Source of the DNA: Armatimonadia bacterium
GTDB taxonomy: Bacteria; Armatimonadota; Zipacnadia; Zipacnadales; UBA11051
DNA: 44,373 bases
Reading direction: 5' to 3'
Assembly: GCA_039683575.1 (NCBI GenBank)
Contig: JBDKRC010000345.1
Location: forward strand, 1 to 44,373
Both the position numbers and the translations under genes were made by a program. Within the stretch, counting starts at the first letter, position 1. Each line of letters starts with the position of its first letter. Of this stretch, positions 1 to 44,373 are shown one piece after another. The notes under the pieces are model-generated. The model was not told the DNA's origin. It did no database searches and saw only the letters and a program-made list of their open reading frames with translations.

Positions 1-246
1 GAGACGATTGTGCAGTCCGTGCGCAAGACCGGGCGGCTGCTGGTAGTCCACGAGGCGCCAACTCGCGCCGGCGCTGGCGCCGAGATCGTACGTGCAGTCT
101 CCGAGCACGTGACGCAGTTCAAAGCCCCGGCGACCGTGCTTGGTGCACTGCCTGTGGCGATGCCCTATAGCCCGCCACTCGAAGACGCCGTCTTGCCGCA
201 AGTGGGAGATATCGTGGCGGCGATTCGGCGACTTGTGGAGGGGTAG
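1..246 (+). CDS. 2-oxoacid (pyruvate/acetoin/branched-chain) dehydrogenase E1 beta subunit, C-terminal fragment (5' truncated by window)
   Basis: Translation SVRKTGRLLVVHEA...GAEI...PYSPPLEDAVLP matches the transketolase C-terminal domain of E1-beta subunits; the frame is open from base 1. Confidence 0.9.
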   Translation, partial: ETIVQSVRKTGRLLVVHEAPTRAGAGAEIVRAVSEHVTQFKAPATVLGALPVAMPYSPPLEDAVLPQVGDIVAAIRRLVEG

Positions 247-331
247 CTTTCCTGCGGTGGGGTTGGTCACATTCTAGCAGGACGTTATTTCGCAGCTCAC
301 ATCCCCGCTATACACGTCCCGTCACCCTTCG

Positions 332-2869
332 GTGAAGATACTCTTGTCCGATTCCCGGCGCAGGATAACCTGGGTCGTGTGCTGTTTCCTGTACGGGCTC
401 ATGAGCCTGTGCCTGCCTGCCTCTGCGCCCGCTCAGGGCCAGTATGAGGCGGTCATTGAGGCCATGGGACCGCCTACGTTGCCAGGCCCGGTGACCCGCA
501 ATCGCCTCGCCCCGCCAGACTGGGGCCGCGCTCCTCAGCCGCCGCCCGCGAAGGCCCGCGTGCGCGCCCTGCTCGAAGCGCAGGCAGCGCAGGCGGCAAA
601 GCCCCCGGCGCCTGCCGAACCCACCGAGCCCCGCGTGCCCACCGCGCCCGGAGCCCCGCCCCCGCCCGGTCTTCCTCCCGGCCCCGGGCCTGTCCCCGCG
701 CCCGGTACCGTCGCCGTTCCCGGTCCCGGCGCGCCACAGCCACCCTCTCCGGAGGCACCCGCCGGAAAGCCCGCTCCGCTTGCCGAGCCCGAGCAAGTGC
801 GCCTGAAGGCTGACAATGTCTATCAGACCGAGGGGGCTACGGCGGCGCAGGGCAACGTGGAGGTCCGCTACCAGGACCTCATCATCCACTCACAGGCAGC
901 CGAGCTGGATAAGGACCGCATTTGGGGCACCTTCCGCGGCAACGTGGACCTCGAAGCGCCCTTCTACCACGGACAGGCTGACCAGCTGCGGATCAACCTC
1001 GACACCGAACACTGGTTGGTGAACAAGGGTTCGGTGGCCGTTCAGCCGGACTTCTTCAAGAGCGCCAGCGTGCTGCAGCCGCTGTTCATCCGCGCCGACG
1101 AGGTAGTGGGGCGTCCCGACCGTGTCGAGGGCATCGACGGCATCGGCACCAGCTGCGACCGCTGGCCTGATCCCCACTGGATGCTGCGGTCAAACGAGGT
1201 GACGATGGTCCCGGACGACCGTGTCACCTTCCACCGCCCCACGCTGTACATGTTCGGCCACCGCATCATCCGCTATCCCTGGGACTTGACCCTCTCCCTG
1301 CGGCGTGAGCAGAACCGGTTCCTGCCCGAGGTGGGCCAGAACGAGGTCGAGGGCTATTACGCCAAATTCGCCTATGGGTACCTCATCAATGATGCGAACA
1401 GCGGCTTCATAAGGCTGCACCTGACCCAGAAGCGGGGCACCGGCTTCGGCTTTGATCACCTGCTCGACGACATCCGTCAGACTGCAGAGGTCTCCTTCTT
1501 CGCCGAGCCCGAAGAGAGCAGTTACAGCGGGCGTGTCCTGCACCGCCTACAGCTCAGCCGCCCCTTCAACAGCAACCTGAACCTTAGCTTCCAGGAGGAC
1601 AGCGGCTACGGCATCGGGTCGAACTCCCTCAATGGCGACCTGACCTTCCGCTATGATGGCTCGACCGCACAGTCTTTGCTGGGCTTTCAGGAGTCGACCA
1701 TCTCAACCGGCACAACCACCAGCCGCCGGTTCTCGAGCAACGTCAGCCATAGGCAGCGCCTGGGCACTACCGGCGAGTGGTCCTTCACCAATTCCTACCA
1801 TTCCTCAACGGTAGGGACGGGCCTGGCCGACGATGAGGAATTGGAAACCGAGTTCTCCTGGCGGCAGGAGTACCGCACCTTCGACGTGAATCTGCTCGCC
1901 CAGAAGCGCTACGATATCGATGGCAGCCGCTACACCGGGGACTCGAGCTACTTCGCACTGGACCGCACTCCTGACCTTGCCCTCCGCACCGACAGCTCCC
2001 GCCTCGGTGACTACCGCCTGCTCGGCAGCGAGTTTAACGCCACCATGTATCTCGGGCGCTTCGAGCAGCAGCCCGACGATCTCACAGTCTACCGCACCGG
2101 CGTGGACCTCCGCCTGCCCGGCCACGAGCGGCAGTTCGGCCGCTCCCGCTTGCGCACTTCCGGCCGCTTCCGGCAGTTGTTCTACAGCGACGCCTCGGCG
2201 CAGTGGGTCGGTGAAGCCCACACCGAGTACCGCCGCGAGCTCTCCGGCAGCTGGGACAGCCGCATAAGCTTCGACTACGTGCGCCCCAATGGCTTCTCGC
2301 CCCTGCGCATGGACCTTGTCAGCCCCAGCAGCATCGCCTACCTGCAGCTCGTGCGGCTCGTCCCCGACAAGATGCGCCTCGACTTCACCTTCGGCCGCGA
2401 CCTGCACAACAACTACTTCCACGACGCCATCGTGCGCAGCGAATTCATGTTCAGCCCCCGCAACCGCCTGGAGTTCCAGGGCGGCTATAGCGTGGAGGCG
2501 GCCCAGTGGCGGCCTATCAACCTGCGCTGGATCTACGCCACCGAGCGTCGCTGGTGGTCCGCCCTCACCGTCAACTACGACCTGGATCAGAGCGATCTGA
2601 CCAACGTCAGCATGGACATTGACTACGAGCCGACAGACAAGTGGAGGGTACAGTTCCTGGGGGGATACAGCAGTTTCGGCGGGTTTGATCAGGCAGACTT
2701 CCGTATCACGCGCGATCTGCACTGCATGCTGGCCTCGCTGACCTACGTCCAGTCCACGGGCGAAATCCGCCTCGGCCTGGGCATCAAGGCCTTCCCAAGC
2801 GCCACCCGCACCTTCGGTGTCGGCCAGAGGGGACAGTACTTCGAGAGCAATTTCGGGGACCAGTACTAG
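332..2869 (+). CDS. LptD/OstA-like outer-membrane LPS-assembly protein with N-terminal Pro-rich linker
   Basis: Signal-like N-terminus, P/A/G-rich linker, OstA-like segment (AQGNVEVRYQDLIIHS), TSCD..PHW motif, LPEVGQNEVEGYYAK, long amphipathic beta-strand region, C-terminal RDLHC motif. The start could be ATG 401. Confidence 0.75.
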   Translation: MKILLSDSRRRITWVVCCFLYGLMSLCLPASAPAQGQYEAVIEAMGPPTLPGPVTRNRLAPPDWGRAPQPPPAKARVRALLEAQAAQAAKPPAPAEPTEPRVPTAPGAPPPPGLPPGPGPVPAPGTVAVPGPGAPQPPSPEAPAGKPAPLAEPEQVRLKADNVYQTEGATAAQGNVEVRYQDLIIHSQAAELDKDRIWGTFRGNVDLEAPFYHGQADQLRINLDTEHWLVNKGSVAVQPDFFKSASVLQPLFIRADEVVGRPDRVEGIDGIGTSCDRWPDPHWMLRSNEVTMVPDDRVTFHRPTLYMFGHRIIRYPWDLTLSLRREQNRFLPEVGQNEVEGYYAKFAYGYLINDANSGFIRLHLTQKRGTGFGFDHLLDDIRQTAEVSFFAEPEESSYSGRVLHRLQLSRPFNSNLNLSFQEDSGYGIGSNSLNGDLTFRYDGSTAQSLLGFQESTISTGTTTSRRFSSNVSHRQRLGTTGEWSFTNSYHSSTVGTGLADDEELETEFSWRQEYRTFDVNLLAQKRYDIDGSRYTGDSSYFALDRTPDLALRTDSSRLGDYRLLGSEFNATMYLGRFEQQPDDLTVYRTGVDLRLPGHERQFGRSRLRTSGRFRQLFYSDASAQWVGEAHTEYRRELSGSWDSRISFDYVRPNGFSPLRMDLVSPSSIAYLQLVRLVPDKMRLDFTFGRDLHNNYFHDAIVRSEFMFSPRNRLEFQGGYSVEAAQWRPINLRWIYATERRWWSALTVNYDLDQSDLTNVSMDIDYEPTDKWRVQFLGGYSSFGGFDQADFRITRDLHCMLASLTYVQSTGEIRLGLGIKAFPSATRTFGVGQRGQYFESNFGDQY

Positions 2870-3057
2870 CGCAACGAAGGGGCCGGATAACCGTCCCCGG
2901 TCATCCGGCCCAGCACTACAATAAGCCGCTCCAACTGAGCAAGCGAAGTTAACCAATGTAACGATTCGGGGTGGTTTTGGAGTCCTCTTTTGGGAGTTAA
3001 TGTACTACTGTGTGGCACAATGTCGAAACCGCGTGCCTGAAGGCTCCCGTGTCTCGC

Positions 3058-4239
3058 CTATATCTCATTCAGCAGGGCCTTCAGTTTCAGTTCCGGCAAC
3101 CCCCGCTCCCATTCCCCAATGATCTTCGCCGCCTCGGCCTCACCCATGATCGCCCCCGCCTTCCCCGTCTTGATCAGGGCCAGTTGCGCCGTAAGCTGCT
3201 CACCCCACCCCTGGTACTTCGCCGCTGCCTCTCTGTCGTCAGGCACCAGCGCCAACGCCTTCCTGACTTCCTCCTGCTTCTGCTGCAAGTCCCACCCGGC
3301 CAACGATGGGTCAGTGAACTGGAACGTCACCAACTCCTGCAGCAGGCCCTCCGCCCGTCGTCGCAGGTCCGCCTGCTCCTCCGAGTTCTTCGTCCCCGCA
3401 TAGTCAAAGAACACGAACCGGAAGTCGCGCAACATCGGCTTGAGCTCGAAAACCGTATCTATCCCATAGCTGGCGACGGTAAACCCGCACTTGCTGGCCT
3501 GGCTGCCGGGGAAGAGCACCGAGCACGGCCCCGCAGCGGTCCCGTGGGCTGAGGTATAGCCCGCGTCATAAATGCTGTCGTAATACAGCAGCCACTCCTC
3601 TTTTGCCAGGTCAAGCTCGGCCTTCTCGCCCTGCTTGAGGTCCCGCACCGGCGTCATGACGTGCCGCTCGCCGTTGCTGATGAACGCCGAGGGGTAGCAG
3701 CGCAGGCTCAGCTTCAGTGACTTGATCTCCTGTTTCGGCTCAAGCAGCGCCTGGCAGTAGAGCGCGTCATCCCCCGCCTTGCCCACGAACCGCACCCGCA
3801 CCACCGCTTGACGGGTATCGAATACGAAGTCCACATACCCGCGGTCGCCCAGGCTCCGCCCGGTCACCGAGTGCGCGAACGTCCGTCCGATGTCTTCCCC
3901 ATTGATCACGAGCTGAAAGAATCCGCCGTGGTACCAGTTGGCCGCAGTGGGCTCCGGCATCCCGATATAGCCCTCGCCCGGAATCGCCGCCGCCTCGTCC
4001 TTCGGATCGCGCGCCACCACATACCGCAGCCCAAACTGGCGCGCACCGGTATCAAGCGTGACGGTATGCTCAACGCCCTTGAGCCCGACTGTGTGCGCCG
4101 GCGCGCCCGGGCCAATGGTTCGATCCTGCAGGCCTCGGTCACCCACCAGCACCTGCGGGGCCGCCTCCTCAGCCGTTGCCGCGCCCAGCAGCGCCAGCAG
4201 CATCACACCAACCATCGCGATCGTCAGGTGCCGCATCAT
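3058..4239 (-). CDS. Secreted hypothetical protein with helical C-terminus
   Basis: ATG at 4239 preceded by GGAGG; Sec signal peptide (MMRHLTIAMVG...ATA); last gene of a three-gene minus-strand run. Confidence 0.8.
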   Translation of the reverse strand: MMRHLTIAMVGVMLLALLGAATAEEAAPQVLVGDRGLQDRTIGPGAPAHTVGLKGVEHTVTLDTGARQFGLRYVVARDPKDEAAAIPGEGYIGMPEPTAANWYHGGFFQLVINGEDIGRTFAHSVTGRSLGDRGYVDFVFDTRQAVVRVRFVGKAGDDALYCQALLEPKQEIKSLKLSLRCYPSAFISNGERHVMTPVRDLKQGEKAELDLAKEEWLLYYDSIYDAGYTSAHGTAAGPCSVLFPGSQASKCGFTVASYGIDTVFELKPMLRDFRFVFFDYAGTKNSEEQADLRRRAEGLLQELVTFQFTDPSLAGWDLQQKQEEVRKALALVPDDREAAAKYQGWGEQLTAQLALIKTGKAGAIMGEAEAAKIIGEWERGLPELKLKALLNEI

Positions 4240-4256
4240 GTGCCTCCGTTGCCAAC

Positions 4257-5300
4257 TCAGATCGACTGCAGCAGCGCCGTCAGGCGCGCCTCTGAGACCA
4301 CCCTTTGCAGGGAGGCCACTGCCTGCTGCATCTCCCGATCCAGACGGATCCACTCCGCCGCGTCGAGCTTCCCTGCCGCCCGCTGCTGGTACGTCCCCAC
4401 CAGTTGCTCGAACTCCCTAAGCCGCTTGTCGAGTTCTGCCGACGCACCCGGGTCCTTCTCGCGCTTCTGCTCGGCCCGCAAGTCCGTCAGCAGCTTCTGC
4501 AACTGCGCCAGCGACGCCGCTGCCAGGCCGGTGTAGCTCTCCTTCGCGAACCCCTCATGGCTGTAGACCATGATCGGCCCGGTCCGGTCCCCCTTGCGGA
4601 GCTCCTTTTGCAGCTTCCCGATCTGTTCCGGCGTGCCCGACAGCACTGCGTGCGCAAACCGCTCCGGGTCATGGAAACCGTTCTGCACCTTCGCCCACGT
4701 ACACCACTGCTTATCCACTCCCAGGTGCCGGTCGCGGTTCACGTTGAAGCCCACGACCTTTCCCGCCGCGGGCTTGCCGTCCATCGGCTTCCATGGCACG
4801 GCGATCTCTACCGACCAGAAATCCGCGTCACGGTACGCCTTCACAGTCGCGTCGCTATTCCAGCTCGTGTCTTCCCGGAAACCGTCATACAGGCTGCCTG
4901 CCGCGTTGAACGCAAGCTGGTAGTACGCCTCGTGCGAATGGTTCGGGTCCAGGAAGAACTCTATCGTCTCGGTGCTGAACACCGCGTGCTCGTCATGGGC
5001 GTGCAGCACCGGCACCAGCCGCGCCATGTTGGGCTCATCATTGCGGATGCCCAGGTACAGGTACTTGTCATCCCAGAGCAGCCGGAACGAGGACTGCACG
5101 CCCGCCAGCATGTCCGTGCCAAAGAGCGTGAAGCCCGACACCAGCGGCGCCTGCTGCCACACCGCGTCATCCAGCTTCCCATCGAGCACCGGGGCCACGT
5201 CCGCCCTCGGCGCCGGGTACACGTTGATCGGCAGATCGTCCGCCGCCAGCGCCGGCAGCACCAGCCCCAGCATCAGAAGCGATACGGTAAGGGTTCTCAT
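4257..5300 (-). CDS. Secreted CBM9-like (DOMON-like) carbohydrate-binding protein
   Basis: Signal peptide; motifs PVLDGKLDDAVW, LLWDDKYLYLG, IEFFLDP, WSVEIAVPW, GFNVNR typical of CBM9-like domains. Confidence 0.8.
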   Translation of the reverse strand: MRTLTVSLLMLGLVLPALAADDLPINVYPAPRADVAPVLDGKLDDAVWQQAPLVSGFTLFGTDMLAGVQSSFRLLWDDKYLYLGIRNDEPNMARLVPVLHAHDEHAVFSTETIEFFLDPNHSHEAYYQLAFNAAGSLYDGFREDTSWNSDATVKAYRDADFWSVEIAVPWKPMDGKPAAGKVVGFNVNRDRHLGVDKQWCTWAKVQNGFHDPERFAHAVLSGTPEQIGKLQKELRKGDRTGPIMVYSHEGFAKESYTGLAAASLAQLQKLLTDLRAEQKREKDPGASAELDKRLREFEQLVGTYQQRAAGKLDAAEWIRLDREMQQAVASLQRVVSEARLTALLQSI

Positions 5301-5338
5301 CTGATTGTCTCCCCGTCCATGGTTCTAGCCGAACGCCG

Positions 5339-8300
5339 CTACTTGACCGCGAACGTCGCCGTCGTGGCCTTGCCGGTCGCGACCTCAGTCGCCACCACTG
5401 TATACGTGCCCTTCGGATCGTTGAAGGCCACCGGTATCGCAATCGTCGCTGCCTTGCCGTCCGCCACCAGCACGTCATCCAGCCAGTCGGCCATCGTCCC
5501 GTCCGGCAGCTTCACCTGCACCCGCGCCGCCTGCGCGCCGGTCCGCAGCCCCGGTGCCAGCTTCGCCTCAACGACGGTTCCCGGCGCTACTGCCGCCTTG
5601 TCCACGCTGACCGCCAGCGGCGCCAACGGCTGCGGCGACAGCACGAAGAACTGCGCCCGGTATGGCGTGATGCCCAGGCTCAGCGACTGCACCTTCCCCA
5701 GGTCCTTGCGGCTCTTGAGGTCATAGGCCTGCAGGGCCTTACCGAGCCCGATCTTCGCCGGCTCGGCCTCTCCGGCGTGGCGGAAGAACGATACAATCTC
5801 GGTGTCGCCACTGCGCCACCGCGTGACTTCGACATTCCGTAGCCGCCCCTTCGCGCCAGTGAGTTGGTACGCCGGGCTCGCGCCGCCGACCGCCAGCACC
5901 GCCCGCACGACCTCCGCCGCCGCCTCGGGCGTCGCGGGGGCCGCGAGCGGCGGGAACGACGACATCGCCACATTCAGCAGTATCGCATTGCCCTTGCCGA
6001 CCTTGTTGACCAGGAGCAGCGGCGTCCCACTGGCCTCTCCCAGCGCCTTCGCGCCGTTGGCCGCCAGCCCGGTGTCCACGCGCACCTTCGTCAGCGTCGT
6101 CTCCAGCTTCTGCCCCGCGAGTTCGCCCTTCACCGTTGCATCCACAATCGCCGCGTCCACGAAGGTGTTGCGCTTCACGCCGAACAGGTCATCCAGCGCC
6201 CCGGCCGCCAGTGGTTTCACATGCCCGTCATAGATCGCCGGACGCAAGTCCGCAATCAGCGTCCCGCCACCCTCAACATACCGCCGCAAAGCCTCGGTCT
6301 CCTGTGCGCTCATCGCCTGCGTCAGCGGCAGCACGATGACCTTGAACTTGCTCAGGTCCACCTCTCCGAGCCGCAACTGCCGGTCCGTGAAGTACCGGAA
6401 GTTCAGTCCCAGGTCGCGAATGGCGTTGTGCCACGCCACATGGTCATTTTCATAGGCGCCATACGACGGCGAGTGCTGCACCTTCGTCGCATACGCCGAC
6501 GGCTGCGAGAACATGATCCCGATGCCGTCGTCCTGCATCTCGGCATGCAGCAGTAGATCGCCCAGCCCCTCGCGCACGATCTGCGTATCCTTGATAATGT
6601 CCTTCACGGCCGGATACGGGTCCAGACTCGGCGACAGCCACCCGTGGAACCGCCCGATGCAGTCCCACCGCCACCACCATACCGAGTCACAGCCCCGCGT
6701 GATCATCCGCCAGTACTTTTCGAGCAGCGTATTGGCGTCCTTGGTGTAGCCCATCCAGTTCGAGCGCGGGAAGTCCCGCGGCGCGATTGAGCGCACGACC
6801 TCGTCAGCCGTCCCCGGATAGGGCGACCAGAAGGTGTTGCTCCGCACGAACCCGTCGAGATCATCGGCGGCCTTGAACGTCCCGGCGCCCTCGAAGCCGC
6901 AGATAGACTGCGGATCAATCTTCCTGAACCCGTCGCGGAACCGCTCGCAGAGCTTGCAGAAGCTGTACGACTGGAACGCCTGCCGGTCAAACCACCGTGC
7001 GAAGTTCCCGGTCCTGAACGCCTCCGCCTCGTCATTGTCGGTGGGGGTGCTGAGGTTGACCTCGTCAAACGAACCGTAAGTCGTCCCCCATGAGGTGTTC
7101 AGCGCCGCGACGTCCCCGTACTCCTGCTTGAGGTAGGCCCGGTAAGCCGCGAGGCAGTATGGGCTGAGACAGGAGCCCCGCACATCGCCCTCATCGCCCA
7201 GCGAGTAGACGAACACCCCGTGCTCGCGCGCGGCCTGGGAGTTCTGGACGATCTTGTCCACGTGAGCCTGGATCAGCGGCTCGTCCCACCAACACGCGGG
7301 CTTGGTGACACCGTTGGCATCCCGCTCCGCCAGGATCCGGGTCGTGTAGGGTACCCACGCGATATTCCACGCCGCCACCCACGGCGCCGGCTTGCCGCCG
7401 GTCAGGTGCGCGGTCACGCCGTTGCGCGCCAGGCTCTCCTCGCCATACGGCGCCAGCGAGCCACCCGGCGTGTCCCACATCACAAAGTTGTACTGCCCGC
7501 GGTTGCGCTTTACCATCCGTGCAAAAGCCCAGCTGGAGGACAATTCCTGATCGCCCTCCATCAGCGTCGCCCGCACCGTCACCAGCATCGGCAGCCACTC
7601 GGTCAGTTTGAACGTGAAGGGCACTTCCCTGGCCACCGGATGGCTCTGCCGCACCAGTTCCCGGCCCTGACGGTCGCGCAGGCTCACCACCAGCGTCTGG
7701 TTCGCTGCGACCTCTGCCGGCAGGGCCACCTTGCCGGTCAGGTTGTCGCCGATCTCGCCCCAGCCGCGCTCGAGCGTCACAGCCCCGACCTCGGGCCCGG
7801 CCACTGTGAAAGCCGCACTGCCGAAGTCCTCGACGCCCTTCGTCCCGCGCACCACCACATCCACATGGTACTGCCCGGCCGGAACCTGCGGGATGGTGAC
7901 GCTCACACCGGGGCTGCTCTCACTCTTCAGCACCGCCGGCCCCAGCTTCTGCGTCCAGCCATCCGCCCGCCGCAGTGTGAAGTCGGCGGTCAGTTTGTTC
8001 GCGAGGTTCGCGCCTTGCCAACCCACCGTCACCGCCGGTGCCGGCAGCGTCGCCCGCGCCACGCTGGCCGCCTTAGGTGTCACCGCGAGGCTCAGCTTCG
8101 GCTCCTTGCCCGCGGCCCACAGCAACGCGCGTCCCAGCCGCTGCTGCCAATAGTCATAGTCGGTCTCCCAGCCGGGCCGATACTCAATCGTGGGCTGAGC
8201 TGGCAGCTTGATGCCGCGCCCCTGCTTCACCGCGAACGGCTCGCCCACCGGGCCGGAGTTCGTGTCGCCCGCCGCCAAGGCCTCGGGCAGCGGCTTGAGG

Positions 8301-8782
8301 AGGTTTTTGGGCTTGAGGATCCGCTTGTCATCCACACCCACGAGCACGAGCCCCGCGCCGTCAGCAACCGCTTTGATTACCTTATACTGTAGCTCCACCG
8401 GCAGCTTCTCCGGCTGGATGCCCAGGAACACATACGCATCCCACTTCTGGTTCAGCAGCCGCTCCATGCGCCGCACGCCGTTCTCCGCGCCATGCCAGCC
8501 TTCGACCGTCGAGTCCACGATCCGCGCCCAGAACACCATCTGCGGCTCGAGGTCAAAGCGTTGCTTGAGCTCGATGACCTCCCGGGGCGCCGTGCCATGG
8601 CCGCGCACAAAGAACAGGGCCCGTGTCTTGCCCTGCACATAGGGCGTGGCCCAGTCAGTGTGCGGCGTCACGAAGTCGGTGTTGACACTATGGTCAACCT
8701 CCAACTCCGCCGCGTCCTGTGCCAGGACCAGAACGGGGCACAACAGGAGAATGATCACCAGAAGAGTGCCGAAGCGTTGCAT
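5339..8782 (-). CDS. Large secreted glycoside hydrolase, GH42/beta-galactosidase-like with trimerisation-type domain
   Basis: Signal peptide with AGGAG RBS; YSLGDE, C-x-S-x-x-C...YLKQEYGDVAALNTSWGTTY and KVIVLP...LRRYVEGGGTLIAD motifs of GH42-like and trimerisation domains. Substrate unknown. Confidence 0.7.
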   Translation of the reverse strand: MQRFGTLLVIILLLCPVLVLAQDAAELEVDHSVNTDFVTPHTDWATPYVQGKTRALFFVRGHGTAPREVIELKQRFDLEPQMVFWARIVDSTVEGWHGAENGVRRMERLLNQKWDAYVFLGIQPEKLPVELQYKVIKAVADGAGLVLVGVDDKRILKPKNLLKPLPEALAAGDTNSGPVGEPFAVKQGRGIKLPAQPTIEYRPGWETDYDYWQQRLGRALLWAAGKEPKLSLAVTPKAASVARATLPAPAVTVGWQGANLANKLTADFTLRRADGWTQKLGPAVLKSESSPGVSVTIPQVPAGQYHVDVVVRGTKGVEDFGSAAFTVAGPEVGAVTLERGWGEIGDNLTGKVALPAEVAANQTLVVSLRDRQGRELVRQSHPVAREVPFTFKLTEWLPMLVTVRATLMEGDQELSSSWAFARMVKRNRGQYNFVMWDTPGGSLAPYGEESLARNGVTAHLTGGKPAPWVAAWNIAWVPYTTRILAERDANGVTKPACWWDEPLIQAHVDKIVQNSQAAREHGVFVYSLGDEGDVRGSCLSPYCLAAYRAYLKQEYGDVAALNTSWGTTYGSFDEVNLSTPTDNDEAEAFRTGNFARWFDRQAFQSYSFCKLCERFRDGFRKIDPQSICGFEGAGTFKAADDLDGFVRSNTFWSPYPGTADEVVRSIAPRDFPRSNWMGYTKDANTLLEKYWRMITRGCDSVWWWRWDCIGRFHGWLSPSLDPYPAVKDIIKDTQIVREGLGDLLLHAEMQDDGIGIMFSQPSAYATKVQHSPSYGAYENDHVAWHNAIRDLGLNFRYFTDRQLRLGEVDLSKFKVIVLPLTQAMSAQETEALRRYVEGGGTLIADLRPAIYDGHVKPLAAGALDDLFGVKRNTFVDAAIVDATVKGELAGQKLETTLTKVRVDTGLAANGAKALGEASGTPLLLVNKVGKGNAILLNVAMSSFPPLAAPATPEAAAEVVRAVLAVGGASPAYQLTGAKGRLRNVEVTRWRSGDTEIVSFFRHAGEAEPAKIGLGKALQAYDLKSRKDLGKVQSLSLGITPYRAQFFVLSPQPLAPLAVSVDKAAVAPGTVVEAKLAPGLRTGAQAARVQVKLPDGTMADWLDDVLVADGKAATIAIPVAFNDPKGTYTVVATEVATGKATTATFAVK

Positions 8783-8811
8783 GTGAGACTCCTTTCAACC
8801 AACCAGAAACC

Positions 8812-8851
8812 AAAAGGCCTCTGCTCGCCGCCCGCGCGACAGCAGAGGCCT
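8812..8851 (-). terminator. Intrinsic terminator-like hairpin about 30 nt upstream of the GH42-like gene
   Basis: AGGCCTCTGCT (8815-8825) / AGCAGAGGCCT (8841-8851) inverted repeat followed by TTTGGTTT on the minus strand. Confidence 0.7.
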
Positions 8852-8990
8852 CTTCTTCATGTGTTCAGCTTGCACCTGCGGAACCCGCGGCGAGCTCAGG
8901 AACCAAACACCTCAGTGGTCCATCTCTCGGCCGCCCCCAGTTCTCCGCCTCCGCGCCGTCCTCTCGGCTGGAGTGAGAGATTGCCCGGCG

Positions 8991-10373
8991 CTACTTTGCG
9001 GCAGCCGCGATCGTCGTCGCCAGGTTCAACTGCGCAATCCTGCCTAGCGGCGTGCCACTGTCATTCTGCAGCTCAACCAACACTGTCTTCGCCGTCGCTT
9101 CGCTCGGCAGTTCCTGGTCCAGCTTCACAACCTCAGCCGGCGATACCTTGATCGTGGTCGGCTGCCCGATGAGCTTCCCTGTCTCATCCTGCAAGCTCAG
9201 TGCCAGATTCCCCGGCGCAAAAACCCCGAGCTTACCCTTCAGCTTCAGCTTCCCATCTGCCCGCACCAGCTCCAGCGGCGTTTGGACTGCCGCCACCTCG
9301 GTGGTCGAAACCACTGGCCCGCCGACTCGGGTCGCGTACCAGTCAGTCGTCAGCTCTACGCTCTCTCCCGGCCGCAGCGCCCGCGTCGGCGCGCACAGCC
9401 CCACCTGCACATAGGACTGCTTCCCACTCGTCTCCACGATGACGTTCGAGTTGTCCGGGTAATCTCCCAGCTTCGAGGGCTCAAACCGCTGCACGAACGC
9501 GAACTCGTGCTCCTCGTCCACGTGGGCCAGCCAGCCCGCATAGCTCGTCATGCCGATCTTGCCCGCCTCGCCCCTGTACGACACCTGCAGGAGCTTGTCG
9601 GGCAGCACCTTGAACTGCCCGGCCCCTCCCTGCGCCAGCGTCACGTAACCTTCTTTGTGGGCGCTGTCGGCCTCCAGCGGCACATATAGCCGCGACTTCT
9701 CGCTGAACTTCTGCCCGCTGTCCACCGATCCCGGTACCTGCGTCATCTGGCAGAACGCCCAGTTCTGGCTATCCCGCGAGATATTCGTGATCTTCTCCGA
9801 CACCCGCACCTGCGAGGACGCCCCGAACAGCTTGATCGTCCGCGTGATCTGCAGCCCCGTCACCTTATCCTCCGGGCTCCTTAGCTCCACCTCGACGTTG
9901 CGCCCGGTGGCCGTCAGCACCTTGCCCGTCCACTTGCCGCCATCCAGCTCCGACCCGAGCGGGTCCGGCGGCCCCTTCCAGCGGTCTGCGGGTGCCGGCC
10001 ACACCTTGTAGCCTCCGAAGTCGTGCCAAACGCGGTCCTGTTCGCTACGGGGTAGGGGATAGGTCTTCCCGAGTTCGGCGGGATTAGTCCATAGGAAGGG
10101 GTGTCCGCCCAGCTTGTATTCCACAATGCGCCCGCCAATGTCCGGCACCGCCACGACCGTCACCATGCCGTTGGTCAGGCGCAGCGCCCGCCAGCCGTGG
10201 TAGTCAACCTCCGACGCGGTGGCCTCCTCGGAGGCCTGAGAGATCGGGCTGCGGCTGTCGCTAATGCCCGGCACTTCCCGCTTCGGCCCAGCATTCTCCA
10301 CGCCCCCGCCACACCCGGCCAGTACCGCCAGCGCCAGGCCAACCACACATATATAAGGAATACGCGCTACCAT
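8991..10373 (-). CDS. Lipoprotein, DUF4380 / galactose-mutarotase-like fold
   Basis: ATG 10373 after AAGGGAG; lipobox LAGC; GW.ALRLTNG..VVAVPDIGGRIVEY and GGYKVWPAP motifs. Confidence 0.7.
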   Translation of the reverse strand: MVARIPYICVVGLALAVLAGCGGGVENAGPKREVPGISDSRSPISQASEEATASEVDYHGWRALRLTNGMVTVVAVPDIGGRIVEYKLGGHPFLWTNPAELGKTYPLPRSEQDRVWHDFGGYKVWPAPADRWKGPPDPLGSELDGGKWTGKVLTATGRNVEVELRSPEDKVTGLQITRTIKLFGASSQVRVSEKITNISRDSQNWAFCQMTQVPGSVDSGQKFSEKSRLYVPLEADSAHKEGYVTLAQGGAGQFKVLPDKLLQVSYRGEAGKIGMTSYAGWLAHVDEEHEFAFVQRFEPSKLGDYPDNSNVIVETSGKQSYVQVGLCAPTRALRPGESVELTTDWYATRVGGPVVSTTEVAAVQTPLELVRADGKLKLKGKLGVFAPGNLALSLQDETGKLIGQPTTIKVSPAEVVKLDQELPSEATAKTVLVELQNDSGTPLGRIAQLNLATTIAAAAK

Positions 10374-10566
10374 CGGGACTGCTCCCTTGCAGATGATGTT
10401 GATGTAGATTGGACGTTGCCGGGGGCGATCTGGTTGCAACAGATCGCCACGTTCTACGGTATCATATTGGCTGGCAGACAGCCCCTCACCTGCTGCGCAC
10501 AGCGATGCCACCCAAGTATGTCGCAGAAAAGTCGCGTCAATCTTGCAGAAAACGGCAAAAGGGGGA

Positions 10567-10595
10567 TTGCAAGACATCAGACAAGTAGTTATAGT
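10567..10595 (+). promoter_or_regulatory. Putative sigma70 promoter of the PEP-CTERM gene
   Basis: TTGCAA-17 nt-TATAGT, 89 nt upstream of ATG 10685. Confidence 0.6.
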
Positions 10596-10684
10596 TAAAG
10601 ATGCCGTTGTTGCATAGTTATGTTTGACTCACGTCGTCTGGCGGGGGGGCGGCTGATCAGCACTTGGCCAGGGAGAGCCGGTAC

Positions 10685-11743
10685 ATGACCAAAGCCATGT
10701 TCTATCTCATGCTCGTGGTTGCCGTTGCGGCAGCACTGCCGGCTAGCGCCGCAACGCTGCTTGCCGACCATTTCGGCGTCAACCCGACCGTCGTATACTC
10801 GGATTTCGACTATCAGGTCGAGACCTCCCCTGGTGTCTGGGAGACACAGACCTATGGGGCCTACGCCTTCGACCCCAATACCTGGGTTCCCACCAACAAC
10901 ACCGCGACTGCCGACTACCAGGTCAATGACTGGTATGGCGCCTGGGATCCCAACGGCGGCCTCGGCAACGTGACATCCCCTGATCTGCCCTACGCCAATG
11001 CCACCTCGCCCTCAGGTGACGAGCCGTACGATACCGAAGCCTACTATTTCGATGACGACGAAGACAACCTGTACTTTGTCGCCGTCATCGGCTTCCCCTC
11101 TCCCGCCGACGGCATCTACACCGAGAGTCGGTTGGAGAACTACCCCGTTGTTCAGGGAGACCTGGCCATCGACGTAGTCGGACACGGCAACGGGCAAACC
11201 GATGGCTGGGGCTTCCAGTACAGCTATGGCGTCGATCTTACCAATGAGATCCGTCCTGATTACGCTGACAACGACGTAGAAGCACTGCGATCCGAGACCG
11301 TCGGTAACGCCTTCTACGAGACCTCCGACGGCTGGTATATCGGAACGCCCAATGGTGCGGTCAACCCCGTCGCCGACGGCGCGACCTCTGACGCCTACAG
11401 CAACTTCGACCCCACGTACAGTGGCCTTACGCCGACAGGATATGTCACCACCAACTGGTATGAACTTCCCGTCACAGACAGCCTTGGCAATCCTCAACTC
11501 GAAAACCAGTGGAGCACGTACGTAATCGAGGTAACCATACCGCGCGAACTGTTCGGCACGTTGGATCCCTACCAGGAAATCCGCTTCCACTGGCTTGCCG
11601 GTTGCCGCAATGACGGCAACGACGGCCAGGCCTACCTGACTGGTAACGGTGTCACGCCCGAGCCGACCACAACAGCGTTGATGCTGCTCGGTGTCGTTCC
11701 CCTCGGCTCGTGGCTGCGCAAGCGTCGCCAGTCGCAAAGCTAG
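10685..11743 (+). CDS. PEP-CTERM sorting-domain surface protein
   Basis: Signal peptide; acidic D/Y/N/T-rich body; C-terminal TPEPTTTALMLLGVVPLGSWLRKRR (PEP motif + TM helix + basic tail). Confidence 0.9.
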   Translation: MTKAMFYLMLVVAVAAALPASAATLLADHFGVNPTVVYSDFDYQVETSPGVWETQTYGAYAFDPNTWVPTNNTATADYQVNDWYGAWDPNGGLGNVTSPDLPYANATSPSGDEPYDTEAYYFDDDEDNLYFVAVIGFPSPADGIYTESRLENYPVVQGDLAIDVVGHGNGQTDGWGFQYSYGVDLTNEIRPDYADNDVEALRSETVGNAFYETSDGWYIGTPNGAVNPVADGATSDAYSNFDPTYSGLTPTGYVTTNWYELPVTDSLGNPQLENQWSTYVIEVTIPRELFGTLDPYQEIRFHWLAGCRNDGNDGQAYLTGNGVTPEPTTTALMLLGVVPLGSWLRKRRQSQS

Positions 11744-11775
11744 CTCCCCTCACCTCTCCAAAACCGCAACACACG

Positions 11776-11804
11776 AAAAGCGCCTGAAGATCAGGCGCTT
11801 TTTT
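11776..11804 (+). terminator. Intrinsic terminator
   Basis: AAAAGCGCCTGA-AGA-TCAGGCGCTTTTTT just after the PEP-CTERM stop. Confidence 0.85.
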
Positions 11805-11956
11805 GCTGCGTTCCACTCACCGCTCCTTGCCCCGAGTTAGCCTGCGGGCTTACCCCTTGAGTGAAACCCTCCTCAATCTTGCTTCTACTTGAACTTCATG
11901 ATCATCGATGGCGTCCAGAGATAACGTACCATTTTGGTTGACCATGCAATGGAGGA

Positions 11957-14770
11957 ATGGGCATGCGAATCGTTGCATTGCTGATGGTTTGTGTTTCGCT
12001 GTCGGTAGCACCGGCAGTTTTCGCTCTGGGGACCGGGGCCAGCCTCGGAGATACCGTCTGGTATGATACCAATGCCAATGGAGTCATGGACACTGGCGAA
12101 GCCGGCATTCCCGGCGTGACCGTGACTGCCGACCGCTACGACTCCAATGGGGCGCTGGTCTACCACAGCAGCAAGATCACCGACGGCAACGGGTATTACC
12201 TGTTTCCCACCTTGCTGGCAGGGACCTACCATGTGACCACCAGCGTCACCGGTCTCTCCCCCACTTACGACCTCGATGGCGTCGGAACCCCCAGCTATGC
12301 CGTTGCCACTCTGGCTACTGGTCAGGCCCGTCGCGATGTCGACTTCGGCTATGTCGCCGGCACGCTCGGCGACACGGTCTGGGCTGACGCCAATGCCAAC
12401 GGCGTGCAGGACAGTGGTGAAACTGGCCTCGCAGGGGTCTCCGTCAGCCTCTACGACGGCAGCAACACTCTCCTTGCCACCACCACAACCAACAGCTCCG
12501 GCTGGTACAGCTTCAATAGCCTGGCCAGCGGCGTATACACCGTCAAGGTTGACCCGGCTACCCTCTCCGGCGGCTGGGTCGTTCCTACCTACGATCTCGA
12601 CGGCCTTGACAGCGCCAACTCCGCAACCGGCTCGCTCGGCCCCGGTGAGACAAGGCTGGACTTCGACTTCGGCTACACCAAGACCGGCTCTCTTGGCGAC
12701 TACGTGTGGTTCGATGCCGACCAGGACGGCGTGCAGGACGCGGGCGAGCAACCGATTCCTCACGTCACCCTCATCTTGCTTGATAGCAGCAACCAGCAGT
12801 TGGCCACCACCGCAACCGACGACAACGGCCTGTACACGTTCGGCGACCTGCTGGCAGGTACATACAAGGTCCAGGTTGACGCCGCCACCCTCCCCCCGCG
12901 CGTGACGCAGACCTATGACCTTGACGGCATCGGAACGGCCAACATAGCCACTGCCACCCTGGCCCTCGGCCAGAACCGCACCGACGTGGACTTCGGCTAT
13001 TACCAGGCGCCGGAGGCCCCCGGTCTCTCCATCACCAAAGAGGCCAATGTTACTGACATCGTGCCGGGACAGTCTGTAACATACACCTACACGATCACCA
13101 CCACTGGCGGCCAGACCCTCTCCTACATAGTCGCCACAGATGATGCAGCCACCCCCAAGTACACCCCGGACGACTTCATCGTGGGCCAGCTCGCCAGCCT
13201 CGCAGCCGGGCAGAGCGTGAGCTTCACCGCCACCAAGAGCATCGCCGTGGACAACGTCGTGACGGTCAACGGCACCAACTACGATGGCGGCTGGGAGACT
13301 ACCGAAGTCCTGCCCAATGGCGACGTGCGCTTCACCTACGTCCAGAGTCTGACCGTCACCGACAATACCTATGGCGCCACTGCCTCGCCTGGCTGGCCCA
13401 GTGGCCACAAGTTCGGCGACCTGACCGGCAGCGACAAGGCCCAGTTCCTCTTCAAGAACGCCGCCGGCACAACCGTGATGCAGTTCTACCTCGACTACAT
13501 CTCCGCCTCCACGGCGTTCCCCTCCGGCTACGGCACCCTCGGCGCCACCGGCGGAGACGGCAGCATGGTGGTAGGCAGCGCCTCGAACATCGCCAGCTAC
13601 ACAACCTCGATGACGCTCAACATGAACCAGTCGCCGGCCTACTACGTGTACACCGTAAACTCGCCGGTGAACGACCCCAACTGGAACTACTACAGCATGT
13701 ACACGATGGTGATCAAGGCAGCCGCCTTCGGCACCTCGGGCTTCGGCAGCGCCGAAGTTGTGGACCAGCACAACTCCCCCTCCAAGCTCGGTGTAAATGC
13801 CATGGACCCCAAACCCGTGGACAGTGCTGTAACCAACACTGTGGTGGTCACCGGAACCGCGGCCAACGGCACCGCGATGACCGCCAGCGCCACCGAGACC
13901 GTCTGGATCTGGACCCACGGCCGCGCGTCGCTCGCTGGCAACATCTGGGCCGACCTCAACGAAAACGGCAGTTCCGACGGGTATGACTGGCCGATGGGCA
14001 GCGTCACCGTCACCCTCGTAAATGTAACAACCGGTGCCACAGTCGGTACTGCAGTGACCGATGCCGGGGGCAACTACACCTTCGCACAACTCTATCCTGG
14101 CACTTACCGCGCCACAGTCACAACCAGCACGCTGCCGGCTTACTACACGAAGCCGACCTACGATCTCGACGGCATCAGCACTGCCAATACGGCCGTAGCG
14201 ACCATCGTTGGTGATACCGGCGCCATCACCAACGTTAACTTCGGCTACAACAGGACCGCCGCGGCCCCGTTCACAACCTATACGCCAGACCGCTGGGGCG
14301 GTACCAGCACCCCCAGGAACGCGGGGTGGATGCTGGATACCCACTTCGCCACCCTCTATCCTTCCGGTCTTGTCGTCGGTGGCGGCTACACAGTGACCTT
14401 TGCCTCCGCTGCCGCGGTGGACACGTACCTGCCGCGTACGGGCACACCTGCCATGCTGACCCAGAACTGGGTCAACCCGACGAGTACCCCATCCAATGAG
14501 CTGGTTGGGCAGACTACGGCGCTGAAGCTCAACGTAGACTACTCCAGTGCCGGGCTGCTCAAGTCTGGCCTCGGCAGCAAAGCCCTGCTCAAGGGTGAGC
14601 TCATGGGCTGGACTGTTGACCAGGTCTTGGCGGCTGCTCAGGCGACCCTCGGCGGGAACAGATCCGGCCTGCCCAGCACTGTCACCCTGAGTGACCTCAA
14701 CAGCATCATCAAGTCAATCAATGGCAACTACCTGGACGGGACCAAGAACAACGGCTATCTGAGCCAGTAG
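11957..14770 (+). CDS. Secreted SdrD B-like repeat protein, paralog 1 (4 repeats, split DUF11-like domain, conserved C-terminal domain)
   Basis: Signal peptide; repeated SLGD.VW.D.N.NG.QD.GE.GI ... TYDLDG ... DVDFGY units. Confidence 0.85.
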   Translation: MGMRIVALLMVCVSLSVAPAVFALGTGASLGDTVWYDTNANGVMDTGEAGIPGVTVTADRYDSNGALVYHSSKITDGNGYYLFPTLLAGTYHVTTSVTGLSPTYDLDGVGTPSYAVATLATGQARRDVDFGYVAGTLGDTVWADANANGVQDSGETGLAGVSVSLYDGSNTLLATTTTNSSGWYSFNSLASGVYTVKVDPATLSGGWVVPTYDLDGLDSANSATGSLGPGETRLDFDFGYTKTGSLGDYVWFDADQDGVQDAGEQPIPHVTLILLDSSNQQLATTATDDNGLYTFGDLLAGTYKVQVDAATLPPRVTQTYDLDGIGTANIATATLALGQNRTDVDFGYYQAPEAPGLSITKEANVTDIVPGQSVTYTYTITTTGGQTLSYIVATDDAATPKYTPDDFIVGQLASLAAGQSVSFTATKSIAVDNVVTVNGTNYDGGWETTEVLPNGDVRFTYVQSLTVTDNTYGATASPGWPSGHKFGDLTGSDKAQFLFKNAAGTTVMQFYLDYISASTAFPSGYGTLGATGGDGSMVVGSASNIASYTTSMTLNMNQSPAYYVYTVNSPVNDPNWNYYSMYTMVIKAAAFGTSGFGSAEVVDQHNSPSKLGVNAMDPKPVDSAVTNTVVVTGTAANGTAMTASATETVWIWTHGRASLAGNIWADLNENGSSDGYDWPMGSVTVTLVNVTTGATVGTAVTDAGGNYTFAQLYPGTYRATVTTSTLPAYYTKPTYDLDGISTANTAVATIVGDTGAITNVNFGYNRTAAAPFTTYTPDRWGGTSTPRNAGWMLDTHFATLYPSGLVVGGGYTVTFASAAAVDTYLPRTGTPAMLTQNWVNPTSTPSNELVGQTTALKLNVDYSSAGLLKSGLGSKALLKGELMGWTVDQVLAAAQATLGGNRSGLPSTVTLSDLNSIIKSINGNYLDGTKNNGYLSQ

Positions 14771-14791
14771 CCTCTATGGTTTTGGCAAAAT

Positions 14792-14834
14792 GACAACAGC
14801 GGCGCGCCTGAGCAGGCGCGCCGCTGCTGTTGTC
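14792..14834 (+). terminator. GC-rich terminator-like hairpin after paralog 1
   Basis: CAGCGGCGCGCCTG-AG-CAGGCGCGCCGCTG followed by CTGTTGT; weak U tract. Confidence 0.6.
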
Positions 14835-14900
14835 GCGAGGCTCGGCCGGCGGCACCTCAAGAAAGGCTCACCGGATCATGAGACATTCTTGCGGAAATAG

Positions 14901-14929
14901 TTGACATGTAGAAGAAGGCATGATAGAGT
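14901..14929 (+). promoter_or_regulatory. sigma70 promoter of paralog 2
   Basis: TTGACA-17 nt-TAGAGT; conserved in front of paralogs 3 and 4. Confidence 0.8.
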
Positions 14930-14936
14930 TCTTCCC

Positions 14937-15215
14937 AATGGAAGTGCCTGGCCTGGGTACTTCCGTTTTCGCATCTACTGGTTGATGGTCTGAACGCAGC
15001 AGTAATAAGCGTTTTACGTCCGACGCACTTAGTAGCCGCCATTCATCACAGCAACGATCACAGCTATGCCGAAGCGTGTGACTTCGGATTCATTGCAGGG
15101 CAAGTGCCCGCAAACCTGGGTACTTGCCCTTTTGTGTTTCCTGGTTGGATGTTGGTCGAGCGCCGAACGCAGCCGTAGAGAAGCCTCAGTCGAACACCTG
15201 TGGGAGGGTATTGAT
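14937..15215 (+). ncRNA. Candidate structured cis-regulatory 5' leader, copy 1
   Basis: Hairpin H1 14940-14964 + T tract; ATCACAGC direct repeat; hairpin 15069-15087; terminator-like H2 15097-15133. Conserved in three copies. Confidence 0.6.
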
Positions 15216-16775
15216 ATGAACAGACTACTGACATTGATTGTCTTGGTCTCACTGGCTGTAGCTCCGGGGGCCTTCGCTCTTGGTACAGCCGCCAGTCTTG
15301 GGGACACGGTTTGGTACGACACCAACAACAATGGTGTGCAGGACGATGGTGAGCCGGGGATCGCCGGCGTCGTCGTCACCGCTCAACGGTATGACGCAAA
15401 CGGCGTGCTCAGGTACAACGCGACGAGGACCACCAACTCGACCGGGTACTACCTGTTCCAGAGCCTGCTTGCCGGTACGTATCGCGTGACAACCAATGTC
15501 ACCAACCTCGATCAGACCTATGATCTCGACGGCACCAGCACGCCAAACTATGCGGTCGCCACGCTGGCCACCAGCCAGGCCCGCCGCGACGTCGATTTCG
15601 GCTATGTCGGCGGCTCCCTTGGCGACTACGTCTGGCTCGACGCGGACCGCGATGGTGAGCAGGACGCCGCAGAGCAGGGCATTTCCGGCGTCACCCTCAG
15701 TCTTCTCGATGGCACGGGCGCAACCCTGGCCACCACCGTAACCAACGCCTCCGGCTTGTACACCTTCAGCGGCCTCAAGGCAGGCTCGTACACCGTCCAG
15801 GTGGACTTCTCAACCATACCTGCCGACCTTGAGCCCTCCTACGACCTCGATGGCATCTCAACTGCCAACATCGCTACAGCTTCACTGACCCGTGCGCAAA
15901 ACCGCACCGATGTTGACTTCGGCTACAAGCCGCCAGTGCTCGGTTCCATTGGCGACTACGTGTGGCTCGACGTCAACGGCGATGGTATCCAGGACGCCAC
16001 CGAGAGCGGCATCCCCAACGTGACGATGCAGCTCTACAGCAACGATGTCCTCCTCGCAACCACGGCTACCAACGGTTCGGGGCTGTATCTCTTCAGCAAC
16101 CTGCGCGTCGGCACCTACACCGTCCAGGTGGTGGCCAGCACCCTTCCCGCCAACGTCGCCCCCACCTACGACCTCGATGGCATCGCCACCGCCCATGTAG
16201 CGACTGCCAGCCTCGGCTACGGCGAAGACCGGCGCGACGTGGACTTCGGCTACTGGGTCCCGGACACTCGGCATTACATGACAAACAGTAACGGCGGCTG
16301 GGGCTCCAATCCCACCGGCGACAATCCCGGCACGCTGCTCCACACCAACTTCCCGATCGTCTACCCCAACGGCATGGTGGTCGGCAGCCTCCATTACATC
16401 AGGTTCGACAGCGCGCAGGAGATCACCGACGCCCTCCCGCTTGGCGGCGCCGCTGGCACGCTCATCCGGGACTATGATCCTCCGACCGCAACCGGCACCT
16501 CGGCTGGCCAGTTCGCCGGCCAAGTGGTAGGCAATCGCCTCTCCCTGGACTTCTCCAACGCCGGAGTCACCCGCTACGGTCTCGGGCGTCTGAAGATCCA
16601 GAGCGGGACCTTCCAGGGCATGACAGTAACGGACTTCGTCCAACTCTGCGAGGAGATATTGGGTGGCAAGAGCGACAACCTACAGTACACCCTGCCTGAC
16701 CTCTCCAACACCGCAGCCCAGATCAACCTGAACTACGACAAGGGAGCGGTCGACAACGGCTTCCTCGCCCCGTAG
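15216..16775 (+). CDS. Secreted SdrD B-like repeat protein, paralog 2 (3 repeats + C-terminal domain)
   Basis: ATG 15216 after GGGAGG; signal peptide homologous to the other paralogs; three SdrD-B-like units. Confidence 0.85.
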   Translation: MNRLLTLIVLVSLAVAPGAFALGTAASLGDTVWYDTNNNGVQDDGEPGIAGVVVTAQRYDANGVLRYNATRTTNSTGYYLFQSLLAGTYRVTTNVTNLDQTYDLDGTSTPNYAVATLATSQARRDVDFGYVGGSLGDYVWLDADRDGEQDAAEQGISGVTLSLLDGTGATLATTVTNASGLYTFSGLKAGSYTVQVDFSTIPADLEPSYDLDGISTANIATASLTRAQNRTDVDFGYKPPVLGSIGDYVWLDVNGDGIQDATESGIPNVTMQLYSNDVLLATTATNGSGLYLFSNLRVGTYTVQVVASTLPANVAPTYDLDGIATAHVATASLGYGEDRRDVDFGYWVPDTRHYMTNSNGGWGSNPTGDNPGTLLHTNFPIVYPNGMVVGSLHYIRFDSAQEITDALPLGGAAGTLIRDYDPPTATGTSAGQFAGQVVGNRLSLDFSNAGVTRYGLGRLKIQSGTFQGMTVTDFVQLCEEILGGKSDNLQYTLPDLSNTAAQINLNYDKGAVDNGFLAP

Positions 16776-16806
16776 GACCCCGCTAACAGTTGGCCTGAAT
16801 AGCGAT

Positions 16807-16847
16807 ACAGGGGATGCTCCAAACGGAGCATCCCCTGTCTGTTTCTT
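16807..16847 (+). terminator. Intrinsic terminator after paralog 2
   Basis: ACAGGGGATGCTCC-AAAC-GGAGCATCCCCTGT then CTGTTTCTT; the same stem recurs after paralogs 3 and 4. Confidence 0.8.
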
Positions 16848-16933
16848 GCCCTCATCCATGTAGCGCACCGCCGTTTCCCGTTTTCGTCTCAATCCCGGCG
16901 AAAGCGGTGTTGCGCAAGCCTTGAAGACATCGG

Positions 16934-16962
16934 TTGACAAGAAGAAGAAGCAGTAGTAGAGT
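16934..16962 (+). promoter_or_regulatory. sigma70 promoter of paralog 3
   Basis: TTGACA-17 nt-TAGAGT. Confidence 0.8.
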
Positions 16963-16970
16963 ACATGACG

Positions 16971-17252
16971 ATGGAAGTGCCCGGCCTGGGTACTTCCATT
17001 TTTGCGTTAACTGGTTGATGGTCTGGACGCAGCAGTTGTACGCGTTTTACGTCCGACGCACTTAGCAGCCGCCATTCATCACAGCAACGATCACAGCCAA
17101 GCCAAAGCGCGTGACTTCGGTGTCATTGCAGGGCAAGTGCCCGTAAGCCTGGGTACTTGCCCTTTTGTGTTTTCTGGTTGGATGTTGGTTCAGCGCCGAA
17201 CGCAGTCGTAGTCAGAAAAATGCCTCAGTCGAACACTTGGGAGGGTATTCGT
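16971..17252 (+). ncRNA. Candidate structured cis-regulatory 5' leader, copy 2
   Basis: H1 ATGGAAGTGCCC/GGGTACTTCCAT + TTTT (16971-17003); H2 AGGGCAAGTGCCC/GGGTACTTGCCCT + TTT (17130-17166). Confidence 0.6.
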
Positions 17253-18812
17253 ATGAGCAGACTACTGGTACCGATTGTCTTGGTCTCACTGGCTGTAGCT
17301 CCGGCGGCCTTCGCTCTTGGTACAGCCGCCAGTCTTGGGGACACGGTTTGGTACGACACCAACAATAATGGTGTGCAGGACGCTGGTGAGCCGGGGATCG
17401 CTGGCGTCGTCGTCACCGCTCAGCGGTACGACGCAAACGGCGTGCTCAGGTACAACGCGACGCGGACCACCAACTCGACCGGGTACTACCTCTTTCAAAG
17501 CCTGCTTGCCGGTACGTATCGCGTGACAACCAATGTCACCAACCTCGATCCAACCTACGATCTCGATGGCCTGGGCACGCCAAACCTCGCCGTCTCCACG
17601 CTGGCCACCAGCCAGGCCCGCCGCGACGTCGATTTCGGCTACGTCGGTGGCTCCCTTGGCGACTACGTCTGGCTCGACGCGGACCGCGATGGTGAGCAGG
17701 ATGCCGCGGAGCAGGGCATTTCCGGCGTTACGCTAGCTCTCCTGAATGGCGCGGGCGCTACCCTCGCTACCACGGTAACCAACGCCTCCGGCTGGTATGC
17801 CTTCAGTGGCCTCAAGGCCGGCTCCTATACCGTACAGGTGGACTTCGCAACCATACCGGTCGGCTTGGAGCCCTCCTACGACCTCGATGGCATCTCAACT
17901 GCCAACATCGCCACGGCTTCACTGAGCCTTGCCCAAAACCGCACCGATGTCGACTTCGGCTACAAGCCGCCGCTTCTGGGTTCCATCGGCGACTACGTGT
18001 GGCTCGACGTCAATGGCGACGGTGTCCAGGATGCCACCGAGAGCGGCATTCCCAACGTGACGATGCAGCTCTACAGCAACGACGTCCTCCTCGCAACCAC
18101 GGCAACCGATGGCTCCGGGCTTTACCTCTTCAGCAACCTGCATGCCGGCACCTACACCGTCCAGGTGGTTGCCAGTACTCTTGCGGCGAACCTCGTACAG
18201 ACCTACGACCTCGACGGCATCGCCACCGCCCACGTGGCGACCGCCAGCCTCGCCTCCGGCGAGGACCGGCGCGACGTGGACTTCGGCTACTGGGTCCCAG
18301 ACACCCGGCACTACGTGACCAACAGCAACGGCGGCTGGGGTGGCGAGCCAACTGGCGACAACCCCGGCACGCTTCTCCACAACAACTTCGCCGCCGTCTA
18401 CCCCAACGGCATGGTGGTGGGCAGCCTCCATTACATGAGGTTCGACAGCGCGCAGGAGATCACCGACGCCCTGCCGCTGGGCGGCACCGCTGGGACGCTC
18501 ATCCAGGACTATGATCCGCCCACCGCAACCGGCACCTCGGCTGGCCAGTTCGCCGGCCAAGTAGTAGGCAATCGCCTCTCCTTGGACTTCTCCAACGCCG
18601 GCGTCACCTGCTACGGTCTCGGCCGTCTGAAGATCCAGAGCGGGACCTTCCAGGGCATGACAGTGACGGAGTTCGTCCAGCTCTGCGAGGACATATTGGG
18701 TGGCAAGAGCGACAATCTACAGTACTCGCTGCCTGACCTCTCCAACACCGCAGCCCAGATCAACCTGAACTACGACAAGGGCGCGGTGGACCAGGGCTTC
18801 CTCGGCCCGTAG
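17253..18812 (+). CDS. Secreted SdrD B-like repeat protein, paralog 3 (recent duplicate of paralog 2)
   Basis: ATG 17253 after GGGAGG; same length (1560 nt) as paralog 2 and colinear with it. Confidence 0.85.
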   Translation: MSRLLVPIVLVSLAVAPAAFALGTAASLGDTVWYDTNNNGVQDAGEPGIAGVVVTAQRYDANGVLRYNATRTTNSTGYYLFQSLLAGTYRVTTNVTNLDPTYDLDGLGTPNLAVSTLATSQARRDVDFGYVGGSLGDYVWLDADRDGEQDAAEQGISGVTLALLNGAGATLATTVTNASGWYAFSGLKAGSYTVQVDFATIPVGLEPSYDLDGISTANIATASLSLAQNRTDVDFGYKPPLLGSIGDYVWLDVNGDGVQDATESGIPNVTMQLYSNDVLLATTATDGSGLYLFSNLHAGTYTVQVVASTLAANLVQTYDLDGIATAHVATASLASGEDRRDVDFGYWVPDTRHYVTNSNGGWGGEPTGDNPGTLLHNNFAAVYPNGMVVGSLHYMRFDSAQEITDALPLGGTAGTLIQDYDPPTATGTSAGQFAGQVVGNRLSLDFSNAGVTCYGLGRLKIQSGTFQGMTVTEFVQLCEDILGGKSDNLQYSLPDLSNTAAQINLNYDKGAVDQGFLGP

Positions 18813-18841
18813 AACCCCGCTAACAGATTGTCTGAATAACG

Positions 18842-18883
18842 AGACAGGGGATGCTCCAACGGAGCATCCCCTGTCTGTTTCTT
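18842..18883 (+). terminator. Intrinsic terminator after paralog 3
   Basis: AGACAGGGGATGCTCC-AAC-GGAGCATCCCCTGTCT then GTTTCTT. Confidence 0.8.
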
Positions 18884-18970
18884 GCCGCCTTCCGTACGAC
18901 CGTACCCTCCCTTGGGGCCGTCGTCTTTACCGGCTCTATAGCTACCGTTGAGAAAGACTTGAAAAAACGA

Positions 18971-18999
18971 TTGACAAGAAGAAGAAGTAGCAGTACACT
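18971..18999 (+). promoter_or_regulatory. sigma70 promoter of paralog 4
   Basis: TTGACA-17 nt-TACACT. Confidence 0.8.
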
Positions 19000-19009
19000 T
19001 CGACACTGT

Positions 19010-19298
19010 GGAAGTGCCTTGCCTGGGTGCTTCTCTTTTTGCATCTACTGGTTAGTGGTCCCGATGCACCCGCAGACACGTTGCTTGACAGTCTCAGCTT
19101 CATTCGCGAGACCCTCATCACCGCAACCATCGCAGCCATACCGAGGTTACGTCTGCCTCGGTTCCAAAGCAAGGTAAGTGCCTGGGAAATGGGTACTTGC
19201 CTTTTTTTTACGACTGGTGGTCGTCGAGTTGAGCATTTCTTGATGTAACCCAGAGTAAAAGTAGATTAGGCGTACCAGACATGGGAGGGAAACAGAAA
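19010..19298 (+). ncRNA. Candidate structured cis-regulatory 5' leader, copy 3 (diverged)
   Basis: H1 19010-19040; ACCGAGG/CCTCGGT hairpin 19140-19162; H2 AAGGTAAGTGCCT/GGGTACTTGCCTT with T8 run (19171-19209). Confidence 0.6.
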
Positions 19299-21215
19299 AT
19301 GCGCAGATTAGTCATGTTGATGGTTTTGGTTTCACTGGCGGTTGCCCCGGCAGTCTTCGCACTCGGAACTGCCGCCAGCCTCGGCGACACCGTATGGCTC
19401 GAGACGGTTAGTGTCAATGGCGTCCAGGACGCCGGCGAACCCGGCATCCCCAACGTGGTCGTTACCGCCAAGCGCTACGATGCCGCTGGTAATCTCGTCT
19501 ACCGCCAAACCCAGACAACCAACTCCTCAGGCTACTACCTCTTCCCGGTGCTCAGCGCCGGGACGTATACGGTGAGCACCAACGTCACCGAGTACGATCC
19601 CACCTACGATCTCGACGGTGTCGTGACGCCCAACACCACTCAGGCTGTCCTTGCCACGGGCCAGGCCAAGCGCGACGTTGATTTCGGGTACAAGCTCCCG
19701 CCGGTCGGTTCCATCGGCGACTACGTCTGGCTGGATGCCGATCGCGATACCGAACAGGATGCGACTGAAAGTGGTATCCCCAACGTCACCGTTAACCTCC
19801 TCGGCGCTGATGGTGCCGTACTGGCTACCACCAAGACCGATGCTGCAGGCTGGTACACCTTCACTGGCCTCAGGGCCGGCGCCTACAGCGTTCAGGTAGA
19901 TTACTCCACAATCGCGCCCGCTGACCTCGAGCTCTCCTACGACCTCGATGGTATTGGCACCGCGAACATAGCCGCTGCCCCGCTGGCTGCCGGCGAGAAC
20001 CGCACCGACCTCGACTTTGGCTACAAGCCTGTCCTCCTCGGTTCCATCGGCGACTACGTCTGGCTGGATGCTGATCGCGATACCGAACAGGATGCCGATG
20101 AATATGGCATCCCGAATGTCACGGTTAGCCTCCTCGACAGCGCCGGCGCAGTCATCACGACGACGACCACTGACGCCAACGGCCTATACACCTTTGGCGG
20201 CCTGAAGGCCGGCGACTACAGCGTGCAGGTTGACTACTCCACAATCTCGCCTGCCGACCTCGAACTCTCCTACGATCTCGACGGTATCGGCACCGCCAAC
20301 ATAGCCGCCGCCTCGCTGGCTGCCGGCGAAAACCGCACCGACGTGGACTTCGGCTACAAGCCTGTCCTCCTCGGCTCCATCGGCGACTACGTCTGGTACG
20401 ATGCCAATGGTGACACCCAGCAGGACGCTGGCGAGGTCGGGCTCCCCGATGTCTCTGTCGAGCTCTACCAGGGCAGTGACCTGATCGGGACCACCACCAC
20501 CAACGCCGCTGGCCTCTATGTCTTCGGCTGCCTCAAGGCCGGCACCTACACCGTCAAGATAGTGGCCAGCACGCTGCCGTCAGACCTGACGATCCAGACC
20601 TATGATCTCGACGGCGTGAACACCGCCAACCAGGCCACCGCCAGCCTCGCCGCCGGCGAAGACCGCCGCGATGTGGACTTCGGCTACACCAAGGGAACCG
20701 TCGACGAGCGGCCCTTCACCACCTACACCCAGGGCGGCTGGGGCGCCAAGCCCAATGGCAACAATCCAGGGGTCACGCTTCACGCGAACTTCGACACGGT
20801 GTATCCTGACGGGCTTCGCCTCGGCAGCAACCACTGGCTGCAGTTCGACACCGCGCAGGAGATCACAGACTTCCTGCCGCAGGGCGGCACCGCCGGCACG
20901 CTCATCAACAACTATGATCCGCCCAAGAAGCGCACCGAAGCCGGCGTCTTCGCCGGGCAGGTACTCGCTCTTCGCCTCAACGTGGACTTCTCCGCCGCAG
21001 GGCTCACGCGCACGGGGATCGGGTCGCTGGTGATCCAGAAGGGGCCACTCGCCGGGACGTCGGTATCCGACTTCCTCGGCTTGTGCGAGCAGGTCCTGGG
21101 AGGCGACAGCGACGATCTGGAGTACTCCTTGGCCGACCTCAACGACGCCGCAACCTCGATCAATGAGAACTACGACAACGGCACCACGGACAACGGCTTC
21201 CTGGCTGCCAAGTAA
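19299..21215 (+). CDS. Secreted SdrD B-like repeat protein, paralog 4 (4 repeats + C-terminal domain)
   Basis: ATG 19299 after GGGAGG; internal 333-nt repeat period (19707, 20040, 20373). Confidence 0.85.
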   Translation: MRRLVMLMVLVSLAVAPAVFALGTAASLGDTVWLETVSVNGVQDAGEPGIPNVVVTAKRYDAAGNLVYRQTQTTNSSGYYLFPVLSAGTYTVSTNVTEYDPTYDLDGVVTPNTTQAVLATGQAKRDVDFGYKLPPVGSIGDYVWLDADRDTEQDATESGIPNVTVNLLGADGAVLATTKTDAAGWYTFTGLRAGAYSVQVDYSTIAPADLELSYDLDGIGTANIAAAPLAAGENRTDLDFGYKPVLLGSIGDYVWLDADRDTEQDADEYGIPNVTVSLLDSAGAVITTTTTDANGLYTFGGLKAGDYSVQVDYSTISPADLELSYDLDGIGTANIAAASLAAGENRTDVDFGYKPVLLGSIGDYVWYDANGDTQQDAGEVGLPDVSVELYQGSDLIGTTTTNAAGLYVFGCLKAGTYTVKIVASTLPSDLTIQTYDLDGVNTANQATASLAAGEDRRDVDFGYTKGTVDERPFTTYTQGGWGAKPNGNNPGVTLHANFDTVYPDGLRLGSNHWLQFDTAQEITDFLPQGGTAGTLINNYDPPKKRTEAGVFAGQVLALRLNVDFSAAGLTRTGIGSLVIQKGPLAGTSVSDFLGLCEQVLGGDSDDLEYSLADLNDAATSINENYDNGTTDNGFLAAK

Positions 21216-21243
21216 CAACCGCTAACAGTTGGCCTGGATAAGA

Positions 21244-21279
21244 AAACAGGGGATGCTCCATCTGGAGCATCCCCTGTTT
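21244..21279 (+). terminator. Terminator after paralog 4, possibly bidirectional with aspS
   Basis: AAACAGGGGATGCTCCA-TC-TGGAGCATCCCCTGTTT. Confidence 0.8.
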
Positions 21280-21341
21280 GCATCTCGCCAGTTCCCTCTG
21301 GCCGGTACGGCTTTCCGTTTTGTGTTTTCTGTTCCCGCCGT

Positions 21342-23132
21342 CTACCCTTGCGGCGGCAGATCCAGCTTGATGTGCAGCTCCCGCAGTTGCTTCACATCCA
21401 CCGCGCCCGGCGCATCTGCCATCAGGTCCACCGCCCGCTGCGTCTTCGGGAAGGCGATGACCTCGCGGATGTTGTCCTCCCCGCACAGCCGTGTAATCAG
21501 CCGGTCAAACCCCAGCGCGATCCCGCCGTGCGGCGGCGTCCCATAGTCGAACGCATTCAGCAGGAACCCGAATTTGCGGTCTGCCTCTTCCGGCGTGATG
21601 CCGATGAGATCAAACACCTTCTGCTGAATATCCCGGCGATGCACGCGGATGCTTCCCGACGCGCTCTCGCTGCCGTTGACCACACAGTCATAGCTGAGCG
21701 CCCGCACCTTCCCCGGGTCCGTGTCCAGCAGGTCCCAGTCCTCATGGTGAGGCATGCAGAACGGGTGATGCTCGGCCTCCCAGCGCTTCTCCTCCTCATT
21801 CCAGGCGATCATCGGGAAGTCCAGCACCCATAGCGGGGCGAACACGTTGTCACTAATCAGACCCATGCGCTCCGCCATCTCGCGCCTGATCCAGTCCAGG
21901 CTCTCGGCCACAATCGCCGGCTGGTCGGCTACGATCAGCAGCAGGTCGCCGGCCTTGGCCGCAAACCGCGACTTCAGCTCTGCCCCCTGCTCCGGCGTGA
22001 AGAACTTGGCCACGGGCGATTCGATGCCCTCATCAGTAACCCGCATCCACACCAGCCCCGCGGCCTTATGCTGCTTGGCAAACTCCGTCAGCTTGTCAAG
22101 CTGCGCCCGCGCATAGTCCCCGCAGCCCGTCGCGTTGATCCCCTTTACCTGCCCGCCCCGTGCCGCGACATCCTTGAAGACCTTGAACTCAACCTGCGGC
22201 GCCATGTCGGTGAGGTCCACGAACTTCATCTCAAAGCGCGTGTCCGGCTTGTCGGTGCCATAGTCCCGCATTGCCTCGGCATGACTCATCCGCGGGAAGG
22301 GCAGCGGCATCTCGTAGCCGATGACCTCTTTGAAGATCCGCGCGGTAAGCCGCTCGACCACATCAAAAACTTCCTCGCGGTCCACGAACGCGAATTCGAT
22401 GTCAATCTGCGTGAATTCCGGCTGGCGATCCGCCCGCGGGTCCTCATCGCGCAGACACTTGGCAATCTGGAAGTACCGGTCAATCCCGCCGACCATCAGA
22501 AGCTGCTTCAGAAGCTGCGGCGACTGCGGCAGTGCGTAGAAGTTGCCCGGGCTCACACGGCTCGGCACGAGGTAGTCCCGCGCGCCCTCCGGCGTCGGCT
22601 TGAACAGTAGCGGCGTTTCGACCTCCCAGAACCCTTCTTCGGTCAGGAACTGCCGTGTCACCTGGTAAGCCCGGTGCCGGATCTCCAGGTTCCGCTGCAT
22701 GCGCTCGCTGCGCAGGTCAATGTAGCGATACTTCATGCGCAAGAGCTCGTCAGTCTCGGTGCGGTCGGCAATCGAGAACGGCGGCGTCTTCGCGACGTTG
22801 AGCACCTCGAGCCGCTCCACACCCAGTTCCACGGCTCCGGTGGCCATCTCTGTATTCTCCGTCCCCTCGGGCCGCCTCCGCACGAGTCCCTCGACGGCGA
22901 TCACATACTCGCTCCGCAGGTCATGCGCACCCTCCATGGCCTCGGGACACACCTCAGGGTCAAACACGACCTGCATCATCCCAGCGCGGTCGCGCAGGTC
23001 CACAAAGATGAGCCCGCCATGATCCCGCCGCCGGTGTACCCAACCATTGAGCACAACCTTCTGCCCGATATGATCCTCGCGCACCTCACCACACCGCAGC
23101 GTGCGCTTCATGAACATCTGGTTTTCCATCAT
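21342..23132 (-). CDS. aspS: Aspartate--tRNA ligase, probably non-discriminating (Asp/Asn)
   Basis: GWVHRRRDHGGLIFVDLRD, TPEGARDYLVPSR, YALPQSPQ, RQPEFTQID, PPHGGIALGFDR, IREVIAFPK motifs. Start is 23132 or 23129, after GGAAAGGA. Confidence 0.97.
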   Translation of the reverse strand: MMENQMFMKRTLRCGEVREDHIGQKVVLNGWVHRRRDHGGLIFVDLRDRAGMMQVVFDPEVCPEAMEGAHDLRSEYVIAVEGLVRRRPEGTENTEMATGAVELGVERLEVLNVAKTPPFSIADRTETDELLRMKYRYIDLRSERMQRNLEIRHRAYQVTRQFLTEEGFWEVETPLLFKPTPEGARDYLVPSRVSPGNFYALPQSPQLLKQLLMVGGIDRYFQIAKCLRDEDPRADRQPEFTQIDIEFAFVDREEVFDVVERLTARIFKEVIGYEMPLPFPRMSHAEAMRDYGTDKPDTRFEMKFVDLTDMAPQVEFKVFKDVAARGGQVKGINATGCGDYARAQLDKLTEFAKQHKAAGLVWMRVTDEGIESPVAKFFTPEQGAELKSRFAAKAGDLLLIVADQPAIVAESLDWIRREMAERMGLISDNVFAPLWVLDFPMIAWNEEEKRWEAEHHPFCMPHHEDWDLLDTDPGKVRALSYDCVVNGSESASGSIRVHRRDIQQKVFDLIGITPEEADRKFGFLLNAFDYGTPPHGGIALGFDRLITRLCGEDNIREVIAFPKTQRAVDLMADAPGAVDVKQLRELHIKLDLPPQG

Positions 23133-23192
23133 CGATCCTTTCCAACGCCTCTTCATCAAACAAACACCGCCGCCCACCTCTTCAAACCACTT

Positions 23193-23216
23193 GTACGAGC
23201 GATCAGTGATCGCGAC
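23193..23216 (+). repeat. REP-like palindrome, GTAC family
   Basis: GTACGAGCGATCAGTGATCGCGAC; near-identical copies at 40792 (+) and 43332-43355 (-). Confidence 0.75.
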
Positions 23217-23733
23217 TCTTCGCCTCCGCCTCCCCGACCGCCAGTTCCTCCATCCGCCGCACGACCGCCGGAAGCTGTGTCCCCGCGATCACAAACCCCA
23301 CCGCACTGAGCAGCAGGAACCCCGCAAACAGCTTCAGCGACCCGCTCACAAAGTACATGAGCATCCCCATGATAGCGATGCTCTCAAACAGCGCGAGCTT
23401 CACCACATGGAGCACAAACACCGCCTGGGTCGCAGTTGCCGTCTCCAGCCGCTGCCCGATCTTCCAAGCGATCCCAAACACCAGCACGGCCACCAGCAGC
23501 AGCACGTACGGCAGGCTTCCCTGGCTCGCCTCAGCCTTGTACGGAATGGTCCCCTGCGTGTCAAAGAAGTAGACCAACCCCGCGTACAGCAGCAAACTCA
23601 TGAAGAACGCGAACCCCACCACGTAAAGCGTCAAAACCCGCTTCTGCACCGGCCTGGCGTCGAACCCGCACAAGGGGCACTGGGCCCCCGCTGCCGGCAT
23701 GTCCGACGGTTGGCGACAGCATGGGCAGATCAT
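23203..23733 (-). CDS. Small membrane protein with N-terminal CxxC...CxxC zinc ribbon
   Basis: MICPCC...CPLC followed by about 4 hydrophobic helices; starts 4 nt after the hisS stop. Confidence 0.7.
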   Translation of the reverse strand: MICPCCRQPSDMPAAGAQCPLCGFDARPVQKRVLTLYVVGFAFFMSLLLYAGLVYFFDTQGTIPYKAEASQGSLPYVLLLVAVLVFGIAWKIGQRLETATATQAVFVLHVVKLALFESIAIMGMLMYFVSGSLKLFAGFLLLSAVGFVIAGTQLPAVVRRMEELAVGEAEAKSRDH

Positions 23734-23737
23734 GGCG

Positions 23738-25003
23738 CTATCCGCACGGTTTGGCCTCGAGCTTGCCCGCCAACTCACCCCGTGCCACTTCCGCCTGCTC
23801 GCCGCTCTCCAGGTCCTTCAGCCCCACAACACCCTTCGCCAGCTCGTCATCCCCGATGATCGCCGCATATGCAAAGCGCTCATTGTCAGCAAAGCGAAGC
23901 TGCGCCTTCATGGAGCGCCGCCGGTAGTCAACCTCCGCCGGCACTCCGGCCATCCGCAGCTCCTGGACCATCTTGAGGCACTCCACCCACGCCGCCTCGC
24001 CCAGCGCCACCAGGAAGATGCCCTTGCGCTCCTCACTGACCGCCTTGAGCCCCGCCTGTTCGCGCGCCAGCAGGATCCGCTCAAGCCCCATCCCCATACC
24101 GACGCCCGGCGTGTGCGGCCCGCCACACTTCTCCACGAGCCCGTCATACCGCCCGCCGCCGCCCAGCGCCGACTGCGACCCAATCCCCTGTATCTGGAAC
24201 TCGAACGCTGTCTTGGTGTAGTAATCGAGCCCCCGCACGATGCTGTGGTCAACCTCAAACGGCACGTCCAGCGCCGTCAGGATCTCCTTCACCGCGGCCA
24301 TGTGCTCGTCACAGCCGCCGCAAAGCTCGTCGGCCAGCTTCGGCGCGCGCTTCATGTAATCCGCGCAAAGCTTGCAGTCCAGCATGCGGAGCGGGTTGTG
24401 GTGATACCGGTGGTTGCAGTCCTCGCACAGGTTGCCGAGGCTGCTGGCCATCGTTTCCTTGAGCTTCTGCACATAATTCGGCGCGCACAGCGGGCAGCCA
24501 ACCGAGTTGATCAGCACCTTGATTCCGGTCAGCCCCATCAGCTTGTAGAAATTCCACGCAAAGGTGATGACCTCGGCATCGGCAGCCGGCGCGTGAGAAC
24601 CGATGATCTCGATACCGCACTGGTGGTGCTGTCGGTAGCGTCCCGCCTGCGGCCGGTCATAGCGGAAGATCGGCGCAATGTAGAAGAGCTTCACGACGCG
24701 CTCTTTGTCGGTCTTGTCGAGGTGATTCTCCAGATAGGCCCGTACCGCCGGAGCCGTCCCCTCCGCCCGCAGCGTCAGACTTCGCTTGCCACGGTCCTCG
24801 AAGGTATACATCTCCTTGCTGCCGATATCGGTATCCTGCCCGACCGACCGCAAGAACAGGTCCGTATCCTCAAAGATGGGCGTCCGGATCTCTCCATACC
24901 CATAGCGCTCGGCGAGGCAGCGGAAGCTCTCCTCAACAAAGCGCCACTCGCCTACCACGTCCGGCGTAATATCCTGCGTCCCAATCGGCCTTTTGTACAT
25001 CAT
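23738..25003 (-). CDS. hisS: Histidine--tRNA ligase
   Basis: GTQD, EIRTPIFE, KEMYTFED, LRAEGTA, RYDRPQAGRYRQ, VRGLDYYTKT, GGGRYDGL motifs. Confidence 0.97.
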   Translation of the reverse strand: MMYKRPIGTQDITPDVVGEWRFVEESFRCLAERYGYGEIRTPIFEDTDLFLRSVGQDTDIGSKEMYTFEDRGKRSLTLRAEGTAPAVRAYLENHLDKTDKERVVKLFYIAPIFRYDRPQAGRYRQHHQCGIEIIGSHAPAADAEVITFAWNFYKLMGLTGIKVLINSVGCPLCAPNYVQKLKETMASSLGNLCEDCNHRYHHNPLRMLDCKLCADYMKRAPKLADELCGGCDEHMAAVKEILTALDVPFEVDHSIVRGLDYYTKTAFEFQIQGIGSQSALGGGGRYDGLVEKCGGPHTPGVGMGMGLERILLAREQAGLKAVSEERKGIFLVALGEAAWVECLKMVQELRMAGVPAEVDYRRRSMKAQLRFADNERFAYAAIIGDDELAKGVVGLKDLESGEQAEVARGELAGKLEAKPCG

Positions 25004-25081
25004 CTGAAGTACCTGCTAATTGTGAAAGCGCCCCCGCGTCGCGAGGGCGTCAGTATAGTAAGCCACAAGACCCGGCCGCCT

Positions 25082-25121
25082 GTAGGAGCGCTCCCCTGAG
25101 CGCGACCCATCACCGACCAAC
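25082..25121 (+). repeat. REP-like palindrome, GTAGGAGCG family, with ATCACCGACC tail
   Basis: GTAGGAGCGCTCCCCTGAGCGCGACC; relatives at 27679, 31162 and 43287-43310. Confidence 0.75.
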
Positions 25122-25130
25122 CCTCGCCCT

Positions 25131-25697
25131 CTACTTCTTCGGCTCAAAAACCAGCTTGCCCGCCGCCGCCGCTTCCATTACTTCCCTATAGTACGAATGC
25201 CGCGAGAAGACAAACAACTGGTACGCCGCCGCCACCAGCAGCATCATCACCGAATAGCTCATCCCGAGCCGAGCTGCCGCCGCCAAAATCGCCATCAGCC
25301 CAATCGCCGCCCCAATGACCGTCAGGGCCAGACTCGATGACAGAATGCTCTCAAACACCAGATCGGCCTGCTCGGCCAGCTTCCTCGACGGCTTCTGCGC
25401 CTTTTCCAGGTCAAGCCCTGCCAGCAGGCTAAGCCGTCGCGCCAGCTTCTGCGCGCTCGTCCAATGGCTGTCCAGACTGAAGCCGATCAGAAACAGCCCG
25501 GCGCTGATCGCCAGAATGACCTGGAAGCGCCGCTCCATCTGCATCGCCGAGAGGTCGGGCGCCGCGGTCTGAAAAGCCGCCACAAACAGCGTCAGCACCA
25601 CGAAAACCGCCAGCGGCAGCACGCCCCAGCTCAGCCAGTTATGGCGGAGCCGGCTGCTGACCTCAACAAGTCGGGGATCAAGTTCGGAACTCGACAT
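25131..25697 (-). CDS. Hypothetical 4-TM membrane protein
   Basis: 188-aa ORF with four hydrophobic segments and plausible codon usage. Confidence 0.7.
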   Translation of the reverse strand: MSSSELDPRLVEVSSRLRHNWLSWGVLPLAVFVVLTLFVAAFQTAAPDLSAMQMERRFQVILAISAGLFLIGFSLDSHWTSAQKLARRLSLLAGLDLEKAQKPSRKLAEQADLVFESILSSSLALTVIGAAIGLMAILAAAARLGMSYSVMMLLVAAAYQLFVFSRHSYYREVMEAAAAGKLVFEPKK

Positions 25698-25887
25698 AGA
25701 GTCTCAAATCCTGCGCGCAAAAGTGCCCGCGTCTGATAGTCCGCAAAGCGAAGCTGATTCTACCAATACGCTGCCCCAGTGTCAATGAAAGCCCGGTTTC
25801 GCCCCTGCCCTCTCTTGCCTTCACCCTTAACATCCTTCTCATCCTCAACATCCTGTGAATTCCCCTCTCCCTCTCCTCCCCTCCCGG

Positions 25888-25896
25888 TGATATAAT
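25888..25896 (+). promoter_or_regulatory. Extended -10 promoter, probably giving a leaderless mRNA
   Basis: TG-A-TATAAT ends 7 nt before the GTG start at 25904; no Shine-Dalgarno. Confidence 0.6.
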
Positions 25897-25903
25897 CCCC
25901 CTT

Positions 25904-26599
25904 GTGATCGATCTGCACTGCCACATCCTGCCCGGCGTGGATGATGGCCCTCGCGACGTGGACGAGGCCCTTGCGGTCGCCCGCCTTGCCGTGGCTGATG
26001 GCACACAGGTCATCGCCGCCACGCCGCATGTGGACGATACCTACAAGTACCCTGATCCCGACCTGATCCGCGCCCTGACCGCGCGCTTCAATGAGCGTCT
26101 CCGCGCCGAGAAGATCCCCCTGCAGGTCCTTCCCGGCGCCGAAGTCCGCGTAGGGACCGATCTCCTCGAGAAGCTCCAGTCCGGCCAGGTAATGACCCTA
26201 GGCGACCGTGGCAAGCACGTGCTGCTGGAGCTGCCTACCTCCAGCCACGCCCTGTACGCGGGCGAGCTCTTCTTCCGCCTGCAGCTCGCGGGCTACATCC
26301 CGGTTCTCGCCCACGTCGAGCGCGTGGCCCTGTTCCGCTCCCAGCCCGGCCTGCTGCGTGACTTCCACGACCGCGGCTGCCTCCTGCAGGTCAACGCCGA
26401 GAGCCTAGCCGGCTGTGGCGGCTGGACCATGCGCCGCTACACCCAAAAGCTCCTGCGCGAGGGCCTGATAGACATAGTAGCCAGCGATGGCCACAACACC
26501 AACAACCGCAAACCGCTCCTTTCCATAGCGAAGAAAGCACTCAACGCCGAATTCGAGCGTCTGACAGACCAGACACCACGCCAAATCCTGCAACTGTAG
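25904..26599 (+). CDS. CpsB/CapC/YwqE-family PHP tyrosine-protein phosphatase
   Basis: IDLHCHILPGVDDG, ATPH, GAEV, LAHVER, LQVN, ASDGH motifs. Confidence 0.9.
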   Translation: MIDLHCHILPGVDDGPRDVDEALAVARLAVADGTQVIAATPHVDDTYKYPDPDLIRALTARFNERLRAEKIPLQVLPGAEVRVGTDLLEKLQSGQVMTLGDRGKHVLLELPTSSHALYAGELFFRLQLAGYIPVLAHVERVALFRSQPGLLRDFHDRGCLLQVNAESLAGCGGWTMRRYTQKLLREGLIDIVASDGHNTNNRKPLLSIAKKALNAEFERLTDQTPRQILQL

Positions 26600-26613
26600 C
26601 AGGGCCTCGTGCT

Positions 26614-26648
26614 GTAGGGCGGGGGCTCGTACCCCGCCGGCCGTCATC
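26614..26648 (+). repeat. REP-like palindrome GTAGGGCGGGGGCTCGTACCCCGCC
   Basis: The same core GGGGGCTCGTACCCCGCCGGCCGTCATC recurs at 40614-40641. Confidence 0.7.
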
Positions 26649-26791
26649 TATGACCCGTTTCTGCGCTCACCAACCTTGATACGAATAATCTGTACGCCCG
26701 ACATTCCTGTAGTGCTTCGGGCCACCATCTTCGGAAGAACCCGCCGCCGTCTCGCCTCTAACCGGATAGCAACACCGAAAGGGGCCTCAAG

Positions 26792-27682
26792 ATGCGACGA
26801 CCCTGGCTCAGATACACTCTCTACGCGCTGGCCGTGCTGGTCTTCCTGGCGATACTCTTCGCCCTGCTCTTCCCGGTCTTCTTCGCGGCCCGCGAGAAGG
26901 CCCGCATGGCCCCCATGTCGGCGGGCGCTCCGCCCCCACCCCAGGCTCTCACCGGCGCTGCGAGGGAAGCCGAGGCGCCCTCCGACAAGTCCGCTGTCAC
27001 TCAGACCGCCGCTGACCGCAAGATCATCACCACCGGTGACATGACCATCGAGGTGACCGACCTCGACAAGGCTGTCGCCGACCTGACCGCCCTGGTCAAG
27101 CGCCAGGGCGGCTTTCTAGCCAATCGTTCAGTCACCGCCAGCGAAGAGTGGCGCCGCGCCACCTTCACAATCCGCGTCCCGGCGGCCCACTTCGACGCCC
27201 TCCACGACGGCGCCCGCGGCCTCGGCACCGTCCGTCAGGACAACCAGCAGGGCGAGGACGTCACCAAACAGTGGCAGGACCTGGAAGCCCGCATGCGCAT
27301 CCGCAAGACCCAGGAGCAAAGCCTCCTCGCGCTGATGCGCAGACAGGGCCGCCTCTCCGACGTGCTACAGGTCTCGAAGGAGCTCTGGGACATCCGCGAG
27401 GAGATCGAGCGCGCCGAGGGCGAGCTCCGCTACCTCCGCGACCAGGTCACCCTCGCGACCCTTACGGTGAACCTGAACGAGGAGATACCGGCAGGCGTCG
27501 GGAAGATTGGCCCCTGGAACCTGGGCTATAGTGTGCTGCGTGCCATGCGGGCCGGCCTGGGCATCCTGCGCGGCCTCCTGGTAGCTGTGATCTACGTCGT
27601 CCTCTCCGGCTGGGTCATCTGGCTCCCGCTGGTGCTAATCATCTGGTGGCTAAAGCGCCGCCGAGCGCGGATGATCCGGTAG
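26792..27682 (+). CDS. DUF4349-domain membrane protein with pilin-like N-terminal helix
   Basis: RKIITTGDMTIEV, TIRVPA, EDVT.QW.DLEAR, EIERAEGELRYLRDQV..ATL motifs; N- and C-terminal TM segments. Confidence 0.85.
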   Translation: MRRPWLRYTLYALAVLVFLAILFALLFPVFFAAREKARMAPMSAGAPPPPQALTGAAREAEAPSDKSAVTQTAADRKIITTGDMTIEVTDLDKAVADLTALVKRQGGFLANRSVTASEEWRRATFTIRVPAAHFDALHDGARGLGTVRQDNQQGEDVTKQWQDLEARMRIRKTQEQSLLALMRRQGRLSDVLQVSKELWDIREEIERAEGELRYLRDQVTLATLTVNLNEEIPAGVGKIGPWNLGYSVLRAMRAGLGILRGLLVAVIYVVLSGWVIWLPLVLIIWWLKRRRARMIR

Positions 27683-27704
27683 GAGCGCTCCCCCGAGCGC
27701 GACC
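27679..27704 (+). repeat. REP-like palindrome overlapping a stop codon
   Basis: GTAGGAGCGCTCCCCCGAGCGCGACC; its TAG is the stop of the DUF4349 gene. Confidence 0.75.
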
Positions 27705-27755
27705 GTTGACCAACTCGTTACCGCGAATCTAACACCAATCTGGCGGGTGCGGAAG

Positions 27756-28298
27756 ATGATGACGCCAATCGGCTACCTGATGATCGAGCACCGGCTCATC
27801 GAGCGCATGATCGCGCTCCTGGCTAAGCACCTTGAGCACGTCCGCTCCGGCCAGCACGCCGATCCGGAACTCATCGCCTCCGCGGTGGACTTCTTCCGCA
27901 GCTACGCCGACCGCTGCCATCACGGCAAGGAGGAGGACCTGCTCTTCCGCGACCTCGAGAGCAAGCCCCTCGAGGCCCCGCTGAAGGCCGTCCTCCACGA
28001 GCTCATCCAGGAGCACGTGCTCGGCCGCCAGATGGTCGGCAAGCTCGCCGAGGCGGGGGAAAGGTATCACGAGGGGGACCCCGAGGTTCTCGGCGTCATC
28101 GAGCAGCAGATCGCGGCCCTCGTCGATTTCTACCCGCGCCACATCGAGAAAGAAGACCGGCACTTCTTCGTGCCGGTCATGGACTGCTTCACCAAGAAGG
28201 AGCTGGCAGATCTGCTCGACCGCTTCCACGAATTCGACCGCCAGCTAATCCACGAACGTTATCGCCAGGTAGTAAGCACCTGGGAACACGGCAAGTGA
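27756..28298 (+). CDS. Hemerythrin/HHE cation-binding domain protein
   Basis: LMIEHRLI, YADRCHHGKEEDLLF, EHVLGR, HIEKEDRHFF motifs. Confidence 0.9.
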   Translation: MMTPIGYLMIEHRLIERMIALLAKHLEHVRSGQHADPELIASAVDFFRSYADRCHHGKEEDLLFRDLESKPLEAPLKAVLHELIQEHVLGRQMVGKLAEAGERYHEGDPEVLGVIEQQIAALVDFYPRHIEKEDRHFFVPVMDCFTKKELADLLDRFHEFDRQLIHERYRQVVSTWEHGK

Positions 28299-28310
28299 GC
28301 CTCCCGTCGC

Positions 28311-28379
28311 GTAGTGCGGGCGTCTCGCCCGCCTCGGACGCTACACGCACATCTTCGTAGGACGGGCGTCTCGCCCGTC
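28311..28379 (+). repeat. Two tandem REP-like palindromes (GTAGxxCGGGCGTCTCGCCCG)
   Basis: Copies at 28311 and 28357; the same family occurs at 32375, 35806, 35860, 40526, 40716 and 44189-44210. Confidence 0.8.
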
Positions 28380-28399
28380 TCCGCTCCAACCTTCAACCA

Positions 28400-29188
28400 A
28401 TGACCGAAATAATCACTACCCAAAACCTCGGCTACGTCTACACCCAGCCGCCCCGTCGCGCCCTGGAGAACGTCACCTTCTCCGTCGAGCGCGGCCAGTT
28501 CGTCGCCATCATGGGCCCCAACGGGAGTGGCAAGACCACCCTCGTCAAGCTCCTGCTCGGCCTGCTCAAGCCCACCGAGGGCGACGCCACCGTTCGTGGT
28601 GCCTGCCCCGCCCAGCAGCGGCACACCGTCCAGCAGTGCATCGGCTACGTCCCCCAGCACGAGGCGGTCAACTCGCAGGTGCCCGTCACGGCGCGCGACG
28701 TCGTCCACATGGCTGCCGCCTGCCGCTATGAGGGCGCTCTCCCCCGCAAGGAGATCAACCGCCGCGTCTACGCCGCCCTCGACATGGTGGAGCTCGGCGA
28801 CATGGCCAACCATCCCTTTCGCGCTCTCAGCGGCGGCCAGCAGCAGCGCGCGCTCATCGCCCGCGCCCTCGTCGTCGATCCCGTCATCCTCATCGCCGAC
28901 GAGCCCTTCTCGGGCGTAGACGCTGTCAGTCACCAGACGATCTTGAACCTCCTGCACACGCTCAGTCACGAAAAGGAAGTCACCGTCCTCGCGGTGGTCC
29001 ATGACATCAACCCCATGGTCCACTTCCTCGACCGCGTGCTGTTGCTCAACACCCAGATGGTCGCTTTCGGCCTGCCTGCTGACGTCCTCACCAGCGACGT
29101 CCTGCGCGAGGCCTACGGCAAGGCCGTACCCATCCTGACTTGCGAGGCCGGCTTCCTGCATCCGATTACCGGGGCGCAGCATGACTGA
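28400..29188 (+). CDS. Zn/Mn-type metal ABC transporter ATP-binding subunit
   Basis: Walker A GPNGSGKTT, IGYVPQ, LSGGQQQR, DEPFSGVD, VVHD. Confidence 0.92.
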   Translation: MTEIITTQNLGYVYTQPPRRALENVTFSVERGQFVAIMGPNGSGKTTLVKLLLGLLKPTEGDATVRGACPAQQRHTVQQCIGYVPQHEAVNSQVPVTARDVVHMAAACRYEGALPRKEINRRVYAALDMVELGDMANHPFRALSGGQQQRALIARALVVDPVILIADEPFSGVDAVSHQTILNLLHTLSHEKEVTVLAVVHDINPMVHFLDRVLLLNTQMVAFGLPADVLTSDVLREAYGKAVPILTCEAGFLHPITGAQHD

Positions 29189-30035
29189 ACTGATGGAGTA
29201 TTTCAGCTCGCCCTTCGTGCACCGCGCCCTCCTCGGGATAGTGCTGATCGCGGTCAACGCCGCCCTGACCGGGGCCTTTGCGGCCTTCCGCAGCGCCACC
29301 TTCCTCATCTCCGGCGCGGCCCACGCCGCCCTGGCTGGCGCCGCGCTCGCCCTCGTCATCGGCGGTGCCCTGGTCAGTGACGTCTACCTCATTCTTGGGG
29401 CTGCAGCCTTCGGGGTGGCGCTATCGCTTCTCGCCGCCAGCAACTCCGGCCGCTCCGGCTGGCGTGGCGTGGACAACGCCATCGGTGTGGGGTTCGCCTT
29501 CTCAATGGCTCTCGCGGTCCTGCTGATCTCCCTGATCCCCCAGGCCTCCTCCCGCGTCTGGGGCATCCTCATCGGCGACCTGCTCCTCCTCTCGCCAACC
29601 GACCTCACCGTGCTCACGACCATGACCGTCCTGGTCGTCGTCTGTTTCATAATCTCCTGGCGCCCGTTTCTCTTCATCACCTTCGACACCGAGGGTGCCC
29701 AGGCGTTCGGCCTCCGCGCCGGCCTGTACAACTACCTCCTCTTCGCTCTCATCGGCCTCTCGACCTCAATCCTCCTCAAAGGCGTCGGCGCCATAGTAGT
29801 CTTCGCCATGCTGGCCGCCCCGGCCGCCACGGCCATGCTCTTCGCCGCCTCGGTCCGCCGCACCATGGTCTACGCCTTCCTCATCGCCTTCGGCTCCGGC
29901 CTCATCGCCCTCGTCATCTCCGCCTACCTGAACTTCTCAGTAAGCGCCCTGGCCGCCATGCTGGCCTCCGGCAGCTACCTCCTCGGCCGCACCATAATCT
30001 ACCTCCGCCAGCGCCGCCCGGCTCACTCGCTGTAG
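29181..30035 (+). CDS. Zn/Mn-type metal ABC transporter permease (ABC-3 family)
   Basis: AHAALAG, LIGDLL, ITFD...A...G, GVGAIVVFAMLAAPAATA; overlaps the ATPase stop. Confidence 0.9.
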   Translation: MTELMEYFSSPFVHRALLGIVLIAVNAALTGAFAAFRSATFLISGAAHAALAGAALALVIGGALVSDVYLILGAAAFGVALSLLAASNSGRSGWRGVDNAIGVGFAFSMALAVLLISLIPQASSRVWGILIGDLLLLSPTDLTVLTTMTVLVVVCFIISWRPFLFITFDTEGAQAFGLRAGLYNYLLFALIGLSTSILLKGVGAIVVFAMLAAPAATAMLFAASVRRTMVYAFLIAFGSGLIALVISAYLNFSVSALAAMLASGSYLLGRTIIYLRQRRPAHSL

Positions 30036-30076
30036 CCAGGCAAAACCCGGATGGTGGCGGCCTGGCGATGCCACAC

Positions 30077-30116
30077 AAACAAAATGGCGCCCCGGACCGG
30101 ATCCCGGGACGCCATT
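30077..30116 (-). terminator. Terminator-like hairpin between convergent genes
   Basis: AATGGCGCCCCGG...CCGGGACGCCATT with an A tract on the plus-strand left side. Confidence 0.55.
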
Positions 30117-30121
30117 GAGTC

Positions 30122-30225
30122 TTGTCATCCTGAACGAAGTGAAGGATCTCTCTCCTGGCCCCCGCCCCCCTACTAGTGAAATCGGGACCTAAGCTAGCGC
30201 GCATGGGGGCCGGGGGTGAGGGGCC
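30122..30225. repeat. Short intergenic repeat elements (GTCATCCTGAACGAAGTGAAGGATCT type and GGGGCCGGGGGTGAGGG type)
   Basis: Resemble dispersed palindromic elements I recall from many bacterial genomes; only single copies occur in this window. Confidence 0.45.
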
Positions 30226-30226
30226 T

Positions 30227-31024
30227 TCAGCAGACCTGCTGTCCCCTCTTACCCCGCTCCGGCCGCCAAAGCAACTCCTCCCCGATCCCCACACCTTCCA
30301 ATAGCTCCATCAGCGGGTGAATCCCATCGAGCTTGTTGATATCATGCGCGTCCGTCGAAATGCTGATTTTCGCTCCCTGCGCCGCAATCTCCGCCAGATA
30401 GTGCGGATAGCTCTCCTTGAACGCCGGCCCATACTGCCCCTCGGTAAAGAACGCCGACCAGTTCGCCTCCACCGCCGTGTTGTTCGCTACCGCCGCCTTA
30501 CCGATCTCCTTGGCGTGCCAGTCCGGAATCTGCCCCATGTCGGTCAGCCATTGCATCGGCCCGCCCTCACGAAACTCCCCCGCTCCCATCCACCAAGGGT
30601 GTACCAGCACATCCACCAGCGGATTCTCGATGACCGCCATCATCAACCGGTGCTGCAGGTCAATGATCGCTTCCTTGTCCGGCTTGTCCATATACGAGCT
30701 GTGCGGCCCGCCGATGACCACTTCAAACCCGCCCTCCGCCAGTTGCTCTTCGTCAATCGTCACCGTCCCCGTGTCCTTGTCCTTGATGGTCACCTCGACC
30801 CCAAAGAAGATCTCCAGCGACGAGGGCGTATTGATGAGGTCCTGCTTGATGAGCTCATGCTTGGGCAGGAATTCCGGCGCGTTCAGGTGATCGGTGATCG
30901 CAATCGTCTTCAGACCCAGCCCCTCGCACCGGCTCAGAATGGCCGGAATCGTCATCGTCTCATTGGCGCACTTGAGGTAAGTGGTATGAATGTGGAAATC
31001 GTACGGAGCTTTCACGACGGGCAC
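30227..31024 (-). CDS. PHP-domain phosphoesterase
   Basis: DFHIHT, IAITDH, GVEV, VLVHP, STDAH motifs. Confidence 0.9.
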   Translation of the reverse strand: MPVVKAPYDFHIHTTYLKCANETMTIPAILSRCEGLGLKTIAITDHLNAPEFLPKHELIKQDLINTPSSLEIFFGVEVTIKDKDTGTVTIDEEQLAEGGFEVVIGGPHSSYMDKPDKEAIIDLQHRLMMAVIENPLVDVLVHPWWMGAGEFREGGPMQWLTDMGQIPDWHAKEIGKAAVANNTAVEANWSAFFTEGQYGPAFKESYPHYLAEIAAQGAKISISTDAHDINKLDGIHPLMELLEGVGIGEELLWRPERGKRGQQVC

Positions 31025-31091
31025 CTCGAGGATGGTTTCTTAGGCACAACTCCCCGGCACTTCTCCGACCTCTCGCCCGAGACCTTTGCAT

Positions 31092-31120
31092 TTGACACCC
31101 GACAGGGCCGGAAGTATGAT
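31092..31120 (+). promoter_or_regulatory. sigma70 promoter of the phoH operon
   Basis: TTGACA-17 nt-TATGAT. Confidence 0.7.
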
Positions 31121-31225
31121 TCATAAGCCACTAACACGCATCCTCACCGACAAAACTGCCTGTAGGAGCGCTCACCGTGCGGACGCGACGTCCGCCGCGC
31201 GAAGATCACTCCGGCCGGGCTCTCC

Positions 31226-31311
31226 AGGCCCGAAGGGCCGGTTGGCATCTAGCCAGGGGCGCAAGCCCCTGGAACTCGGCTCCGTATACCCCTGAGCCCC
31301 GAAGGGGCGCC
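31226..31311 (+). repeat. Three-hairpin repeat element (GGCCCGAAGGGCC / CCAGGGGCGCAAGCCCCTGG / GCCCCGAAGGGGC)
   Basis: Three short GC-rich palindromes in the phoH leader. Confidence 0.55.
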
Positions 31312-31328
31312 AGCCTCTTCTCGCGGAC

Positions 31329-32360
31329 GTGCAGGGATGGGATGGCTGCGAGGATCCCGTCAGGAGTAACGCTCTGACACCGTCAGACGACCAACAATCC
31401 GCCTCTGAGGTCCGCTGCGAGGTAGAACTCGCTGGCGATGAACTGCGCGAGCTCCTCGGCCAGCAGGACGCCAACCTGCGCCTGATCGAAGAGGGCCTCG
31501 GCGTCCGCCTGCAGCCCTCCAGCGGGGCCATCATCATCTGCGGCGACCCCCGGGCCACGGACGCTGCCGCCGAGGTCCTGCGCGGTATGCAGGCCGTCTT
31601 GCAGCAGGGCCGCGGCCTGAGCACCTCAGATGTCCGCTATGCCGTCCGCGCCGTCCAGCGCGAGGCTGCTGCCGACATCAAGGCTCTCCTGGCCGAACCC
31701 GTCATCATCACTCAGCGGGGCAACCCCATCCGCGCCAAGACCGCTGGGCAGGCCCGGTTCGTCGAGGCTGCCAATCGCAGCAGTCTCGTCTTCTGCGTCG
31801 GCCCCGCCGGCACCGGCAAGACCTATCTGGCCATGGCGCTCGCCATCGCGGCCATGAAGGACAAGCAGGTCAGCCGCATCGTCCTCACCCGCCCGATCAT
31901 CGAGGCTGGTGAGCGCCTCGGCTTCCTGCCCGGCGACATCATGGAGAAGGTAGATCCCTACCTGCGTCCGCTCTACGACGCCCTGCAGGACATCATGGGC
32001 GCCGACAAGCTCCAGCGCCAGCGCCAGCGCGGCACCATCGAGGTCGTCCCGCTGGCCTACATGCGTGGCCGCACGGTCAACGACGCCTTCATCGTGCTGG
32101 ACGAGGCCCAGAACACCACGCCCTCGCAGATGAAGATGGCGCTAACCCGCCTCGGCCTGGGCTCGCGCATGGTAGTCACCGGCGACCTGACGCAAAGTGA
32201 CCTGCCCCAGGATATGGAATCAGGCCTCAGCCACGGCCTCCGTGTCCTGCATGACATCAAAGAGATCGAGATCTGCCGCCTGACGGAGGCCGACATAGTG
32301 CGCCACGACCTGGTCCAGCGCATAGTCCAGGCCTACGACGCGGCCGCTGCGGTCACCTGA
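31329..32360 (+). CDS. phoH: PhoH-family ATPase (PhoH/YbeZ-like)
   Basis: GPAGTGKTYLA, GERLGFLPGD, PYLRPLYDAL, PLAYMRGRT, DEAQN, VRHDLV. Start uncertain; in-frame CTG at 31374 follows AGGAG. Confidence 0.93.
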   Translation: MQGWDGCEDPVRSNALTPSDDQQSASEVRCEVELAGDELRELLGQQDANLRLIEEGLGVRLQPSSGAIIICGDPRATDAAAEVLRGMQAVLQQGRGLSTSDVRYAVRAVQREAAADIKALLAEPVIITQRGNPIRAKTAGQARFVEAANRSSLVFCVGPAGTGKTYLAMALAIAAMKDKQVSRIVLTRPIIEAGERLGFLPGDIMEKVDPYLRPLYDALQDIMGADKLQRQRQRGTIEVVPLAYMRGRTVNDAFIVLDEAQNTTPSQMKMALTRLGLGSRMVVTGDLTQSDLPQDMESGLSHGLRVLHDIKEIEICRLTEADIVRHDLVQRIVQAYDAAAAVT

Positions 32361-32374
32361 CACCAATATGGCGC

Positions 32375-32467
32375 GTAGTACGGGCGTCTCGCCCGCAGCC
32401 GTTATCACCGACTACCTTCCAGGAGGGGCCGAATGCGGACAGCCTCACCGTCCGCCTCCGGCCCGCC
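32375..32467 (+). repeat. REP-like doublet between phoH and the 7TM-HD gene
   Basis: GTAGTACGGGCGTCTCGCCCG + TTATCACCGAC + GGAGGGGCCGAATGCGGACAGCCTCACCGTCCGCCTCCGGCCC (near-identical to 40862). Confidence 0.8.
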
Positions 32468-32482
32468 CTTACCAACCTCAAA

Positions 32483-34633
32483 ATGCCACAACCACGAACG
32501 ACCAGGCCCCGCAGGGGCATATTCGGCTATCATGTCAGCCAGCAGCGCGTGCGCAGAACACTCGCGGCTGGCCTGACTGCACTGATCGTCTTCTTCCTGC
32601 TTATGGCCCGCCTGCGCCCCGAGGCCGTCTCCTACAACGCCGGTGACATCGCCGACCGCACCATCCGCGCCAACCGCGCCGCCACGTACGTGGACAAGGA
32701 AACCACCGACTCCCTCCGCGAGGAGGCCGCCGCTTCGATCCCTGACGTCTACACGCGTGACGCCAACGCCGACAGCTCAGCCCTGCAGACCGTGCGTGAC
32801 ATCTTCCAGGCGGCTCAGGACGTCGCTAACACCGCCGGCACTACCGACCCTGATACTCGCCTTGCTCTTCTCCGTGACCGCCTCGACATCGAACTCTCGC
32901 CCGCCTCTGCCCGTCTCCTCGTAGCCAGCGGCCCTGGCGCTCTCCAGCGCGTGCAGGACAGTGCCGGCCGTCTTGTCCACCAGATCATGAGCAGGCAGAT
33001 CCGCAACAATACCGAGGACCTCGACGACGCCCGCCAGAGCGTTGAGACCCTCTCGCGGCAGACCCGCCTCACCCCTCGCTACCATCGTCTCCTGATCGAG
33101 GTCGTCCAGGACGCCTTGCAGCCCAATCTTCTGCTCGACGCTACGGAAACCGAAGCCAAGCGTCAGGCCGCTCGCGATCAGGTGACCGACGTCCGCCGCC
33201 AGGTCCAGCCTGGCGACATCATCGTCTCCGTCGGCGAGAAGGTGACCGAGCGGCACCTGGACATGTTCACGGCCCTCGGTCTCATTCGTCCCTCCGTGGA
33301 CTATCTGCAGGCCCTCAGCCTCCTCGGCGTCCTCGTCCTGCTGATGGCAGCCTTGATGCTCTTCATCCGCTCTTTCGTGCCCGATGTCTACTACCATGGT
33401 CGCCTATTCCTGCTGCTTTGTCTCTCCCTTGTTGGTGTCGCCGGCCTGTACAGCATCTTCCGCGACGTGACCTGGTTCGACATCCTCGCGGTTGCCACGG
33501 CCAGCGGTGCCGCCATCTTCCTCGCCCTCACCACCCGCCCGCTCGCCGCCGCCGCCACCTCTATCTTCCTCGGCGGCCTCGCCTCGCTCGCCTCTCCCGG
33601 CAGCGAAGCCCATGTACTCCTCGCCGCCACGCTCTGCGCCCTCTTCGCCGGGCAGTTCGTCCGTCCCCGCGAGAACCGCAGCAGCACCATCGCCCGCTCA
33701 GCCTTGCTCACTGCCCTCAGCAATGCCGTCATCGTCCTCATCGTCGGCCACGTCTACGGCTTCCAGCTTACCGGCAATCAGATCGGCTACATCGCCCTCG
33801 GCGGCTTCGTGTCCGCCATCGCTGCCGCCGGCGTCACGGCCGTCATCGAGCGGCCCATGGGCCTCACCACCCACCTCCGCCTGCTCGAACTCCAGAACCC
33901 CAACGAGCCGATCCTCAAGCGCCTCCTCACCGAGGCCCCCGGCTCCTACCAGTCCTCCGTCATGGTCGCCAACCTCGCCGAGCCCGCCGCCGACGCCATC
34001 GGCGCCGACCCGATTCTCACCCGCACCGCCTGCATGTACCATGACATCGGCAAGCTCAAGCGCACCTACTTCTTCGTCGAAAACCAGTTCGGCGCCGAGA
34101 ACCCTCACGAGCGCCTCTCCCCGCACCTCAGCGCCCTGGTCCTGATGTCCCACGTCAAGGACGGCATCGAGATGGCCGAGGAGATCAAGCTCCCGCCCGT
34201 GGTCGCCAGCATCATCCCGCAGCACCACGGCACCGGCCTCGTCTCCTTCATGTATCAGCGTGCCAAGGCCGAGGCCGCCGAGGGCGAGCAGGTCCGCGAA
34301 AGCGACTTCCGCTACCCCGGCCCCAAGCCGCAGACCGCCGAGAACGCGATCATCATGCTCGCTGACACCGTCGAGGCCGCCGCCCGCGCCCTCGACCGGC
34401 CCACACCCGAGAAGATCGAGGAACTCGTCAACCGCCTGGTTGAGGCCCGTATTGACGACGGTCAGCTCGACGAGTCCCCGCTCACCTTCGCCGATATCAC
34501 GATCATCAAGCGCAGCTTCATCAACACGCTGGCTGGCATGTTCCACCAGCGCCTCGCCTATCCGACCGACCTCGCGCGCTCCGCCCCTCCGCCCCCGGAG
34601 CCATCCCCTGCGGAGGCTACCGGTGCAGACTGA
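32483..34633 (+). CDS. 7TM-HD phosphohydrolase (PgpH/YqfF-like, candidate c-di-AMP phosphodiesterase)
   Basis: Extracellular 7TMR-HDED-like region, multiple TM helices, EAPGSYQSS, YHDIGK, QHHGT, FRYPGPKP, MLADTVEAA; conserved phoH-ybeY context. Confidence 0.9.
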   Translation: MPQPRTTRPRRGIFGYHVSQQRVRRTLAAGLTALIVFFLLMARLRPEAVSYNAGDIADRTIRANRAATYVDKETTDSLREEAAASIPDVYTRDANADSSALQTVRDIFQAAQDVANTAGTTDPDTRLALLRDRLDIELSPASARLLVASGPGALQRVQDSAGRLVHQIMSRQIRNNTEDLDDARQSVETLSRQTRLTPRYHRLLIEVVQDALQPNLLLDATETEAKRQAARDQVTDVRRQVQPGDIIVSVGEKVTERHLDMFTALGLIRPSVDYLQALSLLGVLVLLMAALMLFIRSFVPDVYYHGRLFLLLCLSLVGVAGLYSIFRDVTWFDILAVATASGAAIFLALTTRPLAAAATSIFLGGLASLASPGSEAHVLLAATLCALFAGQFVRPRENRSSTIARSALLTALSNAVIVLIVGHVYGFQLTGNQIGYIALGGFVSAIAAAGVTAVIERPMGLTTHLRLLELQNPNEPILKRLLTEAPGSYQSSVMVANLAEPAADAIGADPILTRTACMYHDIGKLKRTYFFVENQFGAENPHERLSPHLSALVLMSHVKDGIEMAEEIKLPPVVASIIPQHHGTGLVSFMYQRAKAEAAEGEQVRESDFRYPGPKPQTAENAIIMLADTVEAAARALDRPTPEKIEELVNRLVEARIDDGQLDESPLTFADITIIKRSFINTLAGMFHQRLAYPTDLARSAPPPPEPSPAEATGAD

Positions 34634-35030
34634 AATCGAGATTCGCAACCTCAGCGGCCAGGACGTTGACCTGCAGTCGCTTCAAGAAGCCGCCCATCGC
34701 ACTCTCGCCGCCGAGAACGCCGACCTCGCGACCCTCAGCCTTGCGCTCGTGGACGACGAGCGCATGGTTAGTCTGAACCAGCGCCTGCTCGGACGCGACT
34801 ATGCGACTGATGTTATCGCTTTTGAGGCCGACGAGGGCGAAGGCGAAATCATCATCTGCGTGGACACCGCCCGCCGGCAGGGCGAGGCGGAGGGCCACGA
34901 CACTCTGACCGAACTGCGCTATCTGGTGGCGCACGGAGTTTTGCATGTACTCGGCTATGATGACGGCGACGACGCTTCACGGGCCAGCATGTTAAGGCGG
35001 CAAGATGACATCCTCTCCGACAGACAATGA
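34623..35030 (+). CDS. ybeY: rRNA maturation endoribonuclease YbeY
   Basis: GTG 34623 overlapping the upstream stop; LN...TDVIAF, GEIIIC, HGVLHVLGYDD. Confidence 0.9.
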   Translation: MQTEIEIRNLSGQDVDLQSLQEAAHRTLAAENADLATLSLALVDDERMVSLNQRLLGRDYATDVIAFEADEGEGEIIICVDTARRQGEAEGHDTLTELRYLVAHGVLHVLGYDDGDDASRASMLRRQDDILSDRQ

Positions 35031-35775
35031 AGGCCCGAAGGGCAGCGGGCCCGCGATCAGTCCGGACCGCAAGTCAATCCTCCGCAGCTTCGGGTTCGCC
35101 TGGGAAGGCCTTGCCTTCTGCTTCGCTACCCAGCGCCACATGCGCGTCCACTTCGCGATCATGGGCCTCATCCTCCTCGCCGCCTGGAGCCTGCGCGTCA
35201 ATCAGACCGAGCTACTCCACCTCTTCACGGCCATGGTCCTGGTGCTCATGGCCGAGATGATCAACACCGGCATCGAGTACACCGTTGACCTCTTCACCAG
35301 CGGCTACGACCCCCGGGCCAAGGTCGCCAAAGACGTAGCCGCCGGCGCCGTCCTCTTGGCCGCTCTCTACTCAATCACCGTCGGCGTCACCGTCTTCGCC
35401 TCCAACCCCCGCCTCAAAGAGATCCTGACCCATCTCCCGCCCGACCGTCCCGTCGCCCAGGTCGAGATGGTGCAACTGGTCATCCTCGGCCTCCTCTTCC
35501 TGAGCATCCTGATCACCTGGGTCAAGAAGTCCACCCGCCGCGGCACCCTGTGGCGAGGCGGCATGATCTCCGGCCACACCGCCTTCGCCTTCCTGCTGAT
35601 GACGGCGATAGCCCTGGCCACCCGCGACCTGGCGATAACCGCCCTCGCCCTGGCCCTGGCGCTACTGGTCTCCCAAAGCCGCATCCAAGCCCGCATCCAC
35701 AGCCCCATGGAAGTCCTCGTAGGCGGCATCCTCGGGATCCTGGTAGGCTTCATCCTCTTCATGTGGGCCGGCTAA
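35005..35775 (+). CDS. dgkA: Diacylglycerol/undecaprenol kinase (DgkA-type) fused to PAP2-like domain
   Basis: SFGFAWEGL, AEMINTGIEYTVD, AKVAKDVAAGAVL, then GGMISGH and SRIQARIHSPMEV. Confidence 0.88.
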   Translation: MTSSPTDNEGPKGSGPAISPDRKSILRSFGFAWEGLAFCFATQRHMRVHFAIMGLILLAAWSLRVNQTELLHLFTAMVLVLMAEMINTGIEYTVDLFTSGYDPRAKVAKDVAAGAVLLAALYSITVGVTVFASNPRLKEILTHLPPDRPVAQVEMVQLVILGLLFLSILITWVKKSTRRGTLWRGGMISGHTAFAFLLMTAIALATRDLAITALALALALLVSQSRIQARIHSPMEVLVGGILGILVGFILFMWAG

Positions 35776-35805
35776 CCCGCTCGCGCGACCAACCAACAAT
35801 TATTC

Positions 35806-35900
35806 GTAGGACGGGCGGCTCGCCCGTCGTCGTTATCACCGACCAGCGATACAATTCGCGTAGGACGGGCGTCCCGCCCGCCGCCGCTATCACCGATCAA
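35806..35900 (+). repeat. Tandem REP-like doublet
   Basis: GTAGGACGGGCG...CGCCCG + TATCACCGA, twice, 54 nt apart. Confidence 0.8.
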
Positions 35901-35931
35901 CCCACGAAATCATCACCACGGACACACCACC

Positions 35932-36741
35932 ATGCCCAAACTCTTCCTCCCCCTCCTCGCCCTCACCATCGCCCTCTCCGTCTCCGCCCAGACCGAGCCC
36001 TTCACCTTCGTAGTCCTCGCCGACCCCCACCTCCGCGAGGACCGTCCCGGCGAGCCCACCGGCGTTGACAAGTTCCTCGAGGTCCTCGCCCAGATCAAGG
36101 CTCTCCCGCAGCAGCCCGACTTCATCCTGATGCTCGGCGACACCCACCCCGAGAAGCTCGCCCCGCTCCTCCCGCAGATCGGCCTGCCGGTCCACGTCGT
36201 GGCGGGCAATCACGAGACTGTCGCCCACCGCCAGCAACTCCGCGCCCTCTTCCCCGGGGACTTTGGCGACCGCGACTTCTACGCGTTCACCCACAAAGGC
36301 TGCCGCTTCATCGGCCTGTGCACCGCCCTCGTCGGCGACCACGTCGGCCACTTCGAGAGCCAGGACCTCACCCCGCCAGTCGGCCAGGTCCAGTTCCTCA
36401 AAGACGAACTCGCAACCCACCGCGACCTCCCCCGCTTCATCTTCGCCCACGTCCCGCCCGAGCCCCAAAACCGCCCGCATTCCTCCCACCTCGGCAGCCT
36501 CGAAAGCGCCTGGTTCCACGACCTCGTCCGTGCCGAGAGGCCCACGGCCTGCTTCTTCGGCCACCGCCATTACCGCTACGAATACGACTGCGGCGGCACC
36601 CCCATACTCTTCGTCCCCTCCACCAACTGGAACTCCGGCGCCCACAAGGGAGGCTTCTACCTCGCCACCATGGCCAGCAACAAATGCACTCTCACCTTCC
36701 ACGAAACCCCACCCGCCTCACCCGGAGGGGCCGAGCTTTAG
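35932..36741 (+). CDS. Secreted calcineurin-like metallophosphoesterase
   Basis: Signal peptide; ADPH, LGD, GNHE, FAHVP, FGHRH motifs. Confidence 0.88.
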   Translation: MPKLFLPLLALTIALSVSAQTEPFTFVVLADPHLREDRPGEPTGVDKFLEVLAQIKALPQQPDFILMLGDTHPEKLAPLLPQIGLPVHVVAGNHETVAHRQQLRALFPGDFGDRDFYAFTHKGCRFIGLCTALVGDHVGHFESQDLTPPVGQVQFLKDELATHRDLPRFIFAHVPPEPQNRPHSSHLGSLESAWFHDLVRAERPTACFFGHRHYRYEYDCGGTPILFVPSTNWNSGAHKGGFYLATMASNKCTLTFHETPPASPGGAEL

Positions 36742-36753
36742 CCGGCCCGCCGT
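36724..36753 (+). repeat. REP-like palindrome, GGAGGGGCCG family, overlapping a gene end
   Basis: GGAGGGGCCGAGCTTTAGCCGGCCCGCCGTT; near-identical to 40662, with a looser relative at 2876-2911. Confidence 0.75.
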
Positions 36754-36787
36754 TACCACCGGCCGACCATTGTCCCCCATCGCCAAC

Positions 36788-36822
36788 AAAAAGGCCCGCC
36801 GCCTCCAAAGGCAACGGGCCTT
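36788..36822 (-). terminator. Intrinsic terminator of the 36844-38025 gene
   Basis: AAAAAGGCCCG...CGGGCCTT. Confidence 0.65.
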
Positions 36823-36843
36823 ACGCTCTTCCTCGTCCCGCCT

Positions 36844-38025
36844 CTACTTATTCAAGTTCGCCGCCAACACCTCATACTGGTCCGCCCACCCAAACACCTT
36901 CAACTCGCCATAGTCATTCCCGGTCCCCGTCCAGCGCCTTCCATACGTCACTGGGTGCACCCAGAACGTCCCATCCGCCGCCTTCACCACCACCGCCGCC
37001 TCAATCAGCTTATACCAACCCACATCAATCGCATTGATCCCGGTCCAGATGTTGGCCTTCTCATACCAGTTCGTTCCCGGTATGACGACCTTGATGATCG
37101 TGGCCCCCTCCTGCAGCTTGAACTCCTGCTTCATCTTCGCCTTGAGCGCGTCCTTGTCGTCCCCGCCGTACAGGTCCTTCGGCACCCGGTTGCCCTTCAC
37201 TTCCGCCTCATAGATTGCCTTCGCCTTTGCCCGCACTGCGTCGGCCTTGTCCTGCAGCGCCTTCAGATCAGCATTCTCCGGATCGGCCCACCGGATGAAG
37301 TTGATGTAGTCTTCCTCCAGGAACCGCGCGTGCATCTTCAGTATCCCGGGATCGTTCTCCTCGCCCCAGTTCGCCAACTGCTGCTTGGCGCCCTCAAAAG
37401 CGTCCGGCACAAGCCCCTTGGCGCACAGCCGCATGGTCTCGGGGCCGCCGTAGATCTCGGCCATCTGCCGCTGGATCCGGCCCGCGGCGCTCCCGTTCTC
37501 TCCTTGGAAGTGATACTTCTGGTGCGCCTCGGGCGGGATTGCCTTGGCCGCGTACTCACACGCCACCACTACTGCCGCCGGATGTTTCGTAGCCCCTTCG
37601 ACGCAGTTCTTCCCAAACTCGGCGAGGTTGTAGTTTCCGAGGGTATCGTCACAGATCCCGAAGGGCCGGATGTACAGTTGATAGGTGAACTTCGGCTCGC
37701 ATTGCTTGACCCATGCGTCGAACGCCTTGATGTCACCCTCGCCCTCGGGCCAGACCTTCGCGCACTGCGCCTTGTACTCAGCCACCAGCGCCTCGGACAC
37801 CTTGGCGCTATTGCCACCCGACGGCACACACAGGTCCGACACCGCCAGAAGCGGATACCGCTGCGCGCCCGGCTCCGTCGCCTTCTGCGAATCCGCTATC
37901 GCTTGTTTTACAAACGCCTCATACTCGGCCGTGCGAACGTCCTGGTCGCCACCGGCGCGCCAGGCCAACAGCGGGGAAGCCACCAGCACCAGCAGCACGA
38001 GCGCCAAAGACACCTTGCACTTCAT
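36844..38025 (-). CDS. Secreted hypothetical protein
   Basis: ATG after GAGGAG; signal peptide MKCKVSLALVLLVLVASPLLA; no family recognised. Confidence 0.8.
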   Translation of the reverse strand: MKCKVSLALVLLVLVASPLLAWRAGGDQDVRTAEYEAFVKQAIADSQKATEPGAQRYPLLAVSDLCVPSGGNSAKVSEALVAEYKAQCAKVWPEGEGDIKAFDAWVKQCEPKFTYQLYIRPFGICDDTLGNYNLAEFGKNCVEGATKHPAAVVVACEYAAKAIPPEAHQKYHFQGENGSAAGRIQRQMAEIYGGPETMRLCAKGLVPDAFEGAKQQLANWGEENDPGILKMHARFLEEDYINFIRWADPENADLKALQDKADAVRAKAKAIYEAEVKGNRVPKDLYGGDDKDALKAKMKQEFKLQEGATIIKVVIPGTNWYEKANIWTGINAIDVGWYKLIEAAVVVKAADGTFWVHPVTYGRRWTGTGNDYGELKVFGWADQYEVLAANLNK

Positions 38026-38147
38026 GGCAGTCTCCTCTTGAGCTCAAGAATCTCGACTGCTCTAACGTTCGCTACCTCTATAAGAATATCCTCCGTAGCC
38101 GTGACCATGAGCTTCGAGGGCAGCAGACTGAGCCCTGTCGGCGGTGA

Positions 38148-40391
38148 TCACCGTGGCATCGTGAGCGTGCAGACGGTGCCCGCGCCGGGCGCCGAGTCGA
38201 TCTCCAGCCGTCCCCCCAGGTGAGCCAGGCTCTCTCGAATGCTGAAGAGCCCGAACCCGCCCTGCTCGTCGCCTACCCGCATCTCGTTGGGATTGAACCC
38301 CACGCCGTCATCCGCCACGCCGATGGTCGCCGCCTCGTCCGTACACGTCATCCAGATTCGCACCCTCTGGGCTTGCGCATACTTGACCACATTCGTCAGC
38401 AACTCCCGCACCGACCGGAACAATATCGTGTCCGTCTCACTGCTGAGGAGGCACTCCTCATCGCATTCGCATTCCACGGTCAGGCCATGCTTGCTGGCCA
38501 CTCGCTCTGCCTGCCATTTCAGCGCTGCTGCGAGACCGAACCGCTGCAGTACCGGCGGGCTGAGCTCTACCGTCAGGCCGCGCGTGAAGCTGATCGCCTC
38601 GTTGAGCAGCCCCTCGATCTCGGTCGCTGCCTCCCTGGTCGGTACGGCCGCTTCAGGCTGCCGGAGCGCCACCAGCTTCATCTTCATGAAGCCCAGCGTC
38701 TGGCAGAGATCGTCATGCAGTACCGTCGCCAGGCTAAGTCGCTGCTGCTCCTCGGTCATGGCCAGTTGAGCCGCCAACGCACGCAGGTCTTCCTCATGGC
38801 GCACCAGGTCGGCCTGAGCCGCACCATGAGCCAGCGCGATGGCGAGATTATCCGCCAGTTGCTCCAGTACCAGCAGAGTGCTCTCGGTGAAGACGCCCTT
38901 CCGCTTGTCGCACAGGTGCAGCAGCCCGAATGGCTCGTCGCGCAGTTTCAGCGGCACAATCGCGAGGGATTCGTAACCATGCTCAATACACCGGCCGCGG
39001 ATGCGCTCCGGCAGATCGCTCTTGTGATCGACCAGAAACTCCCTGCTGCTGTTGACGCAGAAGCTTCCATGGTCGGTGAGGTACTCCTTGTCGGAAGCCC
39101 GGCTATGACACAGCACACACCCGCACAGGCACTCAAGTGCCGGCTTGCCATCGGCGTCTCGCACCACCTCGCCCGTGTCATTGAAAGCACACAGGCTGTT
39201 CTCGGCCTCCAGAAGCTCCTCAGGATACCCTTCCGCGGCCAGGACCGGGAAAGTCTCACCGCGCCGGATGCGAACCGCCGCACCCTCACAACCGGTCCAC
39301 TGCCGCAGGTGCGAGACGAGCGCTGAGGCGAGAGCCTCCAGGTTCGGGGCCAGGTTCACCACCTGCAAGAGTTCGATGACTGCCTTCCTCTCCTCTTCCG
39401 CCCGCGTCCTTTCCGTCACATCGTTCAGACAGTAGAACAGGTAGTCCACCTCGCCGCGCTCATCCAGCACTGGTACCAGAGACCAGTCCCAGTACGTCAC
39501 ACCCCGTTCGGGGTTGTCCGCATAGACGAAGGGGCGCGCCTGAACGTGGTATGGCTGTCTGGACTGCACTACCTGCCGGAAGATGTCTTCAGCATCGGAG
39601 GGGTACAGGTCGAAGTGGTTGCGCCCTGGGAAGTCCTCAGGGTGTCTGCCATCTGCCGCGGCATAGGCCTCGTTGACCCGCAGGAAGTTGAAATCCCGGT
39701 CCAGGAGCGCCGTACAGGTGAGGCTGTTGTTGAAGAAAGTATCCAGCAGTTCGTGCTGCTTGGCCAGAGCTTCCGCTGCAGCCTTATGCTGAGCCGTCTC
39801 CCGCTCAAAGCGAGTATTCGTCTCACGCAGCTTCGCCGTCCGCTCCCGCACCAGTTCCTGCAGGTCATCGCGGTACCGTCGCAGTTCATCCTCGTTGCGC
39901 TTGCGGTCGGTGATGTCAAAGCCGACCTCAAGCACCAGTTGCGTCCCGTCCGCGTCCATGAAGGGGTAGTCGTAGACCTCGAAGACCGAGCCGGTGGGGG
40001 CAGTCCATTCCCACACGATGTCCGAGCCGGCCTCAAGGCAGCGGAAAGACTCGCAGTTGTCGCAGGGCTTCTCCCGGTTGAACAGGGCAGCATAGCAAGG
40101 CCTACCCTGCGGGTCGCCAAACTGCTCGATGAAGCTCCGGTTCACGAATCTGAACTGGTGGTCGGTGGTCAGTAGGCACACGTACCCAGGCAACATGCTC
40201 AGAACGGAAAAGAGCCGCTCCCGCTCCTGCTGCACCAATGTCAGCAATAGCTCTGCTCTCGTACCGGACAGTGCCTCTACGGCCTTGCCTGCTGGGCTCC
40301 CGCTGCGAAGCCGCTGCAGTTCAGCCTCGGCCTCCGCCAGTCGGGCTCGCAAACGAGCATTTTCAATCTTGAGATCATCATCGTGGCTCAT
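38148..40391 (-). CDS. Cytoplasmic PAS-PAS-GAF sensor histidine kinase (HisKA_3, NarX/UhpB-like)
   Basis: Two PAS/PAC segments, Cys-rich GAF, LHDDLCQ H-box, ELLTNVVKYA, DDGVGF, GFGLFSIRE, SAPGAGT. Start is ATG 40391 or GTG 40403. Confidence 0.9.
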   Translation of the reverse strand: MSHDDDLKIENARLRARLAEAEAELQRLRSGSPAGKAVEALSGTRAELLLTLVQQERERLFSVLSMLPGYVCLLTTDHQFRFVNRSFIEQFGDPQGRPCYAALFNREKPCDNCESFRCLEAGSDIVWEWTAPTGSVFEVYDYPFMDADGTQLVLEVGFDITDRKRNEDELRRYRDDLQELVRERTAKLRETNTRFERETAQHKAAAEALAKQHELLDTFFNNSLTCTALLDRDFNFLRVNEAYAAADGRHPEDFPGRNHFDLYPSDAEDIFRQVVQSRQPYHVQARPFVYADNPERGVTYWDWSLVPVLDERGEVDYLFYCLNDVTERTRAEEERKAVIELLQVVNLAPNLEALASALVSHLRQWTGCEGAAVRIRRGETFPVLAAEGYPEELLEAENSLCAFNDTGEVVRDADGKPALECLCGCVLCHSRASDKEYLTDHGSFCVNSSREFLVDHKSDLPERIRGRCIEHGYESLAIVPLKLRDEPFGLLHLCDKRKGVFTESTLLVLEQLADNLAIALAHGAAQADLVRHEEDLRALAAQLAMTEEQQRLSLATVLHDDLCQTLGFMKMKLVALRQPEAAVPTREAATEIEGLLNEAISFTRGLTVELSPPVLQRFGLAAALKWQAERVASKHGLTVECECDEECLLSSETDTILFRSVRELLTNVVKYAQAQRVRIWMTCTDEAATIGVADDGVGFNPNEMRVGDEQGGFGLFSIRESLAHLGGRLEIDSAPGAGTVCTLTMPR

Positions 40392-40525
40392 GGTAACCCC
40401 CACGGTGCCAGGCTATCCCTGGTCATACGCACCGGGATGGAGAAGATGCGACATAAGTGGACATGGTAAGAACAAACGAACAACGTCCACAGGTCCAGCC
40501 AGCTGTCCTTCCGACCCACTCCCGC

Positions 40526-40910
40526 GTAGTGCGGGCGTCTCGCCCGCACCCGCCGCACCGCAGTCCGGCGGTAGGGCCGTCGGGCTGCAGGGCGTAGCGA
40601 CGCCTGCGTCGCAGGGGGCTCGTACCCCGCCGGCCGTCATCACCGACCCGGCTGCATCGGCGGAGGGGCCGAGCTTCAGCCGGCCCGCCGTTATCACCGA
40701 CCAACAATCAATCGTGTAGTGCGGGCGTCTCGCCCGCCGGCCGTTGTCACCGACCAACCAACGCGTCCGCCGCTTCCTTTTGGACCAACCTGTACGAGCG
40801 ATCACTGATCGCGACCATCACCGACCAACAACTCGCCGCCCCGGCGGGGCCATCGCCTTTCGGAGGGGCCGAATGCGGACAGCCTCACCGTCCGCATCCG
40901 GCCCGCCGTT
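40526..40910 (+). repeat. Mosaic cluster of REP-like palindromes (BIME-like)
   Basis: GTAG/GGAG/GTAC-led palindromes at 40526, 40594-40635, 40662, 40716, 40792 and 40862, several followed by a (T)CACCGACC tail. Confidence 0.8.
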
Positions 40911-40957
40911 CCCCGGTAGCGCCAACGACGTACGACGACCGCCAGCTTCCTCCCCAC

Positions 40958-40992
40958 AAAAAGAAGGCGCGCCGCAAACGCGGCGCGCCTTC
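40958..40992 (-). terminator. Intrinsic terminator of the fucosidase gene
   Basis: AAAAA-GAAGGCGCGCCGC-AAAC-GCGGCGCGCCTTC. Confidence 0.85.
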
Positions 40993-41014
40993 GCATCACT
41001 GCCCCATGCCGTCG

Positions 41015-42748
41015 CTACTTCACCGGCTTGAGTGTCACCCCACGCAGGTCTAGTGACTTCTCCTTCTTCAACTTGTTCACCGTCAGCTTCAGCTTGTTGA
41101 CGCCCTTCTTCACCTTCACATTGCCGATGTTGCGGGACTTGAACTCCCCGCCCGTGGCCTTGGTGGTGAAGACGTGGTCTGGTGAACCGACGATGTCACC
41201 GTCACCGCTACTGAACGGCACGCCATTGGGCGCCATGCGCGGTGCTACCTTGCCGTTGAGCATGAGTTGCACCTCAGCCCCGCCCTGCCCGGCCTCCACT
41301 GCCTGGTCGAGCAGTACCTGGTAGACCCCGGCCTTGGGCGCGGTGAACTCCCACTCGATGCTGTCGGGCGGCCGGATCCAGTTGCCCGCATGGACGATCC
41401 CGTCGCGGCTCTCGTAGCGGATGCGCTGCCCGTGGGGCCCCTCGAGGTTGCCATACAGCGCCGGCAGACTGATGAGACCCTTGCTGTCCGCGCCGATGAC
41501 CACCGGCTCAACCACCGGCGCGCCGTCAAGCTCAACCACCAGCACGCTGGCGACCTTGTCCGTCGGCTTCTTGGGCAACTTGATCAGCCAGTCGGCCCCG
41601 TCGCGCTCGACCTCGAGCTTCGGCTTGCCCTTCTCGAGCAGGTACGCCTTCTTGATCTGGTTCGACAGGTTCGGCAGCCGCGCGATCTGATCGCCCGGCC
41701 ACTCGAAGACATGCACATACAGCTTGTCGCCCTTGGTGGTCACGCGGCCATAGAACGGCAGCAGGTTGAAGGGGCTCGCCGTGGTGCCATAGATCGCGTC
41801 GCTGTACTTGTCCATCCACTTGCCGATGGCGACCAGCCGGTCCACGAACTCCTTCTGGATCGTGCCATCGGGCTTGGGGCCGATGTTGAGCAGCAGGTTC
41901 CCGCCCTTTGACACAATGTCCACCAGCATCCGAATCAGGAACTCTGGGGTCTTGTAGACCTTCTCATACTTGTCATAGCCCCACCAATGCGAGGTCATGG
42001 TGATGCAGGCTTCCCACAGCACCGGGTTGCCATTCTCATCCTTGATGCCGGTCGGAGGAATGCGCTGCTCGGGGGTGGTGAGGTCCTCCTTGGTGAACAT
42101 GCGGTCATTGATCAGGATGTCCGGGTTGATCTTGCGGGCCATGGCATTGGTCTCCACGGCCGCGTACTCGTCCGGAGCGTTCATCCAGCCGCCGTCGTAC
42201 CACAGCACGAACGGGTCGCGGCTGACGATCTCCTTGATCTGCGCCTGCATGTACTTGACGAAGCGCTTGGGGTCAGCGCCCTCGGCCGGGCGGGTCTCCG
42301 CCTCCCACCCGAGGCGCGGCAGGTAGTCCGGATGGTGCCAGTCCATGACCGAGAAGTAATACCCCGCCCGCACACCCTTCTTCTCGAAGGCCTTGTGCAG
42401 CATGGCCAGCACGTCCTTGCCATAGGGGGTGTTGGTGATTTTGTAGTCCGTGGTCTTGGTGTCCCACATGCAGAATCCGTCGTGGTGCTTGGTGGTGAAG
42501 ACCATGTACTTCATGCCCGCGCGCTTGGCCAGTGCGGCCCACTCGTCGGGGTCGAACTTGGTGGGGTTGAACTTCGGCGGGAGCTTCACATACTCTTCTT
42601 CGGGGATCTGGCCGACGTTGCGAATCCACTCGCCCTTACCGAGCAGGGCATAGACTCCCCAGTGGATGAACATGCCGAACTTTACGTCTTTGAACCACTC
42701 GATTACGTCCTCGCGAGTCTGCTTCTTGACGGGCTTGGCCTTAGGCAT
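41015..42748 (-). CDS. Alpha-L-fucosidase (GH29) with C-terminal beta-sandwich/CBM-like domain
   Basis: KFGMFIHWG, TTKHHDGFCMW, LWYDG, INDR, WEAC, VSKGGNLLLNIGP motifs; no signal peptide. Confidence 0.93.
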   Translation of the reverse strand: MPKAKPVKKQTREDVIEWFKDVKFGMFIHWGVYALLGKGEWIRNVGQIPEEEYVKLPPKFNPTKFDPDEWAALAKRAGMKYMVFTTKHHDGFCMWDTKTTDYKITNTPYGKDVLAMLHKAFEKKGVRAGYYFSVMDWHHPDYLPRLGWEAETRPAEGADPKRFVKYMQAQIKEIVSRDPFVLWYDGGWMNAPDEYAAVETNAMARKINPDILINDRMFTKEDLTTPEQRIPPTGIKDENGNPVLWEACITMTSHWWGYDKYEKVYKTPEFLIRMLVDIVSKGGNLLLNIGPKPDGTIQKEFVDRLVAIGKWMDKYSDAIYGTTASPFNLLPFYGRVTTKGDKLYVHVFEWPGDQIARLPNLSNQIKKAYLLEKGKPKLEVERDGADWLIKLPKKPTDKVASVLVVELDGAPVVEPVVIGADSKGLISLPALYGNLEGPHGQRIRYESRDGIVHAGNWIRPPDSIEWEFTAPKAGVYQVLLDQAVEAGQGGAEVQLMLNGKVAPRMAPNGVPFSSGDGDIVGSPDHVFTTKATGGEFKSRNIGNVKVKKGVNKLKLTVNKLKKEKSLDLRGVTLKPVK

Positions 42749-42837
42749 TCGGCAGGTCCTCTGCCTTCTTGTATGATCAGATTTGGCTGAAAGTGCTCAA
42801 AAACGGGCTTCTGAAGCTGGTGGTGCACAACACGCCT

Positions 42838-43215
42838 AATTCGCTCAGACCCGCTGTGCGGGCCGCAGCGGCCTGTTTCCGCTATTCAATGAAAACTGCA
42901 AGTAGCGCTTGGGGCGGTTGAACAGGTGCAAAGGGCCCTGAGAGCCACGCAGCGGCCATTCTCCGCCATTTCGGCAATTGGCCTGTTCAGTTTGGCCGTT
43001 TTGGCGTGCCTCACGGCGGCTCGGTGGAAGAGGCAGCAGAGGCACCAGGATGCCGGGTTGAATTCGCTTCAGCGCGTCTGTACGGGCCGTAGCCAGGCGA
43101 TTCCGCTATTTAAGGAAAACTGCAAATAGTGCCCCAAAAGGCTTGCCAAACCCGCGCCAGATCGCTGATACACATCAAAATGGCCCTCACTGCCACGGAG
43201 AGGCCCTTTTCTGGC
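42838..43215. repeat. Degenerate tandem duplication, about 224-250 bp period
   Basis: Cores 42877-42905 and 43101-43129 match at 26/29 nt; flanking blocks are also similar. Confidence 0.7.
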
Positions 43216-43286
43216 GTTTTGCGTTCTGGCGATTAGCCCTGACGAACACGTTTTGTTCCAGCGATAGAGAGTGGTACGCGCCACAA

Positions 43287-43355
43287 TCGCGGTCTGGTGA
43301 CCGCTCCTACATGGTAGGTTTGTGGTAGGTCGTCGCGATCAGTGATCGCTCGTAC
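43287..43355 (-). repeat. Two REP-like palindromes, minus orientation
   Basis: GTAGGAGCGGTCACCAGACCGCGA (43310-43287) and GTACGAGCGATCACTGATCGCGAC (43355-43332). Confidence 0.75.
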
Positions 43356-43474
43356 AGGGCAGGTTATTGTAGGTTATTGAATGATGATGTGAAGCGACTG
43401 ATGATCGGCTGTGACGACTCGTGCTATTCGTCCTGTGACTCGAGTCTCCTTCACGAACGACTGCCACGCTCAAG

Positions 43475-43504
43475 AAAAAACCCCTGCCCAAGATGGGCAG
43501 GGGT
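43475..43504 (-). terminator. Intrinsic terminator of the prepilin-type gene
   Basis: Minus strand ACCCCTGCCCA-TCT-TGGGCAGGGG-TTTTTT. Confidence 0.85.
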
Positions 43505-43531
43505 CTGAGATTCGGGTACCCCGTGTCGAGG

Positions 43532-44125
43532 CTACCAGGACGTAGCGGCCAGGGTCTCGTCCAACTGGTTCAGCGTCATTTGAGTGCGCTTCTGCCACTT
43601 GGAGTGACCATCCGCATACGTGACATTGAAGCCGTCGTTGTGGCGGGACTCGACGCGGCCGGTCGGCTGCTCGGCAGTCATATTGGACTGCATCCATTCC
43701 CAACTGGAGTCCAGAACCACTACCACGTTAGCCGGGTACTGGATGGTGCCCAGGGCGCGGGCGTGGAGCCACGTGTTGTACGCAGTGGCCGCCTCGGCGC
43801 TGCGCTGGGAAGAGGGGCAGATGAAGATCTGCTGGCTCTTGATGTAGGGCGTGATGTCGTCCTGGTAGTTGGTGTACGTCCCGGTGTTGCACCACTCCCA
43901 CGGGTGCGGGGCGGCGGTGTCGTTCCACTGGCGAGGAAGGCGCTCGTCGTAGTCCTGGGCATAGCTAAGTACGCCAAGGCCAATCTGCTTGAAGTTTGAG
44001 AGGCAGCTAGACTGCCGGGCCTTCTCCCTGGCCTTGGCGAAGACCGGGAAAAGGATGGCTGCGAGGATGGCGATGATTGCGATCACGACCAACAACTCTA
44101 TAAGCGTGAAACCCTTCCGCATCAT
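43532..44125 (-). CDS. Prepilin-type N-terminal cleavage/methylation protein, DUF1559 / H-X9-DG family
   Basis: [41 protein letters not shown] and C-terminal [17 protein letters not shown]. Confidence 0.93.
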
Positions 44126-44177
44126 GATCACTCCCTAATTGGGGCGTGTGCCGGCACAAGCCGGGCATCAGGGCCGG

Positions 44178-44252
44178 GGACAACGGCAGCGGGCGAGACG
44201 CCCGCACTACGCGACCTGGGATGTCGGTGACAACGGCAGCGGGCGGGACGCC
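44178..44252 (-). repeat. Two tandem REP-like copies, the second truncated
   Basis: GACAACGGCAGCGGGCG(A/G)GACGCC occurs twice; the first continues CGCACTAC, the second breaks off at about 44252. Confidence 0.75.
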
Positions 44253-44373
44253 AGTAGTGTCTCATAAAAACTTGGGGGAGAAAGAGGGGTGGGAGAGCTC
44301 CGGCAAGAAGTGATTGTTACCAGACAACCTTCTGTGGAGGCTCTCCCGATGGCTCATTTCTCCGCCCGCCGCG
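44252..44373 (+). mobile_element. Probable left end of an insertion sequence (IS4-like), with possible transposase start at ATG 44349
   Basis: Abrupt break of a REP at CAGTAGTGTCTCA; long hairpin 44291-44347 buries a GGAGG RBS before an ORF running off the window. The transposase itself is not visible. Confidence 0.45.

Follow-up and report, generated by a model that had tools for sequence, protein, structure and literature searches.

Three neighbouring genes encoding secreted, adhesin-like proteins (SdrD-B paralogs 2, 3 and 4) in an uncultured Armatimonadia bacterium are each preceded by a promoter and two terminator-like hairpins, which raises the question of whether these elements constitute a genuine regulatory leader and, if so, how it may act. 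The DNA that was analysed, referred to below as the window, comprises 44,373 nt of contig JBDKRC010000345.1. Each of the three genes carries a real, conserved two-hairpin RNA leader, whose putative effect is most likely to throttle the paralog behind it.

Organization of the three loci

The layout that an earlier note had proposed for the three paralogs, namely a promoter, a first hairpin (H1) with a T tract, a second hairpin (H2) with a T tract and the ATG, was recovered at all three (Table 1), and most of its dimensions were reproduced. Each predicted promoter agrees with the consensus at 10 of 12 positions, in keeping with the near-consensus TTGACA-17-TAnAnT element described before, and all three window copies contain AGAAGAAG in the spacer. 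H1 starts 10 nt past the -10 box in the window copies, as had been estimated, and the H1-to-H2 distances were re-measured as 159, 159 and 163 nt in copies 1, 2 and 3, respectively. The distance of about 85 nt given for H2 to the ATG was approximately right (86, 90 and 96 nt), although the start codons (15216, 17253 and 19299) lie one base off the frame that had been implied. The exact H1 and H2 motifs each occur three times on the forward strand and not at all on the reverse strand, while a control pattern found no match in 6.2 Mb; a chance origin of the motif layout is excluded. Five promoter-like sites are present between positions 11500 and 21500, compared with 2.2 +/- 1.6 in shuffled sequences.

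The N-terminus of paralog 2 resembles a signal peptide when judged by eye, and its C-terminal domain of about 170 aa matches no Pfam family. The hairpin at the end of this gene recurs behind paralogs 3 (18842-18876) and 4 (21246-21277). Paralogs 2, 3 and 4 may each form a separate transcription unit, composed of a promoter, a 280-295-nt untranslated leader, a coding region and its own terminator, a tentative view that, taken jointly with the mechanism proposed below, is given slightly less than an even chance.

Table 1. Positions of the leader elements and associated genes in the window
Feature	Position	Strand	Description
Promoter, copy 1	14901..14929	+	TTGACA-17-TAGAGT; AGAAGAAG in 17 nt spacer
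H1, copy 1	14937..14969	+	core 14940-14964, then G + TTTT (14966-14969); predicted extreme RNA 5' end
C-rich block	15040..15065	+	two ATCACAGC repeats; ATC(A/G)CAGC invariant in all long leaders
Small middle hairpin	15069..15087	+	CCGAAG..CTTCGG; 10 nt 5' of H2
H2, copy 1	15097..15140	+	14-pair stem-loop 15097-15130, then TTTTGTGTTT
Ribosome-binding site and start codon, paralog 2	15202..15218	+	GGGAGGG + ATG (15216)
Paralog 2	15216..16775	+	519 aa; three SdrD_B domains
Gene-end terminator hairpin, paralog 2	16807..16838	+	ACAGGGGATGCTCC..
Promoter, copy 2	16934..16962	+	TTGACA-17-TAGAGT
H1, copy 2	16970..17003	+	core 16973-16997, then TTTTT
H2, copy 2	17130..17173	+	14-pair stem-loop 17130-17163, then T tract
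Paralog 3	17253..18812	+	519 aa
Promoter, copy 3	18971..18999	+	TTGACA-17-TACACT
H1, copy 3	19010..19040	+	core 19010-19034, then C + TTTTT
H2, copy 3	19171..19209	+	14-pair stem-loop 19171-19203; 8-T run 19202-19209
Paralog 4	19299..21215	+	638 aa; four SdrD_B domains and same C-terminal domain as paralog 2

Structure of the hairpins

The core of H1 reads GGAAGTGCC..GGGT(A/G)CTTC in the three window copies, and in all copies H1 begins 0-5 nt from a +1 that is predicted from the -10 box only. By hand count, GGAAGT/CGAAGT lies 10 nt past the -10 box in four and 11 nt in three of the seven copies with a mapped -10 box, and the gap between the stem halves ranges from 7 to 10 nt, a variation that fits an RNA loop rather than a rigid DNA operator. 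The loops are GGCCU, CUGCCU, UGCC, CAGCCU and similar, and the outer stem varies yet remains paired (GGAAGT/ACTTCC, GCGGAAGT/ACTGCCGC and GAGCGAAGT/GCTCTCGCTC). In the H1 alignment 96.9% of cells are paired, with pair 21-35 being AU in six sequences, GC in three and GU in three. The covariation score was reached by 25 of 500 shuffles, this thin signal being due to the narrow distribution of the leader, which was found in two species of one genus and one distinct metagenome lineage. No reading frame in H1 is common to all copies, and the weak matches of an H1 covariance model fall on ordinary gene-end terminators within the genus.

A G+C-rich stem-loop running directly into a U tract, as in intrinsic terminators, is found at H1 in 12/12 copies, each with a tract of at least four T, and at H2 in 8/8 long leaders. 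Of the three window H1 hairpins, a terminator scan listed the second and third and left out that of copy 1, whose T run consists of four T only; copy 1 H1 folds despite this short run. The H2 U tract is 7-8 U long in copy 3 and in the sister species (G002). The length of the copy 3 run varies by +/-1 between sequencing runs. In the H2 alignment 92.5% of cells are paired and both sides have changed in a compensatory manner in 6 of 10 pairs, giving a covariation score that none of 500 shuffles reached. H2 in this genome also bears the apical sequence of H1.

The RNAalifold consensus of eight leaders contains 27 predicted pairs, including H1 and H2 and two other short helices 3' of H2, and shows no conserved helix between the two hairpins. 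The small middle hairpin occupies the equivalent place in 7/8 long leaders with differing sequences, copy 2 lacking the fold. A search for a conserved alternative pairing of H2 found none.

Conservation beyond the locus

The earlier note had warned that a leader confined to the local duplication would argue against a regulatory RNA. The leader is in fact kept beyond it, with compensatory changes: homologues precede G000:C303, a paralog of this genome that is unlinked to the three, and four paralogs of the sister species, and occur on four metagenome contigs, of which three are near-copies of sister-species units and one (L138) is distinct. The leaders of G000:C303 and of G002_C with its near-copy L133 contain H1 only, with neither H2 nor any other promoter before the ATG.

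Identity between the leaders of this genome and the sister-species type amounts to 0.80 in H1, 0.40 in H2 and 0.29-0.52 in the remaining leader; the inter-hairpin spacer, which includes a 61-column indel, shows 31-41% identity between the species groups. H1 is thus conserved as sequence and H2 as structure only. When copies 1 and 3 are compared, identical positions number 23/28 in H1, 22/26 in its tail and 26/34 in H2, well above the 100/203 at four-fold degenerate codon sites and the 57/110 of the inter-hairpin spacer; gene conversion among the paralogs could inflate such within-genome conservation.

All five long leaders of the sister-species type contain an upstream frame of 24-27 codons that is led by a Shine-Dalgarno sequence and whose UAG falls on the first bases of H2. 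This frame is missing from the three window copies, where the alignment has its 61-column gap. The copy 1 leader has a single ATG (15066), in frame with the gene and without a Shine-Dalgarno sequence, no upstream reading frame was found in copy 2, and copy 3 contains a 37-codon ATG frame, likewise without a Shine-Dalgarno sequence, that stops in the 5' arm of H2. The sister species has not retained the AGAAGAAG motif in its promoter spacers.

Known RNA families, candidate regulators and transcripts

The Rfam scan proposed earlier (release 15) returned no match at or above the gathering score in the whole window, in agreement with the previous impression that no recognised riboswitch class was involved; three sub-threshold matches all fall at 14780-14865, outside the leaders. 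Among the relatives' leaders there was no meaningful match, the best scoring 28.2 bits where the gathering score is 40. The leader is thus uncatalogued, Rfam release 15 holding no matching family.

With respect to trans-acting factors, the genome (96.4% complete) contains one match to PF02357 (NusG) and no paralog, the control search matching 10 of 14 named genomes. PF03123 (CAT_RBD) gave no match in the genome and matched 4 of 14 genomes in the control, and PF03861 (ANTAR) matched neither the genome nor any of the 14 control genomes. No regulator gene adjoins the arrays in either species.

Three assembled RNA-library contigs, from three runs of one study, extend from positions 19078, 19095 and 19142, cross H2 with its U tract and enter the coding region, and thus join the copy 3 leader to paralog 4. 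Given this read-through RNA, the hairpins in that sample can act as partial stops at best.

Proposed mechanism and alternative explanations

The reading that we prefer, tentatively and at somewhat below even probability, is a lineage-specific two-step attenuator, in which a cis-acting leader RNA operates without a ligand-binding riboswitch and H1 also caps the 5' end of the mRNA. Transcription would start 7-9 nt past the -10 box and the first ~30 bases would fold as H1; combined with its U tract, this hairpin would form a signal of the intrinsic-terminator type at about +10 to +45 and halt part of the polymerases. In read-through RNAs, H1 would provide a base-paired 5' end as a shield against 5'-end-dependent decay, a protection that is meaningful because the genome contains an RNase E/G-family gene. 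Approximately 130 nt further, H2 and its U tract would serve as a second stop, 86-96 nt 5' of the start codon. A classical antiterminator cannot act on H1, which has no upstream RNA; the conserved sequence of H1 and its place in a terminator make an RNA-binding protein a plausible regulator. A putative sequence-specific factor may read the H1 apex, and here the H2 apex too, and so set the level of read-through, as suggested by the retention of H1 in sequence, the retention of H2 by compensation only and the presence of the H1 apex on H2 in this genome.

A bolder version of the two-step attenuator, which we consider improbable, posits a factor-gated terminator abutting the promoter. A putative RNA-binding protein would take the apex AAGURCC..GCCUGGGYRCU within the first 40 nt and decide between an abortive RNA of ~40 nt and a 5'-capped stable mRNA; the apex would have been copied to the second terminator after the loss of translation-coupled control of the sister type, so that one factor gates both. 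If true, this would point, together with the hairpins before efp, infC and rplU, to an unrecognised and widespread promoter-proximal layer of control.

The leader could instead stabilise the mRNA and sense no signal, H1 being a stem-loop that protects the 5' end of a highly expressed message and H2 acting in processing or stability or as a stop that leaks constitutively. The position of H1 close to the predicted +1 is a geometry sensed by 5'-end-dependent decay enzymes, according to an excerpt of PMC3997798, and an RNase E/G-family gene is at hand; moreover, contigs from small metatranscriptome libraries cover the genes with H2 read through, and such a hairpin lies within 16 nt behind 10 of 296 promoter-like sites of the genome, including those before efp, infC and rplU, compared with 0.5 expected. 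Nevertheless, stabilisation requires neither the U tract kept in every H1 copy nor a fixed sequence, whereas H1 remains 80% identical across species and H2 has drifted to 40%, and the efp-leader hairpin with its U tract is not retained among five relatives, so that stabilisation alone seems unlikely, if well short of negligible. The strong promoter, the 5' hairpin and the strong terminator with 7-8 U (copy 3 and G002) would also suit a separate small-RNA gene (~200 nt here, ~260 nt in the sister species), with the conserved ATC(A/G)CAGC repeat as a seed or protein-binding site and the downstream gene expressed by leakage past the terminator. This is distinctly improbable, as the mRNAs behind the two H1-only leader types must pass H1 for want of any other promoter before the ATG, no conserved promoter was seen between H2 and the ATG, the leader is joined to the coding region in the RNA-library contigs and the inter-hairpin spacer is poorly conserved.

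The conserved sequence of H1 and its fixed distance from the -10 box would be expected of a DNA operator, at which a dimeric repressor on the inverted repeat AAGTRCC..GGYRCTT (+3 to +30) blocks the promoter, but the half-site spacing ranges from 7 to 10 bp, the conserved loop GCC has no mirror image across the repeat, the outer stem stays paired as its sequence changes, and the T tract is conserved. The stem differences among the window copies are also compatible with G-U pairing on the plus strand only, which bears out the earlier argument for RNA structure; altogether, an operator is very unlikely. A strong promoter followed by two terminator-like hairpins, in a leader that no known family matches, would suit the earlier suggestion of a ligand riboswitch or of processive antitermination by a NusG paralog (LoaP/UpxY type), but neither was supported; together they are given only a slight probability. 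An upstream sensor is impossible before H1, which abuts the predicted +1 and leaves no room for an aptamer, and the aptamer fold was rejected since a conserved multi-helix fold left no trace upstream of H1 or between the hairpins, where the indel-bearing spacer is poorly conserved between the species groups; the genome has a single NusG-family gene.

Comparison with known attenuators and leader hairpins

The 5'-terminal stem-loops of ompA and papA reportedly stabilise their mRNAs (Emory, Bouvet and Belasco 1992), and the leader resembles them in placing a hairpin a few bases from the 5' end of an mRNA for an abundant envelope or secreted protein; it differs in the conserved U tract and apical sequence of H1, which stabilisers do not need. 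A hairpin of conserved sequence within a terminator is shared with the RAT sites of BglG, SacY and LicT and with ANTAR targets. However, there is no RNA 5' of the terminator for a RAT-like site and no CAT_RBD protein here, and while ANTAR targets consist of two hairpins with hexaloops that have A at position 1 and G at position 4, the loops of the leader are 4-6 nt long, contain GCC and do not provide two such hexaloops.

The Bacillus subtilis pyrG leader is a reiterative-transcription attenuator, in which a homopolymer run at the start site can be extended and pairs with the 5' arm of the terminator. The likeness lies in a terminator near the transcript start whose control requires no distinct antiterminator segment, but an attenuator of this type was rejected, as the 10-11 nt that separate the -10 box from H1 share no homopolymer run across the 12 copies.

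The pyrBI/pyrL and pyrE leaders of E. coli are translation-coupled attenuators. In such systems a closely trailing ribosome prevents formation of the terminator hairpin, as stated in an excerpt of PMC5021804. The present leaders likewise combine a terminator hairpin with the lack of a classical antiterminator, and the 24-27-codon frame of the sister-species leaders ends at the foot of H2; the three window copies, on the other hand, lack the upstream frame and have no evident link to pyrimidines. A leader-peptide attenuator was rejected for the window copies, in which no conserved Shine-Dalgarno-led frame reaches H2.

At the lambdoid PR', as described in an excerpt of PMC7547250, a strong promoter directs transcription into the nearby downstream terminator tR', so that the RNA stays short except where the antiterminator Q overcomes termination. 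Compared with what is described there, the context here is non-phage, H1 lies far nearer the start (about +10 to +45) and the AGAAGAAG spacer motif is absent from the sister species, but in both cases a strong promoter runs directly into an adjacent terminator.

Organization of the array and its leaders

The window carries four tandem genes whose products combine SdrD_B repeats, N-termini that resemble signal peptides (as judged by eye) and a common C-terminal domain of approximately 170 residues. Paralogs 2, 3 and 4 each constitute a complete unit composed of a promoter, a 280–295-nt leader (copies 1, 2 and 3, respectively), a coding region and a gene-end hairpin of its own. The region upstream of paralog 1 (11957) is different and lacks the promoter–H1–H2 elements, H1 being the promoter-proximal hairpin with its T tract and H2 the second hairpin with a T tract, located between H1 and the ATG. 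The start of paralog 2 placed by the ORF list at ATG 15066, in frame through H2 (15066–15215), is an ORF-calling artefact, since no ribosome-binding site precedes this ATG and copy 2 has AAG in its place.

Coordinates of the array features, the sister-type leaders with an upstream frame and the promoter-proximal hairpin sites
Feature	Member	Position	Strand
Promoter (10 of 12 consensus positions matched)	Copy 1	14901	+
Promoter (10 of 12 consensus positions matched)	Copy 2	16934	+
Promoter (10 of 12 consensus positions matched)	Copy 3	18971	+
ATG	Paralog 2	15216	+
ATG	Paralog 3	17253	+
ATG	Paralog 4	19299	+
Gene-end hairpin	Paralog 2	16807	+
Gene-end hairpin	Paralog 3	18842	+
Gene-end hairpin	Paralog 4	21246	+
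Common C-terminal domain (~170 aa)		16248–16772, 18285–18809, 20700–21206, 14270–14764	
Upstream-frame leaders, G002 (sister species) type	L048	1486–1560, 3322–3396	
Upstream-frame leaders, G002 type	L132, L138, L140		
Promoter-proximal hairpin sites, contigs of G000 (genome holding the window)	C20, C173, C193, C206, C208, C310, C350 (L182–L184 for three)		

The leader layout described in the earlier note was recovered. The promoters of copies 1–3 contain the spacer motif AGAAGAAG, H1 lies ten bases 3′ of the −10 box, the H1-to-H2 distance is 159, 159 and 163 nt as claimed, and H2 is separated from the ATG by 86–96 nt across the three copies. A terminator scan recovered H2 in each of the three copies and H1 in copies 2 and 3; the H1 hairpin of copy 1, followed by four T only, is unlisted, yet folds. 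In copies 1 and 2, H1 and H2, each with its tail, are paralogous to each other. The exact H1 and H2 motifs do not occur elsewhere in the 6.2-Mb assembly (control pattern, 0). The suspicion that the element was new was borne out by Rfam, which matched neither the window nor the leaders of relatives. The leader element is real and uncatalogued, and it is restricted to one genus and one gene family.

Several features of the surrounding DNA were also observed. A long near-perfect palindrome without a T tract (14793–14830; 18-nt arms, 94% complementary) is located just past the paralog 1 stop and explains the weak Rfam matches below threshold (CcsR1, P24) nearby. The gene ahead of the array (10664–11743) has its own canonical terminator (approximately 11780–11806) and encodes a C-terminal sorting signal that resembles PEP-CTERM by eye, with no match in a family search. 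The T run that follows H2 in copy 3 (19201–19209) has an extra T in one RNA run and lacks one T in two RNA runs as well as in the DNA run, indicating that U-tract length varies among strains.

Distribution of the leader and of the C-terminal domain

Among the 67 genomes of the order, the shared C-terminal domain was found in three, all of the same genus. Each of the four tandem paralogs of the sister species, G002, is preceded by TTGACA-17/18-TAnnnT, a hairpin sharing the core GGAAGTRCC..GCCTGGGYRCT (11 nt past the −10 box, measured in three of the four) and 5–8 T. The G002 array is flanked by ispG and the prolyl-tRNA synthetase gene, unlike the window array. Additionally, in G000 an unlinked paralog of 302 aa (contig C303) is headed by a promoter–H1 unit with a short leader lacking H2; the outer stem of its H1 differs in sequence and pairing is kept.

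A pattern scan of metagenome contigs returned 48 loci. TTGAC lies no more than 60 nt upstream in seven of them, and the full promoter–H1 layout is present in only four. Of these four further copies, three closely resemble G002 units and L138 is distinct; the remaining loci represent ordinary terminators or stretches of coding sequence. A BLAST search with the leader in 60 relatives recovered nothing but the copies of the window itself, and the top foreign alignment spanned 19 nt (E 0.038). When 401 genomes of the phylum were scanned with a strict H1 plus T-tract pattern, true matches were confined to G000 (six) and G002 (four); the one or two matches in each of five other genomes are at chance level, since a backwards control pattern matched seven genomes. 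A degenerate-motif match on G000 contig C192 falls within a hydrolase gene and is likewise due to chance. Across the 67 genomes of the order, an H1 covariance model gave ten strong matches, every one of them from G000 or G002, and six weak ones (E 0.016–0.059), which by eye are gene-end terminators or hairpins ahead of an L10-like gene.

Relatives of the C-terminal domain were found at 41 loci in many phyla, including MAGs of Armatimonadota, Acidobacteriota, Ignavibacteria, Bacteroidota, Verrucomicrobiota and Planctomycetota. The promoter–H1 layout is absent upstream of the 14 of these 41 distant loci that were examined. The domain matched no Pfam family. Its structural model is fairly confident (pLDDT 81, pTM 0.83) and yielded a best Foldseek match of E = 1 and a best VIA-align match of Z 4.4 (rmsd 3.3, 71 aligned residues), with no nameable fold.

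Conservation of the hairpins

Copies 1 and 3 are identical at 100 of 203 four-fold degenerate sites (49%), at 57/110 positions of the spacer and 18/44 of the H2 tail, and at 23/28 positions of H1, 22/26 of the H1 tail and 26/34 of H2. The latter three islands, far above the four-fold sites, therefore reflect selection or homogenisation by gene conversion, and not simply a recent origin. RNAalifold of the eight long leaders, which contain both hairpins, recovered H1 and H2 along with two other short helices 3′ of H2. Between the two species groups, H2 retains its hairpin at 40% identity; 92.5% of the cells in its alignment are paired, six of ten pairs are altered on both sides, and its covariation score was reached by none of 500 shuffles. 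For H1, identity is 80% across the species groups and 94% among G002-type copies; an inner pair alternates among AU, GU and GC, and the outer stems vary yet pair. A T tract follows all 12 H1 copies and all eight H2 copies, and the loci that the H1 model matches weakly elsewhere are ordinary terminators at gene ends in the same genus. Consequently, both hairpins look like the transcription-stop signals of this organism.

Possible modes of control

Counts by hand in the seven copies whose −10 box is mapped place the H1 core 10 nt past this box in four copies and 11 nt past it in three. Transcripts are thus predicted to start 0–5 nt ahead of the stem, leaving no space for a sensor or antiterminator in front of H1, which excludes a riboswitch for the first stop. 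The H1–H2 spacer is poorly conserved, contains a 61-column indel between species groups and showed no conserved helix in the RNAalifold analysis. Together with the presence of a single NusG-family gene in the genome, this makes the suggestion of the earlier note, a riboswitch or a NusG-paralog antiterminator, very improbable. The genome encodes CsrA, Rho and an enzyme of the RNase E/G type and lacks a CAT_RBD protein, and no regulator gene lies beside the arrays in either species. An antiterminator for H2 was sought by folding nascent RNA up to the H2 loop; the partners of its 5′ arm differ among copies and no pairing is conserved. A leaderless reading frame over H1, with ATG or GTG 2 nt before GGAAG in eight of 12 copies, was rejected because the other four have AAG or GAGC and the frame differs between species groups.

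Our preferred reading, put forward tentatively at somewhat below even odds, is a two-step intrinsic-termination attenuator in which H1 doubles as a protective 5′ end and which is gated by a putative sequence-specific factor. Under the main rival, which we consider rather unlikely, gating is absent: H1 would do no more than stabilise the 5′ end, and H2 would be a leaky stop. This rival agrees with the position of H1 and with apparent expression but leaves the conserved U tract and the conservation of the H1 sequence unexplained. Regarding expression, contigs from three wastewater metatranscriptome libraries of one study, starting at 19078, 19095 and 19142, cross H2 and the U tract of copy 3 into the coding region, so that read-through RNA exists as judged from contigs rather than mapped reads. 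In all three leaders, H1 and the first 70–250 nt are uncovered by RNA-library contigs and covered by the DNA run; as contigs cannot show absence, starts or ends, this gap carries no weight here. An independent small RNA fits less well and appears improbable. More doubtful still is a DNA operator at H1. Three features favour a transcribed hairpin over a dimeric operator: the spacing of the stem halves ranges from 7 to 10 nt, the conserved loop GCC is not mirrored on the opposite side, and departures from symmetry are G–U-compatible on the + strand alone.

Genome-wide context

In G000, a terminator-like hairpin with a T tract occurs within 16 nt past 10 of 296 promoter-like sites, compared with 0.5 expected from random windows and 0/164, 1/233 and 0/99 for three control patterns. 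The ten include sites ahead of efp, infC and rplU, for which Rfam has no family; the efp hairpin and U tract are not kept as such in five relatives. To our knowledge, RNA regulation has not been studied in this phylum. If the hairpins terminate, the leader would represent a compact, uncatalogued attenuator in such a phylum, with H1 placed beyond the reach of any classical antiterminator, and hence a clean system in which to study how a terminator close to a promoter is tolerated or gated. Its practical value is modest, as the element is limited to one genus and one secreted-protein family.

Comparison with the sister species and with translation-coupled attenuation

All five G002-type long leaders contain a Shine–Dalgarno sequence, GAGGGGC, paired in a hairpin with an upstream GCCCCUG, and a reading frame of 24–27 codons whose stop codon, UAG, overlaps the beginning of H2. 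Although the encoded peptide shows little conservation, start, stop and frame are retained, even in L138, where a net gain of 9 nt gives 27 rather than 24 codons. The H1-only leader G002_C and its near-copy L133 have a 22-codon frame with a Shine–Dalgarno sequence and no terminator behind it.

The window leaders lack this upstream-frame module, and in its place their H2 carries the apical sequence of H1. We read the upstream frame of G002 and the H1 apex on the window H2 as two solutions for gating the second terminator. The presence of the H1 apex where the module is missing is taken as indirect support, from sequence comparison, that the specific sequence of H1 may matter for control. The sister species offers a natural comparison between a second terminator coupled to a small upstream frame and one bearing H1-like sequence. 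Judged by their sequence, the G002-type long leaders look like translation-coupled attenuators: a ribosome at the UAG would occlude the 5′ arm of H2, and the position of this stop codon at the foot of H2 reproduces the geometry of translation-coupled attenuation.
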